In this document: positions 1-64,000 of the stretch, piece after piece
Layout of the letters: each line of letters begins with the position of its first letter
How positions within the stretch are numbered: position 1 is the stretch's first letter
DNA from: Candidatus Latescibacterota bacterium
GTDB taxonomy: Bacteria; Latescibacterota; CBDEFO01
Reading direction: 5' to 3'
Length of the DNA stretch: 64,000 bases
Assembly (NCBI GenBank): GCA_965248755.1
Contig: OZ252149.1
Location: 1,024,001-1,088,000, forward strand
The notes under the pieces: model-generated
Seen by the model: only the letters and a program-made list of their open reading frames with translations
Told to the model about the DNA's origin: nothing
Databases searched by the model: none
Position numbers and translations under genes: made by a program

Positions 1-3000
1 GAGAAGATAGCTGACGTCTCTGGGAGACAGAATAGTCCTGATTACTTGAATCCCCGAGTCGAAGACCTTTATAATGGCCTGTCCCTGGAAGTCTGTAGGA
101 TCTCCATCAGGTGATAGCACGGAACCTTCAAACGTAACCTCTTCTAACGCCTTGATGTTCTTTGAGATGGCGATGTCAACAGAAAGTCGAGGGAGGGAAA
201 GCCTTGTGCCTGGGTCCCCGAAGATGGTGTATCTGCGGGTGTTAAAGATAGCGGAAACGTTGACCAGTAGCTTTGCTTCCCAAAATGCCAGGCCTATGGG
301 GACACTTTCTCTTTCTGAAAGGAAGAGCCTGTCGTAGAATCTCCTGTTCAGATCCATGTTTGAATTGTGAAAGCCTATTCTTGTGGCTCCGATGACGGCT
401 ATGCACCCTCCCTCTGGCCATTTGACCATCGTCTCGGGCATAGATTCAAAATCAGGGTCGTCGAACCAGCCTGTCTGGCTTGCCGCCAGATACATCAGCG
501 GAAGCTTCCTGCCGTTGTTTATCTTGGACATGTCGCTTGAGGCTACAAAGACATGCTCGTGGGCAAGGACATCAGAGTTTCCGTGCCCGACATAGCTTAA
601 AAGCAACGCCCCTTTATTAAAAGCGTCTATGAATGCCCTGTTGGCATCGGGTTTGAATCTTCCTATTTTGTCAAATTCCATAAGGAATATCTTAACCTGA
701 TCCAACTCCTGCGGCACAAAATTTAGCGATATATCTTCGGCATCCTGGGCAAAAATGGGCTCTATTCTACCCGGCCTGGACTGCCTTTCGTCATCCGCCA
801 CGATAATGATCTTGCTTTGCCAGTCTCCTATCTCGGGATCTCTGTCGTAGCCGATGATCTTATCCGAGACAATCTTCGCCTCTTCTTTAGTCTGAACGGA
901 GATCCTTCCTATAGCCATATCAGGACGCCTGTCTCTGTCGCCACTTACAAGGACGTACCACTCGTCCAGACTGCTTATGCTCTTCTCATAGGGAGGTATC
1001 CAATTACCCGGGCTGATGCCGCTGTTGTTCTTGTAATCGAACGACCCGTCGCCGAAGAGATTGACAAATGTCGGTCTTATCCTCCAGTTGCCGAAAGTAT
1101 GCTTCATAAAATCCCTTATGGCTGTAGGATCGAAGACCCCCCAGGAAAACTCATCGTAGATGTGTTCAACATCTATAAGCTCGACAGATAGGGGCGGTCC
1201 AAAGCGGTCATCGGTCTCCCTCCATTCGGCAAGCCTTCTGGCCTCGTCAATAAAGTCCCTGTGCGTAATGAGCAGATAGTCGGCGCCATTATCGGGGCTT
1301 CTGAGGTTGGAGTTTTCCTTCAAAGATATTCTAGCGGGAGACTTCCACTGAGAATCTAACGCAATACAATACTGCATGGGAGGATCTCTTCTACCTTGGC
1401 CCTGAAATGTGACGGACTCCTTGCCACTGTCGTAGGAAAAGTTGACAACCCTTAAGACATTGAAAGGATCTGAGACCTCAAGAATTTCAAAGATCGGACT
1501 TAAAACACCGGAAATTTCAAATTGGGCGCTCCCGGAATCGACAGGGGAGGTGAAGAAGAGTTCCCCCTCGTCTATGACGAACTTTCTAGAATACTCTAAT
1601 TCGTACCAGTCCAGTCGGACGGATGTCTTTCCTATCTGTCTTATCTCTAAATCATTAAGTCCGTCCCTGGGAGGCTCGGGAGACTCAAGCTCTACGATCT
1701 CTGGAGTTCTGTTGTAGAACTGAGCGTTCCCAAGGGAAGAGCCGTTGAAAGAGAACGAAAACTCGTGCTTTACGTTGTCTTGATTGCCTAGAAATCTGAC
1801 TTTAACGTTTGTAGGTCCTTCGGCAGGAGAGGTGATCAACCGCCTTTTGACTCTCCTGTTTCCTGAGTAATCTTCCCAGTACCACCGTTTTCCCGAGTCC
1901 TTCTCAAACGAAAAGAGTTCCTGCTCAACGTGGAGTCTGTCCCTATAACTTAAGGGACGCACAGGGTCAGGTTCCTTGAGACTGCCGTCCTGAGGGATCA
2001 TCCTCTTGCCCTGTCCACTCCCGAAGGTAAGCCAATATACGTTCTGTCTGGTAAATTCATTAAGGAAGTACGCAAATTCCTTCTTCCTCGAGAAATAACG
2101 CCATCTGGAGATATTGTTCCCGTAGAAGAGCACATAATCGTCCGGATCCAGCCTTCCGTCTCCTTCGTCCTCCACGAGGATAGCTATCTGGTCCATATTC
2201 TGTCTTCTTGGGGTGAGCATTCCCTCGGGGAGTTGTTCCCCCCCTCCGTAAAACATCTTTATGGTCTTCGGATCGATCCTAGATATGTCCACTCCGGAGT
2301 TTTGGATATCCCGGCCGCTTATGACATGTATTCCATCATCTTCGATGTAAATCTTCAGCCACTCTCCCGAAGCAAAGGGACCATCAGAAATGACCTTGGG
2401 ACTGGAGTCATCTGTACCTTTCCTCCAGTACTTGCCCTGTTGATAGTTGAGAAGGATTTTGTATATTTCTTCTCCTATTTCCGATTCACGGTGAGAGACG
2501 GAGAGGGGACCTTCATAATCGCCGTAGAACCCAATATTAGCTTCTATTTGCTTGTAGGCGACGATATGATCTTTTGAGGGATCGTACACCGCTGGGTAAA
2601 AGGTGAGGGTAACGACACTTTGATCCCTCAAAGTGCCCGGTTCTGAAAGAACCACCGCTTGTGTTGGCGCGTCACGATAGTCCTTTGTGGACTCAGTCTG
2701 AAAAATTTTATGCGGTGGAACACTATCTACTCGTCTGAGTATAGCCCCGCCCTTAGGTGGAACCGCTATCAAGAAGGATTCTGAAGGGAAGACTATCGAA
2801 CCTCTGCCTGTCTCCGCCTGATCCACGTCCATAAAAAGAGCTACGTCCTCCCTTACGTTTCTTTCTAACCGGGCTCCTTCAAATTCATCTATCGTGTAAA
2901 CTAATCCTATTCCAGAACGATCCGAACTTGTCACTGCTATATGTCCGGCCTCACTGTACGCCGATAGGCCTAAAATTAAGGAGGTAAACAGAGCAAAGCG

Positions 3001-3006
3001 ATGCAT
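1..3006 (-). CDS. PorU-like C25 (gingipain-family) peptidase/T9SS sortase-like protein, runs off the window
   Basis: Not in ORF track because it has no stop in the window. Manual translation from ATG 3006: signal peptide MHRFALFTSLILGLSAYSEA; C25 motifs SYVGHGN, LPLMYLAASQTGWFDDP, GGCIAVIGATR, YTIFGDP. Confidence 0.85.
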   Translation of the reverse strand, partial: MHRFALFTSLILGLSAYSEAGHIAVTSSDRSGIGLVYTIDEFEGARLERNVREDVALFMDVDQAETGRGSIVFPSESFLIAVPPKGGAILRRVDSVPPHKIFQTESTKDYRDAPTQAVVLSEPGTLRDQSVVTLTFYPAVYDPSKDHIVAYKQIEANIGFYGDYEGPLSVSHRESEIGEEIYKILLNYQQGKYWRKGTDDSSPKVISDGPFASGEWLKIYIEDDGIHVISGRDIQNSGVDISRIDPKTIKMFYGGGEQLPEGMLTPRRQNMDQIAILVEDEGDGRLDPDDYVLFYGNNISRWRYFSRKKEFAYFLNEFTRQNVYWLTFGSGQGKRMIPQDGSLKEPDPVRPLSYRDRLHVEQELFSFEKDSGKRWYWEDYSGNRRVKRRLITSPAEGPTNVKVRFLGNQDNVKHEFSFSFNGSSLGNAQFYNRTPEIVELESPEPPRDGLNDLEIRQIGKTSVRLDWYELEYSRKFVIDEGELFFTSPVDSGSAQFEISGVLSPIFEILEVSDPFNVLRVVNFSYDSGKESVTFQGQGRRDPPMQYCIALDSQWKSPARISLKENSNLRSPDNGADYLLITHRDFIDEARRLAEWRETDDRFGPPLSVELIDVEHIYDEFSWGVFDPTAIRDFMKHTFGNWRIRPTFVNLFGDGSFDYKNNSGISPGNWIPPYEKSISSLDEWYVLVSGDRDRRPDMAIGRISVQTKEEAKIVSDKIIGYDRDPEIGDWQSKIIIVADDERQSRPGRIEPIFAQDAEDISLNFVPQELDQVKIFLMEFDKIGRFKPDANRAFIDAFNKGALLLSYVGHGNSDVLAHEHVFVASSDMSKINNGRKLPLMYLAASQTGWFDDPDFESMPETMVKWPEGGCIAVIGATRIGFHNSNMDLNRRFYDRLFLSERESVPIGLAFWEAKLLVNVSAIFNTRRYTIFGDPGTRLSLPRLSVDIAISKNIKALEEVTFEGSVLSPDGDPTDFQGQAIIKVFDSGIQVIRTILSPRDVSYLL

Positions 3007-3050
3007 ATATAAGCCTTCTGCGGACACCTTGCGAATTTTTTCACCGATGT

Positions 3051-3224
3051 TCAATCTTCGATCTTTTCCGCCTCATCTATGAGCATAATAGGTATGTCAT
3101 CCTCAATGGAATATCGCAGCTTGCACGACCAGCAGGTAAGCTTTTCGTTGTCTTGATCGTATTGCAACTCCCCCTTGCACTTAGGACATGCAAGGATATC
3201 CAGAAGTTCCTTTTTCAGAGACAT
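3051..3224 (-). CDS. Trm112/YcaR family protein (57 aa)
   Basis: Manual translation MSLKKELLDILACPKCKGEL...CWSCKLRYSIEDDIPIMLIDEA; GA-rich RBS upstream. Confidence 0.9.
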   Translation of the reverse strand: MSLKKELLDILACPKCKGELQYDQDNEKLTCWSCKLRYSIEDDIPIMLIDEAEKIED

Positions 3225-3334
3225 TTCCCTTTCCTTCTAATAATTAGAATCTGAACCCAGTAGCTTGACAAAAGTTAGCGGATATGAGTACACAGCGGAA
3301 CTTCCCCCTATCCACCGCGTACAGGTTATTCGTC

Positions 3335-3880
3335 CTATGAAGTCAGGAGACTTCTCCTTGGACCTTTGATTAATCTTGAATGATAGGTTTTGACATCCTG
3401 ATGACGCCCTGCATGTCGCATGACGCCCTGCATGTCGCCGTCGCTGGCTGCTACATGCCCTTTATATTCGTGACTGTGATCCGTCCCGCCCTCATCACCA
3501 GCAACAGCATCCCTATGACAACCACGATCAACTTCGTGTTCTATGTCATCAGTCACTTCATCACTGTGAGAATCACTATCGCCGTCTTGCTCTATGTCAT
3601 GAGTTATCTGATCACTATGAGAACCACCATGACCCTCGGGATCCGCGCCAGCCACAAGGTCAATCAGGTTCCTGATGTCTCCTGAATCCTCCGTACTGAC
3701 CACGAGATCACCGCTGTCGTCCTCTCCTGCAGCTTTCTTAAGTCTATCTGTTGACTCCTGATCAGCCGATGTGGAGCCTGAGTAATCCGATCCAATTACA
3801 CTATCGGTTGGTCCCCGACCACATCCAAGAATGAGGAGCATAGCACCGATCCCCGACGAAAATGTTACAATCATGCGCAT
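3335..3880 (-). CDS. Hypothetical lipoprotein with His/Asp-rich repeats
   Basis: Lipobox-like ILGC; RBS GGAG; 17-aa imperfect repeats HSDQITHDIE/HSDEVTDDIE. Confidence 0.55.
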   Translation of the reverse strand: MRMIVTFSSGIGAMLLILGCGRGPTDSVIGSDYSGSTSADQESTDRLKKAAGEDDSGDLVVSTEDSGDIRNLIDLVAGADPEGHGGSHSDQITHDIEQDGDSDSHSDEVTDDIEHEVDRGCHRDAVAGDEGGTDHSHEYKGHVAASDGDMQGVMRHAGRHQDVKTYHSRLIKGPRRSLLTS

Positions 3881-4050
3881 CCCAACTCCATCTCCTTTTG
3901 AAGATGTTATGCAACATCTACTAAGTCTATATGACTACCTCTTCCGCCGGTGGGATTCAACTTTTTCCGCTTTGAAGTTATAAATTTGCAACAATGTCCA
4001 CATCATGTCAAGTTAATTCTATTTTGCCCAAAAGGTTCTTCGATACCCCT

Positions 4051-4395
4051 TCATCCGGGCGGCCAGTTCATGCTCCTGCCTCCCAAAAGGTGCATATGTA
4101 TATGAAATACCGACTGTCCCGCCCCGCGGTTGCAGTTAAAAACGAGCCTGTAGCCCGAATCCGATATCCCTCGGTCCTTGGCTATCTTGGCTGCTGCTAT
4201 GATCATTTTGGCTGTTGTATCGCTATCACCCACTGAAAGATCGTTCAAGGTAGAAATGTGCCTTCTGGGAATGACCAATATATGGACTGGGGCTTGTGGG
4301 TTTACATCCTCAAAAGCCACAAGATCGTCGTCGCTGTATACTATAGTGCTTTGGATTTCTCCATCAGCTATCTTGCAGAATATGCAGTCGGGCAT
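4051..4395 (-). CDS. hinT: HIT family nucleotide-binding protein
   Basis: CIFCKI N-terminus, HIHMHLL histidine triad; start moved to MPDC with RBS GAGGAGG. Confidence 0.92.
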   Translation of the reverse strand: MPDCIFCKIADGEIQSTIVYSDDDLVAFEDVNPQAPVHILVIPRRHISTLNDLSVGDSDTTAKMIIAAAKIAKDRGISDSGYRLVFNCNRGAGQSVFHIHMHLLGGRSMNWPPG

Positions 4396-4495
4396 AGAAG
4401 GCCTCCTCAAAAGAAGTAGTCGGTAGCCCCCGACCCCCGATAGAGTCAATCGGGGGTAGACAGGGCCACTCCACCCCCTGCTTACTGTCTATTAA

Positions 4496-5224
4496 TCACA
4501 CTATCTGTCGCAGTTGGTATAATACGAGAGCTGTCGAGACTATTCCGGCGGTCTCGGATTTAAGCTTTGTGGGTCCAAGAGAAAAGGTGGATGCTCCGAA
4601 TTTGCGAGCTATTTGGACCTCCTCCTTTGTGAACCCTCCCTCAGGACCGATAACGACTCCTACAGATTCTACTCCCTTACATTCAGAAAGCGCATCTTTG
4701 AGGGTCCCATCCGTTTCGCCCTCCCAGGCCATCAGAAGGACGTCCGTATCGTTATTAAGCAGACAGAGGGAATCGTCAAGGGATAGTGGATTACAGATTT
4801 GGGGGAGACGGGATCTTCCCGACTGTTTCATAGCCGACTTTGCTATCTTCCTCCACCGCCCTGTTTTCCCCTTCAAAGCGCGCACGGTTCTACAGGAAAT
4901 GACCGGCACTATCCTGTAGATTCCGACCTCCACAGCCTTTTCGACCACCAGATCGAATCTGTTTCCTCTTATCAGAGATTGTGCCAAAGTTACCTTATAT
5001 TCAGGCTCTCCGACGTTCTGATCGCAAAAGAGGATGTGGCCTTCGAGTCTGTCACTCTCGACAGAATCTATTTCGATCCGGTAGTAATTTCCGATGCCAT
5101 CTACCGCGTCTATGATATCTCCTATGTTAGTCCGCTTTACGTGAATTGCGTGATGAAATTCTTCACCCCTGAGGATGGCGCGGTCTTTACGCACGTCATC
5201 CGGAGCGATGTAGAAGCCGGACAT
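4496..5224 (-). CDS. rsmE: 16S rRNA m3U1498 methyltransferase
   Basis: VEKAVEVG, KSAMKQSGR, IGPEGGF, LKSETA; TAATG overlap with prmA. Confidence 0.92.
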   Translation of the reverse strand: MSGFYIAPDDVRKDRAILRGEEFHHAIHVKRTNIGDIIDAVDGIGNYYRIEIDSVESDRLEGHILFCDQNVGEPEYKVTLAQSLIRGNRFDLVVEKAVEVGIYRIVPVISCRTVRALKGKTGRWRKIAKSAMKQSGRSRLPQICNPLSLDDSLCLLNNDTDVLLMAWEGETDGTLKDALSECKGVESVGVVIGPEGGFTKEEVQIARKFGASTFSLGPTKLKSETAGIVSTALVLYQLRQIV

Positions 5225-6144
5225 TACTTTCCTTTCGAGATGGCCGATATTCCCACCCACTGGCCCATCTTCTCCGACGAGGGATTCTCAAATCCCCGCT
5301 CTTTGAGTTTTGAGCTGAATAGATCCTCCTCAGATGCCAGAATACCAGAAAAAATAACCCTTCCCCTGGGCTTGAGAAGCTCTTTGAATCTGTCTAAACA
5401 GGGAAGGAGAGCCTGTGTCTCTATGTTAGCCACAATAAGGTCAAAATCTCTGGCGGCTATATCTGTTACTGTACCGGTCTGGAGGAGGACTTTAGAGGAG
5501 ACGTTGTTCAAAGTTAAATTCTCCCCTGCATCCCTTATCGCCTGTAGATCTATGTCAACAGCCACTATCCTTTCTGCCCCTAATTTGGCGGCCGCGATGC
5601 TCTGTATTCCCGTTCCTGTCCCCACATCGAGCACAAAATCTCCTTTTCGCATCGTTTTTTCCAAAAGCAGAAGCGCAACCTGTGTGGTCTCGTGCTTACC
5701 CGTCCCGAACGCCATCTTTGGATCGATAACGATAAAAAGTGGAGCGTTCACTTCGGTCTTGGAAGGACTTTTCCCCCAAGGAGGGATAATAATAATCTTT
5801 TCGGAGATCCTAACCGGAGGGAAGTGCAGCCGCCTTTTAGCCTCCCAATTCAAGGCTTTCAAATCACAAAGCAAAGGAGGCAAGATCGAAGTCAGAGAGC
5901 CGATATCTAAGAGACAACGCAGGTAGATATCCAGTCGGAATAGAATCTCCTCGGGGTCTGTTGTCCTGTGAAAATAGGCGGTCAATTTGACGAAAGGGTC
6001 AGACGATGCCTCGTCCAACTGGATTCCCAAACTTCCCATCTCCATCAGGAAGTTAGCCACCGAGTCCGCAGATTGGTATGATACCTGTATCTTTAACTCG
6101 AACCAATCCCTATCCTGAGAGGCCTGTCCTTTTACATCCGTCAC
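5224..6144 (-). CDS. prmA: Ribosomal protein L11 methyltransferase
   Basis: IDPKMAFGTGKHETT, VLDVGTGTG, DLIVANI; GTG start inferred (ORF open to 6192). Confidence 0.92.
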   Translation of the reverse strand: MTDVKGQASQDRDWFELKIQVSYQSADSVANFLMEMGSLGIQLDEASSDPFVKLTAYFHRTTDPEEILFRLDIYLRCLLDIGSLTSILPPLLCDLKALNWEAKRRLHFPPVRISEKIIIIPPWGKSPSKTEVNAPLFIVIDPKMAFGTGKHETTQVALLLLEKTMRKGDFVLDVGTGTGIQSIAAAKLGAERIVAVDIDLQAIRDAGENLTLNNVSSKVLLQTGTVTDIAARDFDLIVANIETQALLPCLDRFKELLKPRGRVIFSGILASEEDLFSSKLKERGFENPSSEKMGQWVGISAISKGK

Positions 6145-6329
6145 ATTGTCAGCCCCTATAGTCACTGTACGTTCAACTAAGTATCGGGTCAAAATAGTCT
6201 GGATTGGTGATTATAGAGATCCAAAATAGTGGACAGCAAATAGTAGACGAGGCAGTTTAAGTGAGATTGCTTTGCTTCGCTCACAATGACGGTTTGGAGG
6301 AGAGGCGGCACCCCCTGTTTACTGTCTTA

Positions 6330-7481
6330 CTATTGAAAAGCATCTTTGAATTTTTGGAAGAATCCCTTTTCAGATACGGGAGGAGAGATATTTTCGTGTT
6401 TGGCTAGTTCTCTGAAGAGCTCTCTTTCTTCTTGACTAAGTTTAGTTGGCGTCCAAACCGTAACTTTGACCAATTGATCGCCCCTTCCCGATCCGTTCAA
6501 CTTAGGTATAGCCTTTCCTCTGAGTCGAAGTATCTGGCCGGACTGAGTTCCTGGTTTTATTGTCATTTTGACCCGTCCCGAAAGAGTTGGAACCTCCACT
6601 TCATCTCCCAAAGCAGCTTGGGTGACGTCTATTAGATGTTCGTAGAGCACATCGTCTCCGTGCCTTTCGAAATACTCATGTTCCTCTTCTTCTAGGAAGA
6701 CCAGAAGGTCACCTCGGGGTCCACCTTTGGGTCCGGCGTCTCCCTGCTCGCGCATAGAAATATAGTTTCCCGCAGCCACACCGGCCGGAACATCTACAGA
6801 GATAGTAGTTGAGCTTTGCACTCTTCCCTCACCCGAGCATTTGTGGCACTGCTTATCTATCGCCTGTCCTTCCCCACCACAGGTCGGACAGGTCGTCACG
6901 TTGATGAACTGACCGAACAGCGACCTGGATGCCTGTCTTACCTCTCCGCTCCCGCTACAGGTCGGACAGGTCTTTGGAGACGTTCCTGGCTCAGCTCCGC
7001 TCCCCTGACAGACATCGCAGCGCTCCAACCGTGAAACCCTCACCTTCTTCTGGACGCCTGTAGATATCTCCTCCAAAGTCAGCCTTAAAGTGATCCTTCT
7101 ATCCCTTCCCTTTCGAGGACTGCCTCTCCTTGAGCGTCTCCTGGAACCGAAGAAGTCCTCAAAAAGGCTGCCGCCGAAAAGGTTCCCTAATACATCCTCA
7201 AGATCCGCAGCGTGCGTAAAATCCGACCACTGGAAATTCCCCGTTCCAAACGAACCACCCAGACCCTCGTGCCCAAATCGGTCGTAGGCAGATCTCTTTT
7301 CAGAATCGGTCAGAACCTCGTAGGCCTCGGATGCCTCTTTGAACTTTTCCTCTGCCTCATTATCTCCAGGGTTTCTGTCCGGATGAAATTTGAGAGCCTG
7401 TTTTCTGTAAGCTTTCTTTATCTCCTCAAGAGAGGAGCCTTTGTCTATTTCCAATATCTCGTAATAATCGCGTTTTGCCAT
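6330..7481 (-). CDS. dnaJ: Chaperone DnaJ
   Basis: J domain HPD, G/F region, four CxxCxGxG zinc fingers. Confidence 0.98.
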
Positions 7482-7512
7482 TTAACTATGTCCGTTTAAT
7501 AGGTTCTTCCTG

Positions 7513-8106
7513 CTATTTGTTTACCACGACCTTTGCATGGCGGATTACCTTATCCTTGAGCATATATCCCTTTTCAACTTCTTCGATCACGGTGCTCGAA
7601 TCCTGCCCTTCTTCCTCCAACTGCATTACGGCTTCATGGAAATCGGGATCGAAGGGTTTACCCAAAGACTCTATCGTCCGGAGTCCCTCTTTGCTTAAGA
7701 CACCCTTGAACTGTTCCAATATCATCTCGATTCCCTTCTTGAGAGCCTGCGGATCCGTATCATCTTCGACGTGATTTAGCGATCTTTCAATGTTGTCCAA
7801 AACAGAGATCAACTGCACTATCAAATCCTCGTTTGCCGTCTTGATAAGCGTTGCGAACTCCTTTTGGGTGCGCTTTTTGTAATTCTCAAACTCCGCTTTC
7901 AATCTAATCCATCTGTCGTAATGCCCATTTGCCTGTGCCTTAATCTTATCTAATTCTTCTTTGAGTTTATCTTTTTCACTTTCCTGCTCTCCTTCTGTGT
8001 TTTCTACCGTGTCCCCAGAATCGTCAGCAAGGTCTGATTTTACCTTTCGTGTTTGCGTCTCCTCATCCTGTTCCTGCTCATCTTGAAGATCGGTCTCTTT
8101 TGCCAT
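7513..8106 (-). CDS. grpE: Nucleotide exchange factor GrpE
   Basis: AEFENYKKR, FDPDFHEAV, KGYMLKDKVIRHAKVVV. Confidence 0.97.
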   Translation of the reverse strand: MAKETDLQDEQEQDEETQTRKVKSDLADDSGDTVENTEGEQESEKDKLKEELDKIKAQANGHYDRWIRLKAEFENYKKRTQKEFATLIKTANEDLIVQLISVLDNIERSLNHVEDDTDPQALKKGIEMILEQFKGVLSKEGLRTIESLGKPFDPDFHEAVMQLEEEGQDSSTVIEEVEKGYMLKDKVIRHAKVVVNK

Positions 8107-8138
8107 TCTGCATCCAACCTCCGCGATATCTTAACTTA

Positions 8139-9167
8139 TTATAGAAGACTGCTCGTCAGTTCGCACGCGTATTTAACCAACGCTGTCAATCTGTTATACT
8201 TCATCCTGGTCGGGCCTATCAAGCCTATAATGCCGGCGTTCCCGCCGACAACATAGGAAGAGGTAACCATACTGCACATCTCCATCCCCTCAGCCCTATT
8301 TTCATGACCGATAGTTATGGAGATTCCTTCTTCATCTGTATTCTTGTGGAGCATATAGACAACGGACTCCCTGTCCTCCAGAAGATTCATAAGGTCTGAA
8401 ATTTTTTCTCTATCGCTAAACTCAGGCTGCATAAAAACATTGGTGGTTCCGTCTAGGTAGAGCCTACCTAGACCAACGAAATCAAAAAGGACGTTAACCT
8501 CTTCAACTACTATTTGGATCAGTTTAGGATTTCCTCTGGATACCGATTTGAACCTGTCCTTTATAGATCTTCTGATCTGGCCTATTGAAAGTCCAGATAG
8601 CCTGTCGTTTAATATGCCAGCGGTCTCCAAAAGCTCATCGGACGATATTCTGGAATCTAACTCCACTGTGACCGTCTTGATAGGGCCAGAAACAACCTTA
8701 AGTACTAAAAGGAGCTTATAAGTTGTGAACGATACTAACTCAACTTTCTCAAGTAAGCCATTTTCAAAGCGGGGAGCCAGAGCGATACCGAGCTGTTTCG
8801 ATACATCTGCAATAGCTTTGGAGACCTGCTCCAGGATGTTTTCGATATCACCTTCCCTGATGTGTGAACGCACCGCTTGACTGATCAAAGACTTCTCAGT
8901 GCTTGTTAATATCCCATCCCCCATAAGAAGATCCACATAACACCGATAGCCTTTATCAGTAGGGATCCGGCCCGCAGACGTATGAGGCTGGCGGACGTAG
9001 CCTTTTTCCTCCAGGTCAGCCATAGAATTCCTGATTGTAGCTGGACTCACCCCAAGAGAACCGGTTTGAGATATTGCCCTCGATCCGATGGGTTCAGCCC
9101 TGTCTATATATGCGTCGACCAGAAAGTGAAGGATAGTTTTCTCCCGCCCTGATAATACATCATCCAT
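8139..9167 (-). CDS. hrcA: Heat-inducible transcription repressor HrcA
   Basis: SPATIRNSMADLE, HTSAGRIPTDKGYR, GPTRMKY; ATG 9167 with RBS. Confidence 0.97.
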   Translation of the reverse strand: MDDVLSGREKTILHFLVDAYIDRAEPIGSRAISQTGSLGVSPATIRNSMADLEEKGYVRQPHTSAGRIPTDKGYRCYVDLLMGDGILTSTEKSLISQAVRSHIREGDIENILEQVSKAIADVSKQLGIALAPRFENGLLEKVELVSFTTYKLLLVLKVVSGPIKTVTVELDSRISSDELLETAGILNDRLSGLSIGQIRRSIKDRFKSVSRGNPKLIQIVVEEVNVLFDFVGLGRLYLDGTTNVFMQPEFSDREKISDLMNLLEDRESVVYMLHKNTDEEGISITIGHENRAEGMEMCSMVTSSYVVGGNAGIIGLIGPTRMKYNRLTALVKYACELTSSLL

Positions 9168-9208
9168 GGTATACCTCTTTTGGTCTTTTTGTGTTTGCGC
9201 TCGGCTCC

Positions 9209-9235
9209 TTAGCACTTTCACATCTTGAGTGCTAA
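9209..9235. promoter_or_regulatory. CIRCE operator (HrcA site)
   Basis: TTAGCACTT-N9-GAGTGCTAA, 1 mismatch to consensus, between promoter and hrcA start. Confidence 0.93.
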
Positions 9236-9250
9236 GATACTCTACACCAT

Positions 9251-9279
9251 ATATTATTAGATAACCTGGCTTTTGTCAA
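9251..9279 (-). promoter_or_regulatory. Sigma70-type promoter of hrcA operon
   Basis: TTGACA-N17-TAATAT on minus strand just upstream of CIRCE. Confidence 0.65.
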
Positions 9280-9333
9280 GTCAAAATACGTTCTTAATAG
9301 GATGCTACTTGGTAACATCGTGGAGATTAATCC

Positions 9334-9362
9334 TTGACAAATGCCTATAGAATAGATATATT
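9334..9362 (+). promoter_or_regulatory. Sigma70-type promoter of cvpA
   Basis: TTGACA-N17-TATATT. Confidence 0.6.
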
Positions 9363-9427
9363 GCCAAAGAAGTATCATGTTCGCATATAACCACCAGATT
9401 CATATATAGACGGACAGGGCATATCCT

Positions 9428-10087
9428 ATGGGTAAAATAGACGCCATAATCGTCGCAGCAATCGTCATCAGCGTCATCTACAGCCTCTTCAGGGGCTTTC
9501 TCAAAGACTTGATGTCTGCCGTATCCGTTATCGCTGCAATCATCATAGCGGCTTATATCCAGAAGATCCCTCAAGGCTGGGCAGAAGAGCTATTCGGAGA
9601 GCCGGGACTCGGGATTCGTCTTTTAAGTTTAGGAGTCCCTTTCATCATTATATTCATCGTCCTAAAGACGGTCACAACTCTACTCAGAGGAATCCTTGGG
9701 GTGCTCTCAAAGCCGATCGACAAGGTTCTAGGAGGGGTAGTCGGACTCGCTAAAGTGATCATGTTAGTAGCTGTGACACTATTTTTAATTAACGCATACG
9801 CGGATGATCCCGATCAGATCATAGGAGATTCGGTAATCGCCCCTTGGATAATAGACAGATCGGGATTCCTGGCTGACCTCTTCCCTGACGACTTGACGGA
9901 TGAGCTTGAGAAGTTAGACGAAGCCATGAAGGAGCTGAAGGACTACAAAGAGGAAATAAGCGATACAAGTCATATAACGGAAACACGCAAGAAAATAGGA
10001 AAGGCCCAATTGAGAAAGGCTGAGATAGAAAGTAAAATGAAGGAGATAGAGGAAAAGAGAAAGGAGGTGCTGTCAGGAACTAAGTAA
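9428..10087 (+). CDS. cvpA: CvpA family membrane protein with coiled-coil tail
   Basis: IDAIIV...FRGF, DKVLGGVVG, S-x-IAP motifs; four hydrophobic segments. Confidence 0.85.
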   Translation: MGKIDAIIVAAIVISVIYSLFRGFLKDLMSAVSVIAAIIIAAYIQKIPQGWAEELFGEPGLGIRLLSLGVPFIIIFIVLKTVTTLLRGILGVLSKPIDKVLGGVVGLAKVIMLVAVTLFLINAYADDPDQIIGDSVIAPWIIDRSGFLADLFPDDLTDELEKLDEAMKELKDYKEEISDTSHITETRKKIGKAQLRKAEIESKMKEIEEKRKEVLSGTK

Positions 10088-10260
10088 CCGATCATTCTTG
10101 AAGATCCAAAAGGAGGAAGGCTTTTCGTCGCTTATGGAGTAAGGGTCGCGTACCTAATCTGCTCCGCTGAAACTAAGAATCAGCTTGTGCGTCAGCTAAT
10201 AGAGATTTTCTATGGCGGCAGGGATCCTAAACGACAATTTCCCAAGACCGATACAACGTA

Positions 10261-11139
10261 ATGGGATTACATATAGCTCTGATCCTTTTAATATATCTTC
10301 TCCTCCCTGATACTTTGTTTGCCGGGGCGTGGATCCTTCCGAAGAAGAGTCTCTGGACTAAAGTCTCTTTCTTCCACGAATCGGACAAAGAGAGATTCTG
10401 TCCCGAAAGAGAGACCTGTAAAGACGGAGAGAAAGTCCCTTTAAGTCTTTTCACCGATGACGCTGAGAACGTCTCCACAGTTCTATCAGTTGATGTATCC
10501 TATGCATTGACCGACAGGTTAGAAATAGGGACTCAGATACCTTACTTCAGGTTGGATTTTGAGGAAAACCTCGGTAACATAGCAGTTACAGATATATCTA
10601 GCGCTGGATTCGGAGACATAAGATTCTTTGGAAGATATAACGTTCTGTCTGAGCCAGCCGTCGTGACGGTCAAAATAGGGGTCAAAGCCCCGGTAGGAAA
10701 GTTCGACAACGACATCTTTGCACTGCCTGTGGGCGAAGGTCAATGGGATGTGGAGTATTTCCTCCAGATCGGAAGATCGCTCTATCCGATCCCTGGATAT
10801 GTCAATCTGGACATCGGCTACAGGTCCAGGCAGGAAAACGACACTAACAAGTTCAGACCGGGAGATGAGTTTGTATTCCTTGCAGAGATAGGATACACCG
10901 CACTTCATGGGATAGGGTTAAAAGCCACAACTTCAGGCCTATTTGGAAGGGATCCTGAAAACTCAGGCATAAGCGCCAGCGGAGCTCGCCGTCAGATAAT
11001 ATATATGGGGCAGGGGATAATCTTGGGTCCTGTAATGGGAGTGAATATAGAAACTTCTTTGAAATTGCCTGTAAAAGGCTTAAATTTTCCAGCGGGCGCT
11101 CAGTTCTTAGGGGAAATTTCCTATAACATCAGTCTGTAG
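10261..11139 (+). CDS. Putative outer-membrane beta-barrel transporter (MetA-pathway/SphA-like)
   Basis: Signal peptide; GFGDI, KAPVG, GEGQWD, PGDEF motifs; beta-signal-like C-terminus. Confidence 0.65.
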   Translation: MGLHIALILLIYLLLPDTLFAGAWILPKKSLWTKVSFFHESDKERFCPERETCKDGEKVPLSLFTDDAENVSTVLSVDVSYALTDRLEIGTQIPYFRLDFEENLGNIAVTDISSAGFGDIRFFGRYNVLSEPAVVTVKIGVKAPVGKFDNDIFALPVGEGQWDVEYFLQIGRSLYPIPGYVNLDIGYRSRQENDTNKFRPGDEFVFLAEIGYTALHGIGLKATTSGLFGRDPENSGISASGARRQIIYMGQGIILGPVMGVNIETSLKLPVKGLNFPAGAQFLGEISYNISL

Positions 11140-11243
11140 AATCTTCAGCTACAGATCTTAAGCTCTACCGAAAGGGACCCTGCTTTAAAAAGACCGCTGG
11201 GTCTGGGGTCTCTGCTTTTAATTGCTCCTCACAACCGGAAAGA

Positions 11244-12101
11244 ATGTTAATTATGAAATTCAGAAAGCTCGTTTTCTTATCGTTGTTCTCCGTAAGCATG
11301 GGATTCATATGGGGCTGTGGAGACGATGAAGAAAGCCCCTTGACACCTGGCAGCGGTACTCCAATAGAGGGCGCATATTCTATAAAGACCGTCAGGTTCT
11401 CCACAAGCGATGATCTTACAATATCTGGAGGCTGGACCCTTCCCAAGATGGAGAAAGACAAATTCCCGGCGGTGATCCTCCTTCACTCACTCCGCTCCGA
11501 CCGCGACAATTGGATCTTAAGTTCTCTTTGGACTGAGCTTCTCGAGGGCGGATACGCTGTGCTTCGGATAGATCTTCGAGGACACGGAGAAAGCCAAAAT
11601 CCTGGCGGTCGTTCGTGCGATTTGTCATCTTGTACCCTGACTATACAGGATCTGGAAAACACTCCTCTGGATGTTAAGGGAGCCTTAGACTGGCTCTTTA
11701 GCAAACCTGAGGTAGATACGGACAAAATCGCCCTTATCGGCGAGGATATAGGAGCCAATGTCGCTTATGTAAGTTCAGGGGCTTTCAGCGGGATCAAGAC
11801 CGCTGTTTTAATTTCACCTGTAGCTTTGCAGAGCGCAAGTACAGGAGAGACCATCCTGATCGCGCCCCGGTTTGTGGGAGCCGACGCTGGGAGCTTCAGT
11901 CCTCGTTCTATTCTCTTTGTAGCGTCTCAAGCTGATTCAAATTCTGTATTCATGGTCGACAACATGCTGCCGCTTACATCAGAACCGAGGGGATCCATAG
12001 GGATTAGCGATACCAATGCCCACGGCATCGCAACGTTGGCAATCCAAGGGGTTAGGAACGCGATTATAGAGTGGCTGAGGGACAGATTAGGAGAGGAGTA
12101 A
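11244..12101 (+). CDS. Alpha/beta hydrolase lipoprotein
   Basis: Lipobox IWGC; ILLHS, DLRGHGES, elbow GEDIG, AHG. Confidence 0.8.
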   Translation: MLIMKFRKLVFLSLFSVSMGFIWGCGDDEESPLTPGSGTPIEGAYSIKTVRFSTSDDLTISGGWTLPKMEKDKFPAVILLHSLRSDRDNWILSSLWTELLEGGYAVLRIDLRGHGESQNPGGRSCDLSSCTLTIQDLENTPLDVKGALDWLFSKPEVDTDKIALIGEDIGANVAYVSSGAFSGIKTAVLISPVALQSASTGETILIAPRFVGADAGSFSPRSILFVASQADSNSVFMVDNMLPLTSEPRGSIGISDTNAHGIATLAIQGVRNAIIEWLRDRLGEE

Positions 12102-12134
12102 TTATCTAGAGATCAAAAACTAAATTGCGCGATT

Positions 12135-13394
12135 ATGGGGGGAGTGATCGTAGCTTCTCGAAAGGAGCGGATAAAGGTGCTAAGATTACTCTTGACCGCA
12201 TTAGGTGTACCTGTTATTTTTCTCTCCATCTCCTGCGGCGGTAGTGGCACAGACAGAGACACTAATATCCTATCGCCAGGATCTGAGTCTGATAATACCA
12301 ATCAAACTCCCTCTGATTCAGAAGCTCCCCAGCCTGGTGGAGATATTGCAGATCAGATCCCTGTTGAAGACGGTGGAACTGGCGAATCTGCAGTCTCTTC
12401 ATTTTCTCCCTTCAGGATCAAAGATAAAGAGACCGGAACCGTCTGGAACATCAAAGGTGAAGCTGAAAGCGGCCCCCTTAAAGGTGCCGTCTCGAACAGA
12501 TAGCAGCCTACAGTGCATATTGGTTCGCCTGGGCATCTTTCTGGCAACGCACTCAGATATGGAGTCCTGATGGAACATCCTCAGAAAATCTGGTCTTCAG
12601 AGAAGTTTCCCCCGGCGAAATATTTCAGGATCTCCCAAAAGATGCAATCCCTCCTTTAGATTCCCCCCTCTTTCTGAATGCAGATGAATCGTTCGGCCTC
12701 TTCGACGACGACATAATCCTGGGAGTAGCCATCAATGGCGATGCCAAAGCTTACCCCATAAGGATTATGAACTGGCACGAGATAGTAAATCATTCGGTCG
12801 GCGGACAGAAGATATCCGTGACCTACTGTCCCTTGACCGCATCAGGCGTCAACTTTGACGCATCAGAGACAGAGTTCGGAAACACAGGAGCACTCTTCAA
12901 CAACAATGTGGTTGTATATGACAGAGAAAATCGGGATTACTGGACTCAGATGGGGTTTACCAATCTGACTGGAAGCATGGGCGAAAAGGAGCTTACGATG
13001 CTCCCTATAGTCCAGACTACGTGGGGAATGTAGAGGAAACTCTATCCCGACACAGAGGTCTTGTCTTTCGATAGCAGGATATAGAAGGAACTATGACGTA
13101 GACCGCTACGTCGAAGCTGGGTACACTGTCCAGGAAGTCGTATGGTTTAGGCAATTTGTCCCTATTGACAGACGTCTGAATTTAAAAGAGATGGTCCTGG
13201 GCCTTGTGGACAAAGAGGCGGAAATCGCCAGAGCTTATCCGTACTCCAACATGGGGAATCAGGCTGCGATAAACGACAATTTCGTCGGACGCGATGTTCT
13301 GATCCTCTATAAAGGTTCCGGACTCTTGGCCATAGCCTACGAAAAATCGGTGTCTGGAATGACTCTTACCTTCGACATTATCCCAAATATATAA
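12135..13394 (+). pseudogene. DUF3179-domain lipoprotein, disrupted
   Basis: DKETGTVW..GPLKG / YWFAW; AYPIRIMNWHEIVN, YCPL, YDRE; frameshifts near 12488 and 13072, TAG at 13031. Confidence 0.75.
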
Positions 13395-13590
13395 GCAGAT
13401 TTCAAACAGTAGAAAGCATACAGGGCATCCCCACTCCTTCGCAATTCCTGTCTACGAAATTGCTTTTTTCGCTCACAGTGGAAGCTTCTGAAACGTTTAG
13501 TCATTGAAAGGGGAGTCTATGTCTACTGGGGCGAAACCGTGGGTTTTCCCCTACATTCATCTCTACGGGCGACGCGTGTGTTTGTCCCTG

Positions 13591-14364
13591 CTACTGACTA
13601 CTGTCTACTGCTCTTAGCTGGTCCATCACCCGGCGCACTATCTCTCGTATAGTATCCTGATCCACCTCCTGATCGCGACTTTCACAGGAATCTTGAGGGC
13701 CCTCTTCCGCTGTCTCACACAGAAGGTCTCCGGGTCTGTAGCTCGTATCCATAAGCCTCTGAACCTTTTCCGAAGAAAGGACGTTTACGTTTCCCATCTG
13801 ACGGGCGATGTAGATGATCTGAGCCGAATGCTCCACAGTCTCCATCTTGTAGTAGGCGTCCATCAGGTCCTTACCCACTGTCAGAGCACCATGGTTCTCC
13901 AGCAAAAGAGCGTCATAATCGCGCACGTATTTTCGTACGGACTCAGGGACCTCCTCCGTAGAGGGAGTGCCGTACCTGGTCAATGGGATCGAGCCCAACT
14001 GCAGAATAACCTCAGGCAGAACGCATTCTCTGATCGAGATACCTGCTACTGCAAAGCCTGTTGCATAGGGGGGATGAGCGTGAACCACACCAGCCACATC
14101 TGCTCTCTCCTTGTATACCATAAGGTGCATCTTGATCTCCGACGACGGCTTCAATCCGCCCGATACTACCCTCCCATCCAGATCGCAGAGGACCAACTGA
14201 TCCTCACTTAAGAATCCCTTGCTAAAGCCGCTCGGAGTCGAAAGGATCCGATCGTTAGTGACCTTTGCGCTCACGTTGCCTTCGCTTGCCACCACATATC
14301 CCCGCTCATACATCCTCTTGCAGACCTCTAAAACCTCTCTTTTTATCCTGTAAGCCGAATTCAT
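13591..14364 (-). CDS. Class II aldolase (fuculose/rhamnulose-phosphate aldolase-like) with C-terminal encapsulation peptide
   Basis: EGNVS, TPSG, KPSSE, VVHAHPP, LENHG; tail DQDTIREIVRRVMDQL. Confidence 0.9.
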   Translation of the reverse strand: MNSAYRIKREVLEVCKRMYERGYVVASEGNVSAKVTNDRILSTPSGFSKGFLSEDQLVLCDLDGRVVSGGLKPSSEIKMHLMVYKERADVAGVVHAHPPYATGFAVAGISIRECVLPEVILQLGSIPLTRYGTPSTEEVPESVRKYVRDYDALLLENHGALTVGKDLMDAYYKMETVEHSAQIIYIARQMGNVNVLSSEKVQRLMDTSYRPGDLLCETAEEGPQDSCESRDQEVDQDTIREIVRRVMDQLRAVDSSQ

Positions 14365-14367
14365 CTT

Positions 14368-14640
14368 TCAAGCTTCTCCATCTACCGAATCTATCACTCC
14401 AACTATCACCGACCTCAGGGGCGCGACTTCCAGATCCAATATTTGCCTTGCTCCGATCCCCTCACTCATGACAAGCACCGTCTCGCCTGCGCCTGCGCCT
14501 ACACTATCGACCGCCAGAAACGTCTCCTCTTGAGGTTTAAGATCCGTGTCCAGAGCCTGAACGATCATCAACTTCCTTCCCGAATAAGCTCCGTTCTTTA
14601 TCGTAGATACGACACTGCCAATCACCTTAGCGATCTTCAC
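14368..14640 (-). CDS. BMC vertex protein (BMC-P, EutN/CcmL)
   Basis: AKVIGSVVST, AVDSVGAGAGETV, IVGVID. Confidence 0.93.
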   Translation of the reverse strand: MKIAKVIGSVVSTIKNGAYSGRKLMIVQALDTDLKPQEETFLAVDSVGAGAGETVLVMSEGIGARQILDLEVAPLRSVIVGVIDSVDGEA

Positions 14641-15553
14641 TATAGTGTGTCCTCTCAGGTTTGAGGGTCAAGATCAGGACACCCCCCACAATTCCCGGCG
14701 CTGCGACATCTATAAGGAACAGCATAAAGGCAGCGTTAAAAGCGTAGACGCCCTCCACGTTAAAGTTGGAAAGCAGCAGCACAGACACGGCCTCCCTGAC
14801 TCCCAGATCTACAAAAGTTATGGGGAAAAGGCTCTTTATCACAAATATGGAGGGTATCACAGACGCAGCGGCTTTCAGCGATATATCTGTAAAGGAGAGA
14901 ACCAAGAGATAAAATTGCGCAAAAAACGTGAGGTTGAAAAGAACGGACAAGATCAGGATATATAAGATTCTCCTGTTGTTCAGCACGTTAAAGCTCTCCA
15001 GAAGTGGATATATCTTCTCCTTGAAGGGCAAATTTGGGAATTTTTCCTTTAGCTTGTCCCCCAGGCGATCAACGTTGAAGCATCCCCACGTCATGACGCT
15101 GATAACCGCAAGTCCCGGCAGGACGATAAGATAGGGATAGAGCAGGAAAAGGCCCAATATCGCCGCTATAAGAGTCACGGCAAAGGACGAGAGCTTATCA
15201 ATAAGGGCAAGTCCCGCTATTCTGGCCGGACTTTGATCCTTTATACACAAGCCCCGCATAAGCTCCCCCGACCTTGCCGGCGACACAGCCCCCAAGGACA
15301 TGCCGACAAATAGAGAAGAAACTATCTCCGCAACTGTCACATTGGGCTTGAGGGTCTTGGCTAAATATCCCCACTTTAAGAGCTGAATCAACAGATTAGG
15401 GATCAAAAGAAGAGCCGCCCAACCTAATAGACCTGTATCCATGTTTCTCAACACGGATACGATCTCAGATGGACGGACCTTGAAGACGATGAGAGCCAGA
15501 ATTCCTATTGATGCTGCGATCTTGAGAGCTGTAAAATAGCGCCTTGGGATCAT
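14627..15553 (-). CDS. Flippase-like membrane protein (LPG synthase TM/UPF0104)
   Basis: Multiple TM helices, PARSGELMR, LGVREA. Confidence 0.8.
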   Translation of the reverse strand: MIPRRYFTALKIAASIGILALIVFKVRPSEIVSVLRNMDTGLLGWAALLLIPNLLIQLLKWGYLAKTLKPNVTVAEIVSSLFVGMSLGAVSPARSGELMRGLCIKDQSPARIAGLALIDKLSSFAVTLIAAILGLFLLYPYLIVLPGLAVISVMTWGCFNVDRLGDKLKEKFPNLPFKEKIYPLLESFNVLNNRRILYILILSVLFNLTFFAQFYLLVLSFTDISLKAAASVIPSIFVIKSLFPITFVDLGVREAVSVLLLSNFNVEGVYAFNAAFMLFLIDVAAPGIVGGVLILTLKPERTHYSEDR

Positions 15554-15556
15554 ATC

Positions 15557-16027
15557 CTACTCTTTCTTCTCCTCTTTTTCTTCCTTCTCAGGCTCTTTGA
15601 CGCCCTTTACCTTCTGCTCCAACTTCTCGATCTCCTTCTGTATATCGGATCTAAGCCTCTGCTCCCTTTCCTTCAGCAGCTTCTCCCTAAAAACATCCGC
15701 CTCAGACTTTGCAGCCGGCGTTATAATAGCCGACTTTACCCCCAATTTGATCTTTAGCAGATCCTGGGAACTTTCCAACTTCAGCACATCTGACTCAGCC
15801 CTGGCCGCAGTCAATCTCTCCTTCAGTTCCTTATTTTCCGACTGCAGACGCTCTATTTCTCCTTCCAGCTCAGCTATCTTCTCCTTGAGAGTCCTCTTCT
15901 TTATCTGTGTCCTTTCCACTTCCGCTGTCAGGTCATCTACCCTCTTGTTCAGAGCCGCAGAACTCCCGCATCCGGCCAGCATAGAGAAAATCAGAGCAAT
16001 TGACATCAAGTTCAGTGCTTTTATCAT
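15557..16027 (-). CDS. Coiled-coil lipoprotein
   Basis: Lipobox LAGC followed by E/K/L heptads; ATGA overlap with upstream BMC-P. Confidence 0.7.
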   Translation of the reverse strand: MIKALNLMSIALIFSMLAGCGSSAALNKRVDDLTAEVERTQIKKRTLKEKIAELEGEIERLQSENKELKERLTAARAESDVLKLESSQDLLKIKLGVKSAIITPAAKSEADVFREKLLKEREQRLRSDIQKEIEKLEQKVKGVKEPEKEEKEEKKE

Positions 16028-16311
16028 ACGGATTCATCACCTTCCTGCATTACATCTATTCTGTCCACGATCCCTACCACAGCCGCGTCCACAGGCCCGT
16101 AGACGTTCGGGAGAGCGTGCGTAGCGTCCCGGCTCGTCACGTAAAAGACCGTCTCCTTATAGTCCGCACCCACCATATCCACAGCCACCAATGGCTCCTC
16201 GACCTCCTCGCGCCGATGATTCAACGGCTGGACGATCCTCAGCTTGATGCCCTCTAAATTAGGGTCTTTCCGCGTGGCTACGACCGAGCCTATTACTTTT
16301 CCTAAGCGCAT
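16024..16311 (-). CDS. BMC vertex protein (BMC-P)
   Basis: GKVIGSVVATRK, VAVDMVGA, PVDAAVVGIVD. Confidence 0.93.
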   Translation of the reverse strand: MRLGKVIGSVVATRKDPNLEGIKLRIVQPLNHRREEVEEPLVAVDMVGADYKETVFYVTSRDATHALPNVYGPVDAAVVGIVDRIDVMQEGDESV

Positions 16312-16403
16312 TGAATTGAATTATCCTCCAGACTATCGAAGGCAATTTTAGTCAAACGTAGTGAGCCGTAAAGCCCGTGTTATATGAAGTCGCCTCGTTC
16401 CTG

Positions 16404-16718
16404 TTATTTTAGTTTTACCGCGGTCCCATAAACCAGCAATTCTGACATATTCGAAGCAATCATGCTGGTAACAAAGCGCACATTCACGATAGCATCTGCA
16501 CCCAGCTTATCTCCTTCTTCAACCATACGCTTGAACGCCTCTTCGCGAGCCTCAATAAGGAGATGTGTGTATTGGCCAATCTCGCCGCCAATGATGCTCT
16601 TTAAGCCAGCGAGAATATCTCTACCAATATGCTTTGCCCGTACCGTATTGCCACGAACAACGTCCAATATTTCTGCAATGTCTCTGCCGGGAACTGTTTC
16701 TGTGTTCGTTACAATCAT
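16404..16718 (-). CDS. YbjQ/UPF0145 family protein
   Basis: VRGNTVRAKHIGRD, GGE, AREEA, GADAIVNVRF, YGTAV. Confidence 0.92.
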   Translation of the reverse strand: MIVTNTETVPGRDIAEILDVVRGNTVRAKHIGRDILAGLKSIIGGEIGQYTHLLIEAREEAFKRMVEEGDKLGADAIVNVRFVTSMIASNMSELLVYGTAVKLK

Positions 16719-16886
16719 TTTCCCGTCTCCTTGTGGGCCGCACCGACCATGTCCACGGCAACCAGAGGCTCTTCGATCTTGTCACCCCTATGATTTAGAG
16801 GCTGAGACTATCTTCAGCTTGATGCCCTCTAAATTAGGGTCTTTCCGCGTGGCTACGACAGAGCCTATTACTTTTCCCAAGCGCAT
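16715..16886 (-). pseudogene. Truncated duplicate of BMC-P
   Basis: MRLGKVIGSVVATRKDPNLEGIKLKIV, +1 frameshift, QPLNHRGDKIEEPLVAVDMVGAAHKET then stop overlapping YbjQ start. Confidence 0.8.
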
Positions 16887-16954
16887 TGGATTGAATTATC
16901 CTCCAGACTACCCGTTTATAAATTGGAGAACGTTCAGATGGAAGGAGTTGAACA

Positions 16955-17485
16955 CTACGATGTGTTACCTGAAGATGATCCTCTTATCCTGTGCCCGTAG
17001 GCCAACCCCATCAGGAAACGACCATCTTTCAATAGGTAGACACCAACCCCAAGAAGTATGTATCCAGGCACAATGTAAGACCACAACTGCATCTGAAAAG
17101 AAGGATTGAGCATTATCCTCATAATCCCCTGTCCCACAATCTGAGGGATCGAGAAGGCAACACAGACAGCGCCGATAACTTTCAACGCAAACTGGAACAT
17201 ATCCTGACTCTTAGAGAGATCATTCAATCCTCTTATATCAATCTCTTCATCGGAGGAGACAAATTTTGCGGTCAGCGGATCCGCATATCTAAAAAGCAGA
17301 CAGGCTGCGACAAGGCTCAGAATAAAAGCTGACGCTTGAGATGCGATATTGGGCCACTGGGAGGGTTCATGAGACAGGAGTTGCGCCATACTCCAGCCAA
17401 TCATCGGTACATAAACAATGGCGTGGATCCCCAACAGTAAGGCAATAAGTCTCATACTGAGAGATAATATAGCGGACGCTTTCAT
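16955..17485 (-). CDS. Hypothetical membrane protein (~4 TM, two similar halves)
   Basis: Hydrophobic segments; no family recognised. Confidence 0.65.
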   Translation of the reverse strand: MKASAILSLSMRLIALLLGIHAIVYVPMIGWSMAQLLSHEPSQWPNIASQASAFILSLVAACLLFRYADPLTAKFVSSDEEIDIRGLNDLSKSQDMFQFALKVIGAVCVAFSIPQIVGQGIMRIMLNPSFQMQLWSYIVPGYILLGVGVYLLKDGRFLMGLAYGHRIRGSSSGNTS

Positions 17486-17555
17486 CTAATTCTTCCTGCT
17501 TAAATAGATTCAGAATTAAATAGATTCAGATAACTTGCTAATACCCATTCAGACT

Positions 17556-18134
17556 TCAGTCACTCCAGCTCCCCATAGATAGAAACTCCTGTAATTGCTT
17601 CTGTAGTTCGTCCAAAGAGACTTGTATCTGTTCGATCTCCTTCTGGGGAGCGCCCTTGAGCTTCAGATTCTCCAGTTTTAACTCAAGAATTTCGTTCTGG
17701 CTAATATAACCATATCCTCTTATCGTTGTCATAAGATTTGGGAAACCTATATGTTGTACTTCCCAGCCTAAATCCCTTTTGAATCGCTTCAGATCTTTGC
17801 CCTTAACTTTAAAGATGATAACCTGATCATCGGAAATCTTGTTAAAGTGAAGCTTATTGGGATGATTAAGATTGCTGTTTTCTCCAAGCAGATTGGTAAA
17901 ACCAGCGAAGTTCTTCAGGGTAGTACCTACCCTTTCAACTTTCTCTCTAAAGTTTGTGAAACTGAATCTCTTATCATCTGCCTTTAACTTCGACCATTCA
18001 TCCTCTCCGGATACAGAATTTTCTGGCATGAGCAGTATCACGACCAGAGACAGTAAACAGCTAAAACAGCGTACGAACCACATAGCAACCTCATTAGGCG
18101 ATGCCCATGACGCATTATGATCGTACTTTCTCAA
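17556..18134 (-). CDS. Hypothetical, probably exported protein
   Basis: Hydrophobic N-terminal segment; true start may be downstream of 18134. Confidence 0.55.
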   Translation of the reverse strand: MRKYDHNASWASPNEVAMWFVRCFSCLLSLVVILLMPENSVSGEDEWSKLKADDKRFSFTNFREKVERVGTTLKNFAGFTNLLGENSNLNHPNKLHFNKISDDQVIIFKVKGKDLKRFKRDLGWEVQHIGFPNLMTTIRGYGYISQNEILELKLENLKLKGAPQKEIEQIQVSLDELQKQLQEFLSMGSWSD

Positions 18135-19608
18135 ATAATCCTAAAATAATCCACAAGCGTGCACCGCCTCTGCCTTGTGAACGTGCGGGGCGAAGTTAAG
18201 CCTTCACCCGTCGGACCTGCTATCGAAAACGAAAGGTGCCCTTCGCCGCCCACTCCAAGACCCGCTATCGAAGGCCCGTTCTTCACAAAGATGGCGGTGT
18301 TGCACTTCCTCGCCATCTCGGTCATATTCTCCACGCTCTTGGAGTGCATCACAGCCGTATGCCCGTAGCCGTGCTCGGCCTGTACCGCAAGGTCTATAGC
18401 TTTATGGACATCGGAGACCCTCACTATAGGCAGAAACGGCATCATCTGCTCCTCCTGTACAAACACATGCTCGGGGGAACTCTCACCGATCAAAAGCCTC
18501 GTCTCCTTTGGAACAGAAACGCCGATCTTCTCGGCCAAGACAGAGGCGTCCCTCCCCACCAACTGCTTGTTTACCATCAGGTGACCAGCCTTCTCATCCT
18601 TCACAAAGGCAATCTTGGCGAGCTGTTCTATCTGAATCGCCGTAAGCTCGTGACAGTTGTTATTTTTCACATGTTCTTTAAACTCATCCGCCACAGATTC
18701 CACTACGAAGACCTCTTTTTCGGCTGTGCATATAATATTATTCTCAAAGCTCGCCCCCTCCACAGTATCCTTTGCCGCCCTTTCGAGATCGGCGGTCTCG
18801 TCCACGACTACAGGGGGATTGCCCGGACCTGCTGTAATAGCCTTCTTGTTGGACTCCATCGCCGCTTTCACAACGCCCGGACCTCCGGTCACTAAAAGCA
18901 ATCTTATCTTCGGATGCCTAAACAGCACCTTCGCCGTCTCTATGGTCGGATCGGTCACAGTTGTCAGGAGATTCGGCGGTCCTCCAGCCTCGACTATACC
19001 CTTATTTATCCTGGCTATACCGCACGCCGAGACCCTCTTTGCCCCCGGATGAGGATTGAACACCACCGAATTTCCAGCGGCGATTATAGAGATAGCGTTG
19101 TTGATCGTCGTCGGAACAGGATGCGTGGATGGTGTGGCAACGCCTATCACTCCGTAAGGTGCCATCTCCACAATCGTAAGGCCCCGGTCACCGGACCAGG
19201 AATCGGTCTTTAAATCCTCCACTCCCGGTGTCAGCTGAGACACCATAAGGTGCTTTTTCACCTTATCCTCAAACCTCCCCATGCCGTCTCCTCAAGGGCC
19301 ATCCTCGACAGGTCCTCGGCGTTTTCTGTCCCCACCTTCCTTATCGCCTCAACGATATCTTTCCTCTTTTCCAGCGAAAGATCAGATAGCTCCTTTTGAG
19401 CTATCTCTGCAGCGTCAATAGCGTCCTCTATATTTTCAAAGAGACCGTCCCCTGTCTCCATGCCGGACGCTATCTCAGATCTGCGTCCATCGCCCGAGTC
19501 GAACGCCGATTCCGACCGGGAAAACTCCCTTACCACCTCCTCCACAATCGTCCTTATCTTTGCCTCATCTATCTTGATATTGCTTGCTATCTTTTTTCCG
19601 TTAGCCAT
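18131..19608 (-). CDS. BMC CoA-acylating aldehyde dehydrogenase (EutE/PduP-like), frameshift near 19285
   Basis: N-terminal encapsulation peptide IDEAKIRTIVEEVVREF; ETGMGR restored by adding one G; TPSTHP, TGGPGVV, GPGNPP, NNIICTAEK, GEGLTS. Confidence 0.9.
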
Positions 19609-19894
19609 CTTTGCGATAAACCACTCTGCCCTCTATCTCAAAGGAATCCACAATCGCCATGATAACAGCATCTACGGGCGTGTTTTCCGTTATACTCGTC
19701 TGTCGAGCCGAGCTTCCGCTCGCACACAGGACTATCTCACCGTATCCCGCTCCTACAGAGTCCACAGCTACCAGGTACGAATCCACAGGCTCCACATCCA
19801 TATCCACAGGCTGGACTATCTGAAGCTTCGTCCCTTTGAGCCTCTCATTTTTTTGTGTGGCCACAACAGTGCCCACGACCTTGCCCATTATCAT
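19601..19894 (-). CDS. BMC vertex protein (BMC-P)
   Basis: GKVVGTVVATQK, VAVDSVGAG, GSSAR, PVDAVIMAIVD. Confidence 0.95.
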   Translation of the reverse strand: MIMGKVVGTVVATQKNERLKGTKLQIVQPVDMDVEPVDSYLVAVDSVGAGYGEIVLCASGSSARQTSITENTPVDAVIMAIVDSFEIEGRVVYRKDG

Positions 19895-20014
19895 TTAACT
19901 TCAGTAGACAGTAACCCCCGATAGATTCAATCGGGTGTAGACAGTAGACAGGGCATCTGCCGCCGCCTACTATCTAATCTGTTCTCTCTACTCCTCTATC
20001 TCCTTTCAAATCGT

Positions 20015-20299
20015 TTACTTTCCCGGCTTACTTATAGGCAGCACTTCGTCCAGGCTCGCATGCGGGCGCGGTATCACGTGCACAGACACAACCTCTCCCA
20101 CCTTCTGGCCGGCTGCAGCACCCGCATCGGTAGCGGCCTTCACAGCCGCCACGTCACCCCTCACGAGCGCCGTTACGTATCCCCCGCCTATCTTCTCCCA
20201 GTTCACAAACTGAACGTTTGCCGCCTTGACCATGGCGTCAGCGGCCTCAATCATCGCCACAAGCCCGCGAGTCTCTATCATTCCCAGAGCCTCACCCAT
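20015..20299 (-). CDS. BMC hexamer shell protein (BMC-H, PduA/EutM-like)
   Basis: [33 protein letters not shown]. Confidence 0.96.
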
Positions 20300-20366
20300 T
20301 ACATTTTCTCCTTTCTAACAAAGTTTATGGACAGTCCGTCCTCAGCGCAAGCTTAAGTTTTACAGA

Positions 20367-20639
20367 TCACTTAAGTATCACCTCGTCCAGATCCGAATGC
20401 GGGTTGGGGATCACGTGAGACGACACTAACTCCCCGACTTTCCCAGCGGCTTCCACACCCGCCTGCACCGCCGCCTGCACCGCGCCCACGTCGCCCCTTA
20501 CGAAGGTCGTAACGTAAGCCGCGCCTATCGCCTCATACCTTTGGAGGGTCACATTAGCCGCCTTGACCATAGCGTCAGACGCCTCTATCATCCCCACCAA
20601 ACCCTTCGTTTCAACCATCCCAAGCGCAGTTCCTTCCAC
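20367..20639 (-). CDS. BMC hexamer shell protein (BMC-H)
   Basis: [36 protein letters not shown] start with AGGAGG. Confidence 0.95.
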
Positions 20640-20898
20640 TTTCTCACCTCCTTGACTTTTATTGCCAAAGCCTGAAGCCCTGTTAAGAACTGAAAATACC
20701 ACTATCCGACCATAAAGTCAAGCATAAAAAATCACACGGATCACTGCGTTGACCGCCCTGGATGTCCTATTAGACTCCAAGGAGAAGCAACAAATAAAAA
20801 GCGGATAGATTTTGAAATCTATCCGTTCAGACTTGATAAAATGCACACGAGTAGCTACATTTAACAATCGAATAATCAATCCACTGTCAAAGGAGAAT

Positions 20899-21105
20899 AT
20901 GATGGCTGCGACATCTGTAACTATAAGACTTAAAGATGAGACTAATAGCTCCATTGAAAAGCTCGTCACAGAGGCTATCAACAGGACGGTAGTAGTGAAC
21001 GCAGCTCTAAATCACTTTGTGAGCCTGCCTTACAGGGACCAGAAAACCATCATTGTGGACTACGTCTACAAAGAGCCTGAGATAGAGTCTCTGGCAAGCG
21101 ATTAG
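20899..21105 (+). CDS. Small ribbon-helix-helix-like protein, divergent from BMC operon
   Basis: RBS AGGAG; TSVTIRL strand followed by two helices (NRTVVVNAAL). Confidence 0.55.
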   Translation: MMAATSVTIRLKDETNSSIEKLVTEAINRTVVVNAALNHFVSLPYRDQKTIIVDYVYKEPEIESLASD

Positions 21106-21107
21106 AG

Positions 21108-21300
21108 TTAGCGGAACACAGGCCACCAAGATAAGCGTTCCAAGGAGATGTCTCCATTGTTGATGACAGTGCGCCCAATACCAGGGCACGAAAATACTGT
21201 CACCATCCCGGATAGAATGTTCCTGATGATTTATGATGAGAGTTCCTACACCATCGGATGAAAAATAACTCCTGAACCTCAACTCTACGTAAATGCCCGG
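21108..21300 (-). pseudogene. Cupin-domain remnant
   Basis: GVGTLIINHQEHSIRDGDSIFVP then frameshifted H..NNGD. Confidence 0.4.
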
Positions 21301-21734
21301 ACGCTCGGGAAGAGCGATGCGCCCTCGAAGAAAACAGGACCGTAAAGCAGTTGTCGGGATTATGCTCCGCCCGGGCCCTTTCTAACTCTCCGGGTCGCTT
21401 TCAGCCACCGCTGCAAGGTATACTTCATTTTGCGCTTTGCCATCTTAGAGTGCGACTGAGCTGCCCGCCTGCTCCGACGCAGCCGCTGTCAGCTTGTCCA
21501 TCCGGGACTCGAAAGTTTTACGATCAATGATGAACAAGCACATTTGGAGGCAATGATATTAAATGAGGGTGCGAAAGTCAAGGATATTGTTCTGCAAAAT
21601 CCCGGTACAACGCGAAAACTGGGAAATCGATTGAAATTGGGTGAATTTTAGCGGAAAGATGGATAGCGTGGAGATAAAACCCGTTCGGCAAGGTTTTGAA
21701 GAAGATATTGTCACAGAAAGGTAAAAGATGCCTT

Positions 21735-24700
21735 TCAGGCAGCATTCACCCCATCTCTATTGAGGTCGAGTCTGACGGAGACGAGCTGAGACACTCCCGG
21801 TTCTCCCATAGTTACGCCGTGCAGACAGTCCGACGCCTCCATGGTGCGTTTGTTATGAGTCACGATTACAAATTGCGTTCTGTCTGAGAATTTGCGTATG
21901 ACCCTAATGAACCTTTCGATATTAGCGTCATCTAATGGAGCATCCACCTCGTCGAGTATGCACAACGGGCTGGGCTTGACCAGGTAGATGGAAAAGATGA
22001 GGGCTATGGCGGTCAGTGTCTTCTCACCGCCTGACATAAGGTTTATAGACTGGAGCCTCTTGCCCTGTGGCCGGGCAACGATGTTAATCTCGGACTCCAG
22101 GGGATCATCGCCTTCGGATAGGATCAAATCGGCCTGGCCCCCTTCGAAGAACTCCACGAACGTCTTTCGAAAATTGGCTGCCACCTTTGAAAACGTCTCG
22201 ATAAACATGCTCCTTGCGGTGCTGTCTATCTTGGCAATAGTCTTTTTCAGATCATCCTCCGCCTCCAAAAGATCGTCTCTTTGACCGGAGAGGAATTCAT
22301 ACCGCTCCGTTCCTCTTTCATATTCCTCAATAGCCCCTATATTGACTGGTCCGAGGCTCCTTATCCTCCCCTGTGTCTCCTCTATTTGCATCTGGGCAAG
22401 TTCAGGGTTGAACTCTTCCTCCAAAGGTTCTACCTCCACCACGTCAACTCCGTATCTGTCTCTTAAGTTCTGTCTTACTATGCCGGCTCTGGACGTAAGC
22501 TGTGAATGCTCAAACTGGAGATCTGAAAGGTTTTCCCTGCGCTCGTCCTGCACTCTCCTCTTAGCCCTTATCTCATTCTCTAATTCTCTTTCTTTGACCT
22601 CTAGTTCGTGATATTCCGAATCTTTTGTGTCCCTGTCCTTTTCTATCTGGGATCTTTGGGAATAGAGATGTTCAAGCTCATCTTGGTCCCTGTCTTTTTG
22701 AGCTTTGAGCCTATCGAGTTCCTCACCGGCCTTTTCGGATTGGGCTTTGGAGTCCGACAGGGTCTTCTCAAGTTCGTCTGTCTGTATGTTACATCTCTTC
22801 ACATCCGACGAGAATCCCCGCAAACGCTCCTCAAGCGAGGTCATCTTTCGTCTCAGTTCGTGGACTCCCTCAGCCTTTTGGTTCCTGTTCTCCTCCAGAG
22901 TGCGCAAAGCCCGTTCGTACTCACCTGAGGATTGACTCAGTTCCTCTTTTTGCCCTTCGAGTCTTTTTATCTCCAATGCTTGATTTTCTATATCCTCCAG
23001 AAGCTGTTCGGATCTTTCTTTAAGCTCTAAGGTCTCCTTTGAAATGGACTCCAACCTGGCCTGCAACCTTTTTATGTCAGATCTACTTTGAGCCTCCTGT
23101 TGTTTGAACTCGGACAGCTTATCTCTGAGCTCTAATAGGCTATCCAAGGCATTTGACAGGCTAGCTGAGATTGCCGAGATACGAGCCTCCGATCCCGCCA
23201 TCTGCTCTGAGAGGCGATTTAGGTTTATGCCCTCTTCCTCAATCTGTGCCTGTATGACCTCTATCTGCTCCGTCCTGCCTATAAGGCTCATATCTACCTC
23301 TGTCGGATTACCTCCTGTTATCTGGCCCGACGGTTCGACTATGTCTCCCTCGATCGTAACGAATCTTGTGGAATTACCGTTCTCTAAGGAGCAGGAAAGG
23401 GCCGTCTTCAGGTCTTCCACCACAACTGTTTTTCCCAACAGGAGGCGGACAATGGGGGCAAGCTCATCATCGAACCTGACAAGATCGACAGCTTTACGGA
23501 GTCGCCCCCGATTTAATCGGGGGTCGACCTTTTCTTCGGATCCCCTTCTTGTCAGGGGCTTTTGGCTGGACTCGTTTTGCTCTTTGTCATCTTTAAACTC
23601 CCGATCGAATCTATCGTGGATCACTCTGTCCATCGGAAGAAACGTGGCTCTCCCTCCCTCCTGTTCCTTCAAGAACGAGATCGAACCTGTGGCTGTCTCC
23701 ATCTTGTCCGTCACCAGATACTCCAGTGACTGCCCCAAAGCCGCCTCTATAGCCTTGGCGTATTTCTCCTGCGTGTGAAGCAGATCTGCTAAAGTTCCCC
23801 TTATCTGGTCTTTATAGGGAGAGCTTAATATCAGGGTCCTTACGCTCTCTGAATATCCCTCATACGACTCCCTTATCTTTTCCAGGAGCGCCAGAGCCGC
23901 CCTTTTGGCCTCTATCTTCCCTTTAACATCTGATAGCTGCTCCCTGATCGAATCTAATCTTTTCCTCTCCCCCTCAAGTTCCCCTTCAAGAGTCACTTTT
24001 TCGCGGCTGATCTTTTGGATAGCCTCGTGTGTTTCTCGATTAGCTTCAAGGGCATCCTGCTCTCTTTTTAAAGCATCTTTAAGCTCTGATTGAGCGCCAC
24101 ACTCCTCTTCGAGCAGTTTCTCCAGACGAGAGAGGATATTGTCCTTGTGGGCTTTATCCCTTTCAATGGCTCCCCTGTTCTGAGACTCAGAGCGGAAAAG
24201 CTGGATCAGTTTTTCTTTGTGAACCTCGAGTTCAGACCTCTTTTCCGAGTAGGAGCGATCCAGCCTTGCCAATTCCTCCTCTTGGACATTGAGGCTATCT
24301 TTGATCGATAGATAGTCCGCCTTGACTCTTGTTTTACTCTCTTCGGCTTTTTCACTTTCTCTTCTGGTTTGATCTAACTTTCGAGTCGCCTCGGCGACCT
24401 CCAGCCCAAGCCGCTCGATGTCCTTTGTCAGGCTCTCCATCCTTGCTTGGGCCTTTATCACCTCTTCGCTTTTTCGTTGGATAAGCTCCATCTGGCTGTT
24501 GAGAACTTGTGCTGTTCGAGAGCGCTCTTTGTCCTTCTCGATAAGATTGAGTCTTATTCTCTCAATCTGGGACTCCATCAGGGAAAGTCCAGACGCGTCT
24601 TCCTCTATCTCCACTCTAAGTTTTTCTATCTGATCTGCCAAGGGACGTATCCTTGTCTCCAGATGATAGTAATTATGCCGACCTAAGGAGATCTCTGATT

Positions 24701-25370
24701 CCTTTAACTTTTCCTGATACGCCTGATATCTTCTGGCTTTGCCGACCTGTCTTCTAAGATAGGCTACCTGATTTTCCACCTCCGCTATGATGTCTCCTAT
24801 CCTTAGAACGTCCTGCTGTGTGGATGTCAGCTTGTTCCAGGTCGCCTTGCGGCGCACCTTGTACTTTGTTATGCCCGCTACCTCCTCAAACAGACGTCTC
24901 CTGTCCTCCGTGCTATTTCCGATAATGGCCTCAACCATGTTCTGCTCCATAACGGTGTAGGCGTGTGGCCCCATCCCTGTATCCATAAAGAGGTTATTTA
25001 CATCCATCAACCTGCACGGGACCTTATTAAGCAGATAATCGCTCTGACCTGACCCGAAGATCCTGCGTGTGATCTGAACTTCGCTAAACTCTATTGGCAA
25101 AATATTCTTGGTGTTCTGGATGGTAAGCGTAACTTCCGACATTCCCAGCGGTTTTCTGGTCTTACTGCCGCAGAATATTACATCCTCCATCCTATCGCTC
25201 CTTAGCAAGCTCGGTCTCTGCTCGCCTAAAGCCCACCTTATGGCATCCACCACGTTTGTCTTGCCGCACCCATTGGGGCCAACTATAGACGTGATCCCGT
25301 CTCCCAAGTCCAAAGTGATCTTATCAGCAAAGGACTTAAAGCCGAATATTTCAAGACGGTGTAGATACAC
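21735..25370 (-). CDS. smc: Chromosome segregation protein SMC
   Basis: GFKSF, GPNGCGKTN, hinge GRATFLP, MSGGEK, LDEVDAPLD. Confidence 0.98.
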   Translation of the reverse strand: MYLHRLEIFGFKSFADKITLDLGDGITSIVGPNGCGKTNVVDAIRWALGEQRPSLLRSDRMEDVIFCGSKTRKPLGMSEVTLTIQNTKNILPIEFSEVQITRRIFGSGQSDYLLNKVPCRLMDVNNLFMDTGMGPHAYTVMEQNMVEAIIGNSTEDRRRLFEEVAGITKYKVRRKATWNKLTSTQQDVLRIGDIIAEVENQVAYLRRQVGKARRYQAYQEKLKESEISLGRHNYYHLETRIRPLADQIEKLRVEIEEDASGLSLMESQIERIRLNLIEKDKERSRTAQVLNSQMELIQRKSEEVIKAQARMESLTKDIERLGLEVAEATRKLDQTRRESEKAEESKTRVKADYLSIKDSLNVQEEELARLDRSYSEKRSELEVHKEKLIQLFRSESQNRGAIERDKAHKDNILSRLEKLLEEECGAQSELKDALKREQDALEANRETHEAIQKISREKVTLEGELEGERKRLDSIREQLSDVKGKIEAKRAALALLEKIRESYEGYSESVRTLILSSPYKDQIRGTLADLLHTQEKYAKAIEAALGQSLEYLVTDKMETATGSISFLKEQEGGRATFLPMDRVIHDRFDREFKDDKEQNESSQKPLTRRGSEEKVDPRLNRGRLRKAVDLVRFDDELAPIVRLLLGKTVVVEDLKTALSCSLENGNSTRFVTIEGDIVEPSGQITGGNPTEVDMSLIGRTEQIEVIQAQIEEEGINLNRLSEQMAGSEARISAISASLSNALDSLLELRDKLSEFKQQEAQSRSDIKRLQARLESISKETLELKERSEQLLEDIENQALEIKRLEGQKEELSQSSGEYERALRTLEENRNQKAEGVHELRRKMTSLEERLRGFSSDVKRCNIQTDELEKTLSDSKAQSEKAGEELDRLKAQKDRDQDELEHLYSQRSQIEKDRDTKDSEYHELEVKERELENEIRAKRRVQDERRENLSDLQFEHSQLTSRAGIVRQNLRDRYGVDVVEVEPLEEEFNPELAQMQIEETQGRIRSLGPVNIGAIEEYERGTERYEFLSGQRDDLLEAEDDLKKTIAKIDSTARSMFIETFSKVAANFRKTFVEFFEGGQADLILSEGDDPLESEINIVARPQGKRLQSINLMSGGEKTLTAIALIFSIYLVKPSPLCILDEVDAPLDDANIERFIRVIRKFSDRTQFVIVTHNKRTMEASDCLHGVTMGEPGVSQLVSVRLDLNRDGVNAA
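23499..23528. repeat. 30-bp palindromic element inside smc
   Basis: GAGTCGCCCCCGATTTAATCGGGGGTCGAC. Confidence 0.8.
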
Positions 25371-25668
25371 TAAACGCTTCCCTTTCTATTTCTCCCCTTT
25401 TGGCAGAGAAGAGATCTGTCCTTACTATATCAATATCTTGTATGCTGAAACGTAATATACAATATATAGTATTAGTAGTCAAGAAAAAAATTCTCAAGCG
25501 CTTTGAAAAACATCCGTTTTGCGAAAAGAGTTTGTATAAAAGTATATCGTTATTTATATTATATTTCAAGTCGAATCGAGTCGTTTCGGCATGTCTTACA
25601 GGTAAAGAAATGCAGACAGAAGCAGGTAAGTATAGCATAATTACAAATCTCACGTAATCGGAGGCAAA

Positions 25669-26547
25669 ATGGACCGAGCATCAAAGCTCAGAGAATTGAT
25701 CGAACGTCCGGGGACGACCATCCTGCCGGGCGTCTTCGACGCAGTCTCAGCCAAGTTAGTGGAACAGATCGGTTTTGAGGTAGTTTTCACGAGTGGGTTC
25801 GGAATTTCAGGTACTACCTTAGGGATGCCGGACATGGGTCTTCTGACGATGACGGAGACCCTGGAGCGCGTCAGGAAGATCGTTGGAGCTGTGGACCTGC
25901 CTTTAGTGGCGGATGTGGACACAGGCTATGGCAATCCCTTAAACGTTATGCGGACAGTTAGGGAATGCGTTGAGATGGGGGTAGCAGGAATTATACTGGA
26001 AGACCAGGAATGGCCCAAGAAGTGCGGCCACTTTGAGGGCAAACGCGTAATCCCGTGTGACGAGAAGATACAGAAGGTCAAAGCGGCTGTAGAAGCCAGA
26101 GGGGATAAAGACCTTGTGATCATAGGACGCACCGACGCCCGCGCCCCGCTCGGTCTGGACGAAGCTGTAGAGAGGGGCATTGCCTACTTCAAGGCGGGGG
26201 TTGACGTGGTCTTCGTCGAAGCTCCTCAGTCTGTGGATGAACTGAAGAGAATTTCAGAGAAAATAGACGCGCCACTATTTGCCAATATGATAGAAGGAGG
26301 CAAGACCCCGTTTCTCTCCAGAGTGGAGCTGGAAGATTTAGGCTACAAGCTTGTGGTCTATCCTCTGTCCGCCCTTTTTGCTGCGACAAAGGCTATGGCA
26401 GATGTGTTTCAGAAGTTGAAGGACGATGGCACGACAGCAGGATTTGAACCTATGGTCTCCTTCCACGAATTTGAGGAGATTATCGGAGTGCCAAGATACA
26501 GGGAGATTGAGAGCAGGTTTGTCACGGGCGAAAGGGACGCTGTCTGA
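25669..26547 (+). CDS. Isocitrate lyase/PEP mutase family enzyme (methylisocitrate lyase-like)
   Basis: DVDTGYG, LEDQ, PKKCGH, GRTDA, NMIEGGKTP. Confidence 0.88.
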   Translation: MDRASKLRELIERPGTTILPGVFDAVSAKLVEQIGFEVVFTSGFGISGTTLGMPDMGLLTMTETLERVRKIVGAVDLPLVADVDTGYGNPLNVMRTVRECVEMGVAGIILEDQEWPKKCGHFEGKRVIPCDEKIQKVKAAVEARGDKDLVIIGRTDARAPLGLDEAVERGIAYFKAGVDVVFVEAPQSVDELKRISEKIDAPLFANMIEGGKTPFLSRVELEDLGYKLVVYPLSALFAATKAMADVFQKLKDDGTTAGFEPMVSFHEFEEIIGVPRYREIESRFVTGERDAV

Positions 26548-26692
26548 AGGGATTGCTTCGGGGCGCCCGCCCCGAAGCAATCTGGTGAGACAGGAGGCAA
26601 ATCCACCGTCAGTGGTCATGACCGGCACTGGCTGATGAAAAGCCTACCCTCGGATAGACGATTTTGCAGTAAAAAAAAGGACTTGACCCCAA

Positions 26693-27655
26693 ATGTTAGA
26701 AATGCTTATATGGATTATAGTTTTTGTGGTAAGTTTATCTGTTTTAATTAAAGCTTCAGATTATTTTACACGCTCAGCTGAAAACATAGGTTTATACTTT
26801 GGAATACCTGCTTTTATTGTTGGAGTTACTATTGTGGCTATAGGTACTTCCCTTCCAGAACTTATCTCTTCTATTTTTGCTGTCTTAAGTAATTCGTCAG
26901 AAATTGTTGTAGGTAATGTAGTCGGTTCAAATATAGCAAATATATTCTTTGTTTTAGGTATTACCGCTATTGTTGGAAAAAGATTGAAAATTACCTATGA
27001 GCTCATTCATGTTGATCTGCCCCTATTAATTGGTTCTGCATTCTTATTTGCTGTAATAATTTGGGATGGTGTTTCTACTTTGCCAGAGACTTTGCTGTTA
27101 ATCTTAGGCATCTTTATTTATTTTTTCTATACTGCAAGTTCGGAAAAAAATCATAAAAATGTTGAGATAAAAAAGGAAATGAAAGAAGAGCTTAGAATTA
27201 GAAAAAAGTTAGACGCAAAAACTATTGTCATAATTTTTGTCAGTGCATGTTTTATTTGTATTGGTGCAAGGTACACTATTGAGTCTGTAATAAAACTATC
27301 AGAAATATTTAACTTGGGAAAAGATATAATAGCGGCAAGTGCTGTGGCTTTAGGTACTTCGTTGCCTGAATTGACTGTATGCATTATAGCAGTAAGAAAG
27401 GGGAAACCAGAAATAGCTGTTGGAAATGTGCTCGGCTCAAATATGTTTAATACGTTTGCAGTAATGGGAATACCAGCATTATTTGGAACTTTAATTATCC
27501 CTCAAAGCATATTGACTTTCGGCTTACCAATGATGCTGATAGCAACATTGTTATTTTTCTTCATAACCCAAGATAAAGAGATTACAAAATGGGAAGGATG
27601 GCTACTCATAATGTTCTACATTTTTTTTATAGGAAAATTGTTTAAATTACTGTAA
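26693..27655 (+). CDS. Ca2+/Na+ antiporter (YrbG/CaCA)
   Basis: Two alpha repeats GTSLPEL...GNV(V/L)GSN. Confidence 0.95.
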   Translation: MLEMLIWIIVFVVSLSVLIKASDYFTRSAENIGLYFGIPAFIVGVTIVAIGTSLPELISSIFAVLSNSSEIVVGNVVGSNIANIFFVLGITAIVGKRLKITYELIHVDLPLLIGSAFLFAVIIWDGVSTLPETLLLILGIFIYFFYTASSEKNHKNVEIKKEMKEELRIRKKLDAKTIVIIFVSACFICIGARYTIESVIKLSEIFNLGKDIIAASAVALGTSLPELTVCIIAVRKGKPEIAVGNVLGSNMFNTFAVMGIPALFGTLIIPQSILTFGLPMMLIATLLFFFITQDKEITKWEGWLLIMFYIFFIGKLFKLL

Positions 27656-28085
27656 ATTATTAATGTAACTCAAGTTGTGACCTGCAAGGAGTTAATGCTG
27701 TAAGCCATAAATAACCTTTAATTCGAAAGCCTTCGGCGGTTACCGCATGAATGAATATGTTTAGACAAAAGACACTCTTACCAAGGCAGTTGTCATGATC
27801 TCGGCATCATTGACCTTGCATTGGGGTTTTCTCGGTGATTGAGGCTCTCTTAGCAACTCGTCGCGCAGGCAATAGGTCGTAATGATCTTTACCTATTTAG
27901 CAATACATCACAACTTAGGTTATAGTATCCTCACCTCCGAAAATAGATCCGCCACGCGAAAGCCTTGATGGCGTCGTATCGAACGCGTCCCAATAGACGG
28001 TAGGCCAAACCTTCCCAATTGTCGCTCTTGCGGAGAATCCACAACAACATTTTCTTTGTTAGTGACAACTCCCTTTTGCCACTTT

Positions 28086-30506
28086 TCATAAATCTATCTG
28101 AACAATTGTCACACCGTCCCCGCCTTCTTCCCATGCTCCGGGCCTTTTGGACTTTACTCTCGGATGCTTTTCCAAGAAAGCGTTCAACTTGGTCCGCAAT
28201 GCGCCTGTCCCCTTCCCGTGAATGATCGATACCTGCCTTAATCCTTTCAGAAATGCATCGTCCAGATACTTATCCACCACCTCCGACGCGTCGTCGAAGG
28301 TCATGCGTCTGACTGTTACTTTGTCCGAGATATTCGATGAAGCTACCAGCTTCACTCCAGCAGGAGCGGATTTAGACACATTCTGCTCACAGAGTCGCGC
28401 CCGATTAAATCGGGGATCGGCCTTACCGCCGTCGCCTTTTGACAAAACCTTCAAGTGTGAAGTAGGGATTTCAACTCTGATTTTACCTACATCAACGTTC
28501 GCCTTATCAGAGTCTGTTAAGGATACAACTACCCCTTCTCTTTCAAAACTGTCAACCCACACAGTATCTCCAACCTGGACCTTTCCTCTGTCCATCTTGG
28601 CACTGGTATAGTCCTTCAAACTCTTGTCTACCTGCTCAACTGCATCTTTTATGACCCCTCTGGCTTCCTTTATCGCCTGTGTGCTGGCCTTTTGGGATCT
28701 TATCTCGGCTACAGTCCTTTCCACCAAAGCCTTAGCCTGATTCAAAATTCTTCTGGATTCCTCAAGAGCTTCCTTCTGGATACTTCTGCTCTCCCGCTTC
28801 ACATCCTGGAGCTTATCTTCGTACTCGGACTCCATCCTTTTGGCTTCGCTTAGAGCCTTTTGTAACTCTATGTTATTTCTCTGGTAATCGAGTCTTTGAC
28901 GGTCCAGCTCGACGATTAAGTCCTCCATACTCCTGACCACGCCGCCTGTAATTGAGGCGGCTTCTTCCACTACATCCTCCGGCATTCCCAGTCTTCTGGC
29001 TATCTCGAACGCATAGCTGCTCCCCGGAGTTCCAATCCTCAGAACGAACGTCGGCTCTATCGTCTCAGGATCGAACACCATCGAAGCGTTCTCCATGTTG
29101 TCCTTTTGATGTGCAAATAGCTTCAAAGTTCCATGATGGGTTGTAGCTACTGTCTTTGCACGCTTTCGGGACAGAGTTTCAAGGACAGCCATTGCCAGGG
29201 ACGCCCCTTCGTCGGGGTCGGTGCTTGCACCTATCTCGTCGAGGAGCACTAAGCTATCCCTGTCCGACTCGTTGCAAACCTTTACTAACTGTCGGACGTG
29301 AGACGAGAATGTGGAAAGATCGTCCTCAATCGACTGCTCGTCCCCTACGTCTGCATAGACCTTCTTAAAGACGCACAGCTCAGATTTTGGATTTGCCGGG
29401 ATGTGTAGACCGCATTGAGTCATCAGTGTCAAGAGTCCAACCGTTTTTAAGGCCACCGTCTTCCCGCCTGCGTTCGGACCTGTTATAATCAGTGTATTGA
29501 ACTTATCTCCTAAGCTTATATCCAGAGAGACGATTCTCTGTGGATCTTCTACTGTTTTCTGCCTTAATCTCCTTTCCAGGATAGGATGCCTTGCACCCAT
29601 GAGGACGATCCTTCCTTCATCGTTCAGTAGTGGTTCTGTCCCTTTGAAGTCCAAGGAAAAACTCGCTTTAGAGAAGAAACCGTCTAACTTCCCTAAAGCT
29701 CCCAAGGACCGGGAAATATCATCTTTTACCTTTCTCACTTCCTGCGTAAGCTCTCTTAGTATCCTTTCGACTTCCCTTTTTTCCTCGATCTGCAGCTGAC
29801 GGAGTTCGTTGTTAAGTTCCAGAGTTTCTAAAGGTTCTACAAACACCGTCGCTCCACTTGCGGACTGATCGTGGATGATCCCCTCGACTTTGCCCCTTTG
29901 CCTCTCCCTTATGGGGATCACAAATCTATTGTCCCTTATTGTCACCAACCTCTCCTGAATCACTGAGCTTGGAAGTCTCTCTATCATCTTGTCCAGCTCG
30001 CCCCTTATATCGTCCCCTACTTGCGATGTCCTTCTCCTGATCTCCTTTAGCCGTCTGCTGGCTGAAGTCTTGACGAGGCCCTTCTCATCTATTACTCTAT
30101 CTATCTCATTTTCCAGTACCTGTGAGTCTATCAACATACGTGCAAGATCAAACAAGGACGGACAAGTTTCTTTTCGCTTCTCAAGATAACGTTTGAGATG
30201 CCTCGAAGCCGAAAGCGTCTCCTTTATGTTCAGAAAGTCATCGGTGTTCAGCATCGAGCCTTCGATCGATGATTTATCTATAGCTTCGCGCACATCCCTA
30301 ATCCCGCCCATAGGCACGGGATCGTCGAACGCTATGAGATCGACAAGTTCCGATACCGTCTTGAGTCTACCCCTTATCTCGCCAAGATCCTCTAAAGGAT
30401 GCATCCCTGCTATCTCATCTTCCCCCAGAGCAGATACGGCGTAGGAGGAGATCATCGCTTTGACCTTCTCGAACTCTAAGACCTGCAAGGTATGTTCATC
30501 GATCAT
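28086..30506 (-). CDS. mutS2: Endonuclease MutS2
   Basis: HDQSASGAT, TGPNAGGKT, LSTFSSH, C-terminal Smr IIHGKGTG, GGDGVT; start at MIDEHTL. Confidence 0.96.
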   Translation of the reverse strand: MIDEHTLQVLEFEKVKAMISSYAVSALGEDEIAGMHPLEDLGEIRGRLKTVSELVDLIAFDDPVPMGGIRDVREAIDKSSIEGSMLNTDDFLNIKETLSASRHLKRYLEKRKETCPSLFDLARMLIDSQVLENEIDRVIDEKGLVKTSASRRLKEIRRRTSQVGDDIRGELDKMIERLPSSVIQERLVTIRDNRFVIPIRERQRGKVEGIIHDQSASGATVFVEPLETLELNNELRQLQIEEKREVERILRELTQEVRKVKDDISRSLGALGKLDGFFSKASFSLDFKGTEPLLNDEGRIVLMGARHPILERRLRQKTVEDPQRIVSLDISLGDKFNTLIITGPNAGGKTVALKTVGLLTLMTQCGLHIPANPKSELCVFKKVYADVGDEQSIEDDLSTFSSHVRQLVKVCNESDRDSLVLLDEIGASTDPDEGASLAMAVLETLSRKRAKTVATTHHGTLKLFAHQKDNMENASMVFDPETIEPTFVLRIGTPGSSYAFEIARRLGMPEDVVEEAASITGGVVRSMEDLIVELDRQRLDYQRNNIELQKALSEAKRMESEYEDKLQDVKRESRSIQKEALEESRRILNQAKALVERTVAEIRSQKASTQAIKEARGVIKDAVEQVDKSLKDYTSAKMDRGKVQVGDTVWVDSFEREGVVVSLTDSDKANVDVGKIRVEIPTSHLKVLSKGDGGKADPRFNRARLCEQNVSKSAPAGVKLVASSNISDKVTVRRMTFDDASEVVDKYLDDAFLKGLRQVSIIHGKGTGALRTKLNAFLEKHPRVKSKRPGAWEEGGDGVTIVQIDL
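28392..28421. repeat. 30-bp palindromic element inside mutS2
   Basis: GAGTCGCGCCCGATTAAATCGGGGATCGGC. Confidence 0.8.
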
Positions 30507-30659
30507 GGCATTGATCGTCTGAAAATGAGAAATGTCCAGCGCTGTTGACAGTTCGACAGAAACGATACAATAACTTTCCAAGCTTTTAATAATAACAAAT
30601 TTAAGGCTCAAAATCAACTGATTTTTGGGAATTGCTTCAAGTTAGGAAAGATAAAGATC

Positions 30660-30738
30660 GAGATTGCTTCAATGCGCTCACAATGACCAAGTAAAGAGAA
30701 GCAAGTCATTGCGAGTTGCAAAGTTCTGAAGCAATCTC
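30660..30738. repeat. REP-like inverted pair GAGATTGCTT..CACAATGAC / GTCATTGCGAG..GAAGCAATCTC (others at 6263-6290, 26548-26582, 63061-63113)
   Basis: Same motif recurs in four intergenic sites. Confidence 0.7.
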
Positions 30739-32419
30739 AAAAGAAAATGTGGCAAATTCTTAAGAAATACGATCTTTTCGAACCACAGGAGGATTTGACG
30801 CTGAAAGTTTAAGATCTTAAGGAATCGTTGGGGGGCTATTTCGTAGTTTCAGGAAGGTGCGAAGAAAACATCAACGATCAGTGTACACCGGATCTTCGGT
30901 CTCTGCGGAACGCGCATCTGACGGCTGCTGATAATCTTCGTGGATTCCGGCTATCTTCAGATCAGCGTGCTGTTGGATCCAATCGGGATATTCCAAGTAG
31001 GGATCGTTGCAAACGAGCCACGGGTCTCTGAAGAATATCTCGTTGTTACCAAACTTAACTGTGACCACCTTTCCATCTATCAACAACAGATCTACTCTCT
31101 CGGATTTTGTGGCATGATGTACTTCCCGACCGCTTCGTATCCTAATGCTCCTATATTGAACCTTAAGTACATAATCTCCGGGCTTAAGGCCTTTGAACAT
31201 AATACCGTTGCTGGTATCTGGAATCTCAGAGACATCTAACTTTACGCCATTCAGATAGACGGAAAGCCTATCTGGCTCAATGCTCTTGTAGGAAGGCACT
31301 CTCAAAAGGGCAAGGTATGCTTCTGTGCTAGCCACCTTGTTTTTCTCTTCTCCCCCAAGCTCAGCGACTCGCGGTGTACGCTTCAACCACATGGGGATAG
31401 GTCTCGTCTTCACTATGGAAGACGGAGCGTGTGTAAGGGTGTAGACGATAAGGTTCACGCCGAACTGGAGATATCTCTCGCCACGGGCACGCAAGATACC
31501 GGCTGCGCTTAAGAGAACTGCAAGCCTGTCATCTATCCAGACTCCTTCCAGATAATCATTCGTATAGTTGGGCCTCGGGATCGGTGGACCGTCTTCAAAG
31601 TCGTAGAAGGCATGAAAGAGGGGATGAGCGTTAGAAATTCTTCGGAATTCAGGCTCCCTGCCCAGCGAGTCCCTCAAGGCCTCTTTGAGATATATCTTCA
31701 TCTGTCTGATAGATTGACTCTGTTCGAATCCTCCGCTCGAATCTACAAAGAGCGTGCCGCCGCCTCTGAGGTAGATACCCAAGTTCTCAATCTCAAATTG
31801 ATTCAACAGGACTGAGCTGCCACCCATATATATAAGCGGAGCCGAAAAGATAGAACGGGAACTCAGCCGAATGGTGACATCCTTTATCTCCGTGCCGATA
31901 ATTGTGTAGTCCCTCACATAGCGCAGGAGGTTATCGACTGTTACGTTCGTAAAGGATGGTCTTCCCCATTGATTTCTAAAGTGGACGAAAGCCATCTTGA
32001 AGTAACCTGTTATGTTCCTCTTGTTATCAGGGTCGCGTAGGATTGTGGCGTCGTACTTTTCGTACTGTAAACGCAGATCATCTATACGAAAGAGTTCAAA
32101 TTCCTCCTGTGAGGGCAGATCGTAGGGAGTAGTTATGTCCGATGCAGATAAGATCTCCTCCTTTTCCAATTTAATGATCCCTGTTTTTGAGCCTGCGGGC
32201 TCTTCAAGACTCTCAGGAAAAGTAGCTCTCAACGCACTTTTCCGAAGTTCATCCACCCATCTGCTCGTATCATCAATAGCCGCAAATCCCTCCGGGGGGA
32301 GTTCGGGTTTGCCCTTTTTAGGGAGCATCTCCATAACCGCGCTGGGAATTTTGGGTCTTTCCGCAGGATAAAGAGGCCTTACAGGAGCAGGTCTGTAAGG
32401 TCTGAAGAACACTTTATAA

Positions 32420-34045
32420 CCCCCATTCGCCATATTAGACCCGAAAAATGGTTGTCAAAGTCGCCAGAACATGTTATATTACAATAAATAAGACTCATAA
32501 ATGGCGGATAAATATTGATCATCCAGAGGGTGAAAGAATGAAAGTAGGTTTTGATGGAGGAATAAAGCTTGAATTTCATGGTGCAAAGGTGACATCAAAC
32601 GGTGGACTTCTTGCGTATCGTGACCTTGATTACGCACTGGGATTATTTGATTCGGTATCAGCGGTTTTTACCGATAAACGCACAGGCCGTAATATCCAAC
32701 ATGATATATCTACTCTCCTGCGTCAATCGATATACAGCCGTCTTGCAGGATATGAAGATGTAAATGACGCCGAGCGATTATCCGTTGATCCCGTCATGCG
32801 AGCGATTACCGGAAAGAAGGACAAAGGCAGGCAAGCTGCCAGCTCCAACACGATAGGACGTTTTGAAACTGATATACTGACTCAGCATGACAATCTCAGA
32901 AACTTGTCAGATATCAATGGCAAGTGGGTTCAAAAAGCGATGAGTAAAACACAGCATCAACGAATCATTCTGGACATGGACAGTTCGGAGAGTCCGGTAC
33001 ATGGCCAGCAGGAAGGATCAGCTTACAACGGTCATTTCGGATGTACCTGTTTTCATCCAGTGTTCTGCTTCAATCAGTTCGGGGATTGTGAAGGAGTCCT
33101 ACTTCGCTCTGGTAATGTTCACAGTGCTGATCGTTGGAAGGAAGTTCTGGAACCGATCGTCAAGAGATACGAGAGCAAGAAGAATAGGAAATACTTTCGA
33201 GGCGATGCTGCATTCGCAAAGCCTGAGATTTATGATTATCTGGAGGGAAACGGCTATTTGTATGCCATTCGGCTTCCCGCAAATGAGATACTCTATGAAA
33301 AGATACGATACCTGCTGACTCGGCCAGTTGGACGACCGCCGAGGAAACCGATTGTATCGTTATATGAATTTCAATATAAAGCGGCCAGTTGGGATCAATC
33401 GAGGCGAGTGGTCGCCAAGGTTGAATGGCACCAAGGGGAGTTATTCCCAAGAGTGGGATTTATCGTGACCAACATGAGCGCCAAGCCAGAAGGCGTGGTA
33501 CACTTCTACAATGGCCGTGGCAGAGCTGAGCAGTGGATTAAGGAGGGCAAGTATGCTCTGAACTGGACCCGACTCTCATGCAAGCGTTTCGTCTCCAATC
33601 AGGTGAGGCTCTGGCTGTTTGTTCTGGCTTACAACTTGGGCAACTTCCTGCGACGTTTTGTTCTTCCGAAGAAAATCAAACACTGGTCACTACGCAGCCT
33701 CCTCGTGAAATTTATCAAAATCGGAGCGAAGATTGTCAGACACAGCGGATATATTACGTTTCAAATGGCTGAGGTTGGGATAGACAAGAGGTTATTTGCC
33801 GAAATATTATCCCGGATTGAACGATTGCGATGTTATTCTGTTTAAACTGCCACATTTTTTTGTGAGTCGATGGAGAGGTGTCTCTAATTGGAGGATTTAA
33901 ACACAAAGAAAGTGATAATTCAGAGGAAAATACTATTTTAATTGAAAAAAGTACTTGTTGAAAAATGTAAAAGTGGTAATATTAATTCAGAAACAAGAAT
34001 GTATCGAAATATAATCCCTCATGAATGTGATATGGGGAATGTCGG
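32420..34045 (+). mobile_element. IS1380 family element, copy 1 (1626 bp)
   Basis: Imperfect IRs CCCCCATTCGCCATAT/CCGACATTCCCCATAT; flanked by TTATAA duplication. Confidence 0.95.
32448..33845 (+). CDS. IS1380 family DDE transposase
   Basis: TSNGGLL, AGYEDVND, LDMDSSESPVHG, FRGDAAF, YNGRGRAEQWIKEGK; exact start uncertain. Confidence 0.95.
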   Translation: MVVKVARTCYITINKTHKWRINIDHPEGERMKVGFDGGIKLEFHGAKVTSNGGLLAYRDLDYALGLFDSVSAVFTDKRTGRNIQHDISTLLRQSIYSRLAGYEDVNDAERLSVDPVMRAITGKKDKGRQAASSNTIGRFETDILTQHDNLRNLSDINGKWVQKAMSKTQHQRIILDMDSSESPVHGQQEGSAYNGHFGCTCFHPVFCFNQFGDCEGVLLRSGNVHSADRWKEVLEPIVKRYESKKNRKYFRGDAAFAKPEIYDYLEGNGYLYAIRLPANEILYEKIRYLLTRPVGRPPRKPIVSLYEFQYKAASWDQSRRVVAKVEWHQGELFPRVGFIVTNMSAKPEGVVHFYNGRGRAEQWIKEGKYALNWTRLSCKRFVSNQVRLWLFVLAYNLGNFLRRFVLPKKIKHWSLRSLLVKFIKIGAKIVRHSGYITFQMAEVGIDKRLFAEILSRIERLRCYSV

Positions 34046-34482
34046 TTATAAACCTGATCCTCCCTTTCGCCTTTCAATATATAGGCGAGAAAAAACAGAA
34101 AAGAGTGTAAGATCACAGAGGTAGTAAGTGATAGTACAAGGTTCTTATGACTCTTACGGGACATATTCAAGCGTCCTGGCAAAAATTGCTTGCACCTTTA
34201 GGTTGCAATTGGTAATATTGTATAGCGAGAAATATGTCTATTTATTAGTGTAACACCCGATAGGGAGCACGGTTACTCTAATACGACATCTGTAATATAG
34301 AGCAAAACTATGCCAGAGTCAAAGCTTATTACCTCCTGAGGCCTTCAGCCATTCCAAGATGCAAAACCCCGAAGCAGTTTCATCCTGCAAGGTCGTTTCA
34401 ACGTTAATCTTGATAAAAGCAGAAAAATTTTAGGGTATCTGTGGAGGCTGTTTTGCAGTTTGGGGATGGTGAGAAGAAAAAA

Positions 34483-36147
34483 TCAGCGCTCGGCGCGTGC
34501 CGGATCTTCAGTTTCTGCGGGAGGAGCATCTGGCAGCGGTTGATAATCTTCGTAGATTCCGGCTATCTTCAGATCAGCGTGCTGTTGTACCCAATCGGGA
34601 TATTCCAAGTAGGGATCGTTGCAAACGAGCCACGGGTCTCTGAAGAATATCTCGTTGTTACCAAACTTAACTGTGACCACCTTCCCATCTATCAACAATA
34701 GATCTACTCTCTCGGACTTTGTGGCATGATGTACTTCCCGACCGCTTCGTATCCTAATGCTCCTATATTGAACCTTAAGTACATAATCTCCGGGCTTAAG
34801 GCCTTTGAACATAATACCGTTGCTGGTATCTGGAATCTCAGAGACATCTAACTTTACGCCATTCAGATAGACGGAAAGCCTATCTGGCTCAATGCTCTTG
34901 TAGGAAGGCACTCTCAAAAGGGCAAGGTATGCTTCTGGAGCAGGTAACTTGTTTTTCTCTTCTCCCCCAAGCTCAGCGACTCGCGGTGTACGCTTCACCC
35001 ACGCGGGCATAGGTCTCGTTTTAACCAGGGATGGTGGGGCGTGTGTGAGGGTGTAGACGATAAGGTTCACGCCGAACTGGAGAAATCTCTCTCCGGTGTC
35101 AGTCCAGCGAGCGGAGATACCGGCTGCGCTTAAGAGAACTGCCAGCCTGTCATCTATCCAGACTCCTTCCAGATAATCATTCGTATTGTCGGGGTTCGGG
35201 ATCGGTGGACCGTTGTCAAAGTCGTAGAAGGCATGATAGAGGGGATGAGCATTAGAAATTCTTCGGAATTCAGGCTCACTGCCCAGCGAGTCCCGCAAGG
35301 CCTCTTTCAGATACATCTTCATCTGTCTGATAAACGCACTCTGATAGAATCCTCCGCCTGAATCTACAAAGAGCGTGCCGCCGCCTCTGAGGTAGATACC
35401 CAAGTTCTCAATTTCGAACTGACTCAGCTTGACCGAGCCGCCACTCATATATATAAGCGGAGCCGAAAAGATAGAACGGGAACTCAGCCGAATGCCGACA
35501 CCCTTTATCTCCGTGCCGATATTTGTGTAGTCCCTCACATAGCGCAGTAGGTTCTCGACTCGTACGTTCGTAAAGGACAGTGTTCCTGCCTGGGTTATGA
35601 AGTGCACGACAGCCATCTTGAAGTAACCTGCAAGCTTCCTTTTGTCATCAGGGTCCCGTATGATTGTGGCGTCGTACTTTTCGTAACGCAGATCATCTAT
35701 ACTAAAGAGTTCAAATTCCTCCTGTGAGGGCAGATCGTAGGGACTAGTTATGTCACATGCCCATAACATCTCCTCTTCTTTAAATTTAATGATCCCTGTT
35801 TTTGAGCCTGAGGTCTCTTCCAGACTCTCAGGAACAGTAGCTCGCAACGCACTTTTCCGAAGTACATCCTTCCATCTGCTAGTATCATCAATGGCCGCAA
35901 TCCCCTCCGGGGGCAGTTCGGGTTTTCCCTCTTTAGGGAGCATCTCCATAACTTCTCTGGGAATTTTGGGTCTTTCCATAGGATAAAGCGGCGTTAGGGG
36001 TGCATGCCTGTAGGGTCTGAAGAACACTGTATATACCTGTTCCTCCCTTTCACCTTTCAATATATAGGCGAGAAAAAACACTAAGGAGTGTAAGATCACA
36101 GAGGCAGTAAGCGATAATACAAGGTTCTTATGGCTCTTGCGGGACAT
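34483..36147 (-). CDS. Membrane-anchored DUF4159-domain protein
   Basis: SLTASVILH anchor; YLRGGGTLFVD, HPLYHAFYDF, LEGVWIDDRLAV, FGVNLIVY. Confidence 0.8.
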   Translation of the reverse strand: MSRKSHKNLVLSLTASVILHSLVFFLAYILKGEREEQVYTVFFRPYRHAPLTPLYPMERPKIPREVMEMLPKEGKPELPPEGIAAIDDTSRWKDVLRKSALRATVPESLEETSGSKTGIIKFKEEEMLWACDITSPYDLPSQEEFELFSIDDLRYEKYDATIIRDPDDKRKLAGYFKMAVVHFITQAGTLSFTNVRVENLLRYVRDYTNIGTEIKGVGIRLSSRSIFSAPLIYMSGGSVKLSQFEIENLGIYLRGGGTLFVDSGGGFYQSAFIRQMKMYLKEALRDSLGSEPEFRRISNAHPLYHAFYDFDNGPPIPNPDNTNDYLEGVWIDDRLAVLLSAAGISARWTDTGERFLQFGVNLIVYTLTHAPPSLVKTRPMPAWVKRTPRVAELGGEEKNKLPAPEAYLALLRVPSYKSIEPDRLSVYLNGVKLDVSEIPDTSNGIMFKGLKPGDYVLKVQYRSIRIRSGREVHHATKSERVDLLLIDGKVVTVKFGNNEIFFRDPWLVCNDPYLEYPDWVQQHADLKIAGIYEDYQPLPDAPPAETEDPARAER

Positions 36148-36292
36148 ATTCAAGCGTCCTGGCAAAAATTGCTTGCACCTTCAGGTTGTGATTGGTAATA
36201 TTGTATAGCGAGAAATTTGTCTATTTATTAGTGTAACGCCCGGTAGGGAGCAAGGTTGCCCTGATCTGCTGGCTGCAATATAAAGAAAAACG

Positions 36293-38701
36293 GTGCCAAA
36301 GTCAAATCTTAGAATCCCCCTCTTTCTGTTGACGGTTCTGATCTCAGGGTGCTCTATAGTGCCCTTCTTGTCCCGGCGGGACGACGCCTACAGTTTTCTT
36401 GTAGAATCTCTGGATGATCTGGATGTGTCCGCGCTTCAGGGGAAGGTCATAGTCATAGACCCCGGACACGGAGGCAGGTTCTCAGGCGCTGTGGGCAAGA
36501 AGGACCTGAAGGAGGCAGACGTAAATTTAGGGGTGGCTTTGAAGTTAGCTCGCCTCCTCTTAGAAGGCGGGACTTACGTTGTTCTAACGAGGTACAGCAA
36601 AGGAGATCTCCTGCCGCTTGGGAGAAAAGATGTGGATACCCCCCTTTTGAAGGAAGACCTTCAGGCGCGGGTGGATATTTCCAATAACATAGAGCCCGAT
36701 CTTTTCATCTCCATACACCACAACTCCGATGCGAAGACGAATAGGGACGTCAACAATACAAAGGTCTTTTACAAGATGTCGGACGAAGGGCCATCTTTAG
36801 ACGCGGGCAGGGACATACACCGTCGTTTGGTGCAGAACTTAAGGATCACAAGCCCGGACAACAAGGTCCTCCCGGGAAATTACTTTGTTCTCAGAAATAA
36901 CAAGACCGCGGCTATTTTGGGCGAACCTTCGTATATATCGAACCCCAAGATTGAAAAGAAGCTGAAAACACAGGATGCACAGTTGCTTGAGGCGCAGAGC
37001 TATTTTCTGGGGATCCTGGACTATTTTGCACGGCAAGTCCCTCGGGTCCTTAACCTCTCTCCCCGGGATACCACCATTTCGGATGCAAGACCCACAATAG
37101 AGGGATTTGTCACAGACGGAGAAGGAGGAGCGGGGATTGACCCTCAGACAATAGTTATGACGCTGGACGGGGAAAGGATCGCACACATCTTCGATCCTCA
37201 AAGAGGGACAGTCAGCTACAGACATCCTGATAGACTCTCCAATTCTCTTCATACAATATCTTTGTCTGCAAGGAATCTGCGTGGAAATTCTTCAAATCTT
37301 GCCAGTGCAAGCTTCTACGTATCTCTTCCTCCCGCCCGGATCCACCTTTCTGTCCGACCGGAGATGGCTCCACCTGAGAGTGGAATCCCCCTTATGATAA
37401 GGGCTTTTGTAACCGATAAAGATAGGATGCCTGTCATGGATGGCACCGAGGTCGTTTTTGCTTCAACGTTGGGGAGATTTGAATTGGATACGCTCACGAC
37501 GGAGAACGGAATTGCCAGGGCGTATCTCTTTTCGTCCCGGCCGGGCGATATGCAGATAACTGCTTCGGATGGGAATATAGAAAATCACATTATTGCGAGT
37601 TTCGACTCGATCGGGGGACTTCTGGCCATAAGGGTCAAAGGGGGCTTAGATAATCGCCCGTTGAAGGGAGCAAGGATAACTGTAGACTCCGACATACCTT
37701 CAAGGAGTGAGCGACCCACCTTCTCAAATGCAGAGGGCTATCTGATCATAGAGGATTTTGAGTCGGGGATGCATCGGGTCTTCGTGGAAAAAGATGGATA
37801 CGTCCCTCAGAGTCTGAATATAAATATAGACGACGGCAAATCGTCTTTTTTGAAAGTTGAACTTTCTCCGGTATCAGGCGGAGTCCTTTGGGGTCGAAAG
37901 ATAGTGATAGACCCCGCTTTCGGAGGCGAAGAGACAGGTCCGATGGGTCTTTGGGGGACGCGGGCTTCGGACATAAATTTAGGCGTAGCGCGGTTCGTAG
38001 CGGAATATCTTAGAAAGGCAGGCGCGATAGATCATCTAACGAGGGATGGCGACAAAAGCGCGACACCTCTTCAGAGAGTTCAGGTCGCCTCGCGTGCATC
38101 TGCTGACCTTTTTATCTCAATCTCATACGAAGCTTATAGAAAGGACAATCCAGCCCGGAGTAGTCGCACCACCCGGACAGGACACTATCCCCAAAGTCCG
38201 GAGGGTAAAAGACTGGCAGAGGCTATTCAAGAGGAGGTAGTATCGGCCCTAAAAACTCAGGACGGTGGGACATATCAGGACGCAAGCTACGTGGTTCAGC
38301 AGACACCTTGCCCGGCGGTGTTGATCACGCCATCTTTCTTTTCCGACCCACAGGAAGAGCCTATCCTCATGGAGCCTTCCTGGCTTAAAAAGACGGCGTA
38401 CGCTATCTATAAAGGAGTACTGCGGCACTACGGTACACCCGATTCTTCTACTATCTCAGGTAAGATATTAGACAATCTATCCAGGCCGTTAGGGGACGCC
38501 TTAGTAGTTTTAGACGATTATCTTCCCGTTCAAACAGAAAAGGACGGGGCATTTTCATTTGGTTATATTGAGGGTGCAAGCCATAAGATCAGAGCAAGCA
38601 GAGGAGGATATAAAGGTGCTCAGGTGGAAGTAAATGTGGAGAGGGGAGAGCAAAGACACATAGAGATAAGTCTCCATCCAGAAGGAGCAGAACCCGGCTA
38701 A
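36293..38701 (+). CDS. N-acetylmuramoyl-L-alanine amidase lipoprotein with two Amidase_3 domains and Ig/CBP-like domains
   Basis: Lipobox ISGC; VIDPGHGG, E, FISIHHN, LGEPSY; degenerate second domain. Confidence 0.88.
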   Translation: MPKSNLRIPLFLLTVLISGCSIVPFLSRRDDAYSFLVESLDDLDVSALQGKVIVIDPGHGGRFSGAVGKKDLKEADVNLGVALKLARLLLEGGTYVVLTRYSKGDLLPLGRKDVDTPLLKEDLQARVDISNNIEPDLFISIHHNSDAKTNRDVNNTKVFYKMSDEGPSLDAGRDIHRRLVQNLRITSPDNKVLPGNYFVLRNNKTAAILGEPSYISNPKIEKKLKTQDAQLLEAQSYFLGILDYFARQVPRVLNLSPRDTTISDARPTIEGFVTDGEGGAGIDPQTIVMTLDGERIAHIFDPQRGTVSYRHPDRLSNSLHTISLSARNLRGNSSNLASASFYVSLPPARIHLSVRPEMAPPESGIPLMIRAFVTDKDRMPVMDGTEVVFASTLGRFELDTLTTENGIARAYLFSSRPGDMQITASDGNIENHIIASFDSIGGLLAIRVKGGLDNRPLKGARITVDSDIPSRSERPTFSNAEGYLIIEDFESGMHRVFVEKDGYVPQSLNINIDDGKSSFLKVELSPVSGGVLWGRKIVIDPAFGGEETGPMGLWGTRASDINLGVARFVAEYLRKAGAIDHLTRDGDKSATPLQRVQVASRASADLFISISYEAYRKDNPARSSRTTRTGHYPQSPEGKRLAEAIQEEVVSALKTQDGGTYQDASYVVQQTPCPAVLITPSFFSDPQEEPILMEPSWLKKTAYAIYKGVLRHYGTPDSSTISGKILDNLSRPLGDALVVLDDYLPVQTEKDGAFSFGYIEGASHKIRASRGGYKGAQVEVNVERGEQRHIEISLHPEGAEPG

Positions 38702-38819
38702 TAAGATATACAATAGAAAAAGCTTTGGTTTTTTTATATAACTTCGCTTATATTTATAATCGAGACCTCTGTGATTTTGACCTTAAGGAAGGAAAGAAAC
38801 TGTCGGTTGATCAGGGAAT

Positions 38820-39258
38820 AGATGGACCCTCGACACCGCTGATTTCCAAAACGGAATAGGCATCAAGCGCGCAAAGGCTTTAGCGTCGGTCAGCATAGAG
38901 ACCGTAGAAGATCTTCTCTATTACATCCCCCGAAGATATATAGACAGGAGTTCGATCATATCAATATCCGATCTGCCCTTCGACGAGCAGGTCACGGCGA
39001 TAGGACAGGTGGAAAAGACAACAGATTTCGGCGGTAAGGGAAGACGATTCGTCATGACCTCAGGGGACGGAACGGGCTATTTAAGCTGTGTGTAGTTTGG
39101 GGGAATCGACTACGTAAAACGGGCGTTTTAGAGCCAGTAAAGAGGCGTTTGATCTGATCGAAAGTGAACCCAGGTTGGAGAACTCCGAAAACCGGCATGT
39201 AAAAGAGATCCTTAAAGAAAGGTATATAGGGAAAATTGGGCTTGCTGAAGTGGGTTGA
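38820..39258 (+). pseudogene. recG: recG remnant (N-terminus joined to C-terminus)
   Basis: GIGIKRAKAL..IETVEDLLYYIPRRYIDRS..DGTG, TAG 39093, then a RecG-like tail EAFDLIESEPRL..AEVG. Confidence 0.7.
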
Positions 39259-39301
39259 TCAGACTTAATCGGCATATTCAAAAGGCACGGCTTTAAAGCT
39301 T

Positions 39302-39373
39302 ATGCCTAAAAAGCTTATGCCTAAAAAGCTTATGCCTAACAAGTTTATGTCTAACAAGTTTATGTCTAAGAAG
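39302..39373 (+). repeat. 15-bp tandem repeat, about 5 copies
   Basis: ATGCCTAAAAAGCTT drifting to ATGTCTAACAAGTTT. Confidence 0.9.
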
Positions 39374-40303
39374 ATTGCAGTTGTCGGCACGGTCAACAGG
39401 GATACTATACGGGCGGCAGACGGAGTTGTAACTGAAAGCTATGGTGGTCTGTTGTACAGTGTTCTGCCTTTGGCTGCCATAGCTGAGTCCGATGCCGTCA
39501 TATTTCCCCTGTGCAATCTGGGAGAGGATGCCTCCGAAAAAGTATTAGGCTTCCTAAAAAGGTGCGACTCTATTGATATAAGCGGCGTTGAAGTGGTGGC
39601 AGAAAAGAACAACCACTGTATCATACAGTACTACCAGGATGGGCATAAGGACGAAACGCTGTTGGGAGGTGTGCCTGCCCTTACGTACGAACGATTGGAG
39701 CCATTTTTGGACTGCGACGCCATCTGTTTTAACTTTATATCGGGATTTGAGATCAGCATTAATGATTTAAAGAAAGTAAAGAGATTTACTGATGCACTCA
39801 TCTTTATGGATGTTCACAGCCTTACCCTTGGGATAGACAGCAATCGCAAGAGATTTCAAAGAAAGCCCGATTCGTGGGAGGAGTGGTTTTCAGAGACAGA
39901 TGTTGTTCAGATGAACGAGGCCGAAGCGGAGCTCCTATATGGGTCAAAGATAGAGACAAAAGAGGACTTTGTAAAGTTCGGTCGGAAACTATTAAATCTT
40001 GGCTCTGATGGAGTCATAATTACGCATGGAGGTGATGGCTCAATATGTATGTATAGGGGTGTGGGGGGCAAGATGGCGTTAGAAAAGACCGATGCGTTCA
40101 AATTTGAGCAGGTCCTTGACCAGACAGGTTGTGGAGATGTATTCCTTGCAGCCTTTGCCTGGGAGTATCTCAAGACCGGGGATTTCCCGTCTGCATCGGT
40201 CTTTGCAAACAAGGCAGCGGGATCCAACTGCTGTCTGAGAGGCATCGAGGAGACATACAAGATCAGAGATTATCTGACTTTAACAACAAACGCAGGAGAG
40301 TAA
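39302..40303 (+). CDS. PfkB family carbohydrate kinase
   Basis: YGG, MNEAE, ITHGGDGS, DQTGCGDVF. Confidence 0.85.
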   Translation: MPKKLMPKKLMPNKFMSNKFMSKKIAVVGTVNRDTIRAADGVVTESYGGLLYSVLPLAAIAESDAVIFPLCNLGEDASEKVLGFLKRCDSIDISGVEVVAEKNNHCIIQYYQDGHKDETLLGGVPALTYERLEPFLDCDAICFNFISGFEISINDLKKVKRFTDALIFMDVHSLTLGIDSNRKRFQRKPDSWEEWFSETDVVQMNEAEAELLYGSKIETKEDFVKFGRKLLNLGSDGVIITHGGDGSICMYRGVGGKMALEKTDAFKFEQVLDQTGCGDVFLAAFAWEYLKTGDFPSASVFANKAAGSNCCLRGIEETYKIRDYLTLTTNAGE

Positions 40304-40344
40304 GAAAACGTAGAGCTCTCCGGCGCAGAAGGGAGTGTTTCTAT

Positions 40345-41322
40345 ATGCAGCAGTACGATTTTCCGAGGAATCCGTTCCCCTTCGAGGTGACAGCCAGTAA
40401 GATCTACATCGGATTGGCAATATTGGCGTTGATCTGGTTGGCCAGCGGGATATATATAGTCGACCCTGGTGAACAGGGGGTCGTAAGGAGGTACGGGGAG
40501 ATGGTGGATGTAGTGGATGAGGGACTGCACTGGCACTTTCCGTCCCCGATAGAGACAGTGGATACGCCGACTGTGGACCGCATCAGGAGGATCGAGGTAG
40601 GCTTCAGGACAATTGCCCAAGGGCCTCCTGCTCGGTACCGTAATGTTCCCAGTGAGGCGGAGATGCTGACAGGCGACGAGAATATCGTAGGTATTTGGAT
40701 CGCAGTTCAGTACAGGATAAAGGACGCAGCGAACTATCTGTTCAAGATCAAGAATCCTGAGATTACGATAAAGGTCGCGGCTGAGGCGGCGCTGAGGCAG
40801 GTGGTAGGGAATCACAGAATTGACGAGGCGCTCACAGAGGGGAAAGCCATGATTCAGACGGAGACCGAACAGGAGCTCCAGAAGATCCTGGACATATACG
40901 AGTCAGGCATAGCGGTAGTAACCGTGAAGCTCCAGGAGGTGTTCGTCCCCAAAGAGGTAGATCAGGCGTTTAAAGATGTTGCTTCGGCAAGGGAGGACAG
41001 GGAGCGGCTAAAAAGAGAAGCCGAGGGCTACCAGAACGATGTCATCCCTAAAGCGAGAGGAAATGCAGAAAAGCTGATCAAGGGATCCGAAGCCTACAAA
41101 GTGGAGAGGGTAAACAGAGCCCAGGGCGACGCCCACAGATTCCTTCAGGTTCTGGCAGAGTACAAGAAGGCCAAAAAGGTCACAAAGACCAGATTGTATT
41201 TAGAGACTATGGAGAAGGTGCTCCCCGGCCTCCAGAAGTACGTGATTAAGGCGGAGGGAAATAGCGGAATTTTGAACGTTCTGCCGTTGGAAAGAGCAAT
41301 AGGAAAAGGAGGAGGAAGATGA
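40345..41322 (+). CDS. hflK: FtsH modulator HflK
   Basis: MLTGDENIV, AEAALRQVVG, NDVIPKARG, TRLYLETME. Confidence 0.93.
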   Translation: MQQYDFPRNPFPFEVTASKIYIGLAILALIWLASGIYIVDPGEQGVVRRYGEMVDVVDEGLHWHFPSPIETVDTPTVDRIRRIEVGFRTIAQGPPARYRNVPSEAEMLTGDENIVGIWIAVQYRIKDAANYLFKIKNPEITIKVAAEAALRQVVGNHRIDEALTEGKAMIQTETEQELQKILDIYESGIAVVTVKLQEVFVPKEVDQAFKDVASAREDRERLKREAEGYQNDVIPKARGNAEKLIKGSEAYKVERVNRAQGDAHRFLQVLAEYKKAKKVTKTRLYLETMEKVLPGLQKYVIKAEGNSGILNVLPLERAIGKGGGR

Positions 41323-42185
41323 AAGGAGCTGTAGTTACACTGGCGATATTGATCATATTGATCATAGCCTCAAGCTTCGTCATCTACACTGTGGATGAGA
41401 AGGAGCAGGTCGTCATAACTCAGGTCGGGAAGATAGTAAGGGTGGTCAAAGAGCCCGGACTCTATTTTAAGCTCCCGTTCCCGATGCAGAAGGTGATCCT
41501 GTTCGACAAGCGGATCTTAGAGTACGATGCCGATCCTAAGGTTATCTACACGAAGGATAAGAAGAACCTGATAGTAGATAATTATGCGCGTTGGAGGATC
41601 GAAGATCCCCAGATGTTCCTGGAGAAGATAAGGACCGAAAGATCCGCCCAGCCCAGATTGGACGATATAGTCTATGCAGCTTTAAGGGAGGAATTGGGAA
41701 AGCACACGTTGATAGAAGTGATCTCCGAAGAGCGTAAGAACATCATGGAGACTGTAACGAATTTATCTAGAGAGAATGCCAAGGACTACGGGATAGAGGT
41801 GATAGATGTGAGAATAAAGAGAGCGGACCTTCCGCCGGAAAACGAAAGGTCGGTCTTCGACAGGATGAAGGCGGAGAGGAGCCGTCAGGCCAAGCAGTAC
41901 AGATCCGAGGGTGAAGAAGAGGCTCTCAAGATACGTGCCCAGACAAATCTGGACGCGGCGACGATCGGCGCGGAGGCATACAAAAAGGCTCAGGAGATGA
42001 AGGGACAGGGAGACGCTGAGGCGCTCAAGATATACGCCCAGGCGTATCAACAGGACCCTGGTTTCTATGAGTTTGTAAGGACTCTCGAGGCGTACGAAGT
42101 GTCGATAGACGCCAACACTGTACTTGTGCTTCCGCCCGAATCCGATTTCTTCCGGTACTTGGCAGACGGTGTAAGCTCGAGGTAG
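41319..42185 (+). CDS. hflC: FtsH modulator HflC
   Basis: FDKRIL, TKDKKNLIVD, RMKAER, RSEG, FYEFVRTLEAY. Confidence 0.95.
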   Translation: MKGAVVTLAILIILIIASSFVIYTVDEKEQVVITQVGKIVRVVKEPGLYFKLPFPMQKVILFDKRILEYDADPKVIYTKDKKNLIVDNYARWRIEDPQMFLEKIRTERSAQPRLDDIVYAALREELGKHTLIEVISEERKNIMETVTNLSRENAKDYGIEVIDVRIKRADLPPENERSVFDRMKAERSRQAKQYRSEGEEEALKIRAQTNLDAATIGAEAYKKAQEMKGQGDAEALKIYAQAYQQDPGFYEFVRTLEAYEVSIDANTVLVLPPESDFFRYLADGVSSR

Positions 42186-42187
42186 GC

Positions 42188-43156
42188 TTGAGGATCTCAA
42201 GGGCACTTTTAGGAATATTTCTTCTTGCCGTCCCGGTTTCCTCCACGGAGTCGGCGACCGACCAATCTTCAAAGTCGATCCCCGATTTAATCGGGGGCGA
42301 CTCCGTGTGGAAAGGGGAGGCGTCCGAACTGATAGGTGTATTCTATCACGGAGCGGACCCTACTCTTGCAAAAAGGGTGCTCGATGAAGCAAAGTTGAGT
42401 CTGATAGACGTATCTGAAAGGATAGGGACAGACTCATACGGATATACCAAGATATATCTGCCCTCGTCCGACGAGGAATTCGAGACGATAACAGGCGGAG
42501 CCATACCCGAGTGGGGAGCAGGTTGCGCATTCCCCCAGGATAGCCTTATCATCTTAAAGCCCAAGGCTATAGGTGCGGGGAATATGCGAGAAATTTTGAC
42601 TCACGAGCTAACGCACGTAGTGCTGGAACGTACCCTCAAAGAAAAATGGTCCGACCACTCAGTGAGAGTCCCACGATGGTTCAACGAGGGCCTGGCTATG
42701 TACCTTTCAGGGGAATGGAGGTTAGGTCAGAGTGTTAGTATGGCTTTCGCTGCTCTGACCGGGGGGATTATTCCACTGGACAAGATAGATTCGGTTCTGA
42801 CATTTTCATCCTCCAAAGCACAACAGGCTTATATGCAAAGCTTCCTTGCCGCCTTATATCTTGTAAAGCTTTCAGATGAAGATGTCTTCAGGCGACTTGT
42901 GGCAGAGATGACTGCTGGAGCTACGTTCGAGCAGGCGATAGTAAGTGTGTTAGGCATATCGCTTGATGAGTTTGAACGGGGATGGAGAAGATATTTGGAA
43001 GACAGATTCGGCTTCGTGTCCTTGGCTACAGATTCGTTCACGCTGTGGGTAGGCATGAGTCTGCTCTTTATACTGGTATATGCGCTGAAAAAAATGAGAG
43101 CAAAAAGGATCATGAAAGGGTGGGAGATGGAGGATAATAGAGAAGCGGGATACTAA
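42188..43156 (+). CDS. Peptidase MA-like metalloprotease
   Basis: HELTH, PRWFNEGLA; signal peptide and C-terminal TM. Confidence 0.8.
   Translation: MRISRALLGIFLLAVPVSSTESATDQSSKSIPDLIGGDSVWKGEASELIGVFYHGADPTLAKRVLDEAKLSLIDVSERIGTDSYGYTKIYLPSSDEEFETITGGAIPEWGAGCAFPQDSLIILKPKAIGAGNMREILTHELTHVVLERTLKEKWSDHSVRVPRWFNEGLAMYLSGEWRLGQSVSMAFAALTGGIIPLDKIDSVLTFSSSKAQQAYMQSFLAALYLVKLSDEDVFRRLVAEMTAGATFEQAIVSVLGISLDEFERGWRRYLEDRFGFVSLATDSFTLWVGMSLLFILVYALKKMRAKRIMKGWEMEDNREAGY
42274..42303. repeat. 30-bp palindromic element inside peptidase gene
   Basis: GTCGATCCCCGATTTAATCGGGGGCGACTC, reverse complement of the consensus. Confidence 0.8.
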
Positions 43157-43205
43157 AGATTAAGACGAAAGACGAGATCGGCTCTCTGCAGACCGCCGTG
43201 CAACC

Positions 43206-44138
43206 ATGTCTGTAAAATATTTAGCCGAATATATAGGTGTCGAAGTTCTAAAAGCCCTGGCAAACGTCCTCCCACTCAAAGCGGCCCTGTTCTTCGGAGC
43301 GATCTTGGGAGACCTCTCGTTCTATGTGATAGGAATCAGAAAGAAGATCGTATTTCAGAACCTAAAAAGGGCGTTCGAAACTGAGAAGAGCGACAGGGAA
43401 CTGAAAGATATAGCAAGGGGCACGTACAGGAACTTCGGCCGGACTCTGATCGAATTCCTGAGGCTCCCGTATATGGATAAGGATGAGATCAATAGGTCCG
43501 TCAGATTCATCAATTTTGAAAAAGCAAAGGAAGCTTCCAGCTTAAAAAGAGGGGTCATCTTAGTGCTAGGGCACTTCGGGAATTGGGAGATAACTGGAGC
43601 GGCGATCTGTAATTTAGGTTATCCTCTATCTGTACTGACAGCTCCCATGAAGAACGAATTGGTGGAGCGTATCGTTGTACACCATAGAGAGGCGGTCGGG
43701 TTAAAGGTGATTCCGAGGGGGAGTAGTTCAGTTAAGGAGGTCTTTAAGGCCTTAAGGCGTGGAGAGTTCGTGGGCTTTCTGTCCGATCAGGACGCCGGTC
43801 CCGATGGTGTGTTCGTGAACTTTTTTGATAAGTGCGTATCGGCCCCTCCCGGACCGGCGGCAATAGCTCTGAAGAGAAATATCCCTCTTGTGCTCTGTTT
43901 TCCGATAAGACAGAAAGGGGGGAGACACAGGGTAATAGTCGAAGGCCCGATATATCCGTCTGAGTTCGCAGGGTCAAAGCACGGCATAAGGGAATTAACG
44001 CAGAAATATACATCTGTTCTGGAGGAGTACATAAGGAAATATCCAGATCACTGGCTGTGGATGCACAGAAGGTGGAAGAGCAGTAGACAGGCCCCCGATA
44101 GATTCAATCGGGGGCAGGGCGCCTCCCCTCCCCCCTGA
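43206..44138 (+). CDS. Lipid A lauroyl/lysophospholipid acyltransferase (LpxL/HtrB family)
   Basis: GHFGNWE, LSDQD, VNFF, WLWMHRRWK. Confidence 0.9.
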   Translation: MSVKYLAEYIGVEVLKALANVLPLKAALFFGAILGDLSFYVIGIRKKIVFQNLKRAFETEKSDRELKDIARGTYRNFGRTLIEFLRLPYMDKDEINRSVRFINFEKAKEASSLKRGVILVLGHFGNWEITGAAICNLGYPLSVLTAPMKNELVERIVVHHREAVGLKVIPRGSSSVKEVFKALRRGEFVGFLSDQDAGPDGVFVNFFDKCVSAPPGPAAIALKRNIPLVLCFPIRQKGGRHRVIVEGPIYPSEFAGSKHGIRELTQKYTSVLEEYIRKYPDHWLWMHRRWKSSRQAPDRFNRGQGASPPP

Positions 44139-44156
44139 CTACTGCCTACCGTCTAT
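44082..44156. repeat. REP-like element with CCCCGATAGATTCAATCGGGG hairpin and AGTAGAC heptamers (related copies at ~4416-4491 and ~19903-19976)
   Basis: Shared hairpin and AGTAGACAG...CTACTG arms. Confidence 0.7.
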
Positions 44157-44167
44157 CAGGAGGAAGG

Positions 44168-44767
44168 ATGATTATAGGCGTTACGGGAGGGATAGGTTCG
44201 GGGAAGACGACAGTATCTGGCCTCTTTGAGAAGATGTCTGCGTTTACGGTGGACGCTGATCGAGTCGGAAGGGAAGTGGCCGAGGATCAAAAGATTCTGT
44301 CGAAACTTGTCGAAGCCTTCGGCCCTGACATCCTGGATCAAGACGGAAAGCTTGTTAGGAGAAAGTTGGGTCGTCTGGCCTTTTCCAGCCCCAAGAGGCA
44401 TCAGAAGCTCAACGAGATAGTCCATCCGCCGCTCGTAAACAGGTTATGGAAGACGGTCGAAAAGGCGTTAGACGAAAACCCCCACAGGCCTGTGGTTATA
44501 GATGCTGCCCTCATAGTCGAATGGGGAGAGTTGGAAAGGTTCGATGTTCTGGTAGTAGTCGCGGCGGATGAGGATAAGGTTAAAGAACGATTCCTCGAAG
44601 ATACCAGGTTATCTGCCGAGGAGGTAGATGAAAGATTAAGGGCACAGCTACCCCTGAGAGAGAAACTTCAAGTGGCGGACTATGTGATATACAACAATGG
44701 ATCCACGGAGGATTTGGGAAAAGAGGTATCCAGGGTGTGGAATAAGATAATGTCTCAAGGGGGATAA
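44168..44767 (+). CDS. coaE: Dephospho-CoA kinase
   Basis: GVTGGIGSGKTT, DAD, LNEIVHP, ADYVIYNNG. Confidence 0.95.
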   Translation: MIIGVTGGIGSGKTTVSGLFEKMSAFTVDADRVGREVAEDQKILSKLVEAFGPDILDQDGKLVRRKLGRLAFSSPKRHQKLNEIVHPPLVNRLWKTVEKALDENPHRPVVIDAALIVEWGELERFDVLVVVAADEDKVKERFLEDTRLSAEEVDERLRAQLPLREKLQVADYVIYNNGSTEDLGKEVSRVWNKIMSQGG

Positions 44768-44773
44768 CGACTT

Positions 44774-45469
44774 ATGAGCAAAGTCATTGCATCCTGGAGC
44801 GGTGGGAAAGACAGCTGTTTAGCCTGCTATAAAGCCATGCTCACGGGCTGTAAGGTTTCCTATCTTGTAAATACGATCTCCCAAGAATTTCGGCGAGTGC
44901 GATTTCACGGCACACAGGACATACTTATCCAGAAACAGGCAGGAGCAATCGGCATTCCGCTCTTACAAAGGGAAACCACCGCTTGTGGCTATGAAGCAGA
45001 GTTTAAGGAGACCCTTGGAAGCGTCATCCCCGAAGGTATAGATGGCGTGGTCTTTGGGGACATCCACCTGCAGCACTGCCTACAGTGGGCCAAGAAGATC
45101 TGTGGAGAACTCGGCGTTGGCGCTATCGAACCCCTGTGGGGCCTGAGTCCTGAGGAAATTCTTTTAGACTTTATTGACTCAGGCTTTGAAGCGATTGTCG
45201 TCAGCGCTCAAGCGAATCTCCTCGGAAAAGAGTGGATCGGACGCATACTGGACAAAGCATTCCTTGAAGACATAAAAGGATACAAAGATATCGATGTCTG
45301 CGGAGAAAACGGCGAATATCATACGCTTGTGACCGACGGACCGCTGTTCAGAGAGAGAATAGACATTTGTGAATCCCAGGAAGTTCTAATAGACGGTTAC
45401 TGGTTTTTGGATATTTGCAAGTATCAGTTCCTCCACAAGGCTCCTTTACCCGCCCCTGAACGTTCCTAA
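44774..45469 (+). CDS. Diphthine-ammonia ligase-like PP-loop ATPase (MJ0570 family)
   Basis: SWSGGKDS, VFGDI, EPLW, CGENGEYHT. Confidence 0.88.
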   Translation: MSKVIASWSGGKDSCLACYKAMLTGCKVSYLVNTISQEFRRVRFHGTQDILIQKQAGAIGIPLLQRETTACGYEAEFKETLGSVIPEGIDGVVFGDIHLQHCLQWAKKICGELGVGAIEPLWGLSPEEILLDFIDSGFEAIVVSAQANLLGKEWIGRILDKAFLEDIKGYKDIDVCGENGEYHTLVTDGPLFRERIDICESQEVLIDGYWFLDICKYQFLHKAPLPAPERS

Positions 45470-45635
45470 ATCGAGGTGCGAAAGATTGTACTGCAAAAGA
45501 TGCGGATATAAGATGACGGAGCAAAAGCGCAGCTTCCACAAGCGTAGAAAGTGGATATGTCGAAGATGCGGTGCTGTGAGGATGCAGACTCAGCGATCTA
45601 ATTCCAGATAAAGGGAAAATTTGAGGAGAAAAGGC

Positions 45636-46394
45636 ATGTCAAGGATCCCCGTAATAGGCGGGAACTGGAAGATGAATAAGCTTGTGGGAGAGGCAGTAGA
45701 GACATCAAAAAAGATCGTGGACTTAGTGAAGGATGTAAGTGACAATGCAGAGGTTTTCATTGCCCCCCCCCTTACGGCTTTGGATGCGGTAGGCAAGGTA
45801 ATAAAGGGATCAAACGTCGGTTTAGGAGCCCAGGACCTGTTCTGGGAGGAGGAAGGAGCCTTCACAGGAGAAGTGTCACCGTCTATGCTTGAAGATATTG
45901 GATGTACCTATGTGATAGCGGGTCACAGCGAGAGGAGACAATATTTCAAAGAAAGCAATGATGAGGTCAATAAGAAGGTTATGGCTATATTGAGACATAA
46001 CCTGACCCCTGTTATGTGCATCGGCGAAAAGTTGGAGGAGAGAGAAGAAGGAAAAACGTTCGATGTGGTGAGGGATCACATGTCGAACGGGTTGGCAGGG
46101 ATCTCCTCTGATGAGGTCAAAAAACTTGTGATAGCCTACGAGCCGGTCTGGGCTATCGGAACGGGCAAGACAGCGACGCCCCAACAGGCCGAGGAGATGC
46201 ACTTCCACATAAGAAACCTGCTTTCAGAGATATACGATAGTGATACAGCCGACGCAGTGAGAATAATCTACGGAGGGAGCGTCAAGCCTGATAATATATC
46301 GGACTTGATGGAGGAGGATAATATAGACGGCGGGCTGATAGGCGGAGCCTCACTCGACCCCGAATCTTTCTCAAAGATCGTTCATTTTCAGTAA
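45636..46394 (+). CDS. tpiA: Triosephosphate isomerase
   Basis: GNWKMN, GHSERR, AYEPVWAIGTG, YGGSV, GGASL. Confidence 0.98.
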   Translation: MSRIPVIGGNWKMNKLVGEAVETSKKIVDLVKDVSDNAEVFIAPPLTALDAVGKVIKGSNVGLGAQDLFWEEEGAFTGEVSPSMLEDIGCTYVIAGHSERRQYFKESNDEVNKKVMAILRHNLTPVMCIGEKLEEREEGKTFDVVRDHMSNGLAGISSDEVKKLVIAYEPVWAIGTGKTATPQQAEEMHFHIRNLLSEIYDSDTADAVRIIYGGSVKPDNISDLMEEDNIDGGLIGGASLDPESFSKIVHFQ

Positions 46395-46396
46395 TA

Positions 46397-46777
46397 ATGC
46401 GACCTGCGCGGATGACAGTTATAGAAAAGTTATTCTGGGGTGTCTTCACTTTTGTCTTTATTACTCCGTTGTGCGGGTTTATCTTCAGATGCGGATGCAC
46501 CTGGCTCTGGTCAGGGGCAGTGTCTTGCTGTAATATAAACCATCCTCAGACACCGAATTGTCCCTGGTGTACAGCCTCTGAACGGGTTTTTCTCTTTCTT
46601 CCGGGAGTGATAGTATTCTTGGGACAGATAAAAATTGTATCTAAGGTCACCAACAGATTCGGAAAGCCCACAGGATTCATATCGGGATTAGCGGCTTTTG
46701 TGATACTGGGAATATTGGTAGGCTTCATTTACAATCTAAATGTTGATTATCCATATTTTCTGTGGTGGAGCATATAG
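46397..46777 (+). CDS. Cys-rich hypothetical membrane protein
   Basis: CGFIFRCGC..CCNI..CPWC; three hydrophobic segments. Confidence 0.6.
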   Translation: MRPARMTVIEKLFWGVFTFVFITPLCGFIFRCGCTWLWSGAVSCCNINHPQTPNCPWCTASERVFLFLPGVIVFLGQIKIVSKVTNRFGKPTGFISGLAAFVILGILVGFIYNLNVDYPYFLWWSI

Positions 46778-46856
46778 GTAACACCAAATGTAAAAACTCC
46801 GACCTAAAGGCCGAAGCTTTCCACCTACTGAAAATTCTCTTTGAATCCCTGATGGA

Positions 46857-46958
46857 TTATAACAGGGCAACGATGTTGCTGTTGACATACACCATACACG
46901 ATGTACACACAATCAGACTTATACCTTTTATCAACATTAGTAATGTCACAGTTGTCAC
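46857..46958 (-). CDS. Small hydrophobic peptide A (33 aa)
   Basis: SD GGAGGTGA; MTTVTLLMLIKGISLIVCTSCMVYVNSNIVALL; paralog adjacent. Confidence 0.55.
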   Translation of the reverse strand: MTTVTLLMLIKGISLIVCTSCMVYVNSNIVALL

Positions 46959-47048
46959 AGTCTTTCACCTCCCTCAAATGATTTAAAGTTGAATTGTCTG
47001 TGTTTCGTGCCGCTCAATAATATTACAGCAATCTACAAACCTGATGGG

Positions 47049-47144
47049 TTAGAACAGGGTAGCGACGCTGTTGTAGGCATACATCTCAAACGCTGCTACT
47101 GCCACAATCAGACTTATACCTTCTATTAGCATTAGTAATTTCAC
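47049..47144 (-). CDS. Small hydrophobic peptide B (31 aa)
   Basis: SD GAGGTGA; MKLLMLIEGISLIVAVAAFEMYAYNSVATLF. Confidence 0.55.
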   Translation of the reverse strand: MKLLMLIEGISLIVAVAAFEMYAYNSVATLF

Positions 47145-47409
47145 GGTCTTTCACCTCTCTTATATGATTTAAAGTTTGAATTGTCTGTGTTCTGTATTAC
47201 CAATTTTAAGTCTATCTGCACTTTCAGCTTGACGAAGAGACGACCTTTGCTTAATTTTCATATTAATTGTCGGCTAGAAATTCACCAACATATTGTTTTG
47301 CTTGCATTAATTTGACAGTTTCGGCACAAAGTAGGGAACTATCCTACATTGGGAGTTCCCCGACGGGTTATGTGCGAAACTGTTTTTTAGTAGGGACAAG
47401 AATAAAAAA

Positions 47410-49641
47410 ATGAACAATGATCTTATAGTCCTCTCTTCTCAAGATGGAATCCCAAAGACCATCCGGGAGCGCCTCGACCAAGCCCAGATAGAAGAGGATG
47501 ACATCCTTATCGCCGCAGAGGGAGACCTCAGCCAGCACGGCCAGATGACCTGCGTCTGGCTTGTGGCTACCTCGGAACAGGTGGCCGCTATAGCGGAATC
47601 ACCAGAAGTTCCCATAGTCGGACCCTTCAAGTTCAAAGAGACAGAGAACTTTAAACTTCGAAGCACTGTGGGGAGCACCTGCCTTCAGACTTCAGTGGAC
47701 GGGCTTCACCTGGATCTGGTTCGCTTCTCCAACGGCTATCGGGAGCGATTCGGTAGGGTCCTTTCACAGCTTAAACGTCTCAAAGATAACAGGGATATTC
47801 AAAAGGAGGCCCTGCTTGCACCCGATCCAAACGTCTGTCCCGAATGTGGCTTAACGCTTCCTGATGCCAACGCTCCCTGTCCGAAATGCATAAAGCAGGG
47901 AGCGGTTCTGTTCAGGATCATAAAGATGATGCGGGGACACTTGATGTGGGCGCTTGTCCTTTTCCTGTTGGTGCTTGCGGGGATCGGTATGGATATGCTC
48001 CCTCCATATTTGACGAAGATACTGGTAGATGACGTCCTGACAGAGCGGACTCACACGGAGTGGCTACTGCTCATAGTGGCGGCGCTGGCAGGGGCGCATG
48101 TTTTCAGAAATTCAGTGAATATCCTCATAAGCCGCCTTTCCAGCAAGGTGGGCACGCAGATTGCATACGATGTCAGGAAAGAGCTCTTTGACAAGCTCCA
48201 GAGTATGTCCGTGGACTACTACGACAAGATGCAGGCGGGAGACTTAATGAGCCGCGTAAGTCAGGACGTAGAGGAACTACGGGGATTTATAGATGAAGCC
48301 ACCCAGGGATTCCTCGTCAATATAATCCTCATCTTTGCCATAGGAGGGATGCTCTTTCATCTCAACGAGAGCCTTGCTTTCTACATACTGATCCCCATCC
48401 CGTTTGTCATACTTGGGACAGTAGTCTTCTGGCGATACATCTATCCCAAACAATTCAAGATCCGGGACAGCCGGTCCAAGTTCTCCTCGATGCTGTACGG
48501 CGTCCTCTCCGGGATCCGTCTGGTCAAGGCGTTTGCCCAGGAAGATAGGGAAAAGAGTCGCTTTCTCAATAGAATCGGGTATCTGAGGGATAGCAGGCGC
48601 ACAGTGGAAATGAGCAGTGGGACGTTCTACCCTATTATGGCTTTTGTATTTAGTCTCGGTGGACTCATCGTATGGTACGTCGGCGGGAAAGACGTCCTGG
48701 AGGATAAGATAACACTGGGGACCCTGATGGCGTTTTTAGGTTACATAGGGATGTTCTACAGTCCACTATCCAGACTCACTCAGTTTTCCAACTGGCTGAC
48801 GGCCTTCATGACTTCAAGCCAGCGCATCTTTGAGATATTAGATACAGAACCAGGAATCAAAGATAATCCAGATGCCGAACCTATGCCGGAGGTTAAAGGC
48901 GACATAGAATTTGACAACGTCGTCTTCGGATACGATCCCTACAATCCCGTTACAAAAGGCATCTCCATCTCCATAAAGTCAGGAACGATGATAGGAATAG
49001 TGGGCAAGAGCGGAAGCGGCAAGACTACGCTCATAAACCTTTTGTGCAGGTTTTACGATGCTCAGGAGGGTTCTGTACGCATAGACGGCAAGGATGTAAG
49101 AGACATATCAAGTCATGACCTCAGAAGCCACATTGGGCTTGTGCTCCAGGAGCCTTTTCTGATCCGGGCAAGCGTGGCGGGAAACATCGCCTACAGCAAG
49201 CCGGGCGCAACTCCAGAGGAGATAATAAACGCCGCCAAAGCCGCCAACGCCCATGACTTCATAATGCGTCTCCCATCCGGATACGACACTATGTTGGGGG
49301 AAAGAGGATCGGGGCTTTCAGGAGGAGAGCGTCAGCGCGTATCAATCGCCCGTGCCCTTCTCTGCGATCCCGCCATCCTTATTCTGGACGAAGCCACCTC
49401 CAGCGTGGATACAGAATCGGAGCGACAGATACAGGAGGCTTTAAGTGTGCTTTCCAAAGGTCGTACGACCATAGCTATTGCTCACAGGCTCTCCACTTTA
49501 AGAGGTGCCGATCATATCTACGTCATAGACAACGGGATGTTAGCCGAACACGGCGATCACAATGAACTTATGGCAAAGGGGGGCATCTACAGTAGATTGG
49601 TTCGAATCCAGACCGATCTTGCGGCTATTGAATCTGATTAA
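47410..49641 (+). CDS. ABC exporter (fused TMD-NBD) with N-terminal extension and CxxC..CxxC
   Basis: GKSGSGKT, LSGGERQR, ILDEATS; CPECG..CPKC. Confidence 0.93.
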   Translation: MNNDLIVLSSQDGIPKTIRERLDQAQIEEDDILIAAEGDLSQHGQMTCVWLVATSEQVAAIAESPEVPIVGPFKFKETENFKLRSTVGSTCLQTSVDGLHLDLVRFSNGYRERFGRVLSQLKRLKDNRDIQKEALLAPDPNVCPECGLTLPDANAPCPKCIKQGAVLFRIIKMMRGHLMWALVLFLLVLAGIGMDMLPPYLTKILVDDVLTERTHTEWLLLIVAALAGAHVFRNSVNILISRLSSKVGTQIAYDVRKELFDKLQSMSVDYYDKMQAGDLMSRVSQDVEELRGFIDEATQGFLVNIILIFAIGGMLFHLNESLAFYILIPIPFVILGTVVFWRYIYPKQFKIRDSRSKFSSMLYGVLSGIRLVKAFAQEDREKSRFLNRIGYLRDSRRTVEMSSGTFYPIMAFVFSLGGLIVWYVGGKDVLEDKITLGTLMAFLGYIGMFYSPLSRLTQFSNWLTAFMTSSQRIFEILDTEPGIKDNPDAEPMPEVKGDIEFDNVVFGYDPYNPVTKGISISIKSGTMIGIVGKSGSGKTTLINLLCRFYDAQEGSVRIDGKDVRDISSHDLRSHIGLVLQEPFLIRASVAGNIAYSKPGATPEEIINAAKAANAHDFIMRLPSGYDTMLGERGSGLSGGERQRVSIARALLCDPAILILDEATSSVDTESERQIQEALSVLSKGRTTIAIAHRLSTLRGADHIYVIDNGMLAEHGDHNELMAKGGIYSRLVRIQTDLAAIESD

Positions 49642-49667
49642 GACCAAAGAATCGGAGAAAAAGGGAG

Positions 49668-50255
49668 ATGATAGAAATCCACCGACCGAGGACGGGGCTA
49701 TACATACTAACCCCCGAAAACTGCGAAATTTTCAAGGGCATCTTCAGTCTGCTTCACACCCACGTCAAGGATGAAGATGGTCCGGGAGAACTCTACAGAG
49801 GGGTCTTTGCTGTCTTGGCCTTTCCCGTGTCCTCTCCCGATCGTTATATTTCTCTGCGTTATCACGACGAGAACAATAAAGAAAATGAGATAGGGGTTAT
49901 AATAGACCCTAAACCCTTTTCAAGGGAGGCTCAGGAACTCCTCCTTGAGTCCTTATCGCGTCACTACTTTGAGTATGAAATAACAAAGATTTACAACGTA
50001 GAATGGAAATATGGACTCCTCTTTTTCGATGTGGAGACACAGCAGGGGCGGCGCGGCCGCTTTGATGGGAAGCAAACAAGCCACGAAAGTGGCAGAAGAC
50101 AGTTTGAGATGCTCTGGCAGCACAATAAGACTCAAGATCACGGCGATAAAGGCAAGATCCTTCTGGATGTCCTCGATAATCGCTACGTAATTCCCGATTT
50201 TGAAAAACTGCCTCGAGAGGATTTACAAAAACTGACGCGGTATATTTACTGGTAG
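49668..50255 (+). CDS. DUF1854 family protein
   Basis: FPVSSPDRYISL, EIGVI, DVET, DVLDNRY; typical partner of this ABC type. Confidence 0.8.
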   Translation: MIEIHRPRTGLYILTPENCEIFKGIFSLLHTHVKDEDGPGELYRGVFAVLAFPVSSPDRYISLRYHDENNKENEIGVIIDPKPFSREAQELLLESLSRHYFEYEITKIYNVEWKYGLLFFDVETQQGRRGRFDGKQTSHESGRRQFEMLWQHNKTQDHGDKGKILLDVLDNRYVIPDFEKLPREDLQKLTRYIYW

Positions 50256-50653
50256 GTGCTCTGCCCGGAATATCCTTCCTCTACTTCTATTCATATTAAG
50301 AGCTTCCTCTATATTGTCTCTCCGTACTCTGATCTATACACAAGATCCAGTGGATTAAGTGTCGGTTCAAAATAGTCAGGACGAGCTTAGGAGAGTACTC
50401 AGCTTACCATGGAAGAGGGCACTGTCTCCGAGATTACTTGGCGGACCCTGAGCAACCCTTCGCTTGGCTCTCGGCTAAAGGCTCTGGGTTTCCCCTGTAG
50501 ACTTAATCTGGCACAAGCTTCATAGTCACATAAGCGTTCAAGAAGGTCCTGGATAAAGCGGGTGCCATCTTGACAAAACGTCGTATCTTTACTTCTGAGT
50601 TCAAGCTTGACGGAAATCGGCCAGCGCGGAATTACGCTTCATCGTCTTAGTTC

Positions 50654-51532
50654 TTAGCGAAGCGCTTCGCAGAGTTCTTCAAAGGTGTCCGCTACGAATA
50701 CTCCCGCCTCACGCAGGGCCTTCGCCTTGCCTCGAACGGAGCCGCGTCCTCCTTCGACAATCACTGCGGCATGTCCGAACCGCATGCCTTCCATATCATC
50801 CACGAAACGGCCGGACAAAAATGCGATGATGTGCAGTCGACTCGGCTTCTTCCTTAGCCGCTCTGCCAGCTCCTCCTCCGCGGAGCCGCCGGGTTCCCCA
50901 TAGATAACGACGGAGTCCGTGCGCGGATCGTCTTCGAGCAGTTCGATAAGATCTCTGAAATCGGAACCGACAATCGAGTCCCCACCAACACCGATCGCTA
51001 TGCTCTGGCCGATGCCGCGACTCGATAAGTAGCTGGCGATCTCCGTAGTCATGCCCCCGCTACGGGAGAGGATGGCTACACGACCCGGAGTGAACGAACG
51101 GCGTGTATTGTCGATGCGCCCTCCGATGGTGCCCAGTTTGACGATGTTCGGACGGATGAGCCCAAGCGTATTGGGGCCGATGACTCTGCAGCCCGCGTCC
51201 CCTGCCGCGACCAGTAATCTGCTCGTGTCCAGGCGCGGTACCCGTTCGGTCATGATCATACAGAGCCGAATACCGGCTGAGAGGGTTTCTAATGCTGCGT
51301 CCAGCACGGCGGGAGCCGGCACGGAGATGATGCTGACGGTCGGATGCCACCGATCGACGGCCTCCGCAACCGTATCGTACACAGGCACCCCATGAACGCT
51401 CTGTCCGCCCTTTCCGGGCGTTACACCGGCCACAATTCTGCTCCCGTAGGCCAGCGAGTCCTCCACCATCCCCCTCGCCTCTCTGCCTGTGATTCCCTGA
51501 ACGACAATTCCCGCCTGTGGGTCAAGCAACAT
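50654..51532 (-). CDS. Succinyl-CoA ligase alpha-like subunit
   Basis: VQGITG, GVTPGKGG, IGPN, SRSGG, phospho-His RFGHA. Confidence 0.88.
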   Translation of the reverse strand: MLLDPQAGIVVQGITGREARGMVEDSLAYGSRIVAGVTPGKGGQSVHGVPVYDTVAEAVDRWHPTVSIISVPAPAVLDAALETLSAGIRLCMIMTERVPRLDTSRLLVAAGDAGCRVIGPNTLGLIRPNIVKLGTIGGRIDNTRRSFTPGRVAILSRSGGMTTEIASYLSSRGIGQSIAIGVGGDSIVGSDFRDLIELLEDDPRTDSVVIYGEPGGSAEEELAERLRKKPSRLHIIAFLSGRFVDDMEGMRFGHAAVIVEGGRGSVRGKAKALREAGVFVADTFEELCEALR

Positions 51533-52721
51533 GATCCATATTTCCTTCCACGGCCAATCTGGCGGCCTCATTCAACGATACGTCGCGCCCCTGCGCCTTG
51601 ATCCCAGCCGTGGCCATGATCTCCTGCGCCTCCTGTTCCCACGAGCCGGGCACGCGAAAGACACTGATGGTATCGGAAGGGTTTCTCCCCGCCCTCTCAA
51701 TTCCCATGAGAACCCCGCGGGCCATGACATCTGAACGAGTGTTGTTGACCACATTCATAATAACGGCCATCCGCTTAACTTCTGGTTTGGATAACAAAAG
51801 CGCACTTAAAGCGGCCACCTTCTCCTCGGTCGGGTTTCCCCCCACCTCACAGTAGTTGGCGGGTCTCCCCCCATAGAGCTTGATCGCGTCGAAAACGGTC
51901 AGACTGGCGCCGCCCCCACCGATAAGCAGGGCCATGTCGCCGTCAAATTCCACAAGGCGGCCTGCGACACCTCGGTGATCCATTGCATCGATGCGCTGTG
52001 CCTCAAGCTCCAAAGGCGTTGGAGGGCGACCCGTTGCGCTCTGCGTTAGATCACCTAACGGTTCTAATCTTTTATTCTGCCGATATGCAGCGTCGTCCTC
52101 AATTTCCACGTGCGCATCGAGGCCCACCGAAGCGCCATTTTCGGCAATAACCAGAGGATTAATCTCCATAGTGACCCCATCGCATGCCAGGAAGGCTTCG
52201 GACAGCGTTGCGAGGACCTCTCCCAACCGGACGAGCGTTTTCCCCCTCAGGCCGAGTTGGGACGCCATCCCTCGTCCTTCATACGGCGCAAGCCCCCTCC
52301 ACGGATGAAACGAACGGCGTACAAGACGATCTGTCGGGGAGGATTCGACATCGACCCCGCCGCTGGGACTCAACAGGGCAAGGGGCAGCTTTTCTACCGT
52401 GTCCCAGGCGATGCCGACATAGAACTCCTGATTAAAATGCAGCTTGGGTTCAATCGAAACCCTCCCCACCCTGGTGCCGCGCAATTCCATTCCAAGCAGC
52501 TCCCCGGCGCCGGCTTCCACTTCGTCCAAGGTCTCCGCGAACTTCACCGCCCCGGCTTTACCGCGTCCGCCGAAAGGCACCTGCGCTTTGAGAACGGCGG
52601 GCAGCCCGACGCCCTCCACGGACGCCCGCACCTCCTGAAGGGATTCAATCACCTTCTGTTCGGTGAAGACCAGACCGAAGCTTGAGAGCAGTTTCCTGCT
52701 TTGATGTTCGAGCAGTCTCAT
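51522..52721 (-). CDS. Succinyl-CoA ligase beta-like ATP-grasp subunit
   Basis: LLEHQ, KAQV..GGRGKAG, EINPL, GGGGAS, PANYCEVGGNP. Confidence 0.88.
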   Translation of the reverse strand: MRLLEHQSRKLLSSFGLVFTEQKVIESLQEVRASVEGVGLPAVLKAQVPFGGRGKAGAVKFAETLDEVEAGAGELLGMELRGTRVGRVSIEPKLHFNQEFYVGIAWDTVEKLPLALLSPSGGVDVESSPTDRLVRRSFHPWRGLAPYEGRGMASQLGLRGKTLVRLGEVLATLSEAFLACDGVTMEINPLVIAENGASVGLDAHVEIEDDAAYRQNKRLEPLGDLTQSATGRPPTPLELEAQRIDAMDHRGVAGRLVEFDGDMALLIGGGGASLTVFDAIKLYGGRPANYCEVGGNPTEEKVAALSALLLSKPEVKRMAVIMNVVNNTRSDVMARGVLMGIERAGRNPSDTISVFRVPGSWEQEAQEIMATAGIKAQGRDVSLNEAARLAVEGNMDHVA

Positions 52722-53587
52722 CTCATCATCTCGTGCAATCTGAGAACTCGTCGGGCCCGCTCCACGATCGGCAGATCGACCATCTGGCCTTCCACCACGA
52801 GCGCCCCTTGTCCTGCGGCCTCCGCCTTTCCGAAGGCCTCCACCACACGTTGGGCGTATTCCACCTCATCGGCAGTCGGAGAGAAGACATCGTGAACGGC
52901 CTCGATCTGGCTCGGGTGAATCAAAGCTTTGCCCGTAAAGCCGAGCTGGCGGGCCCGGCGTGCATCCGCAAGGAGCCCGTCCGGATTCTGGATATTCGCG
53001 TAGATTCTGTCTACAACCTGAAGTCGCTGGCTGACCGCTGCGACGACGAGGGCCGAGCGGGCGTAGACCATATCTGTGGCCTCACCATCCCGGAGGGCAA
53101 AAATCCCCAGATCCAGGGCGAAATCTTCCGCTCCAAACATCAGCCCGACCAGTCGCGGACAGGAGGCCGCGATAGCGGGCGCCTGAATGAGCCCGCGGGA
53201 GCTTTCAATTGTAGCCAGCAGTCGAACGCTTCCAGGTTGGAGTCCGGACCTGGATTCCTGTTCTCTCAGAGTCGCGTCGACTGCAATCACGTCTTCGGGA
53301 CATTCCACCTTGGACAATGTCAATCCATCCAACCCGGGTCTAACGGCGGTCTGCAGATCCGCATCCGTCTCAGCGCTCCCGGCGGCGTGGATGCGGACAT
53401 AGCGGGACGGCCCGCCTGGAGGACGCCCAAGGGCCGCAGCCACCAGATCCCGGGCGGCATCCTTCTCGGCGGGAGGCACACCATCCTCCAGATCAAAGAT
53501 CGCGACATCCAGCTTCAGGGCGAGAGCCTTATCGATCATCCTACTCCGATGCCCGGGCACGAACATCCAAGACCGCATAATCTGCAT
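52718..53587 (-). CDS. CoA-ester lyase (CitE/malyl-CoA lyase, HpcH/HpaI family)
   Basis: RSWMFVPG, DLEDGV, IES, FGAEDF, GKALIHPSQ, MVDLP. Confidence 0.92.
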   Translation of the reverse strand: MQIMRSWMFVPGHRSRMIDKALALKLDVAIFDLEDGVPPAEKDAARDLVAAALGRPPGGPSRYVRIHAAGSAETDADLQTAVRPGLDGLTLSKVECPEDVIAVDATLREQESRSGLQPGSVRLLATIESSRGLIQAPAIAASCPRLVGLMFGAEDFALDLGIFALRDGEATDMVYARSALVVAAVSQRLQVVDRIYANIQNPDGLLADARRARQLGFTGKALIHPSQIEAVHDVFSPTADEVEYAQRVVEAFGKAEAAGQGALVVEGQMVDLPIVERARRVLRLHEMMR

Positions 53588-53606
53588 ATATACCCACTTT
53601 CCTTTT

Positions 53607-54233
53607 TTATCTGCGCGCGGAACCCGCCTGTTGCAGCGATGCACCGTAGCGTACCAGCCGGACACCAATCCACAACCCCATCAGAGCGCCGGCCCCTATC
53701 AGGTATCCCAGCCATACCGGCACCAAACGGTCGATGGGAATCACCTTCGGCAGGAGCAACTGCGTAGCCATCTGGCGCCACGCTTCCATAGTAGGCCCTT
53801 CGCCCCCTGGGCCAAGGGTTGCCGTCAGCATCCGCTCCGTCGACCACATAGATCCGTAGTATACCAAGATACATATGCCCGGCAGGAAAGCTAACAACCA
53901 GAATGCAGCCCTCAAGCCGCTGTTCTTACGGAGAGAATAGAAGAATAGCACCGACGGAACGATCCCGAATAGGACTACGGCTCGTCCAAATCCCGAAAAG
54001 AAGGTGATGAGCAGCAACACACATAGACAGAGCCCGATGAATATCCACCCGTTCAGAACATATCTAGCTGATGTGATGTAGCAATGCCCTGTTTTCCGCT
54101 TTTTCTCGATAAATTCGACTATCCGCTCTTCGAGGGGTGTGCCCGGCTTTGGAGTTTCCCGCGAAATCTCGTAACCCAGGATTTCTCTTTCACGGGCCTT
54201 CTCGTGACGCTTTCTGGTGTTCTCCCTGTCCAT
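53607..54233 (-). CDS. Hypothetical membrane protein
   Basis: About 4 hydrophobic segments. Confidence 0.5.
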   Translation of the reverse strand: MDRENTRKRHEKAREREILGYEISRETPKPGTPLEERIVEFIEKKRKTGHCYITSARYVLNGWIFIGLCLCVLLLITFFSGFGRAVVLFGIVPSVLFFYSLRKNSGLRAAFWLLAFLPGICILVYYGSMWSTERMLTATLGPGGEGPTMEAWRQMATQLLLPKVIPIDRLVPVWLGYLIGAGALMGLWIGVRLVRYGASLQQAGSARR

Positions 54234-54934
54234 ATACACACCCAGACGTGGCAAGCTACTAAGGATCTATAAGAACGATCATCCCTACCGGGCAACGTAT
54301 TCGAGATCCTCTCCTAAACTCCACGTCTCGAAACGCATCAGCTTTCTACCGTCATAAGATGGATTTTACCCCTCCCGATTGAAAGAATGAGGTCGCTAGC
54401 TAGAAAGCTAAATCGCTATATCTACCGTCGTCTAAAAAGAAAACCGCGGAGCATGGGCCGCCGCGGGGGCAGCAAGCAACTAGGACTTGAGGGGATGATA
54501 TTCACCCGTAATATACGATACTCACCCCAGAATGTCAAGCCAAACGAGTGTGCAAAACAGAAGAGGTCGTCAATGAGCCTTGCGGTAGGGGAGCCTGATC
54601 AGCGACAGCTCAGGGGAGGAAAACCCTCCGAGACGATATCGTCTTACCGCAATCAGGATATATCGCTTCATTACTATTTTGATTTTATTAAGTAATTTGA
54701 CAAAACTTTTCGGACATGCTAAGTCGGTGGAAAGTTGAGATCGTTCCCGCTTCGCGACTTCTTCTTGTGGGGAACAGCCAGGCACTCTCAATTGGATTCC
54801 TCTCCCTGTATGTTGGCTACCTTTTGGATCTCTACAATTTTGTGGGGACTGTTTTGACCTGATACATCGTAAGAGTCCAAAGATCACAGGAGCTCAGATG
54901 ATCACTATTTTGGAGTTAACATTGGAAAATGTTC

Positions 54935-54991
54935 TTGACATTGCTAAAACTTTTTCTTATATTCTATATACCCTCAGGGGGTGGGGGTATA
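54935..54991 (+). promoter_or_regulatory. Promoter plus CsoR/RcnR-type operator
   Basis: TTGACA-N17-TATATT followed by TATACCC...GGGGGTATA G/C-tract inverted repeat (54967-54991). Confidence 0.75.
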
Positions 54992-55007
54992 AACGAAAGG
55001 AAACAAG

Positions 55008-55304
55008 ATGATCGAAGAAATCAAGCTAATCTCACAAGATCGCAAGGACCAGACAATAAGACGCCTTAAATCTATTGAAGGCCAGATGAGAGGATTACAG
55101 GGCATGATAGAAAAGGAGCGCCCTTGCGTGGAGGTACTGACCCAAATAGCAGCGGCAGAGGAGGGTCTAAAGCAGGTGGGAAAGATTATGATGAGAAACT
55201 ACCTGGAAAACTGTGTGACCAATTCCATCAGGTCGCAAGATGGCCAAGAGGCTGATAGAATATACGACGAGTTGATGGACATTATCTACAAGTTTGCGAG
55301 GTAA
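55008..55304 (+). CDS. CsoR/RcnR family metal-sensitive repressor
   Basis: RRLKSIEGQMRGL, CVEVLTQIAA, NYLENC. Confidence 0.92.
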   Translation: MIEEIKLISQDRKDQTIRRLKSIEGQMRGLQGMIEKERPCVEVLTQIAAAEEGLKQVGKIMMRNYLENCVTNSIRSQDGQEADRIYDELMDIIYKFAR

Positions 55305-55351
55305 TAAAATGTCAAAGGGTCTTAGGAGTAATCTTTAGGAAGGAGGTATAT

Positions 55352-56299
55352 ATGAAAAGATACATCATTTTATCATCCATTCTGTGCTCTGTTGTTCTTC
55401 ATATGGTTTATCCAAAGGGGACATTGGCTCAGGGGCCACCGATCAACACCGAGACAGCGTTCGTGGTCGGTCTTGAGGGCGCCGCGCTCAGGACACTCGT
55501 TAAAACGACGAGGAAATCGAAGCTTTTAAAGGGCACCACGAAAGTCTCTGATCCTTCAGATCGACAAGTACAAGTTGTGGCTGTTCCTATTATAATTCCC
55601 TACGAATTGATTCCAAACAGAATAGTGGTCGCCGCAGCGATTCCCTATCTTCACAAGGAACTGAGTCTGACTCAGGACGGGATAAGACGTGCTCTGTCTG
55701 ACAACGGCTTTGGGGATCTTTCTCTCTTATTCAAATATCAACTCCTTCAATGGGACGCTCATCGAAAGACGACCAGAATTACGTTTAAGGGAGGGCTGAA
55801 ACTTCCCACAGGCGACCACGATGAGACGGATGAGTTGGGCGAACTTCTCCGCAGGGGGCTACAATTGGGAACGGGCTCCCTAGATTACTCAGCCGGGCTT
55901 ATCTTAACTCACAGCGTAGGCAGACTCGGGATCAACACAGACGCCATCTACACATTCAAAAGGGAGGCGGACAAGTACAGATTTGGAGACTCTTTAAATT
56001 ACGATCTTGCGGTCGGATACAGGATCTATCCTTCGGTCTATGAGACTTATCCATCGCCTTATGCCACTCTTTATTTAGAGGTAAATGGTCAGTTCAAACG
56101 AAGGGATGAGGAAAATAGAGGGACAGTCGAGGACTCAGGCGGACACATTTTGTCTCTCTCACCTGGGATACAATACATCCCTTTGAGCACATTAATCATC
56201 GAGGCATCGATACAGATTCCTGTGCTCCAGGACCTGAACGGAACTCAACTCGGGACGGACTTTGCCTTTGTAAGCGGGATTCGATGGCTGATCTTTTAG
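55352..56299 (+). CDS. Outer-membrane beta-barrel transporter (MetA-pathway-like)
   Basis: Signal peptide; GFGDL, KLPTG, LGTGSLD, LSPGIQ; C-terminal F. Confidence 0.7.
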   Translation: MKRYIILSSILCSVVLHMVYPKGTLAQGPPINTETAFVVGLEGAALRTLVKTTRKSKLLKGTTKVSDPSDRQVQVVAVPIIIPYELIPNRIVVAAAIPYLHKELSLTQDGIRRALSDNGFGDLSLLFKYQLLQWDAHRKTTRITFKGGLKLPTGDHDETDELGELLRRGLQLGTGSLDYSAGLILTHSVGRLGINTDAIYTFKREADKYRFGDSLNYDLAVGYRIYPSVYETYPSPYATLYLEVNGQFKRRDEENRGTVEDSGGHILSLSPGIQYIPLSTLIIEASIQIPVLQDLNGTQLGTDFAFVSGIRWLIF

Positions 56300-56347
56300 T
56301 CCGAAACTCAATATTAACCTGCAATGTTGAAAGGAGGTCGTTTCAAG

Positions 56348-56893
56348 ATGACGGTAAAAAGAATTCTTTCTTTGCTGCTCTCAGTTACTATTGTGTCGGC
56401 TGTACCTGTGGAGAGTCCGGCTCAGATAGAAGAGGCTACAGTTAAGGTGGACGGTCTTTCGTGCCCTTTTTGCGCCTACGGCTTGGAGAAGAAGCTCAAG
56501 AAAGTAGAAGGAGTTGAGAAGTTAGAGATCAAAGTGGATCAGGGAGTAGCCAAACTGACTGTAAAGGAGAAAAAGAACCTCTCCATCGAAGATGTAAAGA
56601 AGGCTGTGGTGAACGGCGGCTTTACCCCAAGAGAAATCGCGATTACGGTTAAAGGCCGTATGTCCGAGCATAATGGCAGAACAGTTTTAAAGTTTGCAAA
56701 GAACGCGAATGTCTTTCTGATCGCTCAGAACGAGCAGTTGAAGAAGGTCAAGGATGCGCTCAAAGGGCAGGACAAGCTCCTTCGGATAACTGGCACGCTC
56801 TCCAAGGAAAAAGTCGAAGGCCATGGGGAGCACCCTTATGTCCTGTCTATTGAACAGTTCAAGATGCTGTCCTCTACTACCAAGGTGAATTAG
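56348..56893 (+). CDS. Exported heavy-metal-associated (HMA) domain protein
   Basis: Signal peptide; VDGLSCPFC, GGFT. Confidence 0.88.
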   Translation: MTVKRILSLLLSVTIVSAVPVESPAQIEEATVKVDGLSCPFCAYGLEKKLKKVEGVEKLEIKVDQGVAKLTVKEKKNLSIEDVKKAVVNGGFTPREIAITVKGRMSEHNGRTVLKFAKNANVFLIAQNEQLKKVKDALKGQDKLLRITGTLSKEKVEGHGEHPYVLSIEQFKMLSSTTKVN

Positions 56894-56894
56894 A

Positions 56895-57713
56895 ATGATG
56901 AAGGCAAAGGAATCAAGCCTGACAGCTATCCTTGCGGCACTGCTGGTGGTCTGGACGGTTTCACCCGTTCTGGCGCACGAGCCCCTGTTTGGGGTCGGGC
57001 CACACACCATCTATCAGAACGGCCTGGGGCTGGAGATGGAGCTCGAAGTCGAAGATGAGGAGGTATCCGTTCACAACGAGGCCATCTATGGGGTCACGCC
57101 CGACCTGGCTGTGACCCTGGTGGCCCCCTGGGTTCGGAAGGAGGAGGGGAATAGGTCCATCTCTGGACTGGGGGACATCAGCCTGCGGGGGAAGTGGCGC
57201 TTCTTCCGGCGGGACGGAGCGGGTCGGCAGGACGCCCTCGCCCTGGTCTTCGGTGCAAAGTTTCCCACCGGAGACGAGCAGGCGGAGATGCCTCTGGGGA
57301 CCGGATCGACTGACTTTTTCGGTGGGATCGCCGCAGGCCGGGAGTCGCGCCGGTGGTACTACTTCGGCGACCTGCGCTACCGGGCCAACACAGAGGCGGA
57401 CGGTCTGAGGCAAGGGGACATCTTCTTCTATGACGTGGCCTGGGGAGTGAGACCGGTGCGGGCGGGTTATGAGCAACCTGACCTGGTGCTCCTGGTGGAG
57501 ACCAATGGAAAGATCGCGGGGAAGGCCGAACAGGATGGCGTCACAAACCCCAACACAGGGGGACATGTGCTCTCAGTCTCGCCCGGATTTCTCTTCAGCA
57601 TCCGGAACGTGATGCTCAAAGGGGGGATCAATGTCCCTGTCCTCTGGGATCTGAACGGAGTACAGGAGGACCCAGAAACCGAGATTCTGTTCGGTGTGGA
57701 GTTTCATGTCTAG
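56895..57713 (+). CDS. Outer-membrane beta-barrel transporter (MetA-pathway-like)
   Basis: Signal peptide then HEP; GLGDI, KFPTG, LGTGSTD, VSPG. Confidence 0.7.
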   Translation: MMKAKESSLTAILAALLVVWTVSPVLAHEPLFGVGPHTIYQNGLGLEMELEVEDEEVSVHNEAIYGVTPDLAVTLVAPWVRKEEGNRSISGLGDISLRGKWRFFRRDGAGRQDALALVFGAKFPTGDEQAEMPLGTGSTDFFGGIAAGRESRRWYYFGDLRYRANTEADGLRQGDIFFYDVAWGVRPVRAGYEQPDLVLLVETNGKIAGKAEQDGVTNPNTGGHVLSVSPGFLFSIRNVMLKGGINVPVLWDLNGVQEDPETEILFGVEFHV

Positions 57714-57729
57714 TAGAGGAGGCAGAACC

Positions 57730-58514
57730 ATGCGAAAGATCGTGTTTATCTTGATAGTAGTCGCCCTGATGGCCGGGCTGAGTGTGCCGGTGCAGGCAGG
57801 TGTGAAATCTCTGACACTGAAGGTGGATGGACTTGCCTGTCCCTTCTGCGCTTACGGCATGGAGAAGAAGCTGAAGAAGGTAGAAGGGGTTGAGAAGCTT
57901 GAGATCGATCTCGACGGAGGGACGGTGACTCTCAAAATGAAGGCGCGCGTCCGTCTGACAGCCGCCTCAGAGGGAAAAGAAAAGGCCCCCGCAGGTCTTG
58001 TGGCACAGGTGCAGAAAGCCGTAACAGAAGGTGGCTTCACGCTACGAGAGTTGACGGTAACGGTGGAAGGGCAGGTGGTAGCCCAGGAAGGAGTATTGCG
58101 TCTACGGCTGTCCGGGACAGAAGAGATCCTTGTCCTAAAGGAAAATGGGAAGGTAGCTGATCTGAAGAAGGCGGTCTCAAACGGGTCAGTGACTTTAATC
58201 GGCACTCTGCAGACGGAGGACCCGATGCTTACCTTATCCGTCGAACAAGTCAGTGAAATGTCCGTTATGGAAGGCGAAGTTCATCGCCTGAAGGTCTCAG
58301 GCATGGTCTGCACCGGGTGCGCGGATGCGATCAAGGCTGCCCTGGAGAGGATCAGCTGGGTGCAGCAGCAGAGGTCGATCTGGAGCAGGGGCTGGCCCAG
58401 GTTACGGCCGCGGCAGGCAGGGTCTCTGCAGAGCAGCTCGTCGAGGCCGTCAACGGGATTGCGATGAGTGGGATGCCTGAAGGGACGTTCCAGGCATCGG
58501 TGGTGGAGGAGTGA
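57730..58514 (+). CDS. Exported protein with two HMA domains, frameshift near 58362
   Basis: VDGLACPFC and VSGMVCTGC; adding one G continues into AAAEVDLEQG..LVEAV. Confidence 0.8.
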
Positions 58515-58560
58515 AGAGTTAGAAAGCTGTGATAAGAGAGAAAAAGAAGATATTAGAACG

Positions 58561-58839
58561 ATGAAGATAAAGTCATCGAGCCTGATGGCCCTTCTTGCGG
58601 CACTGTCCTGGTGTTGAATAGTGCCTGCGATCTTTGCCCTGCTCGGCTTAGCAGGGGTAGCTACTGCAAGGTTCCTTGCGATAAAGTTTTATCCTTTCTT
58701 GCTTACTCTGTCTGTCCTGCTTTTGGCAAGAGCGCACTATCTGGTGTACGTAAAGCGGCACGGGCACAGACTGAGCGTGCTTGTAGTATGGGTCTCCACC
58801 GCCTTGGTGATCGCCGTGTGGCTGCCAAGGATACTTTGA
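58561..58839 (+). CDS. MerT-like membrane protein, probable selenoprotein (TGA 58615-58617)
   Basis: MKIKSSSLMALLAALSWC(U)IVPAIFALLG..YPFLL; three TM segments; downstream hairpin. Confidence 0.7.
58637..58656 (+). promoter_or_regulatory. Candidate bacterial SECIS hairpin
   Basis: CCCTGCT-CGGCTT-AGCAGGG; loop begins about 27 nt after TGA, with G at second loop position. Confidence 0.55.
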
Positions 58840-58852
58840 CAAGGGAGAGATT

Positions 58853-59794
58853 ATGAGACCAGCAAGTTTGTTCCTGATAATATTGATCCTTTCGACAGGC
58901 CATCTTTACTGTTCCAAAGAGGACAAACTGCAATTCGTCTTCGTCCAGAAATGGGGAACAGAAGGAGAAATGCCAGGGCAGTTCCAGGGCCCTATAGGGA
59001 TCGCTGTTGACGATGTCGGAAGTGTCTATGTCTCCGACAGTGGGAACAATCGCATTCAAAAGTTTGACAGAAAGGGCAATGTCTTAGCCGAGTGGGGAAA
59101 AGATGGTGATGCCCTAGGAGAGCTTGCGCGTCCCATGCATATTGAAATGAAGGATAGTAAGCTCTATGTGGCAGAATATTTCAACGACAGGATACAGGTT
59201 TTTGATCCTTCTGGGAGTTTCATTGGGGCTATCGGTTGGCACCAAAAGGAGGGCGGCTATTTTGACGCCCCGGCGGGCGTATCTGTGGACAGCCAGGGGA
59301 ATATCTATGTAGCTGATTTCTACAACCACAGGATAGAAAAGTTTGATAGAAATGGCGAATTCGTACGTCAATGGGGAGATCACGGAGAAGGCGACGGACA
59401 ATTTAATTATCCCACCGATGTAGCTGTCGGTTCTGACGGTACTGTCTACGTGGCCGACGCCTACAATCATAGGATTGTCAAGTTCACGCGTGAAGGGCAA
59501 CTTCTTACGAGCTGGGGAGGTTACGGAACAGATGAAGGCAGGTTCAACGTGTCCACCGGTATAGGCTTAGACGGAAAAGATAGGATCTACGTAGCGGATT
59601 TTTACAATCACCGCATCCAGGTCTTTGGCAGCGATGGACACTTCCTTCTCCAGTGGGGAAGGCAGGGGAACGGCGACGGCAGGTTCGAACGTCCGACTGA
59701 CGTGGCAACAGACAAGGACGAAAACGTCTACGTAACAGATTGGGGGAATAATCGTATTCAGAAGTTCCGAGTCGTCAAGCAGGTGACAGAGTGA
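58853..59794 (+). CDS. NHL-repeat six-bladed beta-propeller, exported
   Basis: Repeats GQFxxPxGIAVD..YVADxxNxRIQKF; N-terminal signal with Cys. Confidence 0.92.
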   Translation: MRPASLFLIILILSTGHLYCSKEDKLQFVFVQKWGTEGEMPGQFQGPIGIAVDDVGSVYVSDSGNNRIQKFDRKGNVLAEWGKDGDALGELARPMHIEMKDSKLYVAEYFNDRIQVFDPSGSFIGAIGWHQKEGGYFDAPAGVSVDSQGNIYVADFYNHRIEKFDRNGEFVRQWGDHGEGDGQFNYPTDVAVGSDGTVYVADAYNHRIVKFTREGQLLTSWGGYGTDEGRFNVSTGIGLDGKDRIYVADFYNHRIQVFGSDGHFLLQWGRQGNGDGRFERPTDVATDKDENVYVTDWGNNRIQKFRVVKQVTE

Positions 59795-60056
59795 AACCAC
59801 GTCGCCTACCGCCTACGGCGCGGCTCGACATCGGAACTCCGCGGGCGGGGCTTCAAACCTCACCCTTGGAAGATGCCCTCTTCCTCCAGTGGTATTCATC
59901 CGCCACGCACGAGTGGCGGTGTTCTGCCATAATCTTTATAAAGAAAGATTGAGAGTCAATTACGGCGGTTCAAAGGATACTGCTCCGACAAAAAAGACTT
60001 GACAGTATTCTGGATTTCTTGTATATTGTCTGTAGTATTTGTAGAAGTATGTATAT

Positions 60057-61682
60057 CCGACATTCCCCATATCACATTCATGAGGGATTATATTTCGATA
60101 CATTCTTGTTTCTGAATTAATATTACCACTTTTACATTTTTCAACAAGTACTTTTTTCAATTAAAATAGTATTTTCCTCTGAATTATCACTTTCTTTGTG
60201 TTTAAATCCTCCAATTAGAGACACCTCTCCATCGACTCACAAAAAAATGTGGCAGTTTAAACAGAATAACATCGCAATCGTTCAATCCGGGATAATATTT
60301 CGGCAAATAACCTCTTGTCTATCCCAACCTCAGCCATTTGAAACGTAATATATCCGCTGTGTCTGACAATCTTCGCTCCGATTTTGATAAATTTCACGAG
60401 GAGGCTGCGTAGTGACCAGTGTTTGATTTTCTTCGGAAGAACAAAACGTCGCAGGAAGTTGCCCAAGTTGTAAGCCAGAACAAACAGCCAGAGCCTCACC
60501 TGATTGGAGACGAAACGCTTGCATGAGAGTCGGGTCCAGTTCAGAGCATACTTGCCCTCCTTAATCCACTGCTCAGCTCTGCCACGGCCATTGTAGAAGT
60601 GTACCACGCCTTCTGGCTTGGCGCTCATGTTGGTCACGATAAATCCCACTCTTGGGAATAACTCCCCTTGGTGCCATTCAACCTTGGCGACCACTCGCCT
60701 CGATTGATCCCAACTGGCCGCTTTATATTGAAATTCATATAACGATACAATCGGTTTCCTCGGCGGTCGTCCAACTGGCCGAGTCAGCAGGTATCGTATC
60801 TTTTCATAGAGTATCTCATTTGCGGGAAGCCGAATGGCATACAAATAGCCGTTTCCCTCCAGATAATCATAAATCTCAGGCTTTGCGAATGCAGCATCGC
60901 CTCGAAAGTATTTCCTATTCTTCTTGCTCTCGTATCTCTTGACGATCGGTTCCAGAACTTCCTTCCAACGATCAGCACTGTGAACATTACCAGAGCGAAG
61001 TAGGACTCCTTCACAATCCCCGAACTGATTGAAGCAGAACACTGGATGAAAACAGGTACATCCGAAATGACCGTTGTAAGCTGATCCTTCCTGCTGGCCA
61101 TGTACCGGACTCTCCGAACTGTCCATGTCCAGAATGATTCGTTGATGCTGTGTTTTACTCATCGCTTTTTGAACCCACTTGCCATTGATATCTGACAAGT
61201 TTCTGAGATTGTCATGCTGAGTCAGTATATCAGTTTCAAAACGTCCTATCGTGTTGGAGCTGGCAGCTTGCCTGCCTTTGTCCTTCTTTCCGGTAATCGC
61301 TCGCATGACGGGATCAACGGATAATCGCTCGGCGTCATTTACATCTTCATATCCTGCAAGACGGCTGTATATCGATTGACGCAGGAGAGTAGATATATCA
61401 TGTTGGATATTACGGCCTGTGCGTTTATCGGTAAAAACCGCTGATACCGAATCAAATAATCCCAGTGCGTAATCAAGGTCACGATACGCAAGAAGTCCAC
61501 CGTTTGATGTCACCTTTGCACCATGAAATTCAAGCTTTATTCCTCCATCAAAACCTACTTTGATTCTTTCACCCTCTGGATGATCAATATTTATCCGCCA
61601 TTTATGAGTCTTATTTATTGTAATATAACATGTTCTGGCGACTTTGACAACCATTTTTCGGGTCTAATATGGCGAATGGGGG
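60057..61682 (-). mobile_element. IS1380 family element, copy 2 (1626 bp)
   Basis: Reverse complement of copy 1; flanked by TATAT duplication. Confidence 0.95.
60257..61654 (-). CDS. IS1380 family transposase
   Basis: Identical to copy 1 except ERMK to ERIK. Confidence 0.93.
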   Translation of the reverse strand: MVVKVARTCYITINKTHKWRINIDHPEGERIKVGFDGGIKLEFHGAKVTSNGGLLAYRDLDYALGLFDSVSAVFTDKRTGRNIQHDISTLLRQSIYSRLAGYEDVNDAERLSVDPVMRAITGKKDKGRQAASSNTIGRFETDILTQHDNLRNLSDINGKWVQKAMSKTQHQRIILDMDSSESPVHGQQEGSAYNGHFGCTCFHPVFCFNQFGDCEGVLLRSGNVHSADRWKEVLEPIVKRYESKKNRKYFRGDAAFAKPEIYDYLEGNGYLYAIRLPANEILYEKIRYLLTRPVGRPPRKPIVSLYEFQYKAASWDQSRRVVAKVEWHQGELFPRVGFIVTNMSAKPEGVVHFYNGRGRAEQWIKEGKYALNWTRLSCKRFVSNQVRLWLFVLAYNLGNFLRRFVLPKKIKHWSLRSLLVKFIKIGAKIVRHSGYITFQMAEVGIDKRLFAEILSRIERLRCYSV

Positions 61683-61749
61683 TATATACGATATAATTGT
61701 CGTACTTGCCGAACCGAGTTGAACCGACACAAGTGGCTTGTGTACACAG

Positions 61750-61915
61750 AGTGAGCGTTCCAGATGGGATAATGCTATAGAACCGTCCGATCCTTCAGGA
61801 ACTGGCTAATATGTCAGCAACGACGAGGAAGATATTCTCCAGATTCCTGAAGAGATTAGAACGTCAGGGCTTTATCGCAACTTGAGGGAAGAATGTAGTA
61901 ATACCTGAAGAATAG
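61750..61915 (+). pseudogene. CRP/FNR HTH domain remnant
   Basis: QELANMSATTRKIFSRFLKRLERQGFI with in-frame stops. Confidence 0.6.
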
Positions 61916-62119
61916 GGATACCAAAGTAAGATTTAGCTCTTGAACTTGAAAAGTCTTTTGTATATCGCAGTTGAATAACATATTGAAAGTTTTAGTAGTG
62001 AAGCGTGACAGACACGTGAGGAGGTCAATATTTTCAAAAGTTGAGGAGATGGTTTAGTAGATTTTCCCATCCTAGATGAGAAAATGGTACAAGTCTCTTC
62101 TCTCAAACTGGAGGTACAT

Positions 62120-62548
62120 GTGAACGACATGGCGGAATTCTTGCGAGCTACAGATATAGGCCGAGGCCTGAACGATGAAGAAGCGGAGAAGCTAGCAGGA
62201 CTCGCAAGGGAAGTGGAATACACTGCGGGCGAAAAACTCTTCGCACAGGGAGATCTAAATGACGCCCTCTTTATTGTTAGATCAGGGGCTGTGGACATAG
62301 ATATAACTAGAGGCGAAAGCATGAAGCTTGTGATTTCAATGCACCACGGGGATATGTTCGGAGATATGGCGTTCGTAGACACCCGACCCCGCAGTGGCGA
62401 AGCAAAAGCCGCTGTGGACTCCCAGATCCTTGTATTCAGTAAGGAAGAATACGACAAATTCGCCGAAGAGGAGCCACAGACCGGACGTAAAGTGATGACA
62501 AACATAGCAAGAATCCTGTCCTCAAGAATCAGATCTATGGACAATTGA
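62120..62548 (+). CDS. Cyclic nucleotide-binding domain protein
   Basis: LFAQGD, SGAVDI, GDMFGDMA, PRSG; GTG start with GGAGG. Confidence 0.88.
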   Translation: MNDMAEFLRATDIGRGLNDEEAEKLAGLAREVEYTAGEKLFAQGDLNDALFIVRSGAVDIDITRGESMKLVISMHHGDMFGDMAFVDTRPRSGEAKAAVDSQILVFSKEEYDKFAEEEPQTGRKVMTNIARILSSRIRSMDN

Positions 62549-63221
62549 ATACGTGATAAACCAGACTGTGTCACGGAAGCAATAGGAGAGGTTGATGACG
62601 CTGAAAGCTACAGATGGAGCCCGAAAAAGTATTGTTCTTTGTGACTTGAATGAACGCTATGCTGAGTTGTTGAAGTCTAACCGCGAGTCATTTCTTACCC
62701 CAAGCAAGTAACATAGGTAGAACCTTCGAGCGGTGTTTGAGTTTCTCAGTACCAAGAAAGATGGTAGTTGAATCCAGCCTAAACCGTGGAGGCTCTATCG
62801 CAATTCCGTATCCCTAGCTCAGAGTTGACAGAGGACGTTGGAAGACGTCAAGTGTTTCTCTCACGCCAACTGGAAATGTAAGTTAGTGATTTCCCGTGGC
62901 CGGGCGCCTCAAGTGTTATGGCTTCACCGGCTACCCTCAGAAGGTTTTGAAGACCCCTCCCATTGGCTATCGTCACGGAACGGATACCGAGGGCAATTGT
63001 GAAGCTCCCAGCAAACGAGCTATGACGAAAGGTAAGAGCCGAGCCCCTCGGGTGAACCTCCTCACAATGACACCTTCTGCCATCTGTCATTGCGAGAAAA
63101 GCGAAGCAATCTCGGTTTTGAGTATACATAATGCAGGAGCTAGGTTCACTCGCCCAGTAGTCAGCAGCTAGGTAGGGCCACTACTCAAACGGGGCATATA
63201 GTAGCACAAGGCGAAGAGAAA

Positions 63222-63424
63222 GATGTCCTTCAATGAGATCACGGGGAAGGAGGCGTTTACGGGCGGGCTCTTTTTAGGTGTTAGTGGATCTCTGGCGGGA
63301 GGATGTACTATGGGCCACGCTTTGTAGGCCTGCCCCTCCTATCCCTGGGTAGCACAGTCAACACAGTCTTTGTCATCCTGGGAAGCTGGACCGTGGGATA
63401 TTTCGAGATGAAAAATAGTAGATA
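63222..63424 (+). pseudogene. YeeE/YedE family C-terminal fragment
   Basis: GGLFLGVSGSLAGGCTMGH, frameshift, GLPLLSLGS. Confidence 0.6.
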
Positions 63425-63530
63425 AAAAGATAAGTTCTGATAAATGCAAGGGCAAAGTACCCCGCCCGATCGGACAGCTTATATTATCTGTGTCCGAAAA
63501 GGGGTATAAAGTTCAGTCATCGTTGTCAAT

Positions 63531-63563
63531 TGGTGGAGCTGAGGAGGATTGAACCCGTGACCT
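63531..63563 (-). other. Degenerate 3' fragment of tRNA-Ala (possible att scar)
   Basis: AGGTCACGGGTTCAATCCTCCTCAGCTCCACCA; no 5' half. Confidence 0.6.
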
Positions 63564-64000
63564 ATTGTCCCTCAGGCTGCTCAGGGCTTTCCTTCCTGTT
63601 TAGTGTTATTCTGTCATGTTCCATCCTGTTACAGTAGAGATCTGGTAGAAACTAGTGGAAAAAGCAAGGTCAAAATTGCCTTGCATCTGCTCCGATTCCT
63701 TTGCAAAATTAGTGCGCGGTTAAACAAAACAATTGAGGGTGTAGGAGCTGGCTTGTCCGAACCACTTTTTGCAGGCTACGGACACTATTTGGACACCAGC
63801 GGTGGTAACTATGTTACAAGGCCTGTGCTTCATTGTCAAGAGTAGGATTTTGTTGCGAGCCATTCACCGCACAATTTGATTGACATCCGCCGTCTTATTT
63901 TGTATCTTCCCACCAAATTGATCGATATCTTCACTTGGGATCTTTCCTCTCGAACATAAGCTCACCCTGCGATAGATTCACTATATAGTCTGTCGCAGAA

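Follow-up and report, generated by a model that had tools for sequence, protein, structure and literature searches.

The operon lies in the genome of a Candidatus Latescibacterota bacterium (GCA_965248755.1; a single contig, 98% complete), within a stretch of 64,000 nucleotides that we analysed as a whole and call the window (contig OZ252149.1, positions 1,024,001-1,088,000). It spans positions 54935..59794 of the window, and all features given below are on the plus strand. Its seven genes encode a CsoR-family repressor, a predicted outer-membrane barrel (barrel 1), a protein with a heavy-metal-associated domain (HMA-1), a second barrel, a second HMA protein, a MerT-like membrane protein and an NHL propeller. 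An earlier sequence-only reading of this DNA had listed these genes with their promoter and operator, and searches for ORFs, profiles and motifs retrieved all of them. We infer one shared transcript from the gene spacing, and protein export from the hydrophobic N-termini.

The operon starts with a sigma-70-type promoter, TTGACA-17-TATATT (54935..54963, 11 of 12 matches), which is kept in the same-genus locus L002. Since its spacer is 17 bp, it is not a long-spacer promoter of the MerR type. An inverted repeat of the CsoR-family operator type, TATACCC-N11-GGGTATA with G tracts (54967..54991), overlaps the likely start site. The pattern ATACCC-N2-13-GGGTAT has five copies in the genome, and two of these precede the two csoR-family genes. 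The single promoter and G/C-tract operator proposed earlier are therefore found before a CsoR/RcnR-family repressor (55008..55304; PF02583, 1e-23). Alignment with 2hh7, 4m1p and 5fmn gives it the fingerprint Cys-Tyr-Cys, with Tyr at the equivalent of CsoR His61 and Pro at that of Tyr35, i.e. it lacks the Cys-His-Cys ligands and the second-shell Tyr of Cu(I)-sensing CsoR. It does match the x-C-x-C fingerprint of CstR persulfide sensors.

Both barrels are above the PF13557 gathering score (51.7 and 40.4 bits versus 22), in agreement with the two outer-membrane barrels proposed before, and their role as channels is predicted. Barrel 1 (55352..56299; PF13557 1.6e-13) is a predicted COG4313/PF13557 outer-membrane channel with 1330 relatives at E<=1e-40 among 8000 scored. 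Conserved Cys, His and Met are all absent from this family. Hence, the barrel is not a member of the thiol/selenol relay in which the sequence-only reading had placed it. Barrel 2 (56895..57713; PF13557 4.7e-10) belongs to a second subfamily, in which His28, at the predicted mature N-terminus, is kept in 12 of 14 proteins and His271, near the C-terminus, in 15 of 15. FapF gives a weak profile match to the barrel (E 0.016).

HMA-1 (56348..56893; PF00403 2.3e-7) combines a hydrophobic leader, a CPFC HMA domain and a C-terminal domain with GHxxHP, for which a profile search gave no PDB match and Atlas matches were all below 0.9. HMA-2 (57730..58514) encodes a CPFC HMA domain, a linker domain and a second HMA domain (CTGC). 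The double HMA seen earlier is present, but as assembled its second domain is truncated past the CxxC by an apparent 1-base deletion near 58367, identified against two intact homologues; there is an in-frame stop at 58467 and the shifted tail ends at 58514. HMA-2 is intact in L008, L011 and L115. The CPFC HMA domain, previously noted as exported, occurs in two proteins that are likely exported given their hydrophobic leaders, and CPFC is invariant (75/75 for HMA-1). Both proteins miss the MerP cut-off (TIGR02052, 92.55 bits), with 35.6 bits for HMA-1 and 52.9 for HMA-2, and their scores on CopZ models are at least as high as on MerP. They also score on the TusA fold, only below the cut-off.

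The MerT-like gene (58561..58839) encodes a 92-residue membrane protein with Cys18 and a probable Sec19, the TGA (58615-58617) being codon 19. Its best family is the NF033560 MerT (50 bits versus a cut-off of 130), and it matches no Pfam family, PF02411 included, and not NF045683 either. A search with the single sequence returned no relatives, while a profile search found 111. Cys18-Sec19 aligns with the CC of the homologues, which is the MerT vicinal pair of the first membrane helix. Eight relatives or copies have TGA (CU or UU), most others being CC: four forms in loci have Cys, and 85 of 108 database relatives have CC. The cytoplasmic Cys pair of MerT (C76/C82) is absent, as there is no further Cys here or in 83 of the 85 CC-bearing relatives.

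We rejected a nonsense mutation as the origin of the TGA, given that it recurs at the same position in eight forms across phyla, that the remaining frame is intact and that Sec machinery is present: the genome has selA and selB over cut-off, tRNA-Sec and a SelD motif of the Sec type. The in-frame TGA thus likely encodes selenocysteine, as had been proposed. Nineteen nucleotides 3' of it lies a SECIS-like hairpin with a 7-bp stem and the loop CGGCUU (58637..58656). Its pairing is kept in 32 of 35 cells across five TGA forms, versus 10 of 28 in the four Cys forms found in loci. The covariation alone is not significant, being reached by 58 of 500 shuffles, and the UU forms and L087 fold differently after the TGA. 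The same-genus genome, which itself lacks merA, has both the Sec codon and the hairpin. In a quick tree of 95 rows, based on few columns, the seven TGA forms are scattered, and 76 of 500 shuffles were equally clustered.

The last gene (58853..59794) encodes the expected NHL propeller. It is a six-bladed beta-propeller (family profile; predicted structure with pLDDT 91.8) with a hydrophobic leader, and its conserved residues are Met95, Tyr109, Phe156, Tyr186, Tyr204 and Phe250.

The seven-gene order is not a conserved unit. Gene order varies between homologous loci, and barrel 2 and HMA-2 form an insert (GC 0.61) that is absent from the same-genus genome (L002). This insert is flanked by a 54-nt direct repeat (56889..56942 and 58552..58605; 80% identity), by which the start of the barrel 2 gene duplicates that of the MerT-like gene. 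HMA-2 here, the L002 barrel 1 and the G040 MerT-like gene carry frameshifts, which may reflect decay or assembly error. A transposase gene adjoins the operon. The RNA fold of the whole region was not above shuffles (z 0.11). We also rejected a plasmid-borne resistance cassette: barrel 1 had no plasmid match and a homologous barrel gave nine weak records. Among the three plasmid records opened, an HMA gene was adjacent in two and an annotated NHL gene in none.

We then turn to the distribution across genomes. In 20 well-flanked, non-redundant loci picked with the NHL protein, a query that carries no metal motif, the barrel was found in 20 and the HMA protein in 19, so that all three components were together in 19. 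The sequence-only reading had raised the matter of synteny, and by these gene neighbourhoods it is conserved for a core of barrel, CPFC-HMA and NHL, which is the unit recurring in many bacteria. The leading regulator was visible in 30 of 79 loci, 26 times a MerR-type protein and four times a CsoR, each of the Tyr form. Among the leading MerRs, 21 of 26 have Cys at the start of alpha-5, which is the Hg/Pb/Cd type and not the Ser form of CueR; two have Ser or Ala at this position (monovalent type), one was misaligned and two were unclassified. A MerT/F/C-like gene was present in 25 of 65 loci groups; for the 25 homologous loci of at least 10 kb (long loci) the count is 14. These regulators and neighbours support the proposed link with soft metals. 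The proposed inner-membrane carrier is found too, but its gene is optional and the protein lacks the cytoplasmic pair.

Neither merA nor a P1B ATPase was found in the operon, as stated earlier. Elsewhere the picture is mixed: neither was in view at 16 of the 25 long loci, but a complete merA was present at eight and a P1B ATPase at two (either at nine). The absence of a standard partner therefore holds for most long loci only, which weakens the earlier interpretation on the terms that it had set itself. We rejected the view that the lack of a reductase and an ATPase defines the system; it is common, not defining. No merA over cut-off was found in this genome. The best match to the MerA model (319.8 bits versus 454.45 for TIGR02053) is a lipoamide-dehydrogenase-like protein without the C-terminal CC. 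Two P1B ATPases are encoded elsewhere in the genome, one of CopA type, whose gene lies about 0.63 Mb from the operon with no matching operator upstream. HgcA, the marker searched for mercury methylation, had no match; neither had MerB, for which the positive control likewise matched nowhere.

Carriers of the cassette are enriched in merA overall, with 8 of 18 genomes versus 7.8% of genomes in general. In the phylum of this bacterium only 2 of 168 genomes encode merA and both are among the eight carriers (Fisher p 0.002, related genomes not being independent), the other six, this genome included, having none. In a second phylum there is no enrichment (1 of 6 carriers versus 29 of 301, p 0.46), and none of five further carriers has merA. 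With 10 of 18 carrier genomes and all five further carriers lacking it, we rejected the cassette as an invariable accessory of mer.

We propose that the cassette serves the metal-induced capture and clearing, in the envelope, of Hg(II)-type soft metals, which would be bound and not reduced, and give this reading a probability of roughly 0.45. A soft-metal ion held by two thiolates would release the two-Cys CsoR-family repressor from its own operator, so that the genes would answer metal excess. The exported CPFC proteins would bind the ion in the manner of MerP. The barrels would give neutral or lipophilic metal species (HgCl2, metal thiolates, organomercurials) a route through the outer membrane; where the host lacks MerA, the flow would probably be outward or into the membrane itself. 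The MerT-like protein, with the helix-1 pair only (here Cys-Sec), might act as a very tight membrane sink or, alternatively, as a low-flux leak reporting metal to a cytoplasmic sensor. In the weakest step, the NHL protein is likely a membrane-anchored periplasmic partner for docking or ligand binding, via its Met/aromatic face. At loci adjacent to merA, the same parts could feed MerA. Some points go against capture: Pb and Cd sensors, too, are of the three-Cys MerR type that mostly heads the cassette, copper-type neighbours occur at several loci, and there are frameshifts.

The strongest alternative, which we consider unlikely, is an import relay, in which a mer front end takes Hg(II) or organomercurials across the outer membrane and on, via the MerP-like and MerT-like proteins, to MerA, and is here an orphan whose merA was lost or never gained. 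All characterised MerT-family proteins import, and MerP to MerT to MerA is the accepted model; uptake is the role described for COG4313 channels, merA is frequent next to the cassette and in its carriers, and frameshifts with an adjacent transposase fit decay. Against it, most long loci show neither merA nor a P1B ATPase, most carrier genomes have no merA, the cytoplasmic Cys pair on which the hand-over model relies is absent from the MerT-like family, and the Sec codon and hairpin are retained in a merA-less genome of the same genus. The cassette persists without the reductase, and therefore capture suits it better than import.

Handling of copper, silver or gold is still less likely. Here the repressor would sense Cu(I) or Ag(I) through two linear Cys ligands, and the HMA proteins would be periplasmic CopZ-like chaperones serving CopA or Cus-type pumps. 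This would fit the CsoR-family regulator and operator, the CopZ scores, Met95 and the aromatic face of the NHL protein, the His pair of barrel 2 and the GHxxHP of HMA-1, as well as the CopA, CusA/B or multicopper oxidase genes at several loci and the YPC-type P1B ATPases near some. It conflicts with the missing His61 and Tyr35 equivalents, required for Cu(I) sensing in CsoR, with the divalent-type alpha-5 Cys of most leading MerRs, with the P1B ATPase at just 2 of 25 long loci, and with the lack of such an operator at copA. A response to thiol-reactive stress, i.e. persulfides and polysulfides (CstR-like) or trivalent arsenicals scavenged by envelope thiols and selenols, is improbable. In its favour, x-C-x-C is, in characterised proteins, the fingerprint of CstR, small six-Cys thioredoxin-like and DsbD/CcdA-like genes lie within many homologous cassettes, and arsenic methyltransferase-like genes lie near L008, L061, L068, L113 and L138. 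Against it, the operon lacks sulfurtransferase and persulfide enzymes, the regulator of the recurring cassette is mostly a metal-type MerR, and the HMA and MerT folds are those of metal carriers.

The cassette shares parts with several known systems. With the MerP (TIGR02052) and MerT (PF02411; NF033560, RC607-type) of Tn21/Tn501 it shares an exported CxxC HMA protein and a small membrane protein whose helix 1 bears a vicinal pair; its homologues elsewhere are headed by MerR, and merA is often, though not usually, next to them. Unlike those operons, the one described here has neither MerR nor merA, and has instead a CsoR-family repressor and the 17-bp spacer. HMA-1 stays below the MerP cut-off (35.6 bits versus 92.55) and carries an extra domain, the MerT-like protein has Cys-Sec without the cytoplasmic pair (50 bits versus 130), and the constant core is made up of additional parts, the COG4313 barrels and the NHL propeller. 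CsoR-CopZ-CopA operons (CsoR x-C-H-C with Tyr35/Glu81) have in common the repressor family, the G/C-tract operator and the HMA chaperone fold, but in this operon the fingerprint His and Tyr are replaced (by Tyr and Pro), the chaperones have leaders and CopA is absent. The repressor shares x-C-x-C with CstR persulfide systems, whose neighbouring sulfide-detoxification genes are absent from the operon.

In the mer model, which to our knowledge includes neither an outer-membrane component nor a propeller, the path runs from the periplasm to MerA. The handling of Hg by merA-less bacteria is named as an open question in PMC8261052. COG4313 channels are associated with hydrophobic solutes and described as taking them up (PMC4493636). 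The operon barrels resemble the known COG4313/PF13557 members (Pput2725, TcpY, SphA, FapF) in exceeding the PF13557 cut-off, but these traffic aromatics, lipids and amyloid, and we found no metal-regulated context for them in the literature searched. A cassette led by metal regulators, with such a channel and with or without merA, is a candidate to fill both the outer-membrane and the merA-less gaps. The literature searched gave no description of the barrel, HMA and NHL core, in line with the earlier view that the architecture is not a described system.

Sec-MerT by itself is not new. A Sec-containing MerT family with CU is in print (bioRxiv 10.1101/2022.07.06.499078; tables of PMC2398784 and PMC13188914), and CU motifs are proposed heavy-metal contacts (bioRxiv 10.1101/2022.07.06.499078). 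These selenoproteins, with the MerT/CopZ fusion NF045683, share with ours Sec in a MerT-like vicinal pair and a Sec-competent genome; the 92-residue subfamily differs in having UU forms and in its place in a barrel/NHL operon, of which the cited passages make no mention.

A bolder version of the capture reading, which we regard as doubtful, is that the core is a stand-alone, reductase-free defence of the Gram-negative envelope against Hg or organomercury, whose COG4313 channel would be the first outer-membrane step dedicated to soft metals. In this lineage it would be switched by a new clade of two-Cys, Tyr-substituted, Hg(II)-sensing CsoR and would end in a membrane trap of the Cys-Sec or Sec-Sec type. 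If true, it would account for the way in which many uncultured merA-less bacteria cope with or accumulate mercury, and the repressor is possibly a new type of CsoR sensor. A single membrane metal site thus occurs naturally with CC, CU or UU, a clean series on which to test what selenium adds. In databases, the 92-residue subfamily that carries this site is annotated as hypothetical or truncated.

All seven genes proposed by the sequence-only reading lie on the + strand of the window (54935..59794), with intergenic gaps of 1-48 bases: a CsoR-family repressor (PF02583), barrel 1 (PF13557), HMA-1, barrel 2 (PF13557), HMA-2, a MerT-like small membrane protein and an NHL propeller; PF00403 is found in the two HMA proteins. 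The MerT-like protein has no Pfam match and scores 50 bits on NF033560 (MerT), below the cut-off of 130. The proposed promoter and operator were also located upstream: a sigma-70-type promoter (54935-54963, +, 11/12 matches, in a region giving 13 sites vs 5.0 in shuffles) and, just behind it, the inverted repeat TATACCC-N11-GGGTATA (54967-54991, +). Across the 4.54-Mb genome, the looser ATACCC-N2-13-GGGTAT occurs five times, twice before csoR-family genes and never before copA.

The nearest relative, from the same genus, is 93% identical. The same-genus locus lacks barrel 2 and HMA-2, and there HMA-1 leads straight into the MerT-like gene. These two genes have a GC content of 0.61 and 0.57, respectively (0.46-0.52 in the other five), and are flanked by a 54-nt repeat whose copies (56889-56942 and 58552-58605) are 80% identical; through this repeat the beginning of the MerT-like gene is duplicated as the beginning of barrel 2. 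HMA-2 does have the two HMA domains ascribed to it, but the second is not intact as assembled: compared with two intact homologues, the sequence is one base short near 58367, by a true deletion or an assembly error, which cuts this domain after CTGC. Frameshifts likewise affect barrel 1 in the same-genus genome (L002:4963-5970) and the TGA-bearing MerT-like gene in a related genome (G040, locus L129). Just downstream of the operon, a stretch that the same-genus locus lacks carries a DDE transposase (PF13701; 60257-61654, −). Upstream (50654-53668, −) lie a succinyl-CoA-synthetase-like pair and an HpcH/HpaI-family lyase of high GC (0.60), unrelated to the operon.

The barrel, CPFC-HMA and NHL genes recur together across genome and metagenome loci. 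Using HMA-1 as a query, we found the barrel adjoining the CPFC-HMA in 14/18 genome loci, 10 of which also have an adjacent NHL (identity at least 46%); the other four, weak matches, are ordinary csoR-copA loci. A second survey searched metagenomes with an NHL alignment, chosen to avoid selecting on the metal motif. The best 80 of its 534 confirmed loci form 65 groups at an NHL identity of 90%. Where both flanks reach 2 kb, a barrel lies within 3 kb in 20/20 groups and an HMA in 19/20; both are present in 38 of the 45 groups having 2 kb on one side. Since the query was drawn from NHLs beside HMA-1 homologues, this linkage marks a dedicated subfamily rather than NHL proteins at large. The order of the genes is variable; neighbour labels come from our own clustering, with representatives alone checked. 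CPFC is present in 75/75 HMA sequences. The barrel-1 family has no conserved Cys, His or Met (58 sequences), and the barrel-2 family has two conserved His. NHL proteins conserve Met95 (64/70), Tyr186 (70/70) and other aromatics, and no Cys; the model is a six-bladed propeller (pLDDT 91.8; best match 6xg7, TM 0.86). In many cassettes a small thioredoxin-like gene with six Cys (CxxC, CxSC, CC; L010:3577-3849 and 18 other loci, not in the window) stands between MerR and HMA. In L008, L061, L068, L113 and L138, genes resembling arsenic methyltransferase (ArsM) and radical-SAM genes are found no more than about 10 kb from the cassette.

The MerT-like gene very likely encodes selenocysteine, as had been proposed. 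Codon 19 is TGA, directly after Cys18 and aligned with a Cys of relatives. In the source genome selA and selB both score over cut-off, and tRNA-SeC and a SelD motif of the Sec type are present. The pair reads CU in the source genome, three related genomes (G009, G038, G040) and loci L005 and L087, CC in L013, L023, L025 and L034, and is lost in L020. Two adjacent TGA codons would give UU in L006:8491-8790 and L092:782-1105. Among 108 database relatives (P0002-P0109; the final 3 of 111 matches, canonical MerT, were excluded), 85 have CC within the first 55 residues; most of the other 23 begin right behind this position, as expected from truncated gene calls. Starting 19 nt 3' of the TGA is a hairpin with a 7-bp stem and a G in its loop, and its pairing is kept in 32/35 cells in five TGA forms vs 10/28 in four Cys forms, with a shuffle control that is not significant (58/500); the TGA forms outside this alignment (L006, L087, L092) adopt different folds. 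Sec in MerT as such is not new, because bioRxiv 10.1101/2022.07.06.499078 mentions a small CU group of MerT-family selenoproteins and selenoproteins putatively serving mercuric transport are tabulated in both PMC2398784 and PMC13188914. Further likely selenoproteins of the source genome are a UxxC redoxin-like protein, a UPLC-motif protein and SelD (C1:3585095, 3726182, 4363037). The MerT model outlined in PMC5715351 uses a cytoplasmic Cys pair, whereas in 83 of the 85 relatives with CC there is no other Cys, and this pair is thus missing from the subfamily.

The absence of a reductase and an ATPase holds for the operon itself, and genome-wide we found no MerA over cut-off and no HgcA match, and a MerB search gave no match, with none from its control either; the genome does encode two distant P1B ATPases, one CopA-type and one ZntA/CadA-type. 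Among the 25 groups of at least 10 kb in the NHL survey (best 80 of 534 loci), complete merA occurs in 8 (one extra merA-like gene, cut by the locus end, was left out), a P1B ATPase in 2, either in 9 and a MerT/MerF/MerC-like gene in 14. In the phylum of the source genome, the HMA is present in 8/168 genomes and merA in 2, both among the carriers (p 0.002, with kin not independent and nine candidates scored per genome). Carriers from other phyla have merA in 6/10 cases, on other contigs; the general rate given in PMC8261052 is 7.8%. In a second phylum (301 genomes), the barrel is present in 6 genomes, one of which has it alone, and merA in 29, with both in the seed genome only (p 0.46). These counts indicate a cassette that is mer-associated yet commonly reductase-free. 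YPC-for-CPC P1B ATPases recur beside it (L003:1424-4837, L007:2410-4866, L015:1401-3908, L051:11632-14025), in L015 under a Tyr-form CsoR.

We found no description of the core in the literature searched (NHL, COG4313 or PF13557 with mer or heavy metals, selenoproteins, CsoR and merA-less bacteria; mostly the main text of open papers), in line with the sequence-only reading, which recognised no described system here. The operon is real and represents an apparently undescribed variant of MerP/MerT-type handling: it would work like a mer front end and is neither a mer nor a cop operon. We infer the metal, its direction, protein export and every contact between the parts, and give a probability of about 45% to a function in which the HMA proteins, along with the Cys-Sec site, would capture Hg(II)-type ions, and the barrel would pass neutral metal species, likely outward in hosts without merA. 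Capture is favoured by several points. According to PMC11672702, CsoR and most MerR proteins are established efflux-type sensors answering excess, which argues for a response to metal excess rather than nutrient uptake, and COG4313 channels are described in PMC4493636 as preferring hydrophobic solutes. The constant parts of the cassette are predicted to be periplasmic or outer-membrane, and the inner-membrane carrier is optional and without a hand-over pair. Hg import in the absence of MerA makes cells sensitive. Import of metal for MerA, which would suit the merA-bearing loci, is less likely.

Handling of Cu or Ag, to which a CsoR-family repressor might point, is less likely again. Aligned with M. 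tuberculosis CsoR, the repressor retains both Cys, but His61 is replaced by Tyr and Tyr35 by Pro, whereas Cu(I) sensors are defined by Cys-His-Cys plus the Tyr35-type Tyr (PMC4235346; bioRxiv 10.1101/2021.07.25.453692). The Tyr form is found in 4/4 CsoR-led cassettes, and may be among the uncharacterised clusters of the latter study. An upstream walk through 79 loci (after removal of 16 duplicates and 4 unrelated loci) reached a leading regulator in 30, of which 26 are MerR-type and 4 CsoR; the other 49 loci, many of them short, have none in reach. Of the MerR-type regulators, 21 have a Cys at the N-terminal end of helix 5, a feature of Hg/Pb/Cd sensors in PMC11672702, where CueR has Ser. A role in sulfur or arsenic stress is improbable; in its favour, the persulfide sensors of the CsoR family carry x-C-x-C, as this repressor does (PMC4235346; bioRxiv 10.1101/2021.07.25.453692). 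The source genome has a second CsoR-family operon (C1:3119877-3121433), also without merA, in which a His-form repressor with its own operator accompanies a MerT-MerP fusion with both Cys pairs and a zinc-binding CopZ-like protein; its counterpart in G009 has additional genes, one of them for an exported HMA protein.
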